From Salisapilia sapeloensis CBS 127946 (taxonomy: Eukaryota > Protista > Oomycota): a stretch of DNA of 64,000 nucleotides. Below, in pieces: positions 1 through 64,000 of this stretch. The DNA lies in assembly GCA_023334545.1 (NCBI GenBank), contig JAADVB010000012.1, forward strand, positions 62,001 to 126,000. The letters are read 5' to 3'. How positions within the stretch are numbered: position 1 is the stretch's first letter; the number at the start of each line of letters is the position of its first letter. The translations under genes were made by a program, and so were the position numbers. The notes beneath the pieces were generated by a model. It made no database searches, had not been told where the DNA came from, and saw only the letters and a list, made by a program, of their open reading frames with translations.

Positions 1-186
1 AGCATCGAATGTTGAAGTTGTCATGTCCCGGGTCACTTCCCTCGAATTAAACAGTGCGAGTAGGATGCTCTAGTCGTCGCGTCGGCTATTGAGAAACTTC
101 GACTGAGATAAAAGCGTGAAGCAGAGTAGAAAGATCACATGCAAGATTACTACAATATTGGTCATCAATGAAAAGTAGGTTGTCTC

Positions 187-698
187 CGCGCTGAAGACCA
201 ATTCGGCATGAACGGGAATTCACATTTTGCAATTTTATTCATCGTATTCGAATGAGGCAATTCTGCGCTCGCTGAGAATAGCCCATCTTGCTTTGCTACT
301 TGCCATTGGAAACCCAACGTGCCACTTCAATAGAACGTTTCCTCACTATATCGAATACATATGTGAGTGTTCTGTACTGCGAATGAAGATGCGAATTCAT
401 ATTCTTGGTTTATCTCTGTCTTGGTGTTTGATGCAATCAGAAGAAAACGATCTTCGAGAAGACTTCAAGGCACGCCTGATGCTCGAAATGTGCAAATTTG
501 AAAAAAAACGCGGGAAAGACTTGGTGAGCTCTTCGCTTTACTTGCGCTATTGAGCTCTTCGCTACTATTTCGGAACAGGCATAGTACAGTGATAGGTAAA
601 ATAATTAGAAGATATTTTCGATTTGCACTGTACTCCGTCCCAGTGAATTGGCGAAGAGCTCAATCGCGCAAGTAAATCGAATGTAACTTCAACCTGAA
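187..698. repeat. Degenerate dispersed repeat, copy 1 (partner 50811..51248)
   Basis: Colinear similarity by eye, e.g. cgcgctgaagaccaattcggcat vs cgcgctgaacaccgattcggtat, and tttgatgcaatcag...gaagacttcaaggcacgcctg...aacttcaacctgaa in both copies; frames contain stops. Confidence 0.85.
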
Positions 699-2295
699 GG
701 ACCGACGATCAAACACGATGCACTCGACGTTACTCGCCGCTAAAGACTTGGCATTGATTTCTATTACGGTGTTTGCATGTTTGTTCACATAGTGCCCAAT
801 GCTCCTTCCTAAATACCCGATTATCCGCTCAACAGACACGATCTCGATTGTTTTAAAAGATATCATAAAACAAATTTGTATTATCGATCATTTCCCTGGT
901 ATCGCGAGAGTATGAGAAGTGGTGGAAATATATTGTGTATAACTTTTGCGGAATATATCTTCTTCCAAACGTATCCGACTGACTCGATCCAACAGTACTA
1001 AAGACGAAGAAACTCCCTGGAAGATGAGTATGCGTCTCATGCCTATTTATGTTGCGCTACTGGTCATGTGAACCTTCGCCTTTGCCTATCCGGACGATGT
1101 TACCGAATATGCTGGATTTGGCGCTTCAGAAATACTGGAGAATATACTGTGACTCTATGTGTCGGTTGTGGTGTTCTCTTTGGCACCCACCTTGTCAGAG
1201 CAAGTGACGATGGTAAGGATTCTGCTGTTGATGGTAGTGCCTTTCTTGGCGCTGTATCTTTATCCCTATGAGGTGTTATCAATCGACTTGATCGACTTGA
1301 ATACTCAGAAGGATATATGGCATCTCAGAGCAACTGCTTCGTTCATGCGGTTTCAAGCACTTGCACATTTCACAAACAGTGCAAATGAATTAGAAGAGAA
1401 TGATAGCAGGTATGCACTATCTCATTTTCTGACCTATTAAATACTAGCATTGTATTAAATATTCAGAAGGCGGAAGCGAAGATAAATGTGATTTGTAAAG
1501 GGAAAATATAACGATGATGAAAGTATTTCTGGATGTTCGTGGGTATGCACGTGCTGTCAAGGAAGAAAAGACGTAAGGAAGGCGATCGACACCTAGAAAG
1601 AAGTTTCGAATAAGATAGTAGCAGGTTTTCATTTTCGAATTATAGTTTTCAATGTATTTCTCCAATTGTGAAATACTTCCCAAGCTCGACCAGTCTTTCC
1701 ATACTGTGATTCGCAGCATGTTCTATTGCAAATCACACGCACATTCTATAGTATGCACCATCTAATTTGACTCTCGCCACCTGACCATGCTTGCTTTCGA
1801 ACTAATTTATCTTCATTTACATCCAAATCCCGTTGGTATCTCAGGCCCGTAAGATAAATTGTAAATTCATTGATAATCTATGAATACATTTACATTGTAC
1901 GACATTTACGAAATATTCGACTCTCTTTTGTCCGTGCCCATTTGAAATCAATCACAATTAGCTTGGAAAGAATCGAAAAAGAAATAGCCAGTAGTGATTT
2001 CTTTTTACTTCGTTTGAAGAGCACCAAGCTATTTATTGTTAGCTTTCATGACCCGATAGATATCCTGGAAACTTCATGAGCCAAAGTTTCCACTGAGGCA
2101 TAGTAATTTAATAAAGAAAAGAAAATTAACAAATCTTTCACTTTTTCTTACTATTCCTCATCTGGATGGCTCCAGTATCGCTACTGATCTAGAGATCACA
2201 TCCCTACTGCCCTGGCTTTGGTCGAAGGTACTCTTGCTCTCTATATCAACTGCTCGCTGATTTCGGCAGTCTTCAATAGTCCCTCCAGAGCCGCA

Positions 2296-4869
2296 ATGTT
2301 CATCGATATGTGGAAGGTGGGGCGCCTCGCCATACGACGGCTGCCTGTGTGGTCAGCACAAGCAAGGAACTTTGAGTCCGTTGCCGGTATAAACCGCGAA
2401 TGGTTTTTGGAAAGACGAACGCCAAATATTCACAAAGAGATTGGCGTAAAGAAGCTAAAACAGGCCCGCCAGGAGCTAGGCAGAGCTGTCAGTGATGCTA
2501 CGAACAAGGCAAGTACGAACGACAATGAGCTAATGGATCTATACAATGCATCTGAGAAACTGTACATGACGGACAGTATGACCTCTCTTTTTCGAACGAT
2601 GATGGCTCGAGGAACACCAATTATGGCAGCCATGTACGACAGCTACTTTCGCTCTCTTTATGATCACAAGAAATCCAGTGAAATGCTACGCGTGTATGAT
2701 CATCTGAAGCAGTTTGGATCGAGTGACACATTGGAAGTTACCTATCGCTTCCAAATAGTTGCTCTGCTTATGCAAGGTAAAATGGACGAAGCATATGCCA
2801 CGTACGAAGAGGCTGTGGGGATATTATTCGACCGACCGACGGAAATTGAGTCCTATATGATGCTTTATGCCGTCGAAGAAGACCGACTGGACATTGCCAA
2901 GCAGCTTTTCGAGGCAGCCAACCTGCAAATGGGTATTTGGCATGCATCCACCATCGGACGTGTCCTTCTTGCCATGGAAAAAGCTGGAGAACCTGATCGT
3001 GCGTTTACATTTTACAAAAGATCAGGCATACAACCCTCTGGCAGTACTTTAAAAGGTCTCCTACGTATCTGTCGCGCAAATAACTGGAAAGCGCGAGCGA
3101 GGGCAGTCTTGAAAAACTGTCAAAGGTCCGAACTAGAGATCGAGACGAAAGAGTACAATGTTGTCTTAGAGGCGCTGGATTTTATAGGACAGAGAGATCA
3201 GATTCGAGTCGAGTTAGCAGATATGAAAGCTCGCAAAGTTCCTTTTAATCGTACCACACATCATGTAGTCTATAGAAACCAGGATATCCTTCCGGATGAA
3301 TTGCTCAGCGTCAAGTCGCTTGAGATCGGACAAGAGGAAGAGGAGAAGCTGATTGCTATGAAAAGCAACGAGCTGAATAAACATCTACGTGCCAATGATT
3401 TGGATGGAGCCATTTCTACTTTGCAGGAGTATTCCGCATACCGCTCTCCTAGGATGAGACAGACAAATGGAGGACTGTCCATTGTCCCTCATTTGGCGAC
3501 TAGCCTCATCGAAGGACTGCATCAAGCTGGACGACATGACCAAGTAGCCGATCTCGTACCGATGTTCGTGGATGAACCTAGCAAGTTCGGTCCCGTGCTG
3601 TCCCTTGTTGAAAACCTTTACGGAGAAATGTTTGAGTATGACGATATGGTCGCTCAAGTGACGAAGGGGATGATGTCTAACGACGACGTCACCTTTAATG
3701 GGACGCTAGCTGTCCGACGATTTAAAAGACTTCGTGACGTTGATGGTTTGTATGCTCTCTACGCCTATGCCATTAAGTCGCTCAAGAATTTGGGATTTAA
3801 CAAGGGTAGAAAGAAGCCCGAGACTCACCTACACAAATACATTGGTGGCCACAACATTCATATTGCCTTTAAAGCTCTTTTGAAAGAAAAAGCGAGGAGA
3901 GGCGAGTTGGAGGAAGCATTGAGCATGATTGAGGAAATGCAGAGTATCGGATGGAATATGCGTAAGTCGAACTATGACTGCGTGGCGACAGGTATGCAAA
4001 GTGCATTCCAGAAGAACAGTAAGACGTACAGACCAGAGGATGCAGTGAAAGTGCTTGAACACATGCAGGGTAAAGGACTAGACGCGACGATAAAGATGGT
4101 CGCGATGCTGAGTTCCTTGTTGGAAACGGGGGACAAGGAGCACAAAATGCTGCTACTAGAAAAGTATGAAGAGGCTCGAAAAAGTGGCTTTGATGCCCGC
4201 GAATTCCACTACTATCTCTACACGCCGCTCGTGCGTTGCGCAGCAATCCTTTGTAACCCATTGGAGCGTCTTCGGATGTTACAAGCAGATATATTGATTT
4301 CGGATCCCGAGCCATCTAGTTGGTCTGGCAAGTCGGCATTTGTAAGCGAGCTTTTGGTTGCCTACGCTAGTAAAGATGCATTCGATGATGCCAAGAAATT
4401 GTATCAAGATCATATAGATCAAAAGTCTTATACGGCCAAGGCACTGCTCAAGCTCTTCGAAATCGCAGTCGCTCGAGGCGATATTCCGTTTGTCAATCAG
4501 GTCATGGAACGTATCAAAAGAGATAACTTGTTCTTTCAATTGGATTATGCCTATCAGTTTGTGCACCAGATCAAGTATCGAAAAAGTGCCCGTCTCATGA
4601 TGGACATCCTTGATCGTTTTGAGGCAGGTAACGTCGTCAAAGGCACGAACAAATTGATCGATGCGTATGGGCCGGAGCATCCTACAAATTGGGTACAAGT
4701 CATCTCCATGTACGCAACAGTACTCAAAGATGTAGAGAAAAGTGGTGACTGGAAGAAAGTTTTGCAACTGCGTAAGCGCATTAAAGAGCTCTTGGGTGTA
4801 AACGTGTTTAAAGAACTTATGCGAGTGAAAAAAGAGCTTTTCGAATTGGATCAGCAAATGAAGGAGTAG
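2296..4869 (+). CDS. Pentatricopeptide-repeat-like alpha-helical protein, probably mitochondrial
   Basis: Long intronless ORF; Arg-rich, acid-poor N-terminus (MWKVGRLAIRRLPVWSAQARNF); PPR-like units such as YNVVLEALDFIGQRDQIRVELADMKARKVPFNRTTH and GELEEALSMIEEMQSIGWNMRKSNY; start 2296 or 2308. Confidence 0.7.
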   Translation: MFIDMWKVGRLAIRRLPVWSAQARNFESVAGINREWFLERRTPNIHKEIGVKKLKQARQELGRAVSDATNKASTNDNELMDLYNASEKLYMTDSMTSLFRTMMARGTPIMAAMYDSYFRSLYDHKKSSEMLRVYDHLKQFGSSDTLEVTYRFQIVALLMQGKMDEAYATYEEAVGILFDRPTEIESYMMLYAVEEDRLDIAKQLFEAANLQMGIWHASTIGRVLLAMEKAGEPDRAFTFYKRSGIQPSGSTLKGLLRICRANNWKARARAVLKNCQRSELEIETKEYNVVLEALDFIGQRDQIRVELADMKARKVPFNRTTHHVVYRNQDILPDELLSVKSLEIGQEEEEKLIAMKSNELNKHLRANDLDGAISTLQEYSAYRSPRMRQTNGGLSIVPHLATSLIEGLHQAGRHDQVADLVPMFVDEPSKFGPVLSLVENLYGEMFEYDDMVAQVTKGMMSNDDVTFNGTLAVRRFKRLRDVDGLYALYAYAIKSLKNLGFNKGRKKPETHLHKYIGGHNIHIAFKALLKEKARRGELEEALSMIEEMQSIGWNMRKSNYDCVATGMQSAFQKNSKTYRPEDAVKVLEHMQGKGLDATIKMVAMLSSLLETGDKEHKMLLLEKYEEARKSGFDAREFHYYLYTPLVRCAAILCNPLERLRMLQADILISDPEPSSWSGKSAFVSELLVAYASKDAFDDAKKLYQDHIDQKSYTAKALLKLFEIAVARGDIPFVNQVMERIKRDNLFFQLDYAYQFVHQIKYRKSARLMMDILDRFEAGNVVKGTNKLIDAYGPEHPTNWVQVISMYATVLKDVEKSGDWKKVLQLRKRIKELLGVNVFKELMRVKKELFELDQQMKE

Positions 4870-4968
4870 TCACCAACGAAGAGACATCTATCATGATTTC
4901 AAGCAACAAACGCGAATATACTTTTCAATGCGTTAAATCCAAACTACACTATCTCCATTATGCGCTTG

Positions 4969-6411
4969 CTACTCTCCGAGGACATCGCCACACTGGCCCA
5001 TTGCATCCGTAACACCGGTCATAAGGCCGAAGTAGACGACTCTCCTTCGAAGAAGTCTCGAAGCAAAATATGTAGGTACTGGCGTCGATCCGAAACCTTC
5101 GAGACATTCCATCGGAAGAAACTCCAGCTCCAACTCTTCATCCTCATCCTTCTTGGTCTTTATATGACCTGGTAAGCGCGGAACGGATCGATTAGCCATG
5201 TGCGTCGGTTCCATGTTGTACCAATTATTCATCTTATGTCTCTGAAGATGCCTCAGACCTTCCGGATACGGATCAATCGCAGCTTTGCCATTCACATATA
5301 ACAGCGTCTTGTTCACATCATCCTTGTAAGGCAGGTAGTGCGCCAGACTTCCACATAGCGAATCTGGATGCTTTTGTGTATCTTCATATGGGTAAGAGGA
5401 TATGCCGGATGCACCCCACGGAGAGAATGAGTACGGCTGATGAGCAAGCTCATATGCACACCAAAAGTATTCTTTATCACCATGGGAAAAACTAGTCTTA
5501 TGTCTTTGAACCATCACGAGATACCACAGGACATCTAACGCTACACCTGTCTTGGACTTGTTGATCAAGACTAGAGACGAGTCTTGGAGTGTCCCCGACT
5601 TTCCTTCCCATGCCCACGAATTCTTATAAAAGTCGGATGGACTCATGTTATGAATGCCAAACTTTGCATAGTCAAAGTTGGCCATTAGACGTTCTAGTTT
5701 GGTGGGTTTATGCGGTGCTGAGCGCTCTGCCATGAACACATTCCCATTGATGATTCGGTCGTAGAAGAACAAAGTACCTGTGGATTGATATTCAGATGTC
5801 GAGCGCAAGTGGGAGGGATTCGACAGAAATATATTGTCGACATCCATAAGCATTACGTGTGTCAAGTTGGCGTGATGCACTGCCATGGGCTTTAGCCACC
5901 AGTTCTGTAGCCCTTCAGCCTCGTCGAAAGTCATCTCTCTGCGATCGACTGCATCTGCACAGAAGTCGATGACCTCGATACGATTGTCAAAGGTCAATAA
6001 CAACTTGATGGCGCCTTCTGATAGCTCATCGAGGCAATGGTACACGAGTATGAGCTCATCGTTCCCCAAACAACGGAGTTCGTCAATGAGAGATAGGCCA
6101 AGTGCGACAGCCTCTTCATGCATGCAAATCACGACTCCTTGATCACGAGAGACGGAATCATCATAGTTGGTGCCACGTACAATATGTCCTGGTAAATGGA
6201 TTGTCGGCACTGGTGTGAGGTTCTGGTATCGATTCAGCTTGACACCCTTAGCTTTGGCAAATGGGCGAAAGAAACGGCGTTGCAGGTCAGATGTAGATAT
6301 TTCTGTTAGACGAACTATCATGATGATCCACATCACGGCGGCAATGAGCATAAATGTCATGAATATATTCCATCGCCGGCTTGACACTGTAACGTGTGTG
6401 GTGGGTGCCAT
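4969..6411 (-). CDS. GT71 (MNN1-like) alpha-mannosyltransferase, type II membrane protein
   Basis: N-terminal TM helix; DxD in MLMDVDNIF; TGTLFFYDR, QDSSLVLINKS and HGDKEYFWCAYEL motifs. Confidence 0.85.
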   Translation of the reverse strand: MAPTTHVTVSSRRWNIFMTFMLIAAVMWIIMIVRLTEISTSDLQRRFFRPFAKAKGVKLNRYQNLTPVPTIHLPGHIVRGTNYDDSVSRDQGVVICMHEEAVALGLSLIDELRCLGNDELILVYHCLDELSEGAIKLLLTFDNRIEVIDFCADAVDRREMTFDEAEGLQNWWLKPMAVHHANLTHVMLMDVDNIFLSNPSHLRSTSEYQSTGTLFFYDRIINGNVFMAERSAPHKPTKLERLMANFDYAKFGIHNMSPSDFYKNSWAWEGKSGTLQDSSLVLINKSKTGVALDVLWYLVMVQRHKTSFSHGDKEYFWCAYELAHQPYSFSPWGASGISSYPYEDTQKHPDSLCGSLAHYLPYKDDVNKTLLYVNGKAAIDPYPEGLRHLQRHKMNNWYNMEPTHMANRSVPRLPGHIKTKKDEDEELELEFLPMECLEGFGSTPVPTYFASRLLRRRVVYFGLMTGVTDAMGQCGDVLGE

Positions 6412-7251
6412 GATCGTGTTTACATACAAAAAACAAGATTTAAATGAAAATCTGCCTCAGTGCAGAGTGGGATGCAGCTCAATTCGTGACCTCTGCTTTC
6501 TCTTTTTATAGAACGATGTCTCGGAGCACACTCGACCATGAACCTACGATCGACTAACTTTAAAGAGTCTTGATGTTCTTGTACATAATGGATATAATGT
6601 GCTTGCCCATTGTGTCTCTACTAGCACATTTGCTTTTAACTTGGTGCTCTGTTAAGGCTATAGTAGCGGGTTCATTCGAACTGTCGATACTACCTACGAT
6701 GGTGTACATACTGCATTCTATTGTGAAGTGCAATGCTTGCAGGATCCAAACATCTTGGTATCGGCACCAAGCAACGGATTTGCATTGTCGTATCTTGTGA
6801 CTACTTCATTTGAATAAAGACGGACGTAGACAAGTCAATTCTATCCGCTAGCACATTTTAAAGCACGCAAAACTTTGTATGAGCATGAGATACTTGACCA
6901 GAAAATATAGATGCGTGTCGTGACGTAGCGAGTAGAGGAAAGCTAAACGATGTTCATAGTATCAAGTTAAACAGTATGCAATGTTTGGCATTGGTGCTGG
7001 CTCATTCGAAGCTGTGTGCAGTGCTTGTGATGCTTGGGAATGTCCATTTAGTCTCCTCTGCATCGATTACTTTCAATGCAATTCATCATCTTCCGACTGA
7101 AAAGATCTTTTTTCATGATCAGATGCTGAAGGAAGAAAGTATCGTGAGCCAGGACATGCACGAAACGCCACGGATCAACAATATCATGAGACGTTAGTTC
7201 GTGGGGCAGCCAACATTCCAGCGATAAGATCTTCTTTCAATTTTTGTAAAG

Positions 7252-7680
7252 TCACATGATCATCAATACAAAAAGTTTACATGATCTAGCTAGTTCTCGT
7301 ACCGTCTTCAGCAAATCTCCGATGCATGCAGTAACTTCGGACATGCGATATAACCTTCTGGCGGAAGATCGTCGGGCATCGGAATCTACGAATTGGTTCG
7401 GGAGATATTCAGCGCCCGTCAAGAAGTCATTGAACAATCATGCGAATCCGCAAAATGGACGTCCCATCGATATCTTTAAATTCTGCTTGAGATGGGGACG
7501 AGCATCCAAGTGCTTGTTACTGTAATCACGTCCGTTTACACGATCCGATCGAAATTTGTTTGGATAGTATCCAAGGCAATCGATTTTCGATACGTTAACC
7601 AAATGCAACTTGTATTTACTATGCCTTCCAAGAAAGTCGAATGCATGCAACTCCTCAGGCGTCTCGACAATGTATGACAT
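7252..7680 (-). pseudogene. Possible decayed ORF (two in-frame ORFs separated by one stop)
   Basis: ORFs 7438..7680 and 7252..7437 are contiguous and in frame, split by TGA; further stops on both sides; no recognisable domain. Confidence 0.2.
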
Positions 7681-8108
7681 CGAGTAATCTTACTAGTGCT
7701 AAATACAACATGAACTGATCCCTTTAATGCCATACATCCATGTCCATCGACTGCTGTGACACCAATGTCGAATAGTAACTTGGAGATGCTGTCTGTACGT
7801 ATTGTTTCTGTCCTCGTCTTATGAAATATTTCTTAGTACACGCTGCCTGCATCTGTATGCGAGCACGTTATCCGAAAATCCGATTGCGTTTCGGGTGGAT
7901 TGAAAAAACTTCAAGCGTTCCACGGTGTGCATCGAAAGGAATATATAGAACAATCTCATCAGACTAAGCTGTGACATCAAGACAGACTGGATGTATCTCT
8001 ATTATGCTTGAAGATGAGCTGGAATGTGCTCTTCCTCCTCTCCTCTCCTCACTTTCGGATTTGCTTCCAACTGACAATAACAACAACAACTCCAACAAAA
8101 CTACCAAG

Positions 8109-9385
8109 ATGTTTGCTGCACGCCAAGCCCTCCAGCGCTCTGCCCTCGCGTCTTCGGCCGCTCTCAACTACTCGAGCAAGCGTGGCATGAAAGTACTCTG
8201 TGCGCTCTACGAAGGTGGATCTGCCGCTTCCAACCCCAAGTTGCTCGGTTGTGTCGAGAATGAACTCGGATTGCGAAAGTTCGTCGAAGACCGCGGCCAT
8301 GAGCTCGTGGTAACCTCGGACAAGGATGGTGACAACTCGACCTTTATGAAGCACTTGCCCGACTCGGATGTTGTCATCTCCCAGCCTTTCTGGCCTGCTT
8401 ACCTGACTAAGGAACGTATGGATAAGGCGCCAAAGCTCAAGCTCGCTATTACCGCCGGTGTCGGCTCTGACCACGTCGACCTCGAAGCTGCTTGCAACCA
8501 TGACGTTACCGTCGCCGAGGTGAGTGGATCGAACGTTGTCAGCGTTGCGGAGCATGTTGTCATGTCGATGCTCAACCTCGTCCGCAACTTCGTGCCGGCG
8601 CACCAGCAAGTGGCTGAAGGTGGCTGGAACATTGCTGAGATCGCCCAGAACGCATACGACCTCGAGAACCGTCACATTGGTACGGTAGCTGCTGGACGCA
8701 TCGGTCTCCGTGTGCTCCGCCGATTGAAGCCGTTCGACGTGAAACTCCACTACACCGACAAGGTGCGTCTTCCTGAGGAAGTCGAGAAGGAATTGAACGT
8801 CCAGTACCACCCGACTGTCGAGGACATGGTCCAGCACTGTGACGTCGTGACGATCCACTGCCCACTCCACCCGGAGACTGCCAACCTCTTCGACAAGGAC
8901 ATGATCTCGAAGATGAAGAAGGGGTAAGATACCATCCTCATCCTGTACATGCACACTCAAACTAATTTACGAACTTCTATAGATCCTACTTGATTAACAC
9001 TGCTCGAGGCAAGATCGTCGACAAGTACGCGATCAAGGAAGCTGTCGAGAGTGGCCACATCCAAGGTTATGCTGGCGACGTCTGGTTCCCGCAGCCAGCC
9101 CCGAAGGACCACCCGTGGCGTACCATGCCGCGCAACGCTATGACGCCGCACTACAGCGGTACCACGTTGGATGGTAAGCAATTCCGTTGTCTATAGATGC
9201 ATCAACAGCGTATACTTATCTCTTTCGAAATTGTAGCTCAAGTGCGATACGCCGAGGGTACGCGCGAGATTCTCGAGAACTTCTTTGACGGCAAGGAACA
9301 GCGCGCCGAGTACCTCATCGCCGACAAGGGCAAGCTTGCGAGCAAGTCGTACACGGAAGGTGACTCGACTTCGGGATCCACTTAA
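8109..9385 (+). CDS. FDH: NAD-dependent formate dehydrogenase with mitochondrial presequence (3 exons, 384 aa)
   Basis: Exons 8109-8923, 8983-9173, 9237-9385 with GT-AG introns; motifs [58 protein letters not shown]. Confidence 0.97.
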
Positions 9386-9483
9386 GCATTTTAATATCCC
9401 CAAGACGGATAACTAAGAAATCTAATATGAAGTCTTATGACATTGCAACCATCGCGTTTCTTGATGTTATCACTTTACGCTAT

Positions 9484-11195
9484 CTACGCTTCCAGTTGTA
9501 GACGAGCCTTGGCTTCAATGTCAGTCAGGACAGTCGATAGAGGGATGTCTTGTTCAGAAGCAATGACCTAGAAAGATATGAACATGAGTACTTGTGAATA
9601 GTAGAAGAGAGATAGGATTGAGTACCTTGCAGTGCTCGTACTCGGGGCGAACGTTCACGACCTGAGAGCCATAGGCCGCTACCTTCACGTCCACAGAGCG
9701 ACCAAAGGCTTCGACACGAATGAATCGTCTCGACAAGTACGCTCGTTGCATGTCACGCCTAGTACGAAGAACTCTATCATTGAAAAAGCTATAGCGATCA
9801 TATAATAAGTTTGTACCTGCGGATGCCAAGTGTTGTTGTCTCTGTAAAGAGCACTTCCAAGACCTCTTCTTCCCACTTTGGCAAGCACATAATACTATAC
9901 ACCATGTCAATCATTGCGTCCAAGGTCCTATCTACTGTCGATACGTACTTGAGGCATGTTGATGGGCGGGACTTCTTCATGTGAATTGGCTGGGACCACA
10001 CGTCCAGAGCAATCTTACGCTCCAGTAGCCTTTCAGACAGATACCCGATGACCTGTGGATTCATATCGTCGATATTGGTCTCCAAGACAACGACAGCCTC
10101 TACGTCATACGGCAGAGCAGAGTGCTTCGACACTGAAAGAAGTTCTCCAACAGCCACTCGGACGATGTTGGCATGGTTCGGAAACTCTTTCGTGCCAGCG
10201 CCGACGCCAGTCATCTTTGGCGTGAATGCCGGTGGCTCGCCAAAGGACTCAGCTAAGGCTTTTACAAGACTGATTCCTGTTGGTGTCACGAGCTCTCCTG
10301 TTGCTCTACTCTTTAAAGTAAGTATGAATGAAAAGTTCAAGTTACCACGAACACGTACCCTTTAGGAGCAGGACACACTGGCACGTCAATCATCAGTCGA
10401 AAGGTAGCTGGAGGTGGAACTGGAAGCTCTCCATGTGCACATTTGACAGTTCCAGAGGAAAAGGGCAAATAGGAAGAACAGACTTGGCGGACACCTAGCA
10501 AGTCGAGAGCAAGCACACTACCGACGGTATCGATGATACTGTCGATGGCACCGACTTCATGGAAGTGGACACTTTCCACCTCGGCACCATGCGTATGCGC
10601 CTCTGCCTGTGCAAGCAGATGGAAGACCTTTAGACTCATCGTTTTCGCCCAGTCTGATAACGAACTGCTGTTCACAAGACGCTGGATGTCGGTGAAGTTG
10701 CGCATCGGTTCATGATGGTCATGGGAGTGACTGTGGCCATGCCCATGATCATGATCATGGCTATGGTCAGCTACAGGAGGCTGATCCTTCTCCTCTTCCG
10801 AGACTCCGGAATGCTCTTGATGAGAGTGGTTATGCTCATGGGAGTGACTATGATCATGAGAATGGCTATGATCGTGGGCATGGTTATGCTCGGTGTTTTT
10901 CGCAGTGGGCGGCGCAGCAGCTTTATGATTATACACAGAAGAAACTTGTGCCTTTGTGGCAGCAATGCTTCCAGGTCCTTTCCACACACGAGTAGTTGTC
11001 AAGTCCCATTCGCCTCGAATCTCTTCCATCGACTCCAATCCACGCTTGATCTCGTCTAAAGGAGCACCCTATCACCAAGACGACTCAATTTTCCACCATA
11101 ACGTTGCATTGATGGCATTATAGTACAGCATCAATTAATGCACCAAGGAGCATATCCCCAGCCACACCGGCGGAGCAATCGAGGAAGGCGAGCAT
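9484..11195 (-). CDS. larC: LarC-family nickel insertase (nickel-pincer nucleotide cofactor biosynthesis), 6 exons, about 476 aa
   Basis: Manual splicing 11195-11127, 11068-10359, 10305-9949, 9894-9817, 9758-9626, 9567-9484 gives a 1431-nt open frame; motifs LDCSAGVAGDMLLGALIDAG, His-rich tract, VHFHEVGAIDSIID, CAHGELPVPPPAT, GELVTPTG, ETNIDDMNPQ, MKKSRP, ETTTLGIR, RPEYEHC. Confidence 0.93.
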
Positions 11196-11295
11196 CTCGC
11201 CACGTACTTGAATCAGCAGTCGGTACCTTTAAATATAATAATCGGTACCTGTACCACAAATAAAAGGCTGGAATTGTGCCAAAACGCGGAACGGA

Positions 11296-13203
11296 ATGGA
11301 CCTTGATCGTCAAACACGGGGCCATGCGCTCACGGGCATGACGTCGCCGCCTGAGTTGGCTCGATGCATGAACTTCCCGAGCGGAGACGTCGCTCATTTC
11401 GCCGTCCAGGATTATGCCCTTTACTACGACAAACGTGTGAAATTAGGTTCTCGAGGTGGTAAAGCACGCAAGCTCCTGTGCACGTCGTCGGTGCCCTGTC
11501 CATTCTTCGTCCAGCTCTGTACTCGTCGCGGCCGTAAGAGTGAAGGCTGGTACGTGTCTTCTCTCAACCTGACGCATTCCCCCGAATGTGACTCCAAGCC
11601 ACAACCGACCCAGCGACAATTGGAGCAAATGCCCATGTTCATCGAGGCACTGCGTAAGAGTCCAATTCGAAATGCCAAGGATCTCATGCGCTTCGTCCCG
11701 GAGAAGACTAGTCTACGCATGATCTATCGAGCTCGAAACGCTCTACGGGATCGACTGCGTGGTGAATTAAGTACAGCCTATAGTAAAATCCCAGCCTTCA
11801 TCCAGTCGTATCAAGAGTCGAATCCTGGCTCCTTTACCAAGTACGAAGTGGATGACCACGGCGCATTCTCTAGAGCTTTCATATCCTGTGCACCTATCAT
11901 TGCCTCCATGAGTGCCAATCAACAGATCCTAGGTCTCGACACCGTGGGTGCTCGAGACGCTGAAGCAGAGTACGGTGGTACGCACTTATATCTTTTTGGT
12001 AAAGACGGGAATCGAGCGACTTTGATACTCGCTGCAGCCGTGTGTGACATGCCGTCCCAAGATAACTATCGTTGGTTCTTGGAAATGGCACAACAAGCTG
12101 GACTGGACATCCACTCTCGACCGATCATTTGTGCTTTAGACGGAACATTATTGGCGTTGGAGTCGCAGATGAACCTCACCTTTCGCATGTGCACTAAGTA
12201 CATTATTGAGTCAGGACTGACGCAAGGGAATGCGATTGATGTACGCCACACGCCTCTTGTGTATGGGCTCCAAGAGTCCGAGACGCCAGCAGAGTTTTCC
12301 CATCGACTCTCGTGGCTGCGTAAAGTGTGTGGCGATAACGTTGCGGACTACTTGGAAAAGATTCCCATCCACCGATGGACAGTTGGTGGTAATCTCCATA
12401 CGCTCGCCTTGTATGGGAACTGCACGCGTCGATTGGAATCGACGGAGACGAGTAACATGGATGCGAAGCCATCGGATAGATTGTCGACGATTATCTCTGA
12501 ATTGTCTACAAAGCTCCCGTATGATTTCCTTGAACGGATCATTATGGTGTTTATGGAAGACTTGTATCAACGTAGTAAACAAGCGAGTGAGTGGATATTG
12601 GAAGGTCGGAAGCTTGTGCCTGGTGCACAAGTACTTTATGACAAAGAGTTTCGACAACAAGGCAATTACGAAATCACGAGTGCCTCGGAAACGATTGTAT
12701 TTGCATCTAAATTGAAAGATACGAGTGCTCGTCGTCGACGTGTCGACTTGCGCAATCACACGTGCACTTGTCCGTTCATGGATCAGCACTCGATCCCATG
12801 TCGACATCTACTTGCAGCGCTTCTCTACTCGCATCAACCAGGAACAGCATATGAAAGTTTTGCGTCGTGCTACTTGGTCGAAAGCTTCGCAAGTGCGTTC
12901 CAAGGCAAGTCACTTGAACTGCCTTTGGACACGAACTTACCGTTGGATGAATCGTGCAGTCGAGCCGAGAGTTCGATCCATCCATTAGGACCCAAACGTG
13001 GTCGTAAGTCCAAGAAGCGTTCGGCTACGGAATTAAATGACTTGTTAGATGCTTCTGGCATAAACACGGAGCCTGTAGAAGAAGAGAGTGGAACGGATGG
13101 AGAGAAGAAAGCGCCGCGTGCGTGCAAAACGTGTGGCCATCCAGGCCATAATCGACGCACGTGTCCGAATACGCTCACGGCCTTGCGATCTGCGTTGCTT
13201 TAA
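11296..13203 (+). CDS. MULE/Mutator transposase-derived protein with SWIM zinc finger and CCHC knuckle, probably domesticated
   Basis: Intact intronless 635-aa ORF; MuDR/FAR1-like Zn DNA-binding region (CPFFVQL...WYVSSLNLTHSPEC), MULE core (LGLD...GKDGN...LAAAV...YRWFL), SWIM CTCPFMDQHSIPCRHL, knuckle CKTCGHPGHNRRTC; no TIRs seen. Confidence 0.85.
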   Translation: MDLDRQTRGHALTGMTSPPELARCMNFPSGDVAHFAVQDYALYYDKRVKLGSRGGKARKLLCTSSVPCPFFVQLCTRRGRKSEGWYVSSLNLTHSPECDSKPQPTQRQLEQMPMFIEALRKSPIRNAKDLMRFVPEKTSLRMIYRARNALRDRLRGELSTAYSKIPAFIQSYQESNPGSFTKYEVDDHGAFSRAFISCAPIIASMSANQQILGLDTVGARDAEAEYGGTHLYLFGKDGNRATLILAAAVCDMPSQDNYRWFLEMAQQAGLDIHSRPIICALDGTLLALESQMNLTFRMCTKYIIESGLTQGNAIDVRHTPLVYGLQESETPAEFSHRLSWLRKVCGDNVADYLEKIPIHRWTVGGNLHTLALYGNCTRRLESTETSNMDAKPSDRLSTIISELSTKLPYDFLERIIMVFMEDLYQRSKQASEWILEGRKLVPGAQVLYDKEFRQQGNYEITSASETIVFASKLKDTSARRRRVDLRNHTCTCPFMDQHSIPCRHLLAALLYSHQPGTAYESFASCYLVESFASAFQGKSLELPLDTNLPLDESCSRAESSIHPLGPKRGRKSKKRSATELNDLLDASGINTEPVEEESGTDGEKKAPRACKTCGHPGHNRRTCPNTLTALRSALL

Positions 13204-13412
13204 CTTTTGGAACCGAAAATACGACAAAAATCTTTCATATCAAGTGCATTACATTCGATGCGTATGCTTTCTTCCATCTAGATAGTGCTAGTAGAGCTCG
13301 AAATAGGTACGATTGATGGATGAAACTCCTTTCGTTTCTTTCCAAAGGTGTCTCCTCCAGGATTTGCATCTACTGACCTTAATTCTATCTCGATCGTTCA
13401 GTAGAAGACAAG

Positions 13413-14144
13413 ATGCCCGAGTTCGAAGTCACGTTGCTACGTGCGACGGATCTACCTGCTGGCGATCCAAAGTACTTTGGTGTCGGTGGTAAGAGCGATC
13501 CGTATGTGGTCTTTTGGATGGGTGATGACAAGTACAAGAGCTCGAAGAAAGGAGGGACGCTCGAACCGGAGTGGGTACCTGCAGAACGATTTCGATTTAC
13601 TGTCGATGACGTTGGACAGCGTGTACTGCATGTAGAAGTCATGGACGGTGACTTTGGTATGACAGACGATGCGTTATGTCGTTTCGACTTGCCACTAGCA
13701 GACTTTATGGAGAAGGCGAATGAAAGTGTTGTCGACAGCTACAAGTTGCAAGTAAATGATAAATTCAAGAGTCAAGACTCCTCTCCGGAGCTAGAGCTTG
13801 AGGTCATGTTGCGGATCGAGGACGATAGCATCAAGCGATTGCGCGTTTGGGAGAATGAAGAGTACAATTACCGGCAGCGCGAGTGGCTTCCAGCTGACAA
13901 TAAGCAAAAGCGGCAGTGGTCAAACTTTGCCAACCTTAAATCAGCATACAACTTTGACCAAGTGACACCTCCCGTTCCGGACGGATATCAAGCTAGTGGC
14001 TGGTCATTCCTGACGTCACATGGTGATAGCCACGGATGGGAGTATGCAGACGACTTTGCTGGTCCTTGGTCTTCCACACCAGGTAGCAGCACATGTCGAC
14101 GACGTTTATGGGAAAACGTGTGCAAGCCTCGAGATGACCAATAA
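13413..14144 (+). CDS. C2 domain plus DysF/Pex24-like domain protein
   Basis: C2 motifs ATDLPAGD, SDPYVVFW, TLEPEW, VMDGDFGMTDD; C-terminal Trp-rich VWENEEY...GWEYADDF...RRRLW. Confidence 0.8.
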   Translation: MPEFEVTLLRATDLPAGDPKYFGVGGKSDPYVVFWMGDDKYKSSKKGGTLEPEWVPAERFRFTVDDVGQRVLHVEVMDGDFGMTDDALCRFDLPLADFMEKANESVVDSYKLQVNDKFKSQDSSPELELEVMLRIEDDSIKRLRVWENEEYNYRQREWLPADNKQKRQWSNFANLKSAYNFDQVTPPVPDGYQASGWSFLTSHGDSHGWEYADDFAGPWSSTPGSSTCRRRLWENVCKPRDDQ

Positions 14145-14195
14145 AGGATAGAAGCAGGGAATGAATAAATTTCTTTATTCTCGCTATATTCTACA

Positions 14196-15891
14196 TCAAT
14201 CATTCTTGTCTTCCATCAACTCTGTATCCATGAGCTTTCGGACGTCCTTGGACACTGCAGCACTCGCTTCATCGGATAACAGTCTCGACTTCAGAGCATC
14301 TTCCAACACAACAAGGTGTGTTTTTAAATGACTGTTTTCAATCCCCATTTCCTCCATTTGGAAGGATGTGTCAGCTAAGTCTTGCTTGACTTGTGCCAAT
14401 TGATGCTGCAAGTAGCAAAATATTTTCGTGTACTCTTGCTTTAGTGCGGAGACATTTGCTGTATCTTCCTTGTGGAAGTGGAAACGTTCTACTTGCTCAT
14501 TGATCTTGTCCGTATCCGGCAATGGCATTTCGTCATCAGATACGATGTGAAGGTTCGCGACGTCCGATATGGAAATGACATTCGAAGGATGATAGTCAGT
14601 AAGTCCCATCTTAGCACTTGTGCCGATAAGTGCCTCTGCATCCAAAAGCAAGGTGTCATTGATTTCACCTGGAAGCAACGACGTCGATTGGGCGTTCACG
14701 ACTGTATTCTCCTTATCACTGTCGCCTTGGTCATTACTCTGTTTCCATGGCAAGCTGTACTCGATATGCGGACCAATATCTTGTGAAGCAGTCGCAAAGG
14801 CACGGAGTGTGAGGCCGATGGCGTCTCGAATAATGTTGGACTCGACGCGAAGACGGATGCAGGTTTTAGGATCGACATGTAAACAAAGATCGTTCGTGAC
14901 TGCTCGTGGGAAGTCTACCTAGTGAGTTGATAAATGAGACCTAGAGACTTTAGATGTAGCCAAGAGAGAAGAATACTTGTATGCCGTCTGACAAGTTCAT
15001 TTCAAAGGGAGGTAAGAGAGATGATTCACATGAAAGCCGGAGACGTGCCTTATCCAGAAGGAGTGTCCATAGTTCCTACATGTATAAATGCATTTCGTGA
15101 ATGCAAGCACTATCCAGCTACGAATAGGAGCCTTACATCAGCTTCAAGTGGAGTGGAGTACGATTCGTCATGTGCAGTCGAGACGCTTTGCACTCCCTAC
15201 AAACACCAAGCAGCATATCAATCGAGTGCTACTTGACTGTAGATGTGTATTCTAGGCATACCATGAAGAGTATGGACTGCCGATCAAGATAACTCTCCAC
15301 TTTGCTCCGAACTTCTGGATCGACATGCATCGGACCTAGCTCTAGCATTTTGGTTTCCAGGTTACCACTGGCATCCTCCATCGCCACTTTAGCTAATATC
15401 CGAGTATTGATGTCATCTGCAGTGGGGATGAACCACGAATCAATCAAGTCTACTTTCACCCTTCCGACGTTACACAATCAGTACAAGTGGAATGGTATAG
15501 AGGACGGACCTGGCAAGAGTTGAAAGTCGCTCGAATCGGACGTCAACGTATACTTTGATGATCGGAACCATTGAATATGCGTCGGGTAGCAACTGTACTC
15601 CAGTTGCAACGGCTTGCCCATGTACGTTAGCAAGCACACTTGCGTGTGATGCAGTCCTCCTTGCAGACCACACTGTCGCAGGACCTGTGTCACACTACAC
15701 ACTCCTGCAGTTTGACATAGCTCTAAGATGTGTTTCTGCGAGGCAGTAAAGCTGCTTCGGCGCACAACGACGACCTCCTTATCCTCCTCTGAAGCTGGCT
15801 CGACTACACCTCTCCACAGTCGCATCTCGGGCTGATAATGGGGATGGCGCGTCTGCAGTACCACTATCGTACCAAACTCATCCCTATACAA
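14196..15891 (-). CDS. Multi-exon protein with Ig-like domain, PH-like domain and C-terminal coiled coil
   Basis: ORF pieces 15478-15891, 15229-15477 and 14196-14753 join through GT-AG introns; last exon 14918-14196 is open (VDFPRAVTNDLCLHVDPKTCIRLRVESNIIRDAIGLTLRAF...); IQWFRS and FIPTADDINTRILAKV resemble AIR9/SCAB-type Ig repeats; internal exon boundaries partly uncertain. Confidence 0.6.
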
Positions 15892-15967
15892 ACTTCAAGT
15901 CAAAGACCTGATGCTAATCTGCATTTAATTCGTACTCGTATCCCTCCCCATCCTACTTCGTCCAGCT

Positions 15968-17284
15968 ATGACCGTCCCAGCGCTACTAGATCATGTCGAA
16001 TTTGTCTTTAATAGGCAACAGGGTACTCCTGGATACTGCCAGTATAACCATCGTGGCGTACCCCCACGCCATCCTCCATTTGCGATGCAATTGCCCATTT
16101 TGTTCCTACCTTGTGGCTCAGATCACGTGCTTGCGTTCACCCACCCGTCTCGTGAGGCATTGCTAGACTCGTCCGACTCTACTACTGAGGACACGGCTCA
16201 TATTAATATCTGTCGATGTGGTGTCGTGAAAAGCGGGACGTTGTTTCAGCGACAGCAGCCAGCTACCACTCGGCAGCAGTTCCCTGTTGCGATTAAGATC
16301 CTCGATCGCGATCAACTTCGACACCAGAACGATGACGTGGTGAATGAAGTTCGAGTAATGGCGCAGCTCCAGCCAGCAGGTTTCTTTAACGACTATCGTT
16401 CGCCACATATTTCCCAATGGGAATGCTTTTCAGACAGTTTTAACGAGTACATTGCCATGGACAGAGCGTCCAATGGTAGTCTACTCCAGTTTGCAAAGCA
16501 CAGGTTGCACCAGTACAAGAAACTAGCTGTCGAAACGCTCGTCCAGCGGATGGATGATATCTCTGACCTTGAGTCGATCGTGAATAAGTATATTGCGAAT
16601 GTCTGGACACAAGAAGCACTACACATATTTGAAGGCGTCATGAAGAGCTTAGCATACATGCACAGCCAACGCGTCGCGCACTTGGATCTCGATCCTTGTA
16701 ACATCGTGTTGGACCGAGAGGAGACGGTTCGACTCATCGACTTTGGCAGTTCCGAAATCATGGATGAGGATAGGAAAGCAGGCGCAAATGACCGGCTGGT
16801 CAAGTTCAAACCGTTGTACGTTGCGAGGGAGGTCCGGGCACATAACATGTCCGAGCCGCCTCGACCTGGCTTTGCCGGCGCCCCCGCCGACATGTGGTCT
16901 GCAGGTGTCTTGGTACGTCCTCTTCTGTCCTTAAACCTAGCAGCTCTCTCACATTCATGTATGTAGCTGTATCAGCTTATCTGTTTAGGATACCCGAAAG
17001 GCCACTTAGCTCTCGTATGTGACAACAACTGGCGATACAACCTCATGTACCACTTGTACCCGGAGACGAGTCGACGGTGTCTCGGTCAGCAAGGATGTCT
17101 CCTTTGCTTCCGTAATATCTACTTGCCTCCTGCTGTCGAAGACATCCTTCGTGGTCTCTTGATACGTGATCATCCAGAAGACCGCATGTCCGCTAGTACC
17201 GTGATACGACTCTTACAACCTCTCGTGTCACAGTACGAAGTAGATTTCCATCGTCGTGCACAAACAGCGTTAGCAAGCGTGTAG
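15968..17284 (+). CDS. Divergent Ser/Thr protein kinase (CAMK-like), 2 exons
   Basis: VAIK, HLDLDPCN, LIDFG, YVAREV, DMWSAGV; intron 16913-16966 joins to ORF 17045..17284. Confidence 0.85.
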
Positions 17285-17407
17285 ACGACGAGACTTGCAT
17301 GCAAGTGTAGTGAAGATTGGAACACAAATCAAAAGTTGATAATGATATGACGTATACTTATTTATATGCTTCCTGCTGGACTTTGGCTCCTCTCGACGTA
17401 ACCGTTT

Positions 17408-17414
17408 TCATTCG
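17408..17414 (+). promoter_or_regulatory. Putative oomycete initiator (Inr, YCAYTYY) upstream of the kinesin
   Basis: TCATTCG about 60 nt upstream of ATG 17477; short motif that can occur by chance. Confidence 0.35.
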
Positions 17415-17476
17415 ATTGAGTCTTGCTCATGCTTTCGAAACGGCAGTGTCTCCTTGATACGAGTTTATAAGGTCGG

Positions 17477-20452
17477 ATGAAAGGATCTGGATGGTCTTCG
17501 TCGTTGCGAAGCGATAGTGAAACAAGTCTGCAGCGAGGAAAGTCGAGGCAGTATGATACTTCACCATCCTCCAGCACTCGATCCTCTCCACATGGTAAGA
17601 AGAGGACGACTGGATCCAAATTACAGCGTACTGCGGTCTCAAACTCTCGACGTCGTGCTGATGACGAAACGTCTTCAAACGCATCGGATAATCCTTCCGT
17701 CACGAGCTCTGCATCCAACATCATGTACAGTAGCAATGTTTATAATCCGCTAAGTCCAAGTGCTTTCTCTGCGTCTTCATCTGAGTTACATGCTCGAGGG
17801 ACGTCGAGTACAGACCGAGGACATAACTTTAAAGTTGTCATTCGAGTGCGACCTCCATTGCCTCGAGAGCTGCATGGTAATCATCCTTTTCAAAACGTGA
17901 TTGCAGTTGATAAAGCAGGGCAAGAGATTACCATCTCAGAGCAACTTGGTAACTCGTCCAAGGATGGAGAAGCTGCAGATGGAGGCTACAGTAGTCATAC
18001 TTTTTCCTTTGATCATGTATATGACCAGCAATGTGACCAACAAGCAGTATATGAGAATACGGCGCAGGCAGTGGTCGAGTCATCCCTTCAGGGTTACAAC
18101 GCCACTATCTTTGCTTACGGGCAAACCGGTACGGGCAAGACGTATACCATGGAAGGCTTTACTAGTGGTGATGACGGTGGTGTGGAAAAGCGTGGTATCA
18201 TTCCTCGAGCGATTGAACAGATCTTCTTCCACATCCGGTCGCATGTATCTCCTAGGACACGTTTCTTGGTTCGTGCATCGTACCTCCAAATCTACAACGA
18301 GTCCATTTCCGACTTGCTCAAGCCAGAAAGGAATCATCTTACGATTCGAGAAGACAAACGTCGAGGTGTCTTTGTCGAAGGACTCTCGGAATGGGTCGTC
18401 CGGTCACCGGAAGAGATCTACGGTCTCATGGAGCGTGGTGGGTCCATGCGAGCAACAGGCAGTACTAAGATGAATGAAATTTCGTCTCGAAGTCACGCCG
18501 TGTTCATTATCATTGCAGAACAAAGTCAGACGATGTATGTAGATGACCATGGCAACGATATACCTCCAGAAGATTTTTCAAAGCTCGTGCAAGAATACCA
18601 GTCTCGAGCAGGTCGTGGAAATTCAAAGCAGGGGTTACCATCCAAGCTCGAGTCGATGGTTCGACAGAGTTTCAAAGTAGGAAAGCTGAATCTGGTGGAC
18701 TTAGCTGGATCGGAACGTGTCCGGCTCTCGGGTGCCACTGGTCAACGACTGGAAGAGAGCAAGAAGATTAATCAGTCGTTGTCCGCACTGGGCAATGTCA
18801 TCTCTGCTTTGACGGATGCGAGGGGCAGACAGCATATTCCATACCGAGATAGTAAATTGACTCGGATCCTTGAGGACTCGTTGGGTGGTAACTGCAAGAC
18901 AACGATGATGGCCATGGTGTCTCCAGCACATGAAGCCATGGTCGAGTCTTTGTCAACTCTGAAGTTTGCCAATCGAGCAAAGCATGTGAAGAATGAAGCG
19001 AAAGTGAATGAAGACTTGGATCAAAAGAGCTTATTGCGCAAGTACGAGCGAGAACTAAAGCGTTTGCGAGCAGAGTTGGAAGAAAAGTATCGAAATGTAG
19101 TGGACAAGCGTAGGTTACTAGAATTGGAAGAGCAGAAGCGAAGAGCAGAGGAAGATAAGATGGCTGCCATTCGAGCACTGGAAGAACGCTCGCGTGCATT
19201 TATGAAGGAGAAGGCAGAGAAGAAGAAGCTGGAGGAGCGAATTTCAAAGCTAACGTCGCAGATGCTAATGACAAACCAAAGGAAGGGTCATTTTGGCAAT
19301 AGTGGACAGGAGTCGTCGGAGTTTGATCTGGAAGAAGCGTTGAGAGATCAACAAGCGAAAATCAAGAAAGAGTATGAAGGCCGGTTGGCGGATCTAGAAA
19401 AGGAGAGGGAGACAATTGAACAGGAGAAGGCTCAGGTGGATCGGTACAAGCAGTTACTGCTTAAACAGCGAGATATCATGATCGCATTGACGCAGCGCTT
19501 GAATGAACGTGATGAGCAGATAACAGGACTGCAGGATGAACTCGATGCATCTGATCGAAAGCAAAAGGAGCTAGAAGAGAAACTGGATGAAAAGACAGCA
19601 CATCTTATCCACCTCCAACGAGTTACCATGGAGCACAGTGCGAACTCTCCAGCGAAACCGAGTGCGGATTTGATGAACGCATTAGGAGATTGGAGCTCAT
19701 GCACCAATAAGCCTAGTAGCGGAGAAACGAATGCACCAGAACAGCTAGAGAAATTAGAAAAGGAAAAGAAGTCACTTCAGTTCCTACTAGATCAAAAGCT
19801 AGAACGACTAGTACAGGTGGAGCTACAAGCACGAGGCAAGACGGGTGATTCGAGTGCGAGTGTGGTTGGAACGAACGGGAGTACGTATCTCCAAGAGCAG
19901 ATCGTAAAGATGGGCAAGCAGCTCGATCTGCTTGAGAGTGAGAACAGAGGCTTGAGAGAGACGAATGAACAGCGGATGTTTGAAAAGGAAAGTGGTGCGA
20001 GTATGCATCTACAACAACGATGTGAAACCCTCGTGAAAGAGAGAAGAGCGATGCAGACGATCATGGAGCAAAAGATCAAGGCGCTCGTCACTGCCGTATG
20101 TGACGCCTCTGAAGCCACGTTACAGTCCGCAGGAGGGACATTGAGCCTCGGAGAGCCTGCACAATGGCTGACAAGGGAAATTAGTGCATTGCAAAGACTA
20201 GTGAACGCGTCTATCGTAGCACTTCGGAATGCCGAAGCAGCGGACGCAAAGCAAGTGAAGCTATCTAACAATCGGGAGGTAGATCCAGTCGTAAAAAGTG
20301 ACGTCACACCTGCTCAAGTCAAACCGATCGGTCTGACACCTGATACGAATTCACTATCTCGTAGTAGCTCCGTATCGAATATCTCTGTCGACGAAATGAT
20401 TCAACAGCGTCGATCACAAATGGTCAAAGAGCGACAAGAACGTCAGTCCTAA
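17477..20452 (+). CDS. Kinesin motor protein with long coiled-coil tail
   Basis: VVIRVRP, P-loop GQTGTGKT, NEISSRSH, LVDLAGSE, HIPYRDSKLT; intronless 991 aa. Confidence 0.96.
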   Translation: MKGSGWSSSLRSDSETSLQRGKSRQYDTSPSSSTRSSPHGKKRTTGSKLQRTAVSNSRRRADDETSSNASDNPSVTSSASNIMYSSNVYNPLSPSAFSASSSELHARGTSSTDRGHNFKVVIRVRPPLPRELHGNHPFQNVIAVDKAGQEITISEQLGNSSKDGEAADGGYSSHTFSFDHVYDQQCDQQAVYENTAQAVVESSLQGYNATIFAYGQTGTGKTYTMEGFTSGDDGGVEKRGIIPRAIEQIFFHIRSHVSPRTRFLVRASYLQIYNESISDLLKPERNHLTIREDKRRGVFVEGLSEWVVRSPEEIYGLMERGGSMRATGSTKMNEISSRSHAVFIIIAEQSQTMYVDDHGNDIPPEDFSKLVQEYQSRAGRGNSKQGLPSKLESMVRQSFKVGKLNLVDLAGSERVRLSGATGQRLEESKKINQSLSALGNVISALTDARGRQHIPYRDSKLTRILEDSLGGNCKTTMMAMVSPAHEAMVESLSTLKFANRAKHVKNEAKVNEDLDQKSLLRKYERELKRLRAELEEKYRNVVDKRRLLELEEQKRRAEEDKMAAIRALEERSRAFMKEKAEKKKLEERISKLTSQMLMTNQRKGHFGNSGQESSEFDLEEALRDQQAKIKKEYEGRLADLEKERETIEQEKAQVDRYKQLLLKQRDIMIALTQRLNERDEQITGLQDELDASDRKQKELEEKLDEKTAHLIHLQRVTMEHSANSPAKPSADLMNALGDWSSCTNKPSSGETNAPEQLEKLEKEKKSLQFLLDQKLERLVQVELQARGKTGDSSASVVGTNGSTYLQEQIVKMGKQLDLLESENRGLRETNEQRMFEKESGASMHLQQRCETLVKERRAMQTIMEQKIKALVTAVCDASEATLQSAGGTLSLGEPAQWLTREISALQRLVNASIVALRNAEAADAKQVKLSNNREVDPVVKSDVTPAQVKPIGLTPDTNSLSRSSSVSNISVDEMIQQRRSQMVKERQERQS

Positions 20453-20529
20453 GTAATACAAGACGTACGCTAGACATACTTGTTCATCGTGCTGTATTCT
20501 GTACACGATAGACACATCGATCTCTTTTC

Positions 20530-22499
20530 TTATTCCATCGCAGCTGCCTCATCTTCACGCGCCAAGATCGGGTCGTCCATCATGTCGACTGCATCATCCG
20601 GTCGAGAACCGTCTGGGATCGGGACACCCCAATCACATTCACTTTCGATGCCATTATTGTCATGATGCATTTGAATACGGAACCACCCTTCTTCACCCCA
20701 GTAAGTTCCCCACGAGTTACGTCCAATCCAGTATTCAGTGTCCGTTTCATCATCATATCCCCATCCGGCAATGGAGACCTCATGGTTGACCATTGGCAGC
20801 CATTTCTTTTCGGAAAAGATACCGCCTTGGTACTGGAGGAACTTGTCGGTGGCATCAATGCCACATCCAATAGGTCCACGCTTGTAGATCTCTGCCTTCA
20901 TACGATCTGCGCCACGCACGCTGCCGTACTCGGACACGTAATACTTGGTGAATTTCTCCACTGGGTCACATTTGCCTGGTGTGAAGGACTCTTTCGTCGG
21001 CCAACACGTCTCGCAGACAGCGTACTTGTCACATTTCAAGTTCTTTGCCTGGTACGCCTGGCATGTCTGGTCCGGAAGACCGTGCTTGTGTGCGTACTCG
21101 TACACGACACCAGGGTTTCCACCGTTGCATGTGCCTCCTCCATGGCAATTGATGAGCACTTGAGGGGCCAGTGCGATCTCAGGCCATGAGCCATTGCGCA
21201 TAATCATGATACGGTCCGATAAGGCGCTCGTGGGACCTTGCGCCCAGCAACTGCCACAGTAGACGGGAATGTGCTGGTTCTTGTCCCACGTCACGTAGCT
21301 CTTGCCGTTCACGTTCCTCCAGTCCCACTCCTTGGGTAAAGACTCAATGTCCATCTCTTCATGCGGACGAGCTGAGAGCACGTGTTCTCCTGATGAGAAC
21401 TTGAGAGGATGACGGCATCCGCCATTCGTCAATGGCATTTGTCCCATCGCTGAGGTAGGGAACAGGGCAGCAGGGTTGGCATTCGACTCGACACTCAGTT
21501 CGTGGTGTGGAGTAACTGTCTTGGGCCAGCCATTGTCTTTCGGTACACCAAAGGCGCATTCGCCTTCGATGCCCAAGTTGTTTTCTCCACGCACCAGGCG
21601 CATCCAGCCTTCTTCTCCCCAGAAGCTTCCCCACGAGTTGCGGATGACCCAGTACTTGACGCCGTTCTCTTCGCCCCACCCGGCGACGGAGATAGCGTGA
21701 TCTACATCCTTGGCTCCAGTCTTGTCGTGGAAGATTCCGCCAGAGTAGGCTAGGAAATCATCCGTAACAGCGACGCCACAAGCGATAGGTCCACGCTCCA
21801 TAATCTCTGCCATCATCTCATGCTCACCGTTTGTCGTGCCGTACTCGGAGACAAAGTACTTTTCAAACTGCGGCGGCGTGAAGCATCCTTCTCCCGGCAT
21901 GCAGTTTTCACAAATGTCCGTCGCACCACACTTGTTGCCCGTGTCGTGACCAGTGGCGCTGTACCTTTGGCATCCTTCTTCCGGCACGCCGTTCGCGTGC
22001 ATAAAGCGGTAGGCACTCAATGGATCACCACCGTGGCATCCTTGGTCCTCCATATCGCAGTTCAGGATCACTTGTGGTGATAAAACGACCTCACGGTTCA
22101 CATCCAGTTGCGTATGCCCATCGCTCTTGCCGTTCCGCGCCTTCGAGATCATCACACGATCCGCCAACGCCGATGTTGCCGCTATAATCAGTTCGAATTA
22201 AAAGGAGTGTATGTAGCGCTGGAAGAAATGGACGTACACATTGCCCAGCAAGATCCACAGTATCGCGGAATATGCTGGTTCCGTGAGATAGTCACGAAGC
22301 GCGTGCCGTTGACATTGCGCCAATCAAAGTTCTTGGGTAAATCCGCGCTTGTCAAGTGCAAGTGCGGGCGTTCCGTTTCAATAAGCTCACTACGGTCGTC
22401 ACTACGGACGTAGCAGGCGTGACCGACAGGTGACTCTGCATGCACCTCCGATGTGAAGGCACTCGTGAAAAGCAGCGCTAGAGCTGCTACCGATTTCAT
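20530..22499 (-). CDS. Secreted cathepsin X/Z-like cysteine protease with two tandem papain domains (2 exons)
   Basis: Signal peptide [10 protein letters not shown]; domain 1 [12 protein letters not shown] / DHAIS / IRNSWG; domain 2 [12 protein letters not shown] / NHEVS / GRNSWG; phase-1 intron near 22235-22182. Confidence 0.93.
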
Positions 22500-22532
22500 C
22501 TTCTTCCTCTTCCTCCTTCTCGCGCGTTTTGA

Positions 22533-22539
22533 AGAATGA
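22533..22539 (-). promoter_or_regulatory. Putative Inr upstream of the cathepsin
   Basis: TCATTCT followed by TCAAAA on the minus strand, about 35 nt upstream of the ATG. Confidence 0.35.
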
Positions 22540-22819
22540 AAAGATGCGATCTTGTATCGTGAAAACCTTTTATTGAAAATATAGATCCGGTAGCCATTCT
22601 TCAATTAGTATAGTTCACTATATACCTTCACCTGTGATATATAATAAATTAAAAAGAAGATCAGATGAGGTAGATAGCAGATGCTAACGACTACTAGCCG
22701 GTAGGTGGGTGTGGGATTTAAAAGAGTGCAGAGAGCTCCGTTAAAGCTGTGTCCCACTGTAGGTAGAGGTAGAATGTAGCGAAAGAAAGGGTGTCATGAA
22801 TCGATCTTGAACGGGCGCA

Positions 22820-24157
22820 ATGTGGTCAGTTGTGGGAGGTAGGAATCGAAAGTCCGATGTGCTTGGTCTTCCCCCAGATTTCATCTGGACGATGACAGAG
22901 TACGTCGGGTATAACGACTGGGCGAGTGATGAACTCGGAGTCGTCTTCGCGACAGACTTTGTGTATGACATGGGTGCACAGAATGAACGCGGTGTCTTCA
23001 TCGCAGAGGACATTGCGCCGCATACACGTGTCTTTAGTATTCCTCGAAAGTCCCTCTTCACGTCTGCATCAGTCCTGACGCACACAGCCTTGTCCTCCCT
23101 CTCATTCTTCCAACAAGATAGTAAATGGAGCGAGGACGATCGATTGGCCATCGCGCTCTTGTACGAGCGCCATGTCCTCCAGACCTCGTCCAAGTGGGCT
23201 CCGCACATTTCCCTCCTCCCTCAAGCCTACGACAATGTGCTCTACTTTACAACAAAAGAGCTAGAGCTCTTAAAAGGCAGCAACGTCTACCCTGTGGCGA
23301 CGCAGCTCCAAGAAAAGCTGACGACGGACTTTGCACAGCTACAGGACGAGGTTCTCCCGTCCTTGTTTGAGGCCATTCCACACGACCAGCGTCCGTCGCA
23401 AGATATTTTCGATGAATGGTTCTCGTTGGAATCCTATCGGTGGGCACTATCGACTGTCTGGAGTCGATTCGTGTCGATCTCGATGGACGGCGACACGAGT
23501 GCGAAAGCCATGGTTCCTGTCTTTGATATGCTCAACCATGCTCCTGAAGTCGAGATGGCTCACTTCTACGACGCCAAGACGGACGAGTTCGTCCTTGAGT
23601 CCCATCAACACTGGTCTGCCGGTAGCCAAGTGTATATTCCGTACGGCGCCTTGTCCAACCATAAGCTCCTGACTTTATACGGCTTCGTCTTGCCGGAGAA
23701 TGCGTATGATGCGATCGAATTATGGCTTCCGATGGATCCCAATACCAGTTTCTTCTTGGAAAAGGAGAGTAAGCTGCAGGAACTTGGAATTGATCACGAG
23801 TCCACACCTCTCGAGATCGTCAGTGACGAACTAAACGACCTGTTACTCATCTCTCTACGCATTCAATATATCGAAGCCGACAATCTGGATGTCTTCCGAG
23901 ACGAATGTGATAAAGTAATGAAAGGTGAGGCGTTGGATGATGAGCGAGAGAAGCAAGTATTAGCACAGTTGGTCTTAGCGTTGGAAGACATGCTCTCTCG
24001 TTTCCCTCCGACGTCCGAAGATGAAGAATTGGTGGAAGATTTGAGCAAGAGGGAACGTATGGCAATCATGTTACGACAGAGTGATCGACGAATAGTGCAA
24101 GATAACATTCGTATGCTCAAGTGGAAGTTGTTGGCGTTATTACCGGAAGAAAAGTAA
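22820..24157 (+). CDS. SET-domain lysine methyltransferase (RuBisCO LSMT / SETD3-SETD6-like)
   Basis: ERGVFIAEDI, WAPHISLLP, AMVPVFDMLNH, QVYIPYG, C-terminal substrate-binding helices; start may be a downstream Met. Confidence 0.88.
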   Translation: MWSVVGGRNRKSDVLGLPPDFIWTMTEYVGYNDWASDELGVVFATDFVYDMGAQNERGVFIAEDIAPHTRVFSIPRKSLFTSASVLTHTALSSLSFFQQDSKWSEDDRLAIALLYERHVLQTSSKWAPHISLLPQAYDNVLYFTTKELELLKGSNVYPVATQLQEKLTTDFAQLQDEVLPSLFEAIPHDQRPSQDIFDEWFSLESYRWALSTVWSRFVSISMDGDTSAKAMVPVFDMLNHAPEVEMAHFYDAKTDEFVLESHQHWSAGSQVYIPYGALSNHKLLTLYGFVLPENAYDAIELWLPMDPNTSFFLEKESKLQELGIDHESTPLEIVSDELNDLLLISLRIQYIEADNLDVFRDECDKVMKGEALDDEREKQVLAQLVLALEDMLSRFPPTSEDEELVEDLSKRERMAIMLRQSDRRIVQDNIRMLKWKLLALLPEEK

Positions 24158-24175
24158 AAGTGGGAATGAACATGT

Positions 24176-25710
24176 CTAGTTGGGCGCTTGAAAGATCGTT
24201 GTGTGCTTGGCGTTTTTACCGAGTGCGAGTACTTGTGTTCCATCAGGAGAAAAGTAGATGCGCTGGATGTCGGACGGGAGAGCACTTGGGATGACTTCGA
24301 GTGGATCCCATCCGTCTTCTGTCGAGTAAAAGACAATGTCCTTGCCTCGTGTCATCACGAGTACCTAGGATCGATTAAATATGCATGTAGATGATAACAA
24401 AGTAGAGAGCGTACTTTGCCATTGGGAGATAGATCAATGGATTGACTCGAAGGCTTCTCTTCTTGCGTGAACGTTCTAACGAGCTTTGGATCTTCATTCG
24501 CCATGTATCGGACTACAAGGTACATTAGATACTGTAGCAACGAAGAGAAGGGCATGACGTACCATTGATGTTCCAAAGCCGGACGGAACCATCTTTCGAT
24601 GTCGTGACGATGTGATTCACCGGGAGCGAGTCGTTGCCATCGAATGCAAGATCTAGGATCCCAGTCTACGTAGCGATTTGTCAAAAGGATAGAGACATTG
24701 GATAAAGTAGAAAGACGTACGCGATGACCTCGGAGCGACATGATCTTTTGTGTCTTCTTAAATGCACCAGTTTTCTCTCGTGAAATCTCCAAGATACGAA
24801 CTTCAGGTGTGTAGGCAGCCACAGCAATGTATCGATTGTCCTTTGAACCGACGCAATGGTAGTTGGCTACTTGATTCGTATTCACTGTCTGCAATAAGTC
24901 TCCTTGGATGCTCCAAAACTTGACTTCAGTATCGGATCCTTCTGCGCTCGTGACAATTGTTGCTGCCTGTGATGACGTTAGTAGAGCTACTTTAGATGAC
25001 AGACGGATGGGAGAATACTTGTCCAACGTCGTTCATCAGAACAGAGTGGACGTCTGTCTTGTGGCTCACTGGAAACTCTGCGACCACCTCTGGCTTATTC
25101 TTCAGTTTCTCTGTCGAGTGCATGTGAGATATAGGAAAGAGATGATCGTCAATAGAGTATTTACGATAGAGACGGACGTTGCCACCTTGCGTTGCGACCA
25201 CCTAGGACGATGCAAGTGAGCTGTATTCGTTATATCAATTGCAATTGTACGTACCAATGTCCGACCATCGCATGAAAAGGTCATGGCAGTGGCATGATCA
25301 AAGTCTAACGACAGTTTCTGAAACTTTGGTGTCTTGTCACCTAGCGTCTCACACTGGTAGACTCGAATCGTGCGGTCGCTACTGGCTGTCGCGACGAATC
25401 GGCCATTCGGACTGAAGGCTGCAGCGGTCAATGCGTATTTATGGCCTCGCAATACGTGCAAGACACTTGGGTGTGTCGACGCAGCATCTTGCTCTGCCTG
25501 AGCTTGTGCAGACACTTGCTTCTTACGCTTCAGCTCGGCCGTGACATCCACTTTCTTCGGTTTGCTCTTCTTCGGCTTGGCTTGCTGCTCTAGCTGCTGT
25601 TGCTTTGCTTCCTCTCGTTTTCTCGCAGCTTCCAACTCTTGCTGCTGCTGATAGTACATATACACAGCTCCTGCAGCTACGAGAAGGAGCGCAAGGACCC
25701 ACGCGAACAT
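24176..25710 (-). CDS. TBL2: Transducin beta-like 2 (TBL2) WD40 protein with N-terminal membrane anchor, multi-exon
   Basis: TM MFAWVLALLLVAAGAVYMYY; LRGHKYALTAAAFSPNGRFVATASSDRT; LDFDHATAMTFSCDG; QVANYHCVGSKDNRYIAVAAYTPEV. Confidence 0.8.
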
Positions 25711-26718
25711 GATGACCGATGGAACGATTGCAGAGCTTCGTGTCTCCAAGATACGTGTCAACGAGTACCACTCGTGTACCATTATTGAAGTTGTGTGGAA
25801 ACTTTGCCGGCATGCGCATCAAGCACGGCATGCACAGAGTATCGTTTGCACTATTGTTCTAAGCCCGTTTACGATTAATTGATTCAAATCAGTAGGGCGG
25901 ACTGGTACTTGCCACAACCGGACGTTTGTTGACCACCCGAACTTCCATGTTTTAGTATCAAGTTCTGCCATCGAAGAACTTATTCGCTTACTCACTCTGC
26001 TTTCAAGGAATCGGAATGTGCAGCGAACCGAGTAGGCAAGTGATTTCTTTCTGTGCAAAACCGTTTGCTTCGATCCAATAGTTCACGTAGACACGTTCTA
26101 GCCTGCTATTTCCTAGGGTATCAAGCTCGACGTAACGTTCGATGCGAAAAATACAGTTGATAGATCTCTTATGTCTCTCCCATGTGAATCAAACATTCCG
26201 CTTGAGCATTGGTACGCGATGCCAGACATGGGGTGGTATCTAGAAAAGGCCTTTTCGAAAAACGAAGGTATTGATCCGAGCATATCTGGTCAACGACACA
26301 CCAACTCGTCTTTCTTTCTGTTCTTCATTTGCTATTTTAATCCCAACGTACGTTCCTATATCCAAGCCCCTTTACAAGCACCGGAGTAACTCACTCGTGC
26401 GCCTTGCCAAGAATCTGGTTGCCTAGCTGGAAACTGCCTGCTCGCTTGGGCGTCGCCCAAAATACCATTCCGAGCACAGGTATTTATTTCCAAAATTAGC
26501 ATCACGCACGGCAGTTCTGCTTTTGGAAACACCGAAGGTTGAAACGGACGCAGTCCCTCAGGCCCTTCACACTTGCTTCCTTCATTCGGTCAAACCGATC
26601 GTCCGTCTCCTTCCAGTGTCAAGCAGTCCGTCTATCACAGACTACTGAACCAGTATTTACACACTTCCTTTCATCCAGTGCTAGCAAGTAGTTCCATTGT
26701 CACCATACACAACAAACA

Positions 26719-27873
26719 ATGGCCACACCTGAATCCACGGACACGAACATGGCGTTTAAATTTACAGCCCCACTCGACATGAGTCAGTTCGATCTGGGCG
26801 TTACCCTGGGGACGGGATCCTTTGGACGCGTTCGTTTTTCAACTCACAAAGTAAGAATACATCCGTAGGACCATGCTGGGCTTGTCTAACTTTGATCTAG
26901 GAAACGTCGACGTATTGGGCCATTAAAATCTTGAAGAAAGCTGAGATCATTCGACTCCAACAAGTACCTCTTCCATTTATTTGTACTTGTCGATCATGTT
27001 ATTTATATTTGATGCGCAGGTGGAGCATATACTGTCTGAAAAGTCGATCCTCTTATGCCTGAATCACCCGTTTGTGGTGAATCTGGCTGGAACGTTCCAA
27101 GATGCCAAGTACCTGTACATGGTCATTGAGTATGTCATCGGTGGTGAGTTCTTCACGCACCTTCGGAAAGCCGGCCGTTTCGACAACAACACAGCCAAGT
27201 TCTACTCCGCTCAAGTCGTTTCTATCTTCGAGTACCTCCATCGACAGGACTTTATCTATCGCGATTTGAAGCCAGAAAACTTGTTGCTCGATTCCGAAGG
27301 GTACATTAAGATCACGGACTTTGGCTTTGCGAAACGAGTAGCTTTTAAAACCTACACGCTCTGTGGTACACCAGAGTACATTGCTCCAGAAGTATTGCTT
27401 AACAAAGGACATGGCAAAGGTGTCGACTGGTGGACACTGGTACATTCGATTCTACTTTCCTCTCTTCTTGTGTACTAAACGTTCCCTAGGGCATCCTCTT
27501 GTACGAGATGTTGGCTGGTCAACCACCATTCTGTGACGACGATCCGATGGGCATCTACCAGCAGATTCTATCTGGTAAAATCAACTTCCCTCGGTTCTTT
27601 GACCGCAACGCCAAGGCGCTGATCAAGCGACTATTGACACCGGACTTGACGAAGCGCTATGGATGCCTCAAGAATGGTGTGGAGGACATTAAGAAGCACA
27701 AATACTTTAGTGGTGTTAATTGGGATGAACTGCTTGCGAGAAAGCAAGCAGCTCCGATTATTCCTAAAGTATCGACGGCGAATGATACGAGTAACTTTGA
27801 TCCGTATCCGGACTCGTGTGAAGATGCGATCGTCCCGGTGTACAATGGAAAAGACCCGTTCGCAGACTTTTAA
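26719..27873 (+). CDS. PKA-C: cAMP-dependent protein kinase catalytic subunit, multi-exon
   Basis: [50 protein letters not shown]. Confidence 0.95.
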
Positions 27874-27955
27874 AGCATTTCCTGCACATGGACATGAACG
27901 TAGGAATAAAGTAATAAATGCATAAATCACTTTCAACGCCAACATTCGATTCATC

Positions 27956-28729
27956 TTAGAGTTTCGCACTCGGTTTCTTGTCCCCAGGGAAGCGGAAGTA
28001 ATCACTCTTGTGGGGGAGCACACGCATGATACGACCGGCATTCGACGTGTCGGTCGTAACGTCCGCGAAGGCTTGGGTTACCGTCGGCAGGGGAATCAGC
28101 TCACCTTGGGACTTGGCAACACCAGCATCTTCCGCCAATTGACCCATGGCTGTCTTGGCGAAAGCTGGGGCGAGACCGCATACACGAATGTTGTCCGACT
28201 CGTGGAGAGAGCTCATGGCACGTGTGAAGTGGATGACACCAGCTTTCGCAGCGACGTAATCCGCCATGTACGACGGAGCGTAGATGCCAGCTACACTGCC
28301 AATGTTCACAATAACACCTTCGCCCTTGTTTAAGTATTGACGGAACTCTCGAACGGCTACCTGAGTGCCTCGCATGACAGCAATGAGGTCAATGTCCATG
28401 ACTTTCTCCCATAGATCGCCTGCAGGAAATTCTAATCCGCCAGCGATACCAGCGTTATTCACGAGCATATTGATCGGTTTCTCAAAGTACATTCGAGCAG
28501 TTTTAAATACTCGATCGAAAGATGAGCGGTGCGTGACATCCTGTTGCGTGCTCGAGACGCGGGCTTTGCCAAACTGCTTCTGAAGCTCCTTGGTCGTCGC
28601 CGCAAGCTCGGCTTCATTGATGTCCGTGAGGAAGACGTAGCCTCCAGCTTGCAAGATGGCAATACCAAAGGCTTTGCCGAAGCCTGTGGCACCACCTGTG
28701 ACGATTGCAATGGATTGGGAGAGCTGCAT
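27956..28729 (-). CDS. Short-chain dehydrogenase/reductase (15-hydroxyprostaglandin dehydrogenase-like)
   Basis: TGGATGFG, LVNNAGI, NIGSVAG, YVAAK. Confidence 0.93.
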   Translation of the reverse strand: MQLSQSIAIVTGGATGFGKAFGIAILQAGGYVFLTDINEAELAATTKELQKQFGKARVSSTQQDVTHRSSFDRVFKTARMYFEKPINMLVNNAGIAGGLEFPAGDLWEKVMDIDLIAVMRGTQVAVREFRQYLNKGEGVIVNIGSVAGIYAPSYMADYVAAKAGVIHFTRAMSSLHESDNIRVCGLAPAFAKTAMGQLAEDAGVAKSQGELIPLPTVTQAFADVTTDTSNAGRIMRVLPHKSDYFRFPGDKKPSAKL

Positions 28730-28752
28730 GTTGATCTAGCGGTGCGAAAGGA

Positions 28753-28759
28753 GGAATGA
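28753..28759 (-). promoter_or_regulatory. Putative Inr upstream of the SDR gene
   Basis: TCATTCC on the minus strand about 25 nt upstream of the ATG. Confidence 0.35.
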
Positions 28760-28836
28760 AGTAGAGATCGAGATGGGAGGATGTTTACGTAGCATGTTGA
28801 AGTTAGGAACACGTGGGATATACGAAAAAGGGCGAA

Positions 28837-29262
28837 ATGAGCTCAAGTCAACCGTCGGAGGCACAGGCGCTGTCCAAGAGCTTCGATAGTGCGTTTATGT
28901 AGTAGAGTCTAGCCGAGAGATGTAGCTTAATTTGTTTGCGTTGTAGATGCGTATGAGATGGCGCAGTTGCTCCAGACAGGGCTCGATCGAGACACGTTAA
29001 AAACATTGATGGTTCTGCTGCAGCGAGGCGTGAACCCCGAGGCGTTGGCTGATCTTGTTAAAGATCTTCGAAAGGAGGCGGCAGGACAGGAGGAGAGTCC
29101 AGCTGCAAGTAGCCGTCCTTCCAGTGGGCGCAGTGTGACGGGCAAGAAGCCCCTGAGCGATCCGGACGTCCAGGTTAGTCAGGTTCGTTATTTCGTCCCA
29201 ACTCACCTTTCACCCGTACTTATGTATCTTATGATCAGAAGAAGCGTCGATCAGGCTACTAG
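28837..29262 (+). CDS. MZT1: MOZART1 / mitotic-spindle organizing protein 1, 3 exons, with C-terminal extension
   Basis: YEMAQLLQTGLDRDTLKTLMVLLQRGVNPEALADLVKDLRKE; first and last exons inferred from GT-AG sites. Confidence 0.85.
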
Positions 29263-29685
29263 CATAGACATTCTTCCTTGGCAATTGCTTCGTCTAGAGC
29301 GATACACATTGAACTCCAGACTCTTACGCTGCAGATGAATAGATAGCATTTTATATTTTGTGTCTTTCCTTTAGTAGACGATATATCTACTTCAATCACG
29401 ACCACATATCTTCGTTGCTAGTGTATAAAGACATATTTATTCTCTTTCTAGATTCCTCTTCCTCGCAGTACATCTTTAGATACTTCTATCCACCAGAGCA
29501 GGACTAGTCTCTAGATAGCTCTTAGATATCCTACTTGTGTCCACAGCTACATTAGTGGCATGCATAGTATGCTGGAAGCAATCTAATACCTTATCCATTC
29601 GGTAGAAAGTTAAACAGCAAAAGGTCTGACGAGCAAGAAATACAAGAATGAACGATAAACAAAGTGCCTTGTGGTCGGCAAACTT

Positions 29686-31335
29686 TTAAATTGGTCGATT
29701 CAGTTTTCCTATCGTCTGTGCAAACAGAGCTGTTTGGCTCATGACGACAAAGCTAAAGAAGATCACGAGCATGACAGGTCGTAGTACTGGATTCATAAAC
29801 CAGTCTGTGCGTCCGACGACATGGAGAAATGATAGTTGGAAAACAAGCACCAACGGTACCTTTCTACCAGCACTCTTTCCCGTCGTCCTGAGCAAACTAC
29901 GTACGCTCAACTCTCCACGCCATTTCTTATTATCCACATCTGCGTGCATACCTCTCAACTTCCAATTCACGTCGTATATCAAGAGCACTGAGAATTCTAG
30001 TAAAATAACCAAGTACAGCCACAACATCCCGCCATACCATGGATGTATAAGCGGTGGTACCATCTTCACTGCTGCGATATTCACCACCAACGAGATGAGT
30101 GCGCTCGCGAGTATTGGTGAAGAGGCAGCTAGCTGCAGTACATTACATGACACCTGGAAGAGTTTCCGCACAACCCTCGAATTCAAAACTTCATCAGACA
30201 AGATGGAGGACGTCGGCATGTCCAAGGACGATGCTTGTAAGGCTAGACAGAGGTAGCAATACAGACACCATCCAGCCACGAACAAGAGAGAGGAAAGCAA
30301 TACTTGTGAAATAAAGAAAACGAAATGATCCTCCCCAAGCGTCTCTCGCACTTGCTGCCAATGCCAAAAGACTTGGAAGTAGACGTACGGAAGCCAGAAC
30401 CACGGTTTGATCATGTCACCACTGTATCGAAAGGACAGGAGCGGGCCGGGGACCTCACTACCTCCATCCTTGTCCTTGCACTTGTACAAATCCCAGTTTA
30501 AACGCTCGTAAAAGACCATGTGGTTTACACTGTAGTAGAACGGAAGACGACGGACGATTGCATCCGTCACATTCGGTCGATGTGCTCCGAGGTTTTGCTC
30601 TGCCTCCTCTTCTTCTGTATAGAAAAGCGGACTCTCTTCCAATGCTTCAAAGAGACCTGGCAAGAAGCCTTGTGTGATCCCGAGGTAATTGTAATCTCGA
30701 CCGGTGATCATGAAGCTATCGATTGCATCGAGATAGACGTTTCGTGCCGTGACACTAGGAGGCGAGATGACTAGAAGACTGTTGGAATACACGACTGCTT
30801 GGCCGTTATCAACAGCACAGAATGGACCACAAGCGAAGATCTCGTCTAAATTACGGATCACGACGTTCTCTGGATCGAGATACACCACTCGTTTTAATTG
30901 AGAGATCTTCGGATCTTCCCAAATCACTTGTTTATTCCGCATGTGTAGTAGCTGAGCCTTTTGATCCGTCAGAGGTGCATTCTTGTACACATTCGGAGCA
31001 TTCGTTTCCACGATTTCGATGGCTGGGTCATCCTTTAGAAACTGTTCTCGGTTCGCCGAGCTAATACCGTCTTCTGGGATAAGAATAAGACGGCGGTATT
31101 GTGTCTTGGAAGCAGTGATGGATCGCATGAGGACTCTCGTGGCCAGTAGAAGAGCATCACTGTCGGCACCATAGTCATAAAAGAAAGTGGCAAAGCCACC
31201 TTCGGATGGACCGACATCAGCAGGAGGTAGTCCTGCTTCTATTTGACTCCATAGAGAAACGTTGATGGTCAATAGAAGTAGGTAGACCTTTTGCCAAGAC
31301 ATGTAGCTCGATAGAAAGCTTGACAGATGTATCAA
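29686..31335 (-). CDS. GT8 glycosyltransferase-like protein with C-terminal TM helices (IPUT1/PGSIP6-like architecture)
   Basis: Signal/anchor; RVLMRSI...RRLILI; VVYLDPENVVIRNLDEIFACGPFCAV; RRLPFYYSVN; IKPWFW; several C-terminal TM segments. Confidence 0.75.
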   Translation of the reverse strand: MIHLSSFLSSYMSWQKVYLLLLTINVSLWSQIEAGLPPADVGPSEGGFATFFYDYGADSDALLLATRVLMRSITASKTQYRRLILIPEDGISSANREQFLKDDPAIEIVETNAPNVYKNAPLTDQKAQLLHMRNKQVIWEDPKISQLKRVVYLDPENVVIRNLDEIFACGPFCAVDNGQAVVYSNSLLVISPPSVTARNVYLDAIDSFMITGRDYNYLGITQGFLPGLFEALEESPLFYTEEEEAEQNLGAHRPNVTDAIVRRLPFYYSVNHMVFYERLNWDLYKCKDKDGGSEVPGPLLSFRYSGDMIKPWFWLPYVYFQVFWHWQQVRETLGEDHFVFFISQVLLSSLLFVAGWCLYCYLCLALQASSLDMPTSSILSDEVLNSRVVRKLFQVSCNVLQLAASSPILASALISLVVNIAAVKMVPPLIHPWYGGMLWLYLVILLEFSVLLIYDVNWKLRGMHADVDNKKWRGELSVRSLLRTTGKSAGRKVPLVLVFQLSFLHVVGRTDWFMNPVLRPVMLVIFFSFVVMSQTALFAQTIGKLNRPI

Positions 31336-31684
31336 AAGCTTCCTAGAAGCTGGTACTCGAAGACGTCTGGTACTTGAGTCGCAAAATGTAGTGATGATGG
31401 CAACTGAGTGGCTTTTATGTAGAGTACATAACGATTTCTATGAAAAAGAAAAGAGTGCTCCTCCCAGATTTCCATGTCAACCTCGTGTATTAGGTCGAAG
31501 GAGATATTTGGATGAAAGATAGGACAGCTAAATATAGAACTTGATAGGGATATCGTGGTACTTCTGTATCGCTTTGACTTGACAAGGATGCTGGAATGGA
31601 TGCAACTCAGATCTGATGCGTGTCAACAGGTACTTTGGAATTGCGATCCACAACCATTATTCTTTGCAGCTGAACAGGAGGAAG

Positions 31685-32464
31685 ATGCCTTGTCTCGGTC
31701 GATCTCAACGCGGTCAGTGTACTCGTGCCGCTATACGAAACGGGTATTGTCGGTCCCACCAGTATCAAAATGATCCGGATCAGATGTGTCACGGGAAGAC
31801 GAGAGACGGTGAAAAATGCTATGCTCGAGCTCGCAAGCGCGATGGGTACTGCCGAGACAGTCATGTGCCAGGATACTTGGTCTACGTCCACCCACAAGAC
31901 CTACGAGGTGTTCTGTCTCCGACTCTCCGTCGCTCTGTCGTTCAAAAATACGAAGGTCCGGATGGTATATTGGATGCTTATAGCGGCGGATTGACAACCA
32001 ATCTCTATCATCTCGACCACGTGACGGAGTGCCAGATCTCTGCTACCATCCTTAACAATGCCTGGACGATAAATATGGACAGCTATGCCTCGAGAGAACC
32101 CCTGGACGACGTCGTCGGTCTCTTGCGTGACAATATCTTGAACACGGAGGCGAACCTCGTGTGCACAAGCGACTTTATCAACATCCTCAAGGGTCAAGCA
32201 GTAACGAATTTCTTGAACGAGCCGAGTAAGACGCCATTTCTCGACTGTCTCAAGAATGCGAGGAACATGAAGTTTCCTGGCAAACGATTGACACGCACGG
32301 TGACAGGCGAAATCTCCAGTCTGCTTGGTGCGAAAATGAAAGAATGTCAATGGAAAGTGGATAACGAAGCGGACAATAACTTTACAACGGAAGTCGTGGC
32401 GGAATTTCAGACGTTGTATACAACCATGGAGCTTCGGACGCCACGTGCCTTGTACTTTGAGTAG
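31685..32464 (+). CDS. Protein with two Cys/His zinc-ribbon repeats and an HNH-like (His-Me finger) domain
   Basis: CLGRSQRGQC...GYCRSH and CHGKTRDGEKC...GYCRDSH; LDAYSG, HLDHVTECQ, ANLVCTSDFINILKG; intronless. Confidence 0.6.
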   Translation: MPCLGRSQRGQCTRAAIRNGYCRSHQYQNDPDQMCHGKTRDGEKCYARARKRDGYCRDSHVPGYLVYVHPQDLRGVLSPTLRRSVVQKYEGPDGILDAYSGGLTTNLYHLDHVTECQISATILNNAWTINMDSYASREPLDDVVGLLRDNILNTEANLVCTSDFINILKGQAVTNFLNEPSKTPFLDCLKNARNMKFPGKRLTRTVTGEISSLLGAKMKECQWKVDNEADNNFTTEVVAEFQTLYTTMELRTPRALYFE

Positions 32465-32481
32465 GAAAAGAAAGACAAATC

Positions 32482-33621
32482 TTACGTTGCAATGTTAAAT
32501 TCACAAAGTAGTGGCAGGTGATCACTCGGTGAAAAGGCACTTGGTAACGAGATTTGACTCGTAGCTTGATCCTTCGACATGAGTTTTAGTAGAGCCTTGG
32601 GAATGAGCTGAGGAGAGTTGTAAAAGATATAGTCCAACGTCCCGACGAAAGCTGGTTCCTTCTCCGCTGTCTGTCCATTCACGTTCGTAAATTCAGGTTC
32701 GCCATTTGCGTACTGACCGTATGCGCTTTGGAATTGCATGACGCTCGTCAAGTAGTTGTAGACTAGACTTCCTGGCAGCGAGTTTAAGTCACCAGTGAAG
32801 ATGAGGGGCAAGGATGAGTACAGCGAGATGTGGTGGAGCAGACGTTTCGTCTGGAGGAGCTTGACGTCTTCGTGCTCGGGGTTCCAGAACAAATGCGTGT
32901 TCGACACGACGAACTCGAAGGACGAGAACTTGAACGTAGCGAGGATACCAACGCTGCCTCGTTCTGCTCGCCAGCGCAAGTCGTCATCTACGTCTACTGT
33001 GCGTGAGTATCTGTGTACAAGGGACGATAGGCGTAATAATGTACCTGACTCATCACCGGCAGGATGGTCCAAATCGATTTTTCTCTGATCCACAAGGTCG
33101 ATGGTCGCGTCATGGTAGAAGATTGCTACACCTTCTTTCTTGGTCGTCTTTTGAGCAAAGATTCTAAGGGATTTTTAGAATTGCTACTAGGTTTTGAATG
33201 ATTAAACGGACGGTCGTACCCTTTGTAGCCCAGCTCTTGCATGGTATTGAGCCAAAATCCATAGTAGTACTCTGCATCCACTTCCTATTGTCTTGGTTAA
33301 TGGATTCAATCGTGTCGCATCCAGAGTGGAGGTAGAAACCTGGAGACTAATAAGAGTAGGCTGCACTGGCATGGACGTAAACACTTTTTTCTAGTGTAAG
33401 GACAGCGTCACGTCAGACTGCAAAATCATTGATACTCTAGACCATGCTAATCAATGTACCAAGTTGGCCGACCTCGTCTTCCAGCGAAGTGACGGTCCAT
33501 GACAGTAAGGAAAGTAGCTCGACCTCGTATACGTTTGTGCCAAGACGTTATAAGTCATCACTTTCAGCGTCTCGCCTGCTCCAGACGACTCTACTTTCGA
33601 ATAAATACGAAAAGAGACCAT
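32482..33621 (-). CDS. CCR4/nocturnin/angel-like EEP-family phosphatase or deadenylase, multi-exon
   Basis: KVMTYNVLAQ, KEGVAIFY, SNTHLFWNP, GDLNSLPGS, TLDYIFY, PSDHLPL. Confidence 0.9.
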
Positions 33622-34021
33622 TGTCAATCATCCAACATTATTAGAGAAGGATAGACTTGATCAACTATACCTCTAGCCGCTGCCGAATCGATCTGCTGCA
33701 TCTCGAACTCCATCTTTATGCCTTCGTGTCTTTATTCGTGTCCGAATATTTTCCACCAACCATAGTTTACATAAGACTGTTATCCACCAATCCGATGAAG
33801 CCTCCAAATCGCCTACAAAAATCAAGTGTCTGCACGGAGGCATAGTGAAAGCAAGTGCGTTTATGGTTGGCTGAGAGCTTATACAAAAGTGATCGACATA
33901 AAGCAGCTCCATCAGTTTGTGGCCATCTCCCCCAATAGTTAAAGGTACATGCCGTCTTCTATGTGCCGTTCGATGCACGAATGCCTATGCAACGACCAGG
34001 AATACTCAATCTGTATACTAG

Positions 34022-34490
34022 ATGACGCAAGTGACACCCGTCGTGCGCCCCAAGATCGTCAAGAAGAAGGTGACCAAGTTTAAGCGTCACCAGTCTGACC
34101 GCTTCAAGCGTGTGCCCGTACGTATATGTTTTCAATAACAGCTTGTATGCTGGTATTCAATGCTATGGAAACTTGTAGGAGTCATGGCGTCGCCCGAAGG
34201 GTATCGACTCGCGTGTCCGTCGTCAGTTCCGTGGCACGATCCGCATGCCGAACGTCGGCTACGGCTCGAACAAGAAGACCCGCGACATGTTGCCCAACGG
34301 TTTCCACAAGTTCACCGTCACCAACGTTGCGGACCTTGAGCTCCTCCTCATGCACAACCGCAAGTACTGTGCCGAGATTGCTCACAACGTCTCTGGTCGC
34401 AAGCGCCGTGAGATCCTCGAGCGTGCTGAACAGCTCAACGTTCGTGTGACGAACCCGAGCGCTCGTCTCCGTGCCGAGGAGCACGAATAA
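34022..34490 (+). CDS. RPL32: 60S ribosomal protein L32 (eL32), 2 exons
   Basis: [22 protein letters not shown]|[15 protein letters not shown]...[13 protein letters not shown]. Confidence 0.98.
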
Positions 34491-34960
34491 GCCTTTGGAC
34501 GGACATCAGGGAGCAAGCCATGGAGGCCACAGTGCAGGGTTGGTGCAGGACTTTTCGCTTTTGTCTGTTAAGAGTCACTTGCTGATACTTTGGCATTGTG
34601 ATTTTCTTGTTCCTCGAACAGGAAAACTACATTCTGAAATGACAAGTCCTGCTTTCACTGCTTTTATTCATTCGTTTTACCACTTGTTACCATTCCTTTC
34701 AAGCAGTTTCTATTGCTCCAGTACCACATCGAATAAAGTGTGAGTATATTCTCGACCATGCGTCTATTCAAGTCCTCGTAGCTGTCTCGAGTGTGACAGT
34801 GGTAGCGCAGAACGGATGCAGCGCAGCATGGAGGCACGACGACCATTGCGTCCAAACAAAAGAAAGAGCAAATCTTTCTTTCGTCTCATATTGAGAGAAC
34901 ATTTGCAGCTGACAGTGCGTCCTACAAAATACCGACTAAGTCAACACAGTCTGAATCGCC

Positions 34961-35683
34961 ATGGTCCTCTCATCGCTGCTCGTCCCACGTCGCATGGCCA
35001 TCTCAGCTTCTCGCTCTACAGTCAAGCATTGCAATCTTCAGAACAATGGCTTGCAACCACTTCGACAATGTGAAAAGCGCTTCTTTTCTTCTTACAAGCA
35101 GCGGCAGCAAGAAGAATTAAAGGCCAAGAATCGTCGAGCTTTGCTCTACTTGGCTAGTATATCCGTTGCATTTGGAGGTCTGGCATACGCATCCGTTCCG
35201 CTCTACAAGATCTTCTGTCAAATGACTGGTTTCGGTGGTACGACACGTCGAGCAGACATGTATGCGGCGGAGACGTTGACACCACGTGAGGATACGACTC
35301 CGATTCGAGTCACATTTGATGGTGGCGTTAGTAGTAACATGCCATGGAAGTTTCGTCCACAGCAAAGAGAAGTGGTGTTAGTTCCTGGTGAGACTGCCTT
35401 GGCGTTTTACACTGCGAAGAACACGACGGACAAGCCGATTACGGGCGTTGCGACGTACAATGTCTTCCCTCCGCAAGTCGGCGTGTACTTCAACAAGATC
35501 CAGTGCTTTTGCTTTGAGGAGCAACGTCTTCGAGGCAATGAAGAGATCGACATGCCCGTTTTCTTCTTCATCGACCCGGAGATTGCGGATGACCCGAACT
35601 TGATTGGTGTCCATAACATCACTCTTTCCTATACTTTCTTCAAGACAGATGATGTGGATGAATCCGAGGTAGAGGACGAATAA
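34961..35683 (+). CDS. COX11: Cytochrome c oxidase copper chaperone COX11
   Basis: YASVPLYKIFCQMTG, GETALAFY, YFNKIQCFCFEEQ, DMPVFFFIDP. Confidence 0.97.
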   Translation: MVLSSLLVPRRMAISASRSTVKHCNLQNNGLQPLRQCEKRFFSSYKQRQQEELKAKNRRALLYLASISVAFGGLAYASVPLYKIFCQMTGFGGTTRRADMYAAETLTPREDTTPIRVTFDGGVSSNMPWKFRPQQREVVLVPGETALAFYTAKNTTDKPITGVATYNVFPPQVGVYFNKIQCFCFEEQRLRGNEEIDMPVFFFIDPEIADDPNLIGVHNITLSYTFFKTDDVDESEVEDE

Positions 35684-36120
35684 GCATAAAAGTCTTTCGC
35701 TTTAGTGCTTGATCACGAAGATCACATATTATCTGTACTACAAGATACAATCGACTAATCTAGACCAACCGCAGGAAGTACTCGTAGATCTTAACTTTTT
35801 CTACCATGTTGATACAAAAGGTAAAGAAATGTATATGTAAATGCAGATTTATAATGTTAATAAAGTGTTTTTTTTCATTGTTTTATGTTCTTATTCTCTT
35901 CGTTCAGTGGTATTTACTACATTCTGTCCTCTGTCGTATCTATCACTCGTACAGTTCCATCATGTCTGCATGTTATCAGATCAAGACAAACAAATCGTAC
36001 TTATCGCTTCATGTACGATCGCTAACAGTTGTGGGAAGTTATAAACATGTCTTGGCGTAAAGTACACTTTTCCCAACAGTTTTCAAACGAATAAAACACT
36101 GCTCAAGAGCGCGAAAAACA

Positions 36121-36492
36121 ATGGCGAGTCGCGATGAAGGTGAAGCAGATGAGATTCGGGAGCAAGATCGTTTCTTGCCGACGGCGAACATCTCTCGTAT
36201 CATGAAGGTGTCACTGCCATCGACTGCCAAGATCGCCAAGGACGGCAAAGAGACCGTCCAGGAGTGCGTGTCCGAGTTCATTTCGTTCATTACGAGCGAA
36301 GCGAGTGACAAGTGCCAGCAAGAGAAGCGTAAGACGATTAATGGTGACGACATTATCTGGGCCATGAGTACCCTAGGCTTTGACAGTTACGTCGAGCCGC
36401 TCAAGTTGTACTTGCAAAAGTATCGCGAGTCGGTCAAGGTCGAGAAGAATGATAAGAAGGATAACATTGGAAGCTTTGGTGCTTCGTCCTAA
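36121..36492 (+). CDS. NF-YB: Nuclear factor Y subunit B (HAP3)
   Basis: [44 protein letters not shown]. Confidence 0.97.
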
Positions 36493-36598
36493 GTACATTC
36501 GTCCACCTGGTCTAGACCTGCTTTGTTTTTCTATTTCGATTCGTTCCTAGCGCTTAACAAGAATGAAGAAACACGCTTTTTCATTTGTTTTGTTCACT

Positions 36599-37463
36599 TT
36601 ATGATATGCTTTTGCGAGGACCGTGCTCATGTAAAAGCGTTTGCATGTGACTCTTACGAGCGTGTGCTGGTGTCTTAGTCGCCAGCACAGCGTGGAGGCA
36701 GTCAAAGACAGAGTCTCCGCCGATATCTCGAACACGCAGGTCTGTCCCGGCCTGGAGGAGTACCTTGGCACACGCGATCGACTCTCGGATGGTTGCTACA
36801 TGGAGTGGAGTCCATCCGCTGATCTGCATTGAAAGTTAGCATTTTAGACGTCTGGAGACGAATTATTGAGAGTACATGGTCCACGGCGTTTGGGTCTCCG
36901 CCATATTGGAGTAATAGTTGTAGAATCTGACTATGACCTTGCGATGCTGCCCAGTGCAAGCCACTCCAACCATGCTACACTAGGTAAGAAGTATACGGTT
37001 TGATGTGTCTAGTAGCGAGTACCTGATCAGCGGCATTTACTTCTACTTCCTCTGCATCAAGCATGGACTGGACACATCGCTTGTCACCTTTATAAACGGC
37101 TCGAATGAAATGCTTACACTCCTTCGTATCCGATATGACCGTCAACGTCGGCTGAAACGGTTCCTCGGGTGTCTCTTCATGCAGACTACTTTCCTCTACC
37201 TTTGGTTGTTCCTCTTCTCCAAAGCTAGAGTACCCATCCTTATCATCATCTACTGTATCTCGTACATCTGGAGCATCACCTTTGGTATCCACCGTCTTTT
37301 GTTTATCAGCTTCTACTCCACTTCTCTTTTCTCCATCCTCCAGTCCCTTTACCGTTCGATCAATCGCATCATTTACCTTGTCTCTCTCTTCTTCCTCTAC
37401 TTCATGCGCCAATTGTTGGAGCAACGTAGAGGTTTCCTCCTTGGCCACCTCCATTAACGTCAT
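36599..37463 (-). CDS. Ankyrin repeat protein with acidic N-terminus, 3 exons
   Basis: GLHWAASQGHSQILQLLLQYGGDPNA; GWTPLHVATIRESIACAKVLLQAG. Confidence 0.85.
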
Positions 37464-37517
37464 CTTGATTATAAAGATAAAGTAAAAGATTAAAAAAGTA
37501 AAAAACTATTATTAAAA

Positions 37518-40500
37518 TTATGCATCCAAGACACTCTGCAGCGTCCGTTGCTTCTTGCCTACGTCTCCTTTGGTCTCTGTCTTCCGCTTCTTCGAGTCAC
37601 TACCAGAACTACCAGGGGACGACTTCTGATGGAAGTTCCTCTTCGCCGACGATGCAGTCGCTCGACTCAATCGATCTAGTCCGGCATTCTCCTTCTCCGG
37701 CACTCGTCCTTCTTTCTTCAGTCGTTCATGCTCCGACAAGAGTTTCTCATACTCTTGTTGCAACCGATTGTAGTCCTCTTTCATCTTGGCATGATAATGA
37801 ATCTTTTGCTTATTATTCGCATGCCCACCCAGACGCATATTCTCCTTTTGCAACGAAGACACTTGTGTCTCTAGTTCCTTTCGTTTCTTTTCCAACTCGA
37901 CCTTGTCCCCTTCCACTTCCTTCAATCGTCGACGTACATCCCCCGTCTTCTTCGTCATCTCTGCTTTCTCTTCCTTTAGCTTCTCGACTTGTTTATCCGA
38001 TGCCGTCCGTCGTTCTAATTCAGCTCGCTGCGTCTTACATAACGCATGTGCTTTCTCCAGTTCATGCGTCGCTAGCTTGAGTTTCTTTTCTAGTCCGACA
38101 TTCGCAGTCCGAGGTCCATCCTTTAGTTGTCGAACTTGTGCCTCCAGTTCATTCGTACGTCGCGTCTGTTCTAGTAGTTGCAGCTCGACTTCAGCATGCG
38201 AAGCTTTCGATTCTTTTAACTCATCCTGTGCTTTCCGCAGTTCCTCATTCGAGTGTTCTTTCGTTTCCAACATAGACACTTGTTGCTGTAAGGAACCAAC
38301 TTGCTCTTGAAGGCTTTCTACTAGCTCTTCAGCTGTGCTTTTCTCTTTTTCAAGACAAGTGACTTGAGAACGAAGGGTTTCTAACTCCTTCGTACTAGTA
38401 GAAGATAGTTCCTGATGCTGTGTCTCTAGAAGCTGTTTGGCTTGAGATGCATCAGATAGTTGCTGCTCTAGTGTCTCGACGTCTGATGATCGGCAAGACA
38501 GCTCCTTTTGCAGATTGTCATATTGCTCCTGAAGAGTTTTCATCTGATGTTCAACTTGCTCTAGCTGCTGTTGACTCTCGAGTAGACGATCTTGATGGCT
38601 CTTGGCTTCTTCCACTGCCTTTGCTTCGCGACGTTCCGTGTCTTGGAGTGTCGACTCGAGTGTCTTCTTTTCATTCGAGAGCGAAGAAGACTGTTGCTGG
38701 ATACTTTCCAACTCTTTCGACTTGTCGTCGACTTGCTTCTGCAGCTTTTGCATCTCGACTGTTCGGTTCTGTCGTGCCTCCTCTATCTCCTGACGTTCCG
38801 ACTCGAGCTCTTTAGTCTTTTGATTGCTTTCAGATTCAAGACGAGAGATCGTATCATCCTTTATCTTCATCTGTGACTTGAGAGAAGTCATCTGAAGACG
38901 TACTTGTTCTAGATCTTCTTCTACCGCACTCTTCTCCGACAAGAGCTGCTTCTTATCTCTTGCAAACGTCGTTTCCACCTCTTCTTTTGCCTTTTTCAAA
39001 GCAGTAAACTCTGTCTCCATCTCTTTTACACGCTCTAGACGCTCTTGACTCTGCTTTTCAATCTTTTCTTTCTGACGAACAAAGTCTTGTCGATCATCTT
39101 GCAATTGCTTCTCATAAGCTTGTATCTGTTCTAGCTGATGGCAAGTTGTAGAAGTAAGAGATTTAATCTTGTCATCCTTTTCTTGTACTTGAGCGGAGAG
39201 AGATGACACGTCGGACTTGGAAGCTTCTAAAGCAGAGTCAAGATGACGCTTTTCCTCGACTAGCTGCTCCTTGGCATTCGTCCACTTATGTTGCATGTCA
39301 TCGCGTTCTTTCAAAATAAAGTCCTTTTCTTCCCGAAGCTCATGTAGACGACCATTCAACTCTTTTTCGACTTGAGATTTACTCGTAAGAGCGTCTTGCA
39401 GCTTTTGCTCTTTCAATCGCAACTCTTCCTCCACTTGTTTCTTGTCTGCTTCCAACTGACGTGTCTTGTTCCTTTCTTCTTCATGATCTTGTTCAAGCTG
39501 TTGGAAAGTAGTGTTTACTTGGTCCAATTGCTTCTCTAGTCCATCCTTTGTCGCTTGGATATTGGACATCTCATGCTCAAGTCTCTCCAGCTCCTTCTTT
39601 CTCTCAAGATGAAGAGCTTCAAGGCGCTTTTCCATTTCCTCTTTCGCGGTCGATAGGTTGCTGCATTCCTCCTCTCTTTCCTTTAACCGGCTCTCCAGAT
39701 GCGTCTTGTCTATATTCAAACGCTTCTCTTCTTCCTGTCTCGCGTGAAGATCCTTTTCCATCGTTTCCATCTTTCCCTCTGTCTTACTCAATTGATCCTT
39801 TAGCTCCTTCTCTTCTTTCTCCATCTCCATCACTTGACGTCGTACTCCCTCCACTTCTTCCTGTTTTTCTACCTGAAGGCATTGTAGCTTGTGTTCCAAC
39901 TCGGACACACGTCGTCGCTCTTGTTCCTGTGCTTGAACCAATTGCTGATACAAGTCTCGCTTCATCTCTTCGAGCTCTTGCATCTTCTTCCACTCGATCC
40001 CATGTCCTTTCTGTCTCTCTTCCAATAAAGCATGTTGGATCTGAGCATACTGCTTCTCCAGTTCTTCCTTTGCTCTCGACTTTTGTGTCAACTGCATCTC
40101 CAATTCCTTCACATGCATCTCATACTTGTGTTCTATCGCTTGTCTTTGTAAGTCCGCTGCTCTGACTTTATTCAATTGATCTTGTAGCACTTGATTCATC
40201 TCGTTTAGAGACTCCAGTTGAGCATCTTCAGATAAATCCATCGGAACGTCATCTTTATCCAAACGTTCCAACAAGTCATGCTTATCATGAATCACACTTG
40301 CCAATTGCTTCGAAGTGCTTTCGAGCATACCTTCCAATAGCTTTAGCTTAGCAGCATCTCCACCAGTACTCTCAACTTCTTCCAATCGACGTTTGACGTC
40401 ATCATGCTTCAATCGCCATTCAATCGCGTCTGGAGGTGGGACGTAATCTGCTTCTGGAATACGCTCGTCGCCATTACGAGAACTCTGGAGACGAAGAAGC

Positions 40501-41912
40501 AGTTTAAAGTGGAGAATGCGCTTTTCCAACGTCGACACGAGTTCCAACGATTTGTCACTACGTACTTCAAGCTGATCGTTCAGACGCTGGAGCCTGCTAC
40601 TTGCATCTAATGCTGATGCCAAAGCATCCTCCAAGTCCCGCACACGTTCACTCGTCACACCTTCTGCTTCTGACACTGGAGTCGACGCTATGGTCTGTGC
40701 AGTCGGATGATGAAGCTGTTCACGCAATCGACGGATCTCATCTTGTAGCTGCAAGACACTTCCAGACGTATCTTCATTGATAATCGCGTGGTTGCGTATC
40801 TTCTTTGCCCGTCGAGCAAACTTTAGCGTCGATAGCGTTTCAAAAGCCGAGTCTTCTGCTGGTGAAACAGTTGCAATCATGAATGTCTTTGAGTTACCAC
40901 CAAGAGAATCTTTTAACAAGAATGTGAGCTTTGAATCCCGATAATGCACGTGTCGATCTTTTCCTTGTGACTGTTCCGCTAGCCCCATGATGACGTTACC
41001 TAAGGCTGAAAGAGACTTGTTAATACTCCCTGCTTCCTTTAGACGATCTCCAAGTGTCTCGGCACTACGCTGTCGTTCAGACCCGGCAAGATCCACGAGA
41101 TTAAATCTCGATCGACGGATCTTAGTTACGCCATTTGCAAGTGACTCTTTCGTCTGGATCTGAAGAATGAAGACACTGTGGGAACGACTGGACTCTCGGT
41201 TCATCGCCGTTTGGCCGACGCGACGGTTGCGTGCACCTGCAGCCATAATTTCGGTAGCTCGTTGCGGTGAAGTCGCTTCTTCCTGGATCAAACCATCGAC
41301 GACGACGCCCATGCGTCCCATCTCTCGAAGCTGGAGACCAACAGCGTCGTGAGTACTACCCCCATCCAGCAAATCGTACACCCTTTCATTGTAGATTTCC
41401 AGGAACGAACAAGTAAAGCTGTGTTCTACGCTCTCGACCTTTTCATCTGCATTCTCTGGTTCCTCCGATGGCATGCTATTCAACGCATCTTGAAACAAAT
41501 AGTCAAACACACGCGGTACAAGACCTTTAGACGACGACGATTGGGTATCATGTTCATCCGGACCTTGCATCGTATACGTTTTACCAGACCCTGTCTGTCC
41601 GTACGCAAAGATAGTTCCGTTATAACCACGTAAACAAGCCTGTGTAATCGGACGTCCGACGGTATCAAAAACCTGCTCTTGTGTCGAGTCCTCACCAAAC
41701 ACTCGATCGTACGTAAACGTCTTGGGACCTCCAGGTGCCTGTTTTCCATGCAACAGCAACGTCTGATGCGTATTATCATTCGCGACAGACACGCACTTGC
41801 GAATGTGTGAGACTTGAGGTCCATGAAAGGAGCCTCCATGCCACTCTCGATCGTTTGGAGGCCGCACGCGACAGAAGACCTGAACGTTGCTCCCGCGCGC
41901 ATCCGTTGCCAT
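37518..41912 (-). CDS. KIF15: Kinesin-12 (KIF15/KLP2-like)
   Basis: Motor motifs VFCRVRP, GQTGSGKT, NRESSRSH, DLAGSERQ; long coiled coil; HMMR-type C-terminal GHANNKQKIHY; start MATDARG. Confidence 0.92.
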   Translation of the reverse strand: MATDARGSNVQVFCRVRPPNDREWHGGSFHGPQVSHIRKCVSVANDNTHQTLLLHGKQAPGGPKTFTYDRVFGEDSTQEQVFDTVGRPITQACLRGYNGTIFAYGQTGSGKTYTMQGPDEHDTQSSSSKGLVPRVFDYLFQDALNSMPSEEPENADEKVESVEHSFTCSFLEIYNERVYDLLDGGSTHDAVGLQLREMGRMGVVVDGLIQEEATSPQRATEIMAAGARNRRVGQTAMNRESSRSHSVFILQIQTKESLANGVTKIRRSRFNLVDLAGSERQRSAETLGDRLKEAGSINKSLSALGNVIMGLAEQSQGKDRHVHYRDSKLTFLLKDSLGGNSKTFMIATVSPAEDSAFETLSTLKFARRAKKIRNHAIINEDTSGSVLQLQDEIRRLREQLHHPTAQTIASTPVSEAEGVTSERVRDLEDALASALDASSRLQRLNDQLEVRSDKSLELVSTLEKRILHFKLLLRLQSSRNGDERIPEADYVPPPDAIEWRLKHDDVKRRLEEVESTGGDAAKLKLLEGMLESTSKQLASVIHDKHDLLERLDKDDVPMDLSEDAQLESLNEMNQVLQDQLNKVRAADLQRQAIEHKYEMHVKELEMQLTQKSRAKEELEKQYAQIQHALLEERQKGHGIEWKKMQELEEMKRDLYQQLVQAQEQERRRVSELEHKLQCLQVEKQEEVEGVRRQVMEMEKEEKELKDQLSKTEGKMETMEKDLHARQEEEKRLNIDKTHLESRLKEREEECSNLSTAKEEMEKRLEALHLERKKELERLEHEMSNIQATKDGLEKQLDQVNTTFQQLEQDHEEERNKTRQLEADKKQVEEELRLKEQKLQDALTSKSQVEKELNGRLHELREEKDFILKERDDMQHKWTNAKEQLVEEKRHLDSALEASKSDVSSLSAQVQEKDDKIKSLTSTTCHQLEQIQAYEKQLQDDRQDFVRQKEKIEKQSQERLERVKEMETEFTALKKAKEEVETTFARDKKQLLSEKSAVEEDLEQVRLQMTSLKSQMKIKDDTISRLESESNQKTKELESERQEIEEARQNRTVEMQKLQKQVDDKSKELESIQQQSSSLSNEKKTLESTLQDTERREAKAVEEAKSHQDRLLESQQQLEQVEHQMKTLQEQYDNLQKELSCRSSDVETLEQQLSDASQAKQLLETQHQELSSTSTKELETLRSQVTCLEKEKSTAEELVESLQEQVGSLQQQVSMLETKEHSNEELRKAQDELKESKASHAEVELQLLEQTRRTNELEAQVRQLKDGPRTANVGLEKKLKLATHELEKAHALCKTQRAELERRTASDKQVEKLKEEKAEMTKKTGDVRRRLKEVEGDKVELEKKRKELETQVSSLQKENMRLGGHANNKQKIHYHAKMKEDYNRLQQEYEKLLSEHERLKKEGRVPEKENAGLDRLSRATASSAKRNFHQKSSPGSSGSDSKKRKTETKGDVGKKQRTLQSVLDA

Positions 41913-42128
41913 GGTCAACGTGTGCCTTTTGTTGTCTTTTGGAGTTTTCTTTTGTGTTTTCTTTTGGCGGGAAGATTTGAATTGAATATACAAATATCAA
42001 ATGAAATATGTTCTACGAGACTCTTGAAAAGAAAAAGAAAAGAAATTGGTGCCAATCGAACGAAGTGTTGAATTGGAAGCAAAAGAGAGAGATGGTAAAG
42101 CTCTAGGCATGAGAAATTGTCTAGAGGT

Positions 42129-42805
42129 TTAGTGATCTTCGTTTTCACAGAACTCGGCATACGCTTTTTCATCCATGAGACCTTCAAGTTCCGACGCATC
42201 ATCCACCTAAGACATGGCAAAGATAAAAAATGAGGCATGAACAAGTTGTAATGGAAATGTAAAGTCTACGCACCTGGATCTTCATAAACCAGCCTTCTCC
42301 TTCCGGATCTTCATTGACGAGGTGCGGGTTCTCGGCCAATTCCTACGAGATTGGATGACCAAGAATCAGAATCAGATCTTCTTGAAGCAGAAGGAGACGC
42401 ATGTACCTCGTTGATGCCGGTGACTTTACCGCCGGCAGGAGCATACACGTCGCTCGCAGCCTTGACGGATTCAACCGCGCCAAAGGCTTCCCTAGAATCC
42501 ATGTAAAAACAACGTAAGTGCAAGCTCGAGCATACAAATTATCATCAAAATACGCACTCTTTCTTGAAGGCGTCTCCAATGGACGGCAAGTCGACGAACA
42601 CGACATCACCGAGCTGGTTTTGCGCAAAGTCGGTAATTCCGACGGTCGCTTCGGCGCCGTCCAGCGAAATGTACTCGTGCTGCTGCGTGTACTTGGTCGA
42701 GAAGTTGGCCGCAAGCGACGACGATCTCGAGAGGTTCACGAGAGCATTGGATTTTGCAACCTTGGGCACTGCTCGCGAAAGCAGAGTCGCTGCACGTACT
42801 GCCAT
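42129..42805 (-). CDS. GCSH: Glycine cleavage system H protein, mitochondrial, 4 exons
   Basis: Presequence; HEYI...[20 protein letters not shown]; lipoyl motif [13 protein letters not shown]; GEGWFMKIQ; last exon [12 protein letters not shown]. Confidence 0.95.
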
Positions 42806-42953
42806 AACCATTATCCTCTTGTTCCGAACGTCGCAAAAGATGATGTGAACGGATTGGTACCTCCCGCATACAAACGTCAAGTCAAATCGCAAGTCTATGT
42901 TTTAATCCAGTCAAGTTCAAGTCGACCATTTCGCACCAATTGTCACGGCCACG

Positions 42954-44775
42954 ATGCTACGAGTACTTGGCACCGGATTATCTCGTGCTGGCGGTGGTGT
43001 TCATGCAATCAGGCAACATCACCGGCCTTGCATGGTACCTGCAAGCCCTTTGCAATACTTAAAAACAGACTATGCGAGGTCAATGAGCTCTGAAAGCCGT
43101 GATAAACTGGTGAAGCGAAAGGTGGCATTCGTCGCTGGCTACAATGGGAATAGTTATCATGGCGTGCAGTTAAATGACAGTGTTCCAACGGTGGAGCACC
43201 AATTGCGACAGGCTTTGTTTGACTGTGGAGCTATTCGTGAATCTAACTTTGAAGATTTGTCCAAAATCGACTGGGCTCGAAGTAGTCGGACGGACAAAGG
43301 CGTCCATGCTGGCTGCATTGTGGTACGTCTCTTTCTCTTCCGTTTAGCCCTGTAGCCACTGCATTTCTCCTGTTGACTTGATGCAATTATATAACGCTGC
43401 CTATATAGTTTTCTGCTAAGCTACTGATCGATGAAGACGCGATTGACTCTCGAACAGACCGTATCCCATACCTTACCGAAGCTGTGAATGCTCGTCTACC
43501 TGAAAGTATTCGCATCTTCTCCTTTACACGTGTTCACAAGCGTTTTAACGCTCGACATAACTGTGTCCTTCGAGACTATGAGTACTTCCTCCCTCTTTCG
43601 TTTTTTCAAGAAAGTCAAATCGATGGATCGAAAGTAGATATTGACGAAGCGATTGCAACGTTCTGCTCTGCTTTACGTCAATATGAAGGTGTACATGACT
43701 TTCATAACTTTACCAAGTCCCGATCGTTCTTCTATCGTCGACGGGCAAAGTACATGCAAGAGAGTACAAGTAATGAAGACGAGAGTGCTGAAGCAACGTT
43801 TGAGACGCAGTTTATTAATGAAGAGAAGACGGAACGTAAGAAACTACCTCGTCATCGTCGTGCTGTCTACTCTTGCTCCGCTTCGCGCATTGAAGATTTT
43901 TGTGGCACATCCTACGTCCGTGTTCACGTCGTCGGCCAAGCATTTCTACTCAATCAGATCCGATGCATGATCGGAGGTGCCTTTGCTCTCGCGACGAATC
44001 AAATGTCTCAAACGGCATTTGACGCTGCGTTGGAGACGAATCGAGTCGTTCGTGTCCCGATTGCTCCACCAGACGGACTCGTCCTCTTGAGCTGTACGTT
44101 AGGAGGCAAGATGCATGCCGTATCTCTCCTGCCAGATCCGAATACAGAGCTCGCGAAGGAACGAAAGGACTTGACGCATCGAGTGTTGCTTGGAAAGAAA
44201 GAGGACAATCAGATGAGCAAGTTCCGGGAGGAAGTGATCTATCCAGAAGTCCATGCTGCTTGGCAGGAAGCGGATATGGAACGATGGAGAGCATACTTGG
44301 AACGTGTGATTGAGACGAATGAAGAGTTAAATGAGAGTGACTTGGAAACGGCGTTGGAACAAGTACGTGAAGAGCGGGAAGGAAAGGATCGCAAGCGACA
44401 GGAGTTTGCCGAGAAGAGGCGCAAAGAGGCAGCGGAGAGAGAAGCCAAGGAACCGCTGATGGGCAAAGGAGGAAGTGCTTTGCCACGACAGTTTACTACC
44501 AAGTTGTGCGTGCACTATGGTGTCGCTCCTGGGATCTTCACTGGTGACTTACAGCGTGCAATCTCCAAGGTATGTACATGAGGTATATGGATATGTGACT
44601 CGTATTGATTTTGTATTCTTAGCACTTTCGACTGGGCTACATTCCATTGGAAGCGACAGAAGACGAGGTGCTCGAGTACATTGATGCCACGGGTGTAGAG
44701 AAACTGGTAAAGGAAGGTCGGCATCTTCGTCAGGCGCAACAGTCGACACCGATGCCTCGTCGTAACAAACAATAG
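42954..44775 (+). CDS. PUS1: tRNA pseudouridine synthase (TruA/PUS1 family), 3 exons
   Basis: GYNGNSYHGVQ, RSSRTDKGVHA (catalytic Asp), GVHDFHNFT, GQAFLLNQIRCMIG. Confidence 0.9.
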
Positions 44776-44796
44776 ATAGGTCTTTTGCAACGGTGT

Positions 44797-45618
44797 TTAG
44801 TTCTCCACGACTGCTACAAGTGTACCAGATGTGACTTTCGTACGTCGAACGAGACCTCTACCTTCCATGTCAGACAGATGGTAGTCTAGCGGCAGTGTTG
44901 AATGCCGTAGCTTGCGTTTCTTGAGCTGAGTTTCGGCTACTTCCTTGTATTTCGTTCGTTTTAAAGTCGATAGAAGCGTCGAGCGAGTTTTTGACAGAGC
45001 TGTCACGAGCTTACCGATCCCTGGTAAGGATAATGTAAAGCTCTCGTGGTGCAGACTTGTCGTGGACCGAAGGAATCCGATGCGTTGTAGCCAAATAGCA
45101 TACTGACGCGCACTCTCGACGCTTATTTCACTGCTTATGGTCCGTTTGGCGTTCATAGCACCATGCAGATATGCAATAGTGATAGACGATTCCATGCAGA
45201 CATCTTGTAAAATATTTCGAAGCTGCTTTAGAGCTGCAAGTTGGCTACTTTTGCTATCACATGACGGACGAGATGTGATTTTCTCCATGCTCGAGTCAAT
45301 ACAAGCTTCATAGGTGGCAAATTGAACGAGAACGTAGTCTTCCTTTCCAGTCGGAATAGGAAAGCTGATTAAAGTCTTATTCAATTGATGCTCATGCACG
45401 CTCTGGTCCACTCGCGTCCGATTCGGTAGCACAGCGTAGAGTTGGTGCCACAGAACGAGCGGTGGGAGCTTCCATTCACGAAAACCCTTGGCACTACGAC
45501 TATGGATCAATTCCAACGTCGCTAACACATCATCGACGATATCGTCAGTTACTTCCCATTCGTCCTCTGCCTCTACGGCCGATCGCTGCGTCGGAGCAGG
45601 CCGACGCCGACGGAGCAT
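44797..45618 (-). CDS. STK19: STK19 family winged-helix protein
   Basis: LPPLVLWHQLY...RTRVDQ; FTLSLPGIGK; LKRTKYKEV; LDYHLSDMEGRGLV...TSG. Confidence 0.8.
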   Translation of the reverse strand: MLRRRRPAPTQRSAVEAEDEWEVTDDIVDDVLATLELIHSRSAKGFREWKLPPLVLWHQLYAVLPNRTRVDQSVHEHQLNKTLISFPIPTGKEDYVLVQFATYEACIDSSMEKITSRPSCDSKSSQLAALKQLRNILQDVCMESSITIAYLHGAMNAKRTISSEISVESARQYAIWLQRIGFLRSTTSLHHESFTLSLPGIGKLVTALSKTRSTLLSTLKRTKYKEVAETQLKKRKLRHSTLPLDYHLSDMEGRGLVRRTKVTSGTLVAVVEN

Positions 45619-46188
45619 AATGAGTCACTCGTTTAACTTGAAGTTTGTATGACGTTGGTTTTGGGTTTTCTCTGCATGCCTTTTGAAGCTACCAGTAGGT
45701 CCTTGACCAGCTTTTCTTCTACGAGAAGCGCAGGAAGTCGGTCGGAATTGTCAAGACTTGCGTATATGGGGCGCGAACCGCTAACGTCGTGGCTATGGCG
45801 GCTCTCGCGCCTCTGTTTGTCCGTCTGTCGATCATTTCCAGGCATGCTCGTCGCAACGACATCCTTTTCTTCATTCGGTATTTGCTCTATACTACTGTAA
45901 GTGAGCATTTGGCTTACGCTAGTGTGTAGTCCGTGGGCATGTGGAGATCACTGTCCAAGACTACTCGTTTAAAGGTAGTGTGGTCGTGTATTAGTCGTAA
46001 AAAGCATGAATTCCGACATGACATGATGATGATAGGGACGAAAGAGCAGGATGTCGCGGTCATTGAAGCCGCCGAGTTCCAAACTTCCGACCTTCCTCGC
46101 GTTCTTGAAAGTATAATTTGTCATATAAAATCATGTATGTCCTTCTGACGATGGGATAGCTCTCGCAGATCCAGACAGTCGACGCCTA

Positions 46189-46932
46189 ATGCCGACATCT
46201 GGTAGTCTCACCTTTGATGACAAAGACTCGGACCTATCTGAGAGAGACGTTGCGGTTCTACTTATGCTACTCATGCTTAGTTTCCACCTCGCTAATTGCG
46301 GATTTAATTTCGTTCGTTCCATGTTTGCAAAACGAGGACAAACTACCCACAAATCTCTTTTACTCTGCGATGCACCTCACCAGTGTGAAAAGCAGGCAGC
46401 TTTACAATTATTTCATTTGCAATTTCTCTTGGCTGCGAGAAGATTGGAACAGCGAACAGATAATAACGTCTCGATACAGGAAGACCGTTCAGATGATGAG
46501 CAAGAGACTCGATTGCTACAAAGCGTACAGTCGATCGTGGGCGACGTACAGCATTTAAGTGTCTCTGAGCTATTGGAGTCTTTGGAATCACTTCATGTAA
46601 CAGACGCAAAGTCGTTGACGGCAAGTATTGAAACGTACGTTGCAGAGATGAAGCGAGGGTTGGAAGAAGATGCTGAAAGTGCGTCCAAAGCCTGGGGTCG
46701 AATCCAGAGACTATATTCCGGAACGTCGGATCGGAAACAGACTTGTAGAGTAAGTCAAGCAACGTTGCCTCGACGGCATACGTCACCGGGTGTCGGTATG
46801 AGAGAAGCTGGACGAAATGCTGTGTTGAAGAGATTGGCAGAGGATTTGCCGCATGGATTTACGCCAGAAATGTTTGCGACTTTGGGCAAGTCACTGAAAG
46901 AAAGTATTGGCGAGGAGCAACAACCAAGATGA
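46189..46932 (+). CDS. Hypothetical protein, core exon of a probable multi-exon gene (about 45790-47680)
   Basis: 247-aa open frame with helical, charged composition; GT-AG-flanked open segments on both sides; no recognised domain. Confidence 0.45.
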   Translation: MPTSGSLTFDDKDSDLSERDVAVLLMLLMLSFHLANCGFNFVRSMFAKRGQTTHKSLLLCDAPHQCEKQAALQLFHLQFLLAARRLEQRTDNNVSIQEDRSDDEQETRLLQSVQSIVGDVQHLSVSELLESLESLHVTDAKSLTASIETYVAEMKRGLEEDAESASKAWGRIQRLYSGTSDRKQTCRVSQATLPRRHTSPGVGMREAGRNAVLKRLAEDLPHGFTPEMFATLGKSLKESIGEEQQPR

Positions 46933-47759
46933 GGATGCGACTGTTTTTGCTGAAGATTGGCTTCTCACCGATGTATATCTCATCTCCTCCTCACAGGAAC
47001 TTGGTTGTAAAAATATAATTCTAACATGGTTCGGCAACTTTGTGTGATACGTGGACCACTTTTGACTAGAAATATGTATGCTAAACAGGAAATGGTCGCT
47101 AAGGTGAATCTACAAATAGTACGCATTTGGCTTCGTCTCATGTTTGATAGAGATACTGTATGGGTTGATTTTTACGCCAAGTATATTGCTTCCTGCGTTT
47201 TAAAGAGCTTTATAAATAGCTGTGCAAGCTTGTCGTGAATGCCGATTTAGTTCATGCGAATCGCTTTGCAAGTATCGCTACTTTGGCTTTCATATTGCGT
47301 AGAATTTGCTGTTGTAGGGATAGGAGTGAGAATTTTAACTACAAGAACGGGAAGAGCGTGGCAAGCAAAACATCTCTGTTTGAAGAAGTAACCTGTCATA
47401 CGTACTATATAGCTTTATATCCAAGGATAAAGAGATTAAAACTAATATTTCATACGAGATGCGTCTAACGTGCATGCTGTCATTGCTTTCTTGCAGACAC
47501 CTGTGATTCTGCAAAACACCGATACAATATTATCCGAATCGACTAGACAAATGCCCGATTACTTTACACTCTTCTACTGTACTATAAATGATTACACCTT
47601 TTTCATTACTTTCGGTAAAAGGCTTGAAGCAAAATATCACCAACGGATCAATATAACAGAAATGGAATGCCTTTAACACACAAGTAGTGCTTATTCAGAA
47701 CTCGTTCGTAGGCTAAAAGACAAATTCAGTGACAAGAACAACATTCTATATTGATCAAA

Positions 47760-48155
47760 CTAGGATGATTCTTTCGGCGTAAGGAATCGAGCGACCTCGT
47801 CGTCATTTTGTCCATGGCCTTGTAGTCGCAGCTTGGAGTTGTCGTAGGCAAGCATCACACCTCCAAGTGTACCGATGATACCTGAGAATAGAAACCCAGG
47901 AACAGCAAGCGGCTTGGATAGCTGTCGGCCTATATATTTTGCTTTAATATTGCGTATTCCCAAGATACTTTATGTCACCATCATACCAATCAAATAGCCT
48001 AGTGGGAAGCACACCGCACCCAGTCCTGCGGCCTGGGTAAAGTCATTCTTGCTGCAATTTTCCCAAATCTGCTTTGTTGTCGGGTTTTCCAAGACCACCG
48101 GATATTTTGGTGTCCGATAGTCATTAAACACCGGAGGCTTCCGCTCTTCACTCAT
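47760..48155 (-). CDS. Complex I NUXM / 20.9-kDa subunit-like protein, divergent paralog (2 exons)
   Basis: KYPVVLENP...LGYLIG|...IGTLGGVMLAYDNSKLRLQG...NDDEVARF; intron 47986-47930. Confidence 0.75.
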
Positions 48156-48319
48156 TCTCCTCGTCTATTGTTTCGGTCGATGTGTGCTCAAGTAGCCACT
48201 CTTTCGTCCATACGTAATATTAGCTCTTTTACTAAACCACACACCACGAAAGAAATATTTATAAAAATTTCATTTCGAGTCTTCTCCCTATAGCTCCGAC
48301 CTCCGCTCCCTCACTCGGC

Positions 48320-50037
48320 ATGAGCGAAGGCGATTTCCCATTAAAACACACCTCTTTCCTCGGTACATCCGTGACGTACATTTGTCAGAATGTCAATGGT
48401 CCTTGTCCGTTGCTAGCTATTGCGAACGTCCTGCTGCTTCGACAGCATATTCGCCTGCCGCAGTCTGCGTTAGACAGTGGCAGTATCTCCTCCACACAGC
48501 TCATGCAAGCTGTCCTTGAGAGACTAGAAGCAGCGAATCAACCTGTACGACACTAGTATTCCGTCCTACGCGTGTATGTGTATCTGATTATGCGATTGAT
48601 ATAGCGAGCGGATGCAGAAGAGTTGGAAAAACTGACACAGGAGAAGACTTTACAGGATGTAAAAGACCTGCTTCCGAGTCTATTGGTTGGCCTAGATGTC
48701 AATGTTCGCTTCCGAAAGTAGGAATTCTAGTTTATACGTAGTCAATAAGAAGTGCTCATGGAAGCTCATGTGATAGAACCTCCGACTTTGAGTATACGGT
48801 CGCATGTGCCATCTTTGACATGTTGGATATCATCCTCGTGCATGGATGGCTTGTGGATCCGCAAGACACCACTACTTCCAATGTCGTCGGAAGCCGATCC
48901 TACAATGAGCTCGTCGAGAGACTAATGGACTACCGAGGAATCCTCATGACCGAATCGAAATCAGAAGCTTCTTCATCAGCCAATGCCTCAACTCCCGTCA
49001 CTGAAGCTACCGAAGACGACAAAGCCGACAAAGTTGAAGAAAAAGCTCCAGCCACCACGCCGTTGCTTCCTCCGTTGTCCATCAAAACCTCACCGGATGT
49101 GGTTGGATCCGTGGAACAGGAAATTACCCCACAGACATCTGTCAGTCCGTCCAAGCAAACGATAGATTCATTAAAGCAAGAGCGCCAGTTAAACGACTCG
49201 GACGCTCTTCAGACTGCAACGACGTTATTACAGGAAGGACCTGTGCTAGAGGACTTTTTCCACGACACAGCATCTCAGCTGACGTACACTGGTCTCATCC
49301 AACTGCATGAAGACGTGCGCGAACGTCAGCTGTGTGTTTTCTTTCGCAACAACCACTTTTCCTCTATCTTTAAATTTGACGGATCGTTATATCTTCTCGT
49401 GACGGACGTCGGGTACTATGACGAGCCGTCGGTTGTGTGGGAGAAACTAAGTGAAATCCATGGAGACACGAGTTACTTTGACCAGGACTTTCGGCCGTTG
49501 AATGCTGCTGAGACGCGTCAACAGTCGATCCTGACGTCTCAGGAACATACAGCCGTGCCAGAGCCCACGGAGGAGGAGAAGGAAGCTCTGAAGGCACAGG
49601 AAGACGCAGACTTGGCTCTGGCCATGAAGTTGCAGGAAGAGGAGGATGGGCAATCGAATACGCAGACGTATGAGACGGTTGCCACTGACTCGAACGAAGT
49701 AGATGATGGGTATCACAACCAACTTGCCGAAAAGAGTCAGCCAGCGGTTCGTAGCTACCGTGCGAGCTCGCAGACAAACCCAGGCGGCACTGCTACGGAA
49801 CCTCCGGAAGAGCCGATTAACATGAACAGTGATGGAGAGCTTGTGCTTAGTCAGGAAGACATTGAAGCGCAAAGACAGGCAGAAGCGTATTATGCGCAGA
49901 AGAGGCAGGATGAGCAAGATCAGCGAAGGTACCAGGAGCAGTTGGCGAGAGAGCTTCAACATCAGCAGCAAGCGCAGAGACAGCGGCAGGCGTCTCAGCC
50001 TCGCCAAAACTCTGGAAGCGACTGTAGTCTTATGTAG
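48320..50037 (+). CDS. MINDY: MINDY-1/2 (FAM63) K48 deubiquitinase, multi-exon
   Basis: CQNVNGPCPLLAIANVL (catalytic Cys), LVHGWLVDP, FFRNNHFS (catalytic His), MIU-like DADLALAMKLQEEE. Confidence 0.93.
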
Positions 50038-50810
50038 ATGCTTGTAGTGGACGCTTCTAACTTTGCAATGCATTATTTTAAACCAAGACGAAAATTTGTT
50101 CAAAAGGAGTTGATAAGTAGCTACGAACGGGGAAAGAAACTGAAAGTAACATTGTTCTGCATGGGCGGTAGGATCGTATCTTGTGTGTATGCTTCTAAAT
50201 GTTCAATTCGACGTACTAAAGAGACTCTTTCAGATGCTATGAAGTATAAGAGTTGACTTTTAGTTTACCTAGATGATTCTATAGCAACTGCATAGTAGTC
50301 TATACGATATAACGTTGCTCTTGTCTTGTGTTTGTTACCTTTCATGTAGATAGCTTCTTTCGTATCGCTGATTTCTTTTACATGCAAATTCGATTCATCT
50401 TTCTTTACTATATTCCAAATGTACAAGTTCCTTTGTCTTTGCTCTATAGCTGTTCCTACTTTTGATTCTCTAGCTTGCTATTAACATTTTCTGTATAATA
50501 TAAGTGGGGCAGGTTTCCATCTAGTGCTTTAGTGCTTAAAGCAATTTGTAATTCCTCCTTCATTTACTACCTCTTGAAACCCTTCCTCTCGTACGTCACT
50601 GACAATTACATCGACCAAGAAGTTATACAGAATACTTTAAGTCGGGAGATCGATGTCTGCGTCGGCTTTGAAGATATGAGAAAGTCAATAGCTGGTTAGA
50701 TGAGAAAGTAGATGTTCGACGAGGGACGAGGTAAAACGAAAGACACATCATGAGGCACTTAAAATCACTTGCATTTCACCGATCGTGAGCTAGAGGGTAC
50801 CCACTGTGTT

Positions 50811-51248
50811 CGCGCTGAACACCGATTCGGTATATTTTGGGATTCGCTTTTTTGTCATTCTATTCATGATAATCTAATTGAGCAATTCCACGTTCGCCGA
50901 GAATAGCCGATTTTGCTTCGCCACTTGGCACTTAACTCCTAACGTAGCACTTCAATATAGCTTTCCAATCAAGAAAGAAGTGCAAGAGCAAGTGATCGTT
51001 CGTCTTTGATGCAATCAGGAGAAAACCATCCTCGAGAAGACTTCAAGGCACGCCTGGTGCTCGAAATGTGCACATTTGAAAAAACGCGCGAAAGACTCGA
51101 TGAGCTTTTCGCTATTATTTCGGAACAGGCGTAGTACAGTGCCGAACGAAATAATTGAGCGATATTTATGACGCAAACGGTATTCCGTCCCACTAAAATG
51201 GCGAAGAGCTTAATAGCGCAAATAAAGCGAATGCAACTTCAACCTGAA
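50811..51248. repeat. Degenerate dispersed repeat, copy 2 (partner 187..698)
   Basis: Direct-orientation similarity to 187..698; lies in an AT-rich, gene-free interval of about 1.8 kb. Confidence 0.85.
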
Positions 51249-51824
51249 TTACTTAGACGAGAAACCACGGTGCGCTCGATACTATCTCCCGTCAAAACAT
51301 GATAGAGGAACGGAAGATATAGGTGGATAGGCCTGGAAAGGTGAATGGCGGTGTAAGAATAGGGAGAGCCGCCAAATACTTAGGCATTCCTTCCTATGGC
51401 AATACATCCATGCTTATTTTCATGATAATCGGTAATCCGATCAATGAACACGGCCTGAATTTTGTTCTTATATATATATATCAATATGCTAGAACCGGGT
51501 AATTACACAAATTATTCAAGTTGCAGATAATGATAGAGGGACCCAGCACAAGTAGAAAGTCCATCCAGATGCTATTACCACAATCTAACTAGGATGTATG
51601 TTTTTATTCCCTATTTTCGACCAAGTAGGTAGCGTACATTATACTACTATCTCGCCTATTTCCATGTAGCATGGAAGAATACGCTCATGGACCTCTTATG
51701 TGATTTAATTTCATCACTTCATCCTTTTGATGTTATTTTAAGCAAAGGAAGGCAAGCTCGATTAATCATTCATTCATATCAAATTCATTAGATCTTATTC
51801 ACCTTTCCCCGATTTGACATCGCT

Positions 51825-53375
51825 TTATACTAACAACTCTACTTGCGTCATCTCCAATGGCTGTTCATCCGATATAACGCTAGCATCGGTTACTACAGTC
51901 TCCGATAAACTAACTGATAGGTTGTCAGTTGTCATTGACGGGCAAACGTAGTCAAAGCCAGCAAAGTCTCGGTCCGCATCGACGCTGGGTGCGACAAAAT
52001 GTAGCTTATGCGGCATACTAGTAAACTGTTCGTCAAAGTTGGCCACCAAATGGTTCGTTGTCGATGCTGGCATAATAGGAGCGGGAACCTGCTTCGATAG
52101 CATTTGATCCCACTTTACACCAGCAAAGAACGGATGCTCCTTCACTTCCTTGGAACCATCATAGAAACCCAGACGCTCTTCTTGCTTCTTACATAGCAAT
52201 CCCTGGATCAAGTGCTTCAGCTCTCGCGAAAAGTCTCCGGGGAATTGCAATGGCTGATAGACAATGCGATGGTGTGTGGCACGTTGAGAAGAGTTCGATG
52301 CGTAGAATGGAGGGTAACCGGTCTTAAGTTCATACAGCAGACAGCCTAGCTGCCAAAAGTCAACGGCAAGACCGTGACCGGCTCTGAAGCGTCCAGCCAT
52401 CTCTGGTGGAAGATACGCGTCGGTACCTACCAAGGAAAACGATCTGCCCGTCCTTGATGGCAGCTTCTTAGCAAGACCCAGATCACCAAGTTTAAGATGT
52501 CCATCCGCCGTGAGCAAGATATTCTCGGGTTTCATATCGCGGTAGACAATGTTCATCGAATGAAGATGCTCGATAGCTAGAAGGATTTCTGCCGCGTAGA
52601 ATTGGATAGAAGATTCTGGTAGTGTGCCGCCATGGCGCTGTAGCTGAAGAAAAAGATCTCCTCCGGCCATGAACTTGGACACAAGTAGTACGGAGTCGCC
52701 ACGAACAGCAGCAAAGTCGAGACCGAGGACAAATGGATGATTTCCGACCATTTGCATGACACTGCGCTCGGCAAACAATACCCGCGAGTTAACTTTCTTG
52801 ATGCTCATCTCCTTGACCGCGTACAGTTCTTCGTCCTTGGTGCACTTTTGTGTCTGATACCGAGATAACAGCACGCGTCCATAATGTCCTTGACCGAGTG
52901 TGCACAAAGTTTCCAACTTGTCGACATTGAAGGATATGTGGCGAGCTGCGAGAGAAGCTTGGTACACAAACCTCGACCTCTCTTTCTCGGATTCAGTCAC
53001 AAACATGATCGGCTTGGCGTCCGACGGAGTGACCGTGAAGATGTAACCGAGGACCGAGCCGTCATGAACAACCTGGACACTAGCTTGTGCCAAGTCAATG
53101 TATTCAAAGCTTGCCTGACTACCTGTAACAAGCTCCAAATCATTATCCACTGTGCTCTCTTCGCTCTCAGTGCTCGAGTTACTAGCAGCACGCGACCGTA
53201 GTCGACAAGTTATAAGAAAGTTGGACTTGATCATAATCTTGTAGGATGCCCATAGATGTGTAATGCGCCGTCGCTTCTTAAGCACTAGCTCAATGGAAGA
53301 AGGCAGGGATAGAATGAAAGCTTTGGCTTTATCAGTTGGTCCAACTTCCCGCCGTCCAAACACTTGCAGTCCCAT
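51825..53375 (-). CDS. AGC-family protein kinase with N-terminal PH-like domain
   Basis: LGQGHYGRV, YAVKEM, VYRDMKPEN, GDLG, VGTDAYLPPE, DFWQLG, NFDEQFT, hydrophobic motif FAGFDY. Confidence 0.92.
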   Translation of the reverse strand: MGLQVFGRREVGPTDKAKAFILSLPSSIELVLKKRRRITHLWASYKIMIKSNFLITCRLRSRAASNSSTESEESTVDNDLELVTGSQASFEYIDLAQASVQVVHDGSVLGYIFTVTPSDAKPIMFVTESEKERSRFVYQASLAARHISFNVDKLETLCTLGQGHYGRVLLSRYQTQKCTKDEELYAVKEMSIKKVNSRVLFAERSVMQMVGNHPFVLGLDFAAVRGDSVLLVSKFMAGGDLFLQLQRHGGTLPESSIQFYAAEILLAIEHLHSMNIVYRDMKPENILLTADGHLKLGDLGLAKKLPSRTGRSFSLVGTDAYLPPEMAGRFRAGHGLAVDFWQLGCLLYELKTGYPPFYASNSSQRATHHRIVYQPLQFPGDFSRELKHLIQGLLCKKQEERLGFYDGSKEVKEHPFFAGVKWDQMLSKQVPAPIMPASTTNHLVANFDEQFTSMPHKLHFVAPSVDADRDFAGFDYVCPSMTTDNLSVSLSETVVTDASVISDEQPLEMTQVELLV

Positions 53376-53704
53376 CTTGAATAGGTTCTTGTGGTGAAAC
53401 GAGAAGATTCAAGAATGGACTTGAGCAAGAGCTAGGTGGCGGTCGTCTAAAACCGGAGTGCACCTTTGGGACAACGTCGTGAGGATGATAGCATCGGTCG
53501 TAACCAGTAGAAAGCAGCTAGGTAGTCAGTACGACTATAAATAGTCATATCGATGGAAGGAACAAGATGTGACGTTAATGCAAGCCACTATACTGCTCGT
53601 CTAGAGGTGTCCTGATCCAACCAGACAGAAGTTGCGACTTGAAAGAAAACTGTCAAGACCGTTTGACCAGATTGAAAGATGAAAGGTTTATTGTCCCGTC
53701 GCAT

Positions 53705-55121
53705 CTACTGTCCATCCTTCTTCTCCTCGTCCTTCTTATCGTCTTTCTTATCTTCTTCCTTCTTGTTCATCTGCGCCATGGCGGCCTTGATCTTCGGGTC
53801 ATTTGGATCGACACCAGGCAATCCCGACAGCAAATTGTTCACAAAAGACGGATCCATGAACGGTTGATTGGAAGCTTGAGACGGAGCAGGTGGTGGGTTG
53901 CTTTCGTCCCGCTCTTGCGCAGCCTCCGGTTCAGGCGCAGGCGCCGCTTCCTTGGACTCGGCAGTGGCTGGCGCTGCCTCACCACTCTTATCTTCCCCAT
54001 CCTTCTTCTGCGCAGCTTCCTGACGAGCACGCTCCTCTTCCATGGATACACGCAGTGCGAGTGCCAGCTCCGGGTCGGCGTTAGGATCGATGCCTCCGTA
54101 CTCGGAGAAGTCGTTGCCGCCGCTGGAAGCAGCTCCAGTATCTCCTCCACTTGCAGGACCACCCCCATCTTCACCCTGGACAACAGGAGACGACATGAGG
54201 ACATCGGATGGGAGCACACCTGCAGGCACTGACACCAAGTGACTGTATGAAATGGTCAGCGAGATAGCGGGAAGATAGATTAGAGATGTTGGTACCTGTT
54301 TCCACTGCTGTTGGCGGCTTCGACAAAGGCCTGAAGCTTCGCACCGTTGGCTTCCAAGTCGCCCATGCTGACGACGTCGACTGCGATCTATAGTGACGTT
54401 AGCCTTGTATTCATGTAATGACAGGAGGTTTATGTACATTGTTCTTTTTCAGGAGTTTGCCGATTTTAGTCAGTTGTCGTTCATCCTCTTGAATCGGAGA
54501 GCCGATGAATACGACTACACGCTGTGCACCTGTGTATATACTTAATACAATAGTTGCATATGGATGTTTTTTTCATTCGTACCTGTCTTTTGACGACGGT
54601 GCTTCAAAGCGAGTTGCGCGACCTGGAGAGCGTTGGAGAATTTGACATTGCCATCGATGCGGACGGTGTGGATGGCATGGAGAAGCTTGCCCATGTCTTC
54701 TGTTGGAGAAGCCAAGACTTTGACACTAGAGTATCGAGAAAAGATGGTAGGTATTAGTATCAAGAGACTAGAAATGGAGAATATAGCGATACTGGATCGT
54801 ATCGTAGGACGAGAATGTACCTTTTGCCGGCCATGGTGAGGACACCAACCGTGCTTTCAGGGTTGGCCTGGGTCTTTGTGCCACACAAGAGGTTGGCAGC
54901 ATCGTGCTGAGCTTCCAATCTGGATGGAATGTAATCTCCATCACGCATCCATTCCGAATTGTCTAAACTACAGACCATACATCAGTCCTGTTGTTCATCC
55001 ACACAACTTCCATATTAATATAAATAGATCCATGTACAGCATATACATTGGAGGTATAGCTCATGCAAGTATATAATGCGTATAGAGGTACCTACCAGAT
55101 AATCGTCGACTCGAGAGGCAT
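53705..55121 (-). CDS. RPN10: 26S proteasome ubiquitin receptor Rpn10/PSMD4, multi-exon
   Basis: MPLESTIIC|[20 protein letters not shown]; [12 protein letters not shown]; LSDVLMSSP; [18 protein letters not shown]. Confidence 0.95.
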
Positions 55122-55284
55122 CGTAAGTAGACTTTTTCTCGACTTTAATTTTGCTTTCGTAGGATCTCCCAGGAATATGTTATAAAAGACTATTCTTAGA
55201 ATAGTAGCGACATTTAAACAGCAGTAGTGTAAGTTATATTATGGATCAGACAATCTCGCTGACAACGAATTGTGAAAACGAAGA

Positions 55285-57077
55285 ATGGACGATAAGGACG
55301 CGAAAGCACAGGCTTTTGTGCATCGCTTGTTGGATTTTGCCAATACGGATCAGTTCTACAAGTTCATACAAGAACACTCTATTAACTTTGACCAACAGAA
55401 TGAACAGGGATGGACGCTACTCTTGTCAGCTTGTGTCAAACGTACGAAATCGTAGTATTTGTTCGTCTATGATGGTCTTTTAACATCAGTATAGCTTCTA
55501 ACGGCCCATGCTTGTATCACAGGAAGATTCGATGTGATCGGGTACATTATGGACAATACGACGAAGGTCGACTGCCGTCTCATGCCAAATCATATGACCG
55601 TCCTCCACCTTGCTATCATCGCTGCCAACGTACATGCCCACCATAACCTTTATCAGCACTTTTACTAATATATTAAATATACAGGGCGACATGCTAGATA
55701 GTAGAGCAATGGTAGATGAAATGATCGCCACTCCAGCGCGTTTGGACAAGCTGCGGTCCATTGTGAACGTGCCCAATGCCAACAAGGATACACGTAGACA
55801 AGTTTCTTTGCCTCCTACACTCCATTAAGCTAACAAGTTTCTGTTGCATAGCATTGATGATGGCATGTGTGGTCAAGGATGATGACGTAGTACGAAAGCT
55901 TTTGTATGAGCTACACGCCGATGTGATAGCTAAAAACGCTGCAGGAATGACTGCACTCATGTGCGCTGCTCGTCTTCCGTCCGGGGAAGAGTATAAAGAC
56001 GAAGCTGATCGATCTGAATCCGAATCCAGCAGTGTTGCTATACTAGAAGCTTTGACAGAAACGGCGGCAGACGACAACGTCAAGATCCAAGAGTTAGTGG
56101 ATAGTCAAGATTATGGCCAAGGCAACACGGCTCTACACCTTGCAGTCATGAGCAACAATCTTTCAGGCGTTCGGTACCTGTTACAAGGAAGCTCCAGAGC
56201 TTCATTTAGTGCTGACGTATCAATCCAGAATAAATTCAAGCAGACACCGTTGGATGTCGCACGTGCACTCGAAGGGCAGATCGATGCTGCTATTATCCAG
56301 TTATTACAAGAGCAATGGGAAGAAAATACAGCAAAGGCACTTAAAGCGCTATCGGAATTAGAAACGACTGAAGACAAAAAGCAGACAAGTGCCGCTGTAT
56401 CTCGAAAGGGGTATCAACGACGAAAGCAGAAGAAGAAGAAACGTACAAAGAATTCGACAGAGACGACACAGAAAAGAGACACAACGGATGATTCATGTCA
56501 TAGCAATAGTACACACGAAGAAGTAGCTGGAGTGTTCGTTCCAAATGCTGAAAGTAGTCAGTCGGCACAGAAAGATGCATCTCAGCCGTACGAACAAAAG
56601 CACAGAGAAGAAGAGACTAAGGCAGCTATGTCAGAGCAACACGAAGGTGGCACCTTGGATGTGGAGACTACCTCTCAAGACCAGACTGCAAGTGCTTCTA
56701 GGAGTTCCTCCCGTCTTGCGAGTGATAAAAGCCATACGTACGAGTCTTTACAGAGTCTGTTTGAAGCGATGGTCCCCATGGCGACAGAGTTAGAGATCGA
56801 TGTTGATAAGTTCTTGATTACAAGACCCCATCCGAAATTCTCGGGTCAATCGTCCGGCTCAATCGATGACTTGAGTTTTTCTCAAGTCGACGCACTGCAG
56901 GAAGCTCATCTCCAAGCGTACCATTATTTGAATGAAAGAAAGGTACGTAATGAACGCTTACAATGTTTTAATAGTACTAAGCATATGTATTCATAGGTGG
57001 AATTAACGCGACAGTTGGAAGCACAGCGACTCCAGGCTGAATTGGAGCTACAATATCAACTGTTTCGGACGGAATGA
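55285..57077 (+). CDS. Ankyrin repeat protein with low-complexity linker and C-terminal coiled coil, multi-exon
   Basis: EQGWTLLLSAC, AAGMTALMCAA, GNTALHLAV, KQTPLDVA; last exon ends at TGA 57075-57077. Confidence 0.8.
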
Positions 57078-57091
57078 TACAAGAGCAGGAT

Positions 57092-58361
<1,270 letters not shown>

Positions 58362-58474
58362 TATACTTTAAGAGACGTCTACCACCAAGGCAGTTTCATG
58401 CGAGCCAAAACGAGTGATGTATCCAAGATCGTCTATTCCATTCCTAACTACTGCCCTATTGCTCCAAGACTCAA

Positions 58475-59650
58475 CTAGTTCTCGTCTTTACTCTTGTCAC
58501 CAGTCACTTCAGAGACATGTGTATGGAAGACAAGACCTCGGTATCGAGATTCCAAGTCCAGCATGACTTGCTCGAAACGAACACAAGTGGATGCACTAGG
58601 TGTCGATTCAAATACGTTTTTCACTCCCTCTCCTTGTTTCTCCGATCCGACTTCCGTAAGGATACGACCAGGTAGTGTCGTCGTCGCTGGATCCAACAAG
58701 ACAGGCAAGCCTCTCGCGATCGGATGGTAGAAACGAAGTCCATCGCCTGGCATACTTTCATCCGACTCGTTCGGATTGGCAAATAAAGCGAGATGAGGTT
58801 CGTACTCGAGAGCGCTAGGTGACATCTTGCCTACTTCATTCTCCGTGATGTACGGTGGGTTGGCTAAGATAACATCAAACTGCTGATACAGTCGATCGTC
58901 ATCGATAGAGACGTATGGTAAGTCCATGATGTCTTTCTCAATGAATTCTGAACGCAGTGACAGGTCGTGGGACCTAGCATTTCGACGAGCTACGTTCAGT
59001 GCATTAGCTGAAATGTCGATCCCGACGCCGGTGCTAAAGGGGAATTGAGCCAATGCAGCTAATAGAAGACATCCAGAGCCTGTGCCAATGTCTAGAATGC
59101 GCAATGGAGCTTGCTTCGGATATTTTTCCTAGTGCGCACGTGAGATAAGCGTGGTGGTATGTGGAAAAGGAAGATGAATGGCATACGACGAGCGTTTGGA
59201 TGAGAATTTCGCTGTCGTTGCGTGGAATGAGTGTATCTTTCGTGACTTTAAAGTCCATCCCGTAGAACTCTTTGCTGCCTAAAACGTAGGCGAGTGGCTC
59301 TCCTTTGCATCGACGCTGGACAGCGTCGAGAAAGCGATTTCTTTCCTCTAATGTCAGCTATAAACTCATGAGTACATCGTTGGTAGACACGATACAAACA
59401 TTTGATAGTAGCATACATGTCGATCAAGATGTAGGATAACGTCGTGGCTGCTCTGGAGCCGGGGACGCAAAGCATGTGCCATCATGGCATTTGTCTCAAT
59501 ATCGCTGACATGAGCTGCTTGCAATTGCTGTCGATACGACTTTAGCAACTCACGACAAGTCGAATGAGTAGTGCGGCTATGCACATGGAAGTATGACTGA
59601 ATAAACGGTCGATGCAGTCGACGTAGAGGTCGATGGAATACTCCAGCCAT
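58475..59650 (-). CDS. HEMK1: HemK/PrmC release-factor glutamine methyltransferase, likely mitochondrial, multi-exon
   Basis: [44 protein letters not shown]. Confidence 0.92.
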
Positions 59651-59751
59651 GCGTGTTCTCAGGTGTCAACAGGTCGTGTTTTATATCCACTTCAGCTACT
59701 TCATGTAGATGGTACACGATTCGCTTGGACCAATCGACACAAGAACGCACT

Positions 59752-59988
59752 ATGTCGGTCTATGATGAGGTCGAGCTGGAGGACATGGAGTTTGACGACG
59801 AGGAGCAAGTCTACTACTATCCCTGCCCATGTGGAGATAAGTTTTTCATCGAATTAGCAGACCTGTATGACGGTGAAGACATTGCCGAATGTCCGAGCTG
59901 TTCCCTAACGATTCGCGTGCTGTACGATGAAACTGGATTGCCAAAATTGAATGAAACGGATGATGAAGGGAGCGATTTAGAGGAGTAA
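59752..59988 (+). CDS. DPH3: Diphthamide biosynthesis protein 3 (CSL zinc finger, KTI11)
   Basis: [34 protein letters not shown]. Confidence 0.96.
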
Positions 59989-60327
59989 TATGTCCTTTCA
60001 TCGCCACATCCTACAAATGTAAGCGACGCTGGAAAACCATGGACGTACATTGCCCATCACTACACATCAAGACAGAGAACAAAAACAGCAAAGGAAACCT
60101 TTATCACATGTTCCCCAAGAATGGAAGACGGGAGCTAGAATAGCATCGTCAATAGCAATCAAATACATGAATAAACTCTACTTCACCTCAGCATTCCATG
60201 TCCATTTCGCTTCAAAAGCCTTTCAAGATCATGTACATACTAGCTCCGTCTCATATTACACTTGATTAAAGTATATAAATCGCTTTAAGCGGAAGACCGC
60301 ACAAAGGACCACCAAAATCAAACCAAA

Positions 60328-60710
60328 ATGAGCGAAGGAGAGGTCGTAGCACGTGATCCGCGTTTGCCTCGGTACCCGGTCATCGCGAAGGATCCGGAGT
60401 GGAATGACATTCGTGGCAACTATAGCGGCTCGGACTACATGAAGTGGTGGGGCACCACCGCTGTGTCGCTTCCCACGGGCTATGTTTTCGGTACACACAA
60501 AGCTATAGAGTTTGCCTTTTTAAATTATACTGACATTGTATTGTAGGCATGCGATTAGCACCACGTGTGGCTGTTCCATCGATGGTGGTGACGGGCTTCC
60601 TGGGCGCCGTCGGTGGCTACCTGTGGGCGTTCCAGTCCTCGTCGTTCCGACTACAGGGATTCGCGCCCAACGACCGTGAGGTTCGCAAGTACATCCCAGC
60701 TGACGAATAA
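60328..60710 (+). CDS. Complex I NUXM / 20.9-kDa subunit (2 exons)
   Basis: PRYPVIAKDP...GYVFG|...PSMVVTGFLGAVGGYLWAFQSSSFRLQGFAPNDREV; intron 60491-60546. Confidence 0.85.
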
Positions 60711-61323
60711 GCCGGAATGTGTATTGTAGAGCAGTCTTGTCTTTCGGCTAAAGAGCAAGGGCATGGAACGAAACGTCGACAGAGAATTGATACCTCAAAG
60801 TCTCTTTATCTTTGTTTCTCTCTTACTTGTTTGCAGTTTACTACGTATGTATATAAATACATTATACAGATATAGATAAAGTCTCACTGGGTACAGACAA
60901 GTACTCCCATCATGCACGCAGATCACTAGAGCTAGATACTCAAACGACCAATATAGCAAATAAATAGAGCTTAGAAAGCTAGTTATGGAGATCAATATAC
61001 TCTCAACCACCAGTTCTAACACATATTATCTACCAGACGTTTGCATTCGGTGTATACAATAGGTACTAGCAACTTTGGCAAAGCCATCTTGCTAGCACAT
61101 GAATTCAGTACCAACATACCCATCTACCGACTAAAAGTTATGTTTTACAGTAAAATTAACAAATGCGACTGTACCAATACCATCAAATCGTCCAAGTGTA
61201 GTATTTGTACATATAGAGCATACGTAAAAGCAGTACTTTAATCGGTTGGCCTACAGCCCAAAGCTTTTCACCACCCGACTCCATTCATCAAATCTCCCAG
61301 CAGACCTCGTTTTTTCATCGACT

Positions 61324-62138
61324 ATGGAGCACATTGACCAGGTAGCTTCTGCTTCCACTCTCGTCTAAAGGGTACGGTAGGTTCTGCTCATGAGATCGAC
61401 TGGGAAGTGCGAAAAAAGGAATAGACAATAGGCCAGTATTCAAGTCATAAGCGACTGGAACCGTTCATGTCTGGCTAGCTAGTTGGTTGGGGTGATGGCC
61501 CACCAAGGCTGTAATCCACAAATCACGTCCTATATTGGATAAGTGTGCCTCCGATCCCATCCTCGGAACAGTACCAGTTTATCGCTACTTCCATTTCGGA
61601 AGACAGACCACGACCTACTCCTTGCAATCCTCTCTGTCAATCCCCGATCTCGTACTCACCTCTCCTTTTCTCATAGACTGAACAAGCCTTCCAGAAGCAG
61701 GATGGTGTCTTCATTGCCAGCCGCAAGTTTGCCGGCAAGAAGAACGGTCCTCGTTTCTACAAGAACGTCGGACTTGGCTTCAAGACGCCCAAGGCTGCCA
61801 TTGAAGGCCAGTACGTCGACAAGAAGTGCCCCTTCACGAGCGACGTTGCCATCCGTGGACGTATCCTTAAGGGTGTCGTTCTCTCCACCAAGATGAAGCG
61901 CACCATCATCGTCCGTCGTGACTACCTTCACTACGTCAAGAAGTACAAGCGTTTCGAGAAGCGTCACAAGAACGTTGCCGCTCACATCTCGCCGTGCTTC
62001 CGTGTCAAGGCCGGTGACGTCGTCACGCTCGGTCAGTGCCGTCCTCTTGCCAAGACGGTCCGTTTCAACGTCCTCGAAGTGGACGCCATCTCTGAGACCA
62101 AGCCGGTGAACGTCCGTAAGCAGTTCCGTCAGTTCTAA
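61324..62138 (+). CDS. RPS11: 40S ribosomal protein S11 (uS17), 2 exons
   Basis: MEHIDQ|TEQAFQKQ...GLGFKTP...DKKCPFT...[14 protein letters not shown]...[14 protein letters not shown]. Confidence 0.98.
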
Positions 62139-62207
62139 GCTGCTTGGACTCTCCTACGATCAGCAGAATGAAAATACATGGAGGTCTTTGCTGAAAATTA
62201 TGTCTTG

Positions 62208-63977
62208 TTATTCCAAGTTACCAGCTTCTCTCTCTACAGCTCGTTCGAGCTGCGTGTGTTCTGTTAACGTAATGTGATTAATGTACTCTTCAAAGCGATG
62301 GATGTCTCTTGCTCGACGCTGTAGGTAGTGATGCTCCTTCCATCGCTTTTCTCTGTTTTGAGATTCATCTTCCGTCCGACGCTTATGGTGGACTTGCTCT
62401 CGTTCTTTATCTAAAGCTTCATCCTCTTCCATCTCTTGCTGAGCTGTCGTCCAGTCTTGGAAAAAGGTGTCCAGTAGCTCAAAGTATAGAGACAAGTTGG
62501 CATGGGATTGCTGCTGGAGATAGTCCAATTGACGCATGCTTCGTCGATAGTTATTCTTCTTTGAGCGCTTGGCCTTTGTGGACAGTTGAATTGGTAACTT
62601 GGACGTGAGGTAATCCAGTCGAGTGACACTTTTGCCGTTTGTCGTGAATGGTAGGTGGGATCGAGATCGATGATGGAGATCTATGTGACGATGTCTTGCT
62701 TTCGTCGAGCCATGGAGAAAAGCACCTTCATACCAATAGTCCCAAGAATTATCATTTGTAGACTCGGGAGCTTTGTAGTAGAAGTCTCCTCGACCATTCA
62801 TAGCGTTATCATGCCAAAAGCCAACGTACTTTGCTTTCTTGTCGTTCAAAGTACATGTACCTCGCCCTTGTTTCACACCAACATCAAAGAAACCGTCATA
62901 TACATCTCCATTCTTTTCGATTAACTTGCCACGACCATGCAACTCACCATTCTCAAACTCTCCTTCTTGTATCATACCACTCGGATACGTTCTTCGACAG
63001 TGTTTACCATGCAACAGACCATTGACAAACGTTCCTTCATCAACGACACCCACGGAGGATCTATATTTGCCTAAACCAGTTACTGTACCATCCACCATTT
63101 CGCCTTCATAAACTGCTCCATCGGGAAATTCGATCCGTTCGCGCTCTCCATGGAGCACACCATCCCGATAGGCATCTCCATTTAGCAACGAAGACTCAAT
63201 AACAGCATCACTGTGGTACTCGTACGTACGAGATGGTCGTTGGTACGACCCAGACGCGATACTGCCATCGCCATACACAAAACGGCCCTCACCTTTTCGA
63301 GTATTGTCGACAAAATAACCAGTATAGATGCCTTCGTTCGTGTACTCTTTTCCCAATCCATGCTTTTTGCCCATTTCCCACATGCCTGCGTAAGCTGATC
63401 CAATTGCAGAGATGTGGAAATCTTCATCACAAGGAGAAGTAAACTCTTGGTTCACGAGTTGGATGTCCATACCTTCTCCATGTTTTACTCTCCGAAGGCG
63501 AACTGCCCTCATGTTCACTTCCTTGTCCAAATCTTTAGCTGAGTATGAATCTTTATCATTATCGTCGTCTTCTATGAAAGCAATAGGACTTGGTCGTGTA
63601 CGCAAGAGACAGACATAATTCCAATCGCACTTCTTCATTGCAACGTCCGTCAGTTCTGCTGCTCGACAGCTTGTGAATTGAGCTATCCATGTACGAGTTT
63701 CAACTCGATCATTTTCGATGTCACTGCTTTGCGTGGAAGAGTTATTTTCTTTCGACCAAGGGGACAACTCGATAGGCTCGGTCAATAGAAGACGCTCGAC
63801 ACGTCGGTACCTCTTCCGAAGTATCATGAGCTCAGAATTTAATCTAGCAGTATGGTTTGAGATCATGTCCCTAAGCTCGTGTTTTACTTGATCTTCATTC
63901 TGTGGTTTCTCTCCAACGCTCACCTCTGGTATCATCTTCTGCCTCTGCTTAAGCAGCGTTTGCTTTCGAACTGCCAT
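62208..63977 (-). CDS. MORN repeat protein
   Basis: Repeated YxGxWxxGKKHGxG units (YAGMWEMGKKHGLG, YEGEMVDGTVTGLG, YDGFFDVGVKQGRG, YVGFWHDNAMNGRG). Confidence 0.88.
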   Translation of the reverse strand: MAVRKQTLLKQRQKMIPEVSVGEKPQNEDQVKHELRDMISNHTARLNSELMILRKRYRRVERLLLTEPIELSPWSKENNSSTQSSDIENDRVETRTWIAQFTSCRAAELTDVAMKKCDWNYVCLLRTRPSPIAFIEDDDNDKDSYSAKDLDKEVNMRAVRLRRVKHGEGMDIQLVNQEFTSPCDEDFHISAIGSAYAGMWEMGKKHGLGKEYTNEGIYTGYFVDNTRKGEGRFVYGDGSIASGSYQRPSRTYEYHSDAVIESSLLNGDAYRDGVLHGERERIEFPDGAVYEGEMVDGTVTGLGKYRSSVGVVDEGTFVNGLLHGKHCRRTYPSGMIQEGEFENGELHGRGKLIEKNGDVYDGFFDVGVKQGRGTCTLNDKKAKYVGFWHDNAMNGRGDFYYKAPESTNDNSWDYWYEGAFLHGSTKARHRHIDLHHRSRSHLPFTTNGKSVTRLDYLTSKLPIQLSTKAKRSKKNNYRRSMRQLDYLQQQSHANLSLYFELLDTFFQDWTTAQQEMEEDEALDKEREQVHHKRRTEDESQNREKRWKEHHYLQRRARDIHRFEEYINHITLTEHTQLERAVEREAGNLE

Positions 63978-64000
63978 ATCTATGTCTTTCCGAAGTTTCT

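Follow-up and report, generated by a model that had tools for sequence, protein, structure and literature searches.

A gene on the minus strand of the window (the whole 64,000-nucleotide stretch of DNA analysed) is very probably a functional nuclear LarC gene of a peronosporomycete oomycete, with a LarA-type enzyme as its client. LarC inserts Ni into P2TMN in a CTP-dependent reaction to give the nickel-pincer nucleotide (NPN), the cofactor of LarA-family racemases and epimerases; its enzyme name is pyridinium-3,5-bisthiocarboxylic acid mononucleotide nickel insertase. Evidence was obtained on the structure, transcription and splicing of the gene, on family membership and conservation of experimentally tested residues, on purifying selection and on an ancient eukaryotic ancestry.

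Transcript and exon structure of larC

The larC coding sequence (CDS) runs on the minus strand from an ATG at 11195, which begins the protein MLAFLDCSAGVAGDM, to a TAG stop with its last base at 9484, and consists of six exons and five introns. RNA evidence was drawn from public assemblies of four runs, two from organism A (X1 and X3), with contigs 100% identical to the window, and two from the related organism B (X5 and X6), with contigs of >90% identity; depths in these assemblies are contig word depths, which indicate presence and not expression level. With the introns set by the assembled RNA contigs, the spliced CDS is 1431 nt long and encodes a protein of 476 amino acids. The introns measure, in transcript order, 58, 53, 54, 58 and 58 nt, and each is GT..AG on the minus strand. 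The features of the transcript, all on the minus strand, are as follows.

11196..11209, minus strand, 5′ UTR, minimum extent (end of RNA contig X3 record 4 at 11209)
11127..11195, minus strand, exon 1, residues 1-23 (MLAFLDCSAGVAGDMLLGALIDA) (PF01969 positions 2-21; PDB 12bi alignment)
11069..11126, minus strand, intron 1, 58 nt, GT..AG, phase 0 (joint 11067>11126, cut +1, in X1, X3 and X5)
10359..11068, minus strand, exon 2, bulk of the LarC1 domain (PF01969, 5.1e-42; TIGR00299, 132.9 bits; 12bi, 8.4e-30)
10712..10888, minus strand, His-rich tract, H84 to H142, inside LarC1 (23 of 59 residues His)
10306..10358, minus strand, intron 2, 53 nt, GT..AG, phase 2 (joint 10305>10359 in four of four runs)
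9949..10305, minus strand, exon 3, end of LarC1, interdomain linker and start of LarC2 (PF01969 positions 184-291; LarC1 and LarC2 models; 12bi, 6bwo)
9895..9948, minus strand, intron 3, 54 nt, phase 2 (joint 9894>9949 in four of four runs)
9817..9894, minus strand, exon 4, 26 LarC2 codons (…EVLFTETTTLGIR) (PF01969 positions 293-317; NF052512 positions 49-73)
9759..9816, minus strand, intron 4, 58 nt, phase 2 (joint 9757>9816, cut +1, in X1, X3 and X6)
9626..9758, minus strand, exon 5, C-terminal part of LarC2 including RPEYEHC (PF01969 positions 317-361; NF052512 positions 74-118)
9568..9625, minus strand, intron 5, 58 nt, phase 0 (joint 9565>9624, cut +2, in X1 and X3)
9484..9567, minus strand, exon 6, last 27 codons and TAG stop (CDS model)
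9442..9483, minus strand, 3′ UTR, ~40 nt (RNA contig ends at 9442 and 9444)

All five junctions were present in RNA contigs from the two related organisms, with intron 5 taking the form of a 59-nt variant in organism B (X5 and X6). An RNA contig of 1487 nt runs from 11209 to 9442 and bounds the 5′ UTR at a length of at least 14 nt. Upstream of the ATG, the frame-0 translation contained no in-frame ATG between the stop at 11229-11231 and position 11195.

These data bear directly on the original prediction, which had been made from the sequence alone. It had described the open reading frame list as fragmentary, and the six-frame list over 9484-11195 does hold fragments only, those on the minus strand being pieces of a single protein. 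The five GT-AG introns of 53 to 58 nt and the protein of ~476 amino acids that it had proposed were matched exactly by the RNA contigs, and the motifs it had quoted, the N-terminal DCSAGVAGDMLLGAL and the C-terminal RPEYEHC, were located at residues 6-20 and 441-447, respectively. It had also named the five junctions as the point to be checked in RNA; five of five are carried by the contigs, and the gene is transcribed. A different splice model derived from sequence only used incorrect acceptors for introns 2 and 4, making them 50 and 43 nt long and the product 482 or 481 amino acids, and was overruled by the RNA contigs.

Family membership and comparison with bacterial LarC

The exon pieces matched the PF01969 (Ni_insertion) profile in order, at positions 2-21, 22-177, 184-291, 293-317 and 317-361, with E values down to 5e-42, which rules out a chance match; this collinearity also provides an independent check of the splice model. 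Scores of the exon pieces were 144.8, 123.7, 28.4 and 24.6 bits (cut-off, 22.1), and exon 4 by itself scored 18.3 bits to the same profile; the exon 5 profile matches came from a slightly longer piece, 9626-9772. The NCBIfam model for LarC1, TIGR00299, gave 132.9 bits on exon 2 (cut-off, 90), and that for LarC2, NF052512, gave 58.9 bits on exon 3 (cut-off, 50) and continued collinearly over exons 4 and 5. The two models together define a protein with LarC1 followed by LarC2 in one polypeptide. Among solved structures, the Moorella thermoacetica LarC chain (PDB 12bi), which we take to be the only solved full-length relative, aligned with exon 2 (E value, 8.4e-30) and with exon 3 across the LarC1/LarC2 junction (1.3e-17), and 6bwo, a crystal chain of Lactiplantibacillus plantarum LarC2, aligned with the start of LarC2 (1.8e-05). 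A PDB search with exon 5 alone returned no match.

Conservation was assessed by aligning the window LarC with 115 diverse homologues; of the 59 columns with a conservation of 90% or more, it keeps 59. The conserved LarC2 columns kept include N337, D339, D340, M369, K370, K371, R373, R404, R410, R415, K430 and E444, the CTP-binding LarC2 domain being judged here by family-wide column conservation and not by individual published CTP contacts. For LarC1, a 2026 cryo-EM paper reported the LarC residues whose alanine substitution markedly cuts activity (PMC13510736). The correspondence with the Moorella enzyme is given below in native Moorella numbering, to which 18 is added in the numbering of PDB chain 12bi.

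Moorella D15, window D14
Moorella R71, window R146
Moorella E104, window E179
Moorella H108, window H183
Moorella H116, window H191
Moorella H118, window H193
Moorella E119, window E194
Moorella D124, window D199
Moorella D128, window D203
Moorella H160, window H235
Moorella E187, window E264
Moorella H226, window H304

Thus, all 12 of the compared Moorella LarC1 positions at which substitution causes a marked loss of activity are kept. Exon 1 carries D14, the counterpart of Moorella D15, and is without an N-terminal extension. R146, E179, H183, H191, H193, E194, D199, D203 and H235 are encoded by exon 2. Exon 3 encodes E264 (in GELVTPTG) and H304 in its LarC1 part, and N337, D339, D340, K370, K371 and R373 in its LarC2 part. 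Moorella H70 is replaced by M and H72 by N; the H72A substitution is harmless in the Moorella enzyme (PMC13510736). Two further replacements, N238 to L and Q241 to S, lie in the linker/cleft region, which is poorly conserved according to the same paper, and no counterpart of Moorella Y180 could be assigned. Together with the collinear PF01969, TIGR00299 and NF052512 matches and the 59 conserved columns, the 12 key residues uphold the original identification of the locus as a complete LarC.

Moorella thermoacetica LarC (PDB 12bi; PMC13510736) and the window LarC share a single-polypeptide LarC1-linker-LarC2 arrangement. The window protein is the longer of the two (476 versus ~396 amino acids in native Moorella LarC), its His-rich insertion before R146 is much longer than that in Moorella, and its gene, unlike Moorella larC, contains five introns. 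L. plantarum LarC (LarC2 structures 6bwo/6bwq) belongs to the same family and likewise has a His-rich LarC1, with 21 His, although it is encoded in two ORFs joined via programmed ribosomal frameshifting (PMC13510736). The spliced CDS of the window gene is one uninterrupted frame and does not require such a frameshift.

The window LarC contains 34 His residues, 24 of them in residues 70-150. The tract from H84 to H142 lies between V65 and R146 and consists mostly of H-x repeats. LarC1 has a conserved His-rich nickel-binding region (PMC13510736), and the tract is an expanded version of this bacterial region and a putative nickel-binding or nickel-storing part of LarC1.

Coding sequences of organisms A and B were also compared. 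Of 37 differences listed, a rough figure since there are 15 further besides, 22 were synonymous and 15 nonsynonymous, and none of these 15 nonsynonymous changes fell at a conserved column. At neutrality, approximately one in four changes would be synonymous; larC is thus under purifying selection. That larC is merely a decaying relic, still expressed but with a product that has lost its enzyme activity, is very improbable. Nothing specific speaks for this. The frame is intact across six exons, every one of the conserved columns is retained, the synonymous excess departs from neutral expectation and the gene has been kept in the Saprolegniales, Albugo, the Pythiales and the Peronosporales.

Eukaryotic residence and ancestry

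When exon 2 was searched exhaustively with HMMER, the best representative was a protein of Globisporangium splendens. Annotated oomycete orthologues were found in Globisporangium, many Phytophthora, Peronospora, Bremia, Hyaloperonospora, Peronosclerospora, Pythium insidiosum, Albugo, Aphanomyces, Achlya and Saprolegnia, and outside the oomycetes in brown algae (Ectocarpus, Scytosiphon and Choristocarpus) and Nannochloropsis. Identity to the window LarC was 55 to 61% for the Peronosporales and Globisporangium, 46 to 49% for Albugo and Aphanomyces, 43 to 47% for brown algae and ~40% for the best bacteria. The oomycete orthologues, annotated as "Nickel insertion protein" (G. splendens, G. ultimum and others), are thus 46 to 61% identical to the window LarC over the full length, and they have the His-rich insertion and intron positions in common with it. 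No oomycete orthologue was closer than ~61% full-length identity, and the window LarC branches apart from Globisporangium and from the Phytophthora/downy-mildew group, and so represents a further lineage. The novelty implied by the original prediction was not borne out, given that orthologues are annotated across the oomycetes and that use of NPN by an oomycete enzyme is in print (PMC11770544). The larC gene itself is no discovery, the pathway in unicellular eukaryotes having already been published as well.

A LarC tree of 67 rows was inferred with IQ-TREE (LG+C20 PMSF) without inference of a root. The oomycete sequences formed a clade with 100/99 support. Within it, the Saprolegniales come first and Albugo second, before an unresolved fork that comprises the window LarC, Globisporangium and the Peronosporales, in agreement with the species tree. 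A single split, also supported at 100/99, separated 26 of 26 known-eukaryotic rows from three of three known-bacterial rows in this unrooted tree, where the bacterial sampling is restricted to sequences resembling the oomycete query, taxon labels are missing from most rows and the known-eukaryotic rows include a cluster with an MMETSP transcript and four metagenome lineages assigned by the neighbor genes on their contigs. These neighbors were a cyclic-nucleotide phosphodiesterase with V-ATPase subunit a, a cNMP/EF-hand ion channel, PRP4 with a mitochondrial carrier, and a calpain. On the eukaryotic side of the split lie the oomycetes, brown algae, eustigmatophytes, a EukProt transcript, a cluster including an MMETSP transcript and the metagenome lineages; the brown-algal and eustigmatophyte LarCs, 43 to 47% identical to the window LarC, therefore fall on the same side as the window sequence. 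The nearest bacterial row that was checked has larB directly upstream of larC, on a contig with planctomycete-type genes. The tree hints at a single group of eukaryotic LarCs, and it supplies the comparison with prokaryotic and other stramenopile LarCs that had been proposed alongside the original prediction.

The exon structures of four annotated orthologues were rebuilt exactly from their genomic loci, and introns were mapped on the alignment. For introns 1 and 2, position and phase agree with those in Phytophthora, Globisporangium, Aphanomyces and Ectocarpus. Intron 3 is common to Phytophthora and Aphanomyces, and also to Globisporangium once a missed exon is restored: the G. splendens annotation is without exon 4, which was found in its 276-nt "intron" at L002:7490-7570. 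Intron 4 is common to Phytophthora, Globisporangium and Aphanomyces, while intron 5 is common to Globisporangium, Aphanomyces and Ectocarpus and absent from Phytophthora citrophthora. In Ectocarpus, introns 1 (phase 0), 2 (phase 2) and 5 (phase 0) therefore fall in the same column and phase as in the window gene, and their flanks are unambiguous (LIDA^GAP, PK(G/S)^A and E(H/D)CK^V, where ^ marks the intron), although Ectocarpus larC introns are much longer (153 to 1726 nt) and more numerous. Introns common to oomycetes and Ectocarpus indicate that a larC gene with these introns is older than the oomycete-ochrophyte split.

The genes around larC, over ~22 kb, encode a PPR protein, a mannosyltransferase, a formate-dehydrogenase (FDH)-like 2-hydroxyacid dehydrogenase, a SWIM/MULE-derived product, a C2-domain protein, a protein kinase, a kinesin and a papain-type protease. 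With introns spliced in RNA, eukaryotic flanks and intron positions common to other eukaryotes, larC is a eukaryotic nuclear gene. An origin by assembly contamination or recent horizontal transfer from a bacterium would accord with a family that is overwhelmingly prokaryotic and with bacterial homologues of up to ~40% identity. Its probability is negligible in view of the removal of five spliceosomal introns in RNA, the flanking PPR, kinesin, C2-domain, protein kinase and papain-type protease genes, the match of introns 1, 2 and 5 with those of a brown alga, an oomycete LarC tree that mirrors the species tree and the eukaryotic/bacterial split; the eukaryotic flanks, the introns common with Ectocarpus and the tree following oomycete phylogeny exclude contamination and recent transfer. 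The original argument that introns speak against bacterial contamination thus finds agreement in four lines of data: RNA splicing, neighboring genes, Ectocarpus-shared introns and the tree. The data are compatible with a possible transfer in the distant past, into an early eukaryote or an alga.

Function, client and gene neighborhood

After removal of the five short introns from the mRNA, translation would yield one continuous LarC1-LarC2 polypeptide. By homology with the bacterial enzyme (PMC13510736), LarC2 would CMPylate P2TMN with CTP. The CMPylated intermediate would then be passed on from LarC2, and Ni(II) insertion in the LarC1 pocket would give NPN; the expanded His-rich tract and the acidic pocket around E179 would take part in this insertion together with the histidine cluster. 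Neither an N-terminal targeting peptide nor a C-terminal PTS1 was identified in the window LarC. With the conserved core beginning at residue 2 and no earlier ATG in the frame, there is no place for a targeting presequence, and the enzyme is therefore predicted to be cytosolic.

The most likely client would be an oomycete GntE-type LarA homologue acting as a D-gluconate/D-mannonate 2-epimerase. This activity, dependent on NPN, was found for Phytophthora nicotianae LarAH15 after loading with NPN from an in vitro synthesis, eukaryotic LarA homologues all fall within the GntE branch, and NPN-biosynthetic genes are present in some unicellular eukaryotes (PMC11770544). The NPN pathway that the original prediction had proposed for the window organism fits this literature. 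In the literature searched, no assay of any eukaryotic LarC was reported and nothing relevant was found on LarC in stramenopiles.

The protein could also be a true LarC homologue with another role, either as a nickel store or chaperone acting through its His tract or as a source of NPN for a client other than LarA, with the recently described hydride-shuttling nickel enzyme family in view. The length of the tract (23 His in 59 residues) would suit such a store, a structurally distinct NPN-dependent enzyme family has been reported (PMC13524815) and no partner gene occurs in the scanned part of the window (~2 to 24 kb). This is nevertheless unlikely: the catalytic LarC1 pocket residues and the conserved LarC2 columns are all kept, and a mere nickel store needs neither; eukaryotes are unmentioned in the report of the new family (PMC13524815); and Phytophthora has a documented LarA-type client (PMC11770544). 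NPN synthesis for a LarA-type epimerase is accordingly the preferred reading of the locus. As to partners, the original prediction had stated that none lies in the window; this held for the ten ORFs scanned over ~2 to 24 kb, the part covered by the scan, in which no Lar family was detected.

The FDH-like gene converges on larC, and its poly(A) site at 9448, recognized by a 25-A loose end after 9448 on a plus-strand RNA contig, overlaps the larC 3′ end at 9442-9444 by a few bases. On the other side, the SWIM/MULE-derived gene is divergent to larC, their start codons being 100 nt apart, and it was detected in the RNA runs that contain larC. In one RNA assembly the larC and SWIM/MULE-derived transcripts are merged. 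Neither the FDH-like nor the SWIM/MULE-derived gene was found beside larC in Phytophthora citrophthora, Globisporangium splendens, Aphanomyces invadans or Ectocarpus. Since neither neighbor adjoins larC in these four species, a functional FDH-LarC-MULE module was considered and rejected; the gene neighborhoods of larC differ between the window and other oomycetes.

In Phytophthora citrophthora, larC is divergently paired with a PF10282 lactonase gene 339 nt away, and a P. fragariaefolia gene model fuses the LarC and PF10282 lactonase families. A lactonase-larC pairing would fit sugar-acid metabolism. No PF10282 lactonase was found in the window.

The analysis adds a transcript-verified LarC model in a further oomycete lineage and, in the shared introns, evidence for the antiquity of larC. 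Intron positions held in common and a congruent tree show that stramenopiles have passed on the nickel-insertion step of NPN synthesis by vertical descent over a very long time. It is rather likely that LarC and NPN synthesis are an ancient and widespread eukaryotic trait and not a scattered bacterial import. We know of no reported counterpart of LarC in plants or animals. LarC is an obligatory step upstream of the NPN-dependent epimerases, and NPN-dependent gluconate epimerases have been put forward as possible anti-oomycete targets (PMC11770544). Eukaryotic nickel biology is usually reduced to urease, given in a 2020 review as the only eukaryotic nickel-dependent enzyme (PMC7435645). If the trait is indeed ancient, the pathway would be no younger than the ancestor that oomycetes share with ochrophytes, and NPN-dependent sugar-acid epimerization would constitute a second eukaryotic nickel-dependent enzyme system besides urease.

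Introns and transcript ends of larC

All five larC introns (11069-11126, 10306-10358, 9895-9948, 9759-9816 and 9568-9625) began with GTAC and fell within a narrow size band of 53 to 58 nt, with a GC content of 31 to 44% compared with 52% for the CDS. A 25-A loose end on an RNA contig placed the poly(A) site of the convergent formate-dehydrogenase-like gene (+ strand) directly past 9448, and RNA contigs of the − strand larC transcript had their 3′ limits at 9442-9444; thus, the 3′ ends of the two genes overlap by a few bases (window 9442-9448). Word depth on RNA contigs, which reflects contig presence and not expression level, was 25 to 60 times that of larC for the formate-dehydrogenase-like gene.

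At its 5′ end, larC faces a second gene across 100 nt between the ATGs (window 11196-11295).

11296-13203, head-to-head with larC: SWIM-domain, MULE-derived ORF, 635 aa, PF04434

Transcripts of this ORF were found in the same RNA runs as those of larC, at similar word depth. As a single 3,544-nt contig from run X1 (an RNA assembly 100% identical to the window) spanned both transcripts, the two genes may have overlapping 5′ ends or a common bidirectional promoter. One further ORF was considered within larC itself.

10712-11059, + strand: 115-aa ORF, MMVMGVTVAMPMIMIMAM…, opposite the larC His-rich tract

This ORF was rejected as a gene: it merely mirrors the CAT/CAC-rich repeat and is an artefact.

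larC in other oomycetes

In Phytophthora citrophthora JASMQC010000002.1 (L001:4504-7797), a gene for a PF10282 seven-bladed lactonase, the start of which resembles a signal peptide, divergently adjoins larC across a 339-nt gap, and P. fragariaefolia gene model P0170 is a PF01969 and PF10282 fusion. No PF10282 lactonase was present in the window. The association may indicate a functional link with gluconate/mannonate metabolism. The deposited Globisporangium splendens model FI667_g4877 (VFIW01000014.1) lacked the 26-codon exon 4 of larC, which was found at L002:7490-7570, within an annotated 276-nt intron (L002:7381-7657).

LarC genes on metagenome contigs

Among the bacterial LarCs checked, that of contig L006 (JGI metagenome 3300062303) was nearest to the clade holding all sequences of known eukaryotic origin. 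Here, a larB-type AIRC gene lies 17 nt upstream of larC (L006:7175-9620), on a contig abundant in planctomycete-type N_methyl/SBP_bac_10 genes. LarC genes of 420 to 576 aa were also identified beside eukaryotic neighbor genes on marine/environmental contigs (L005, L007 and two more). Some of these were broken into two gene calls, which suggests that they contain introns. These contigs point to possession of LarC by unlabelled protist lineages.
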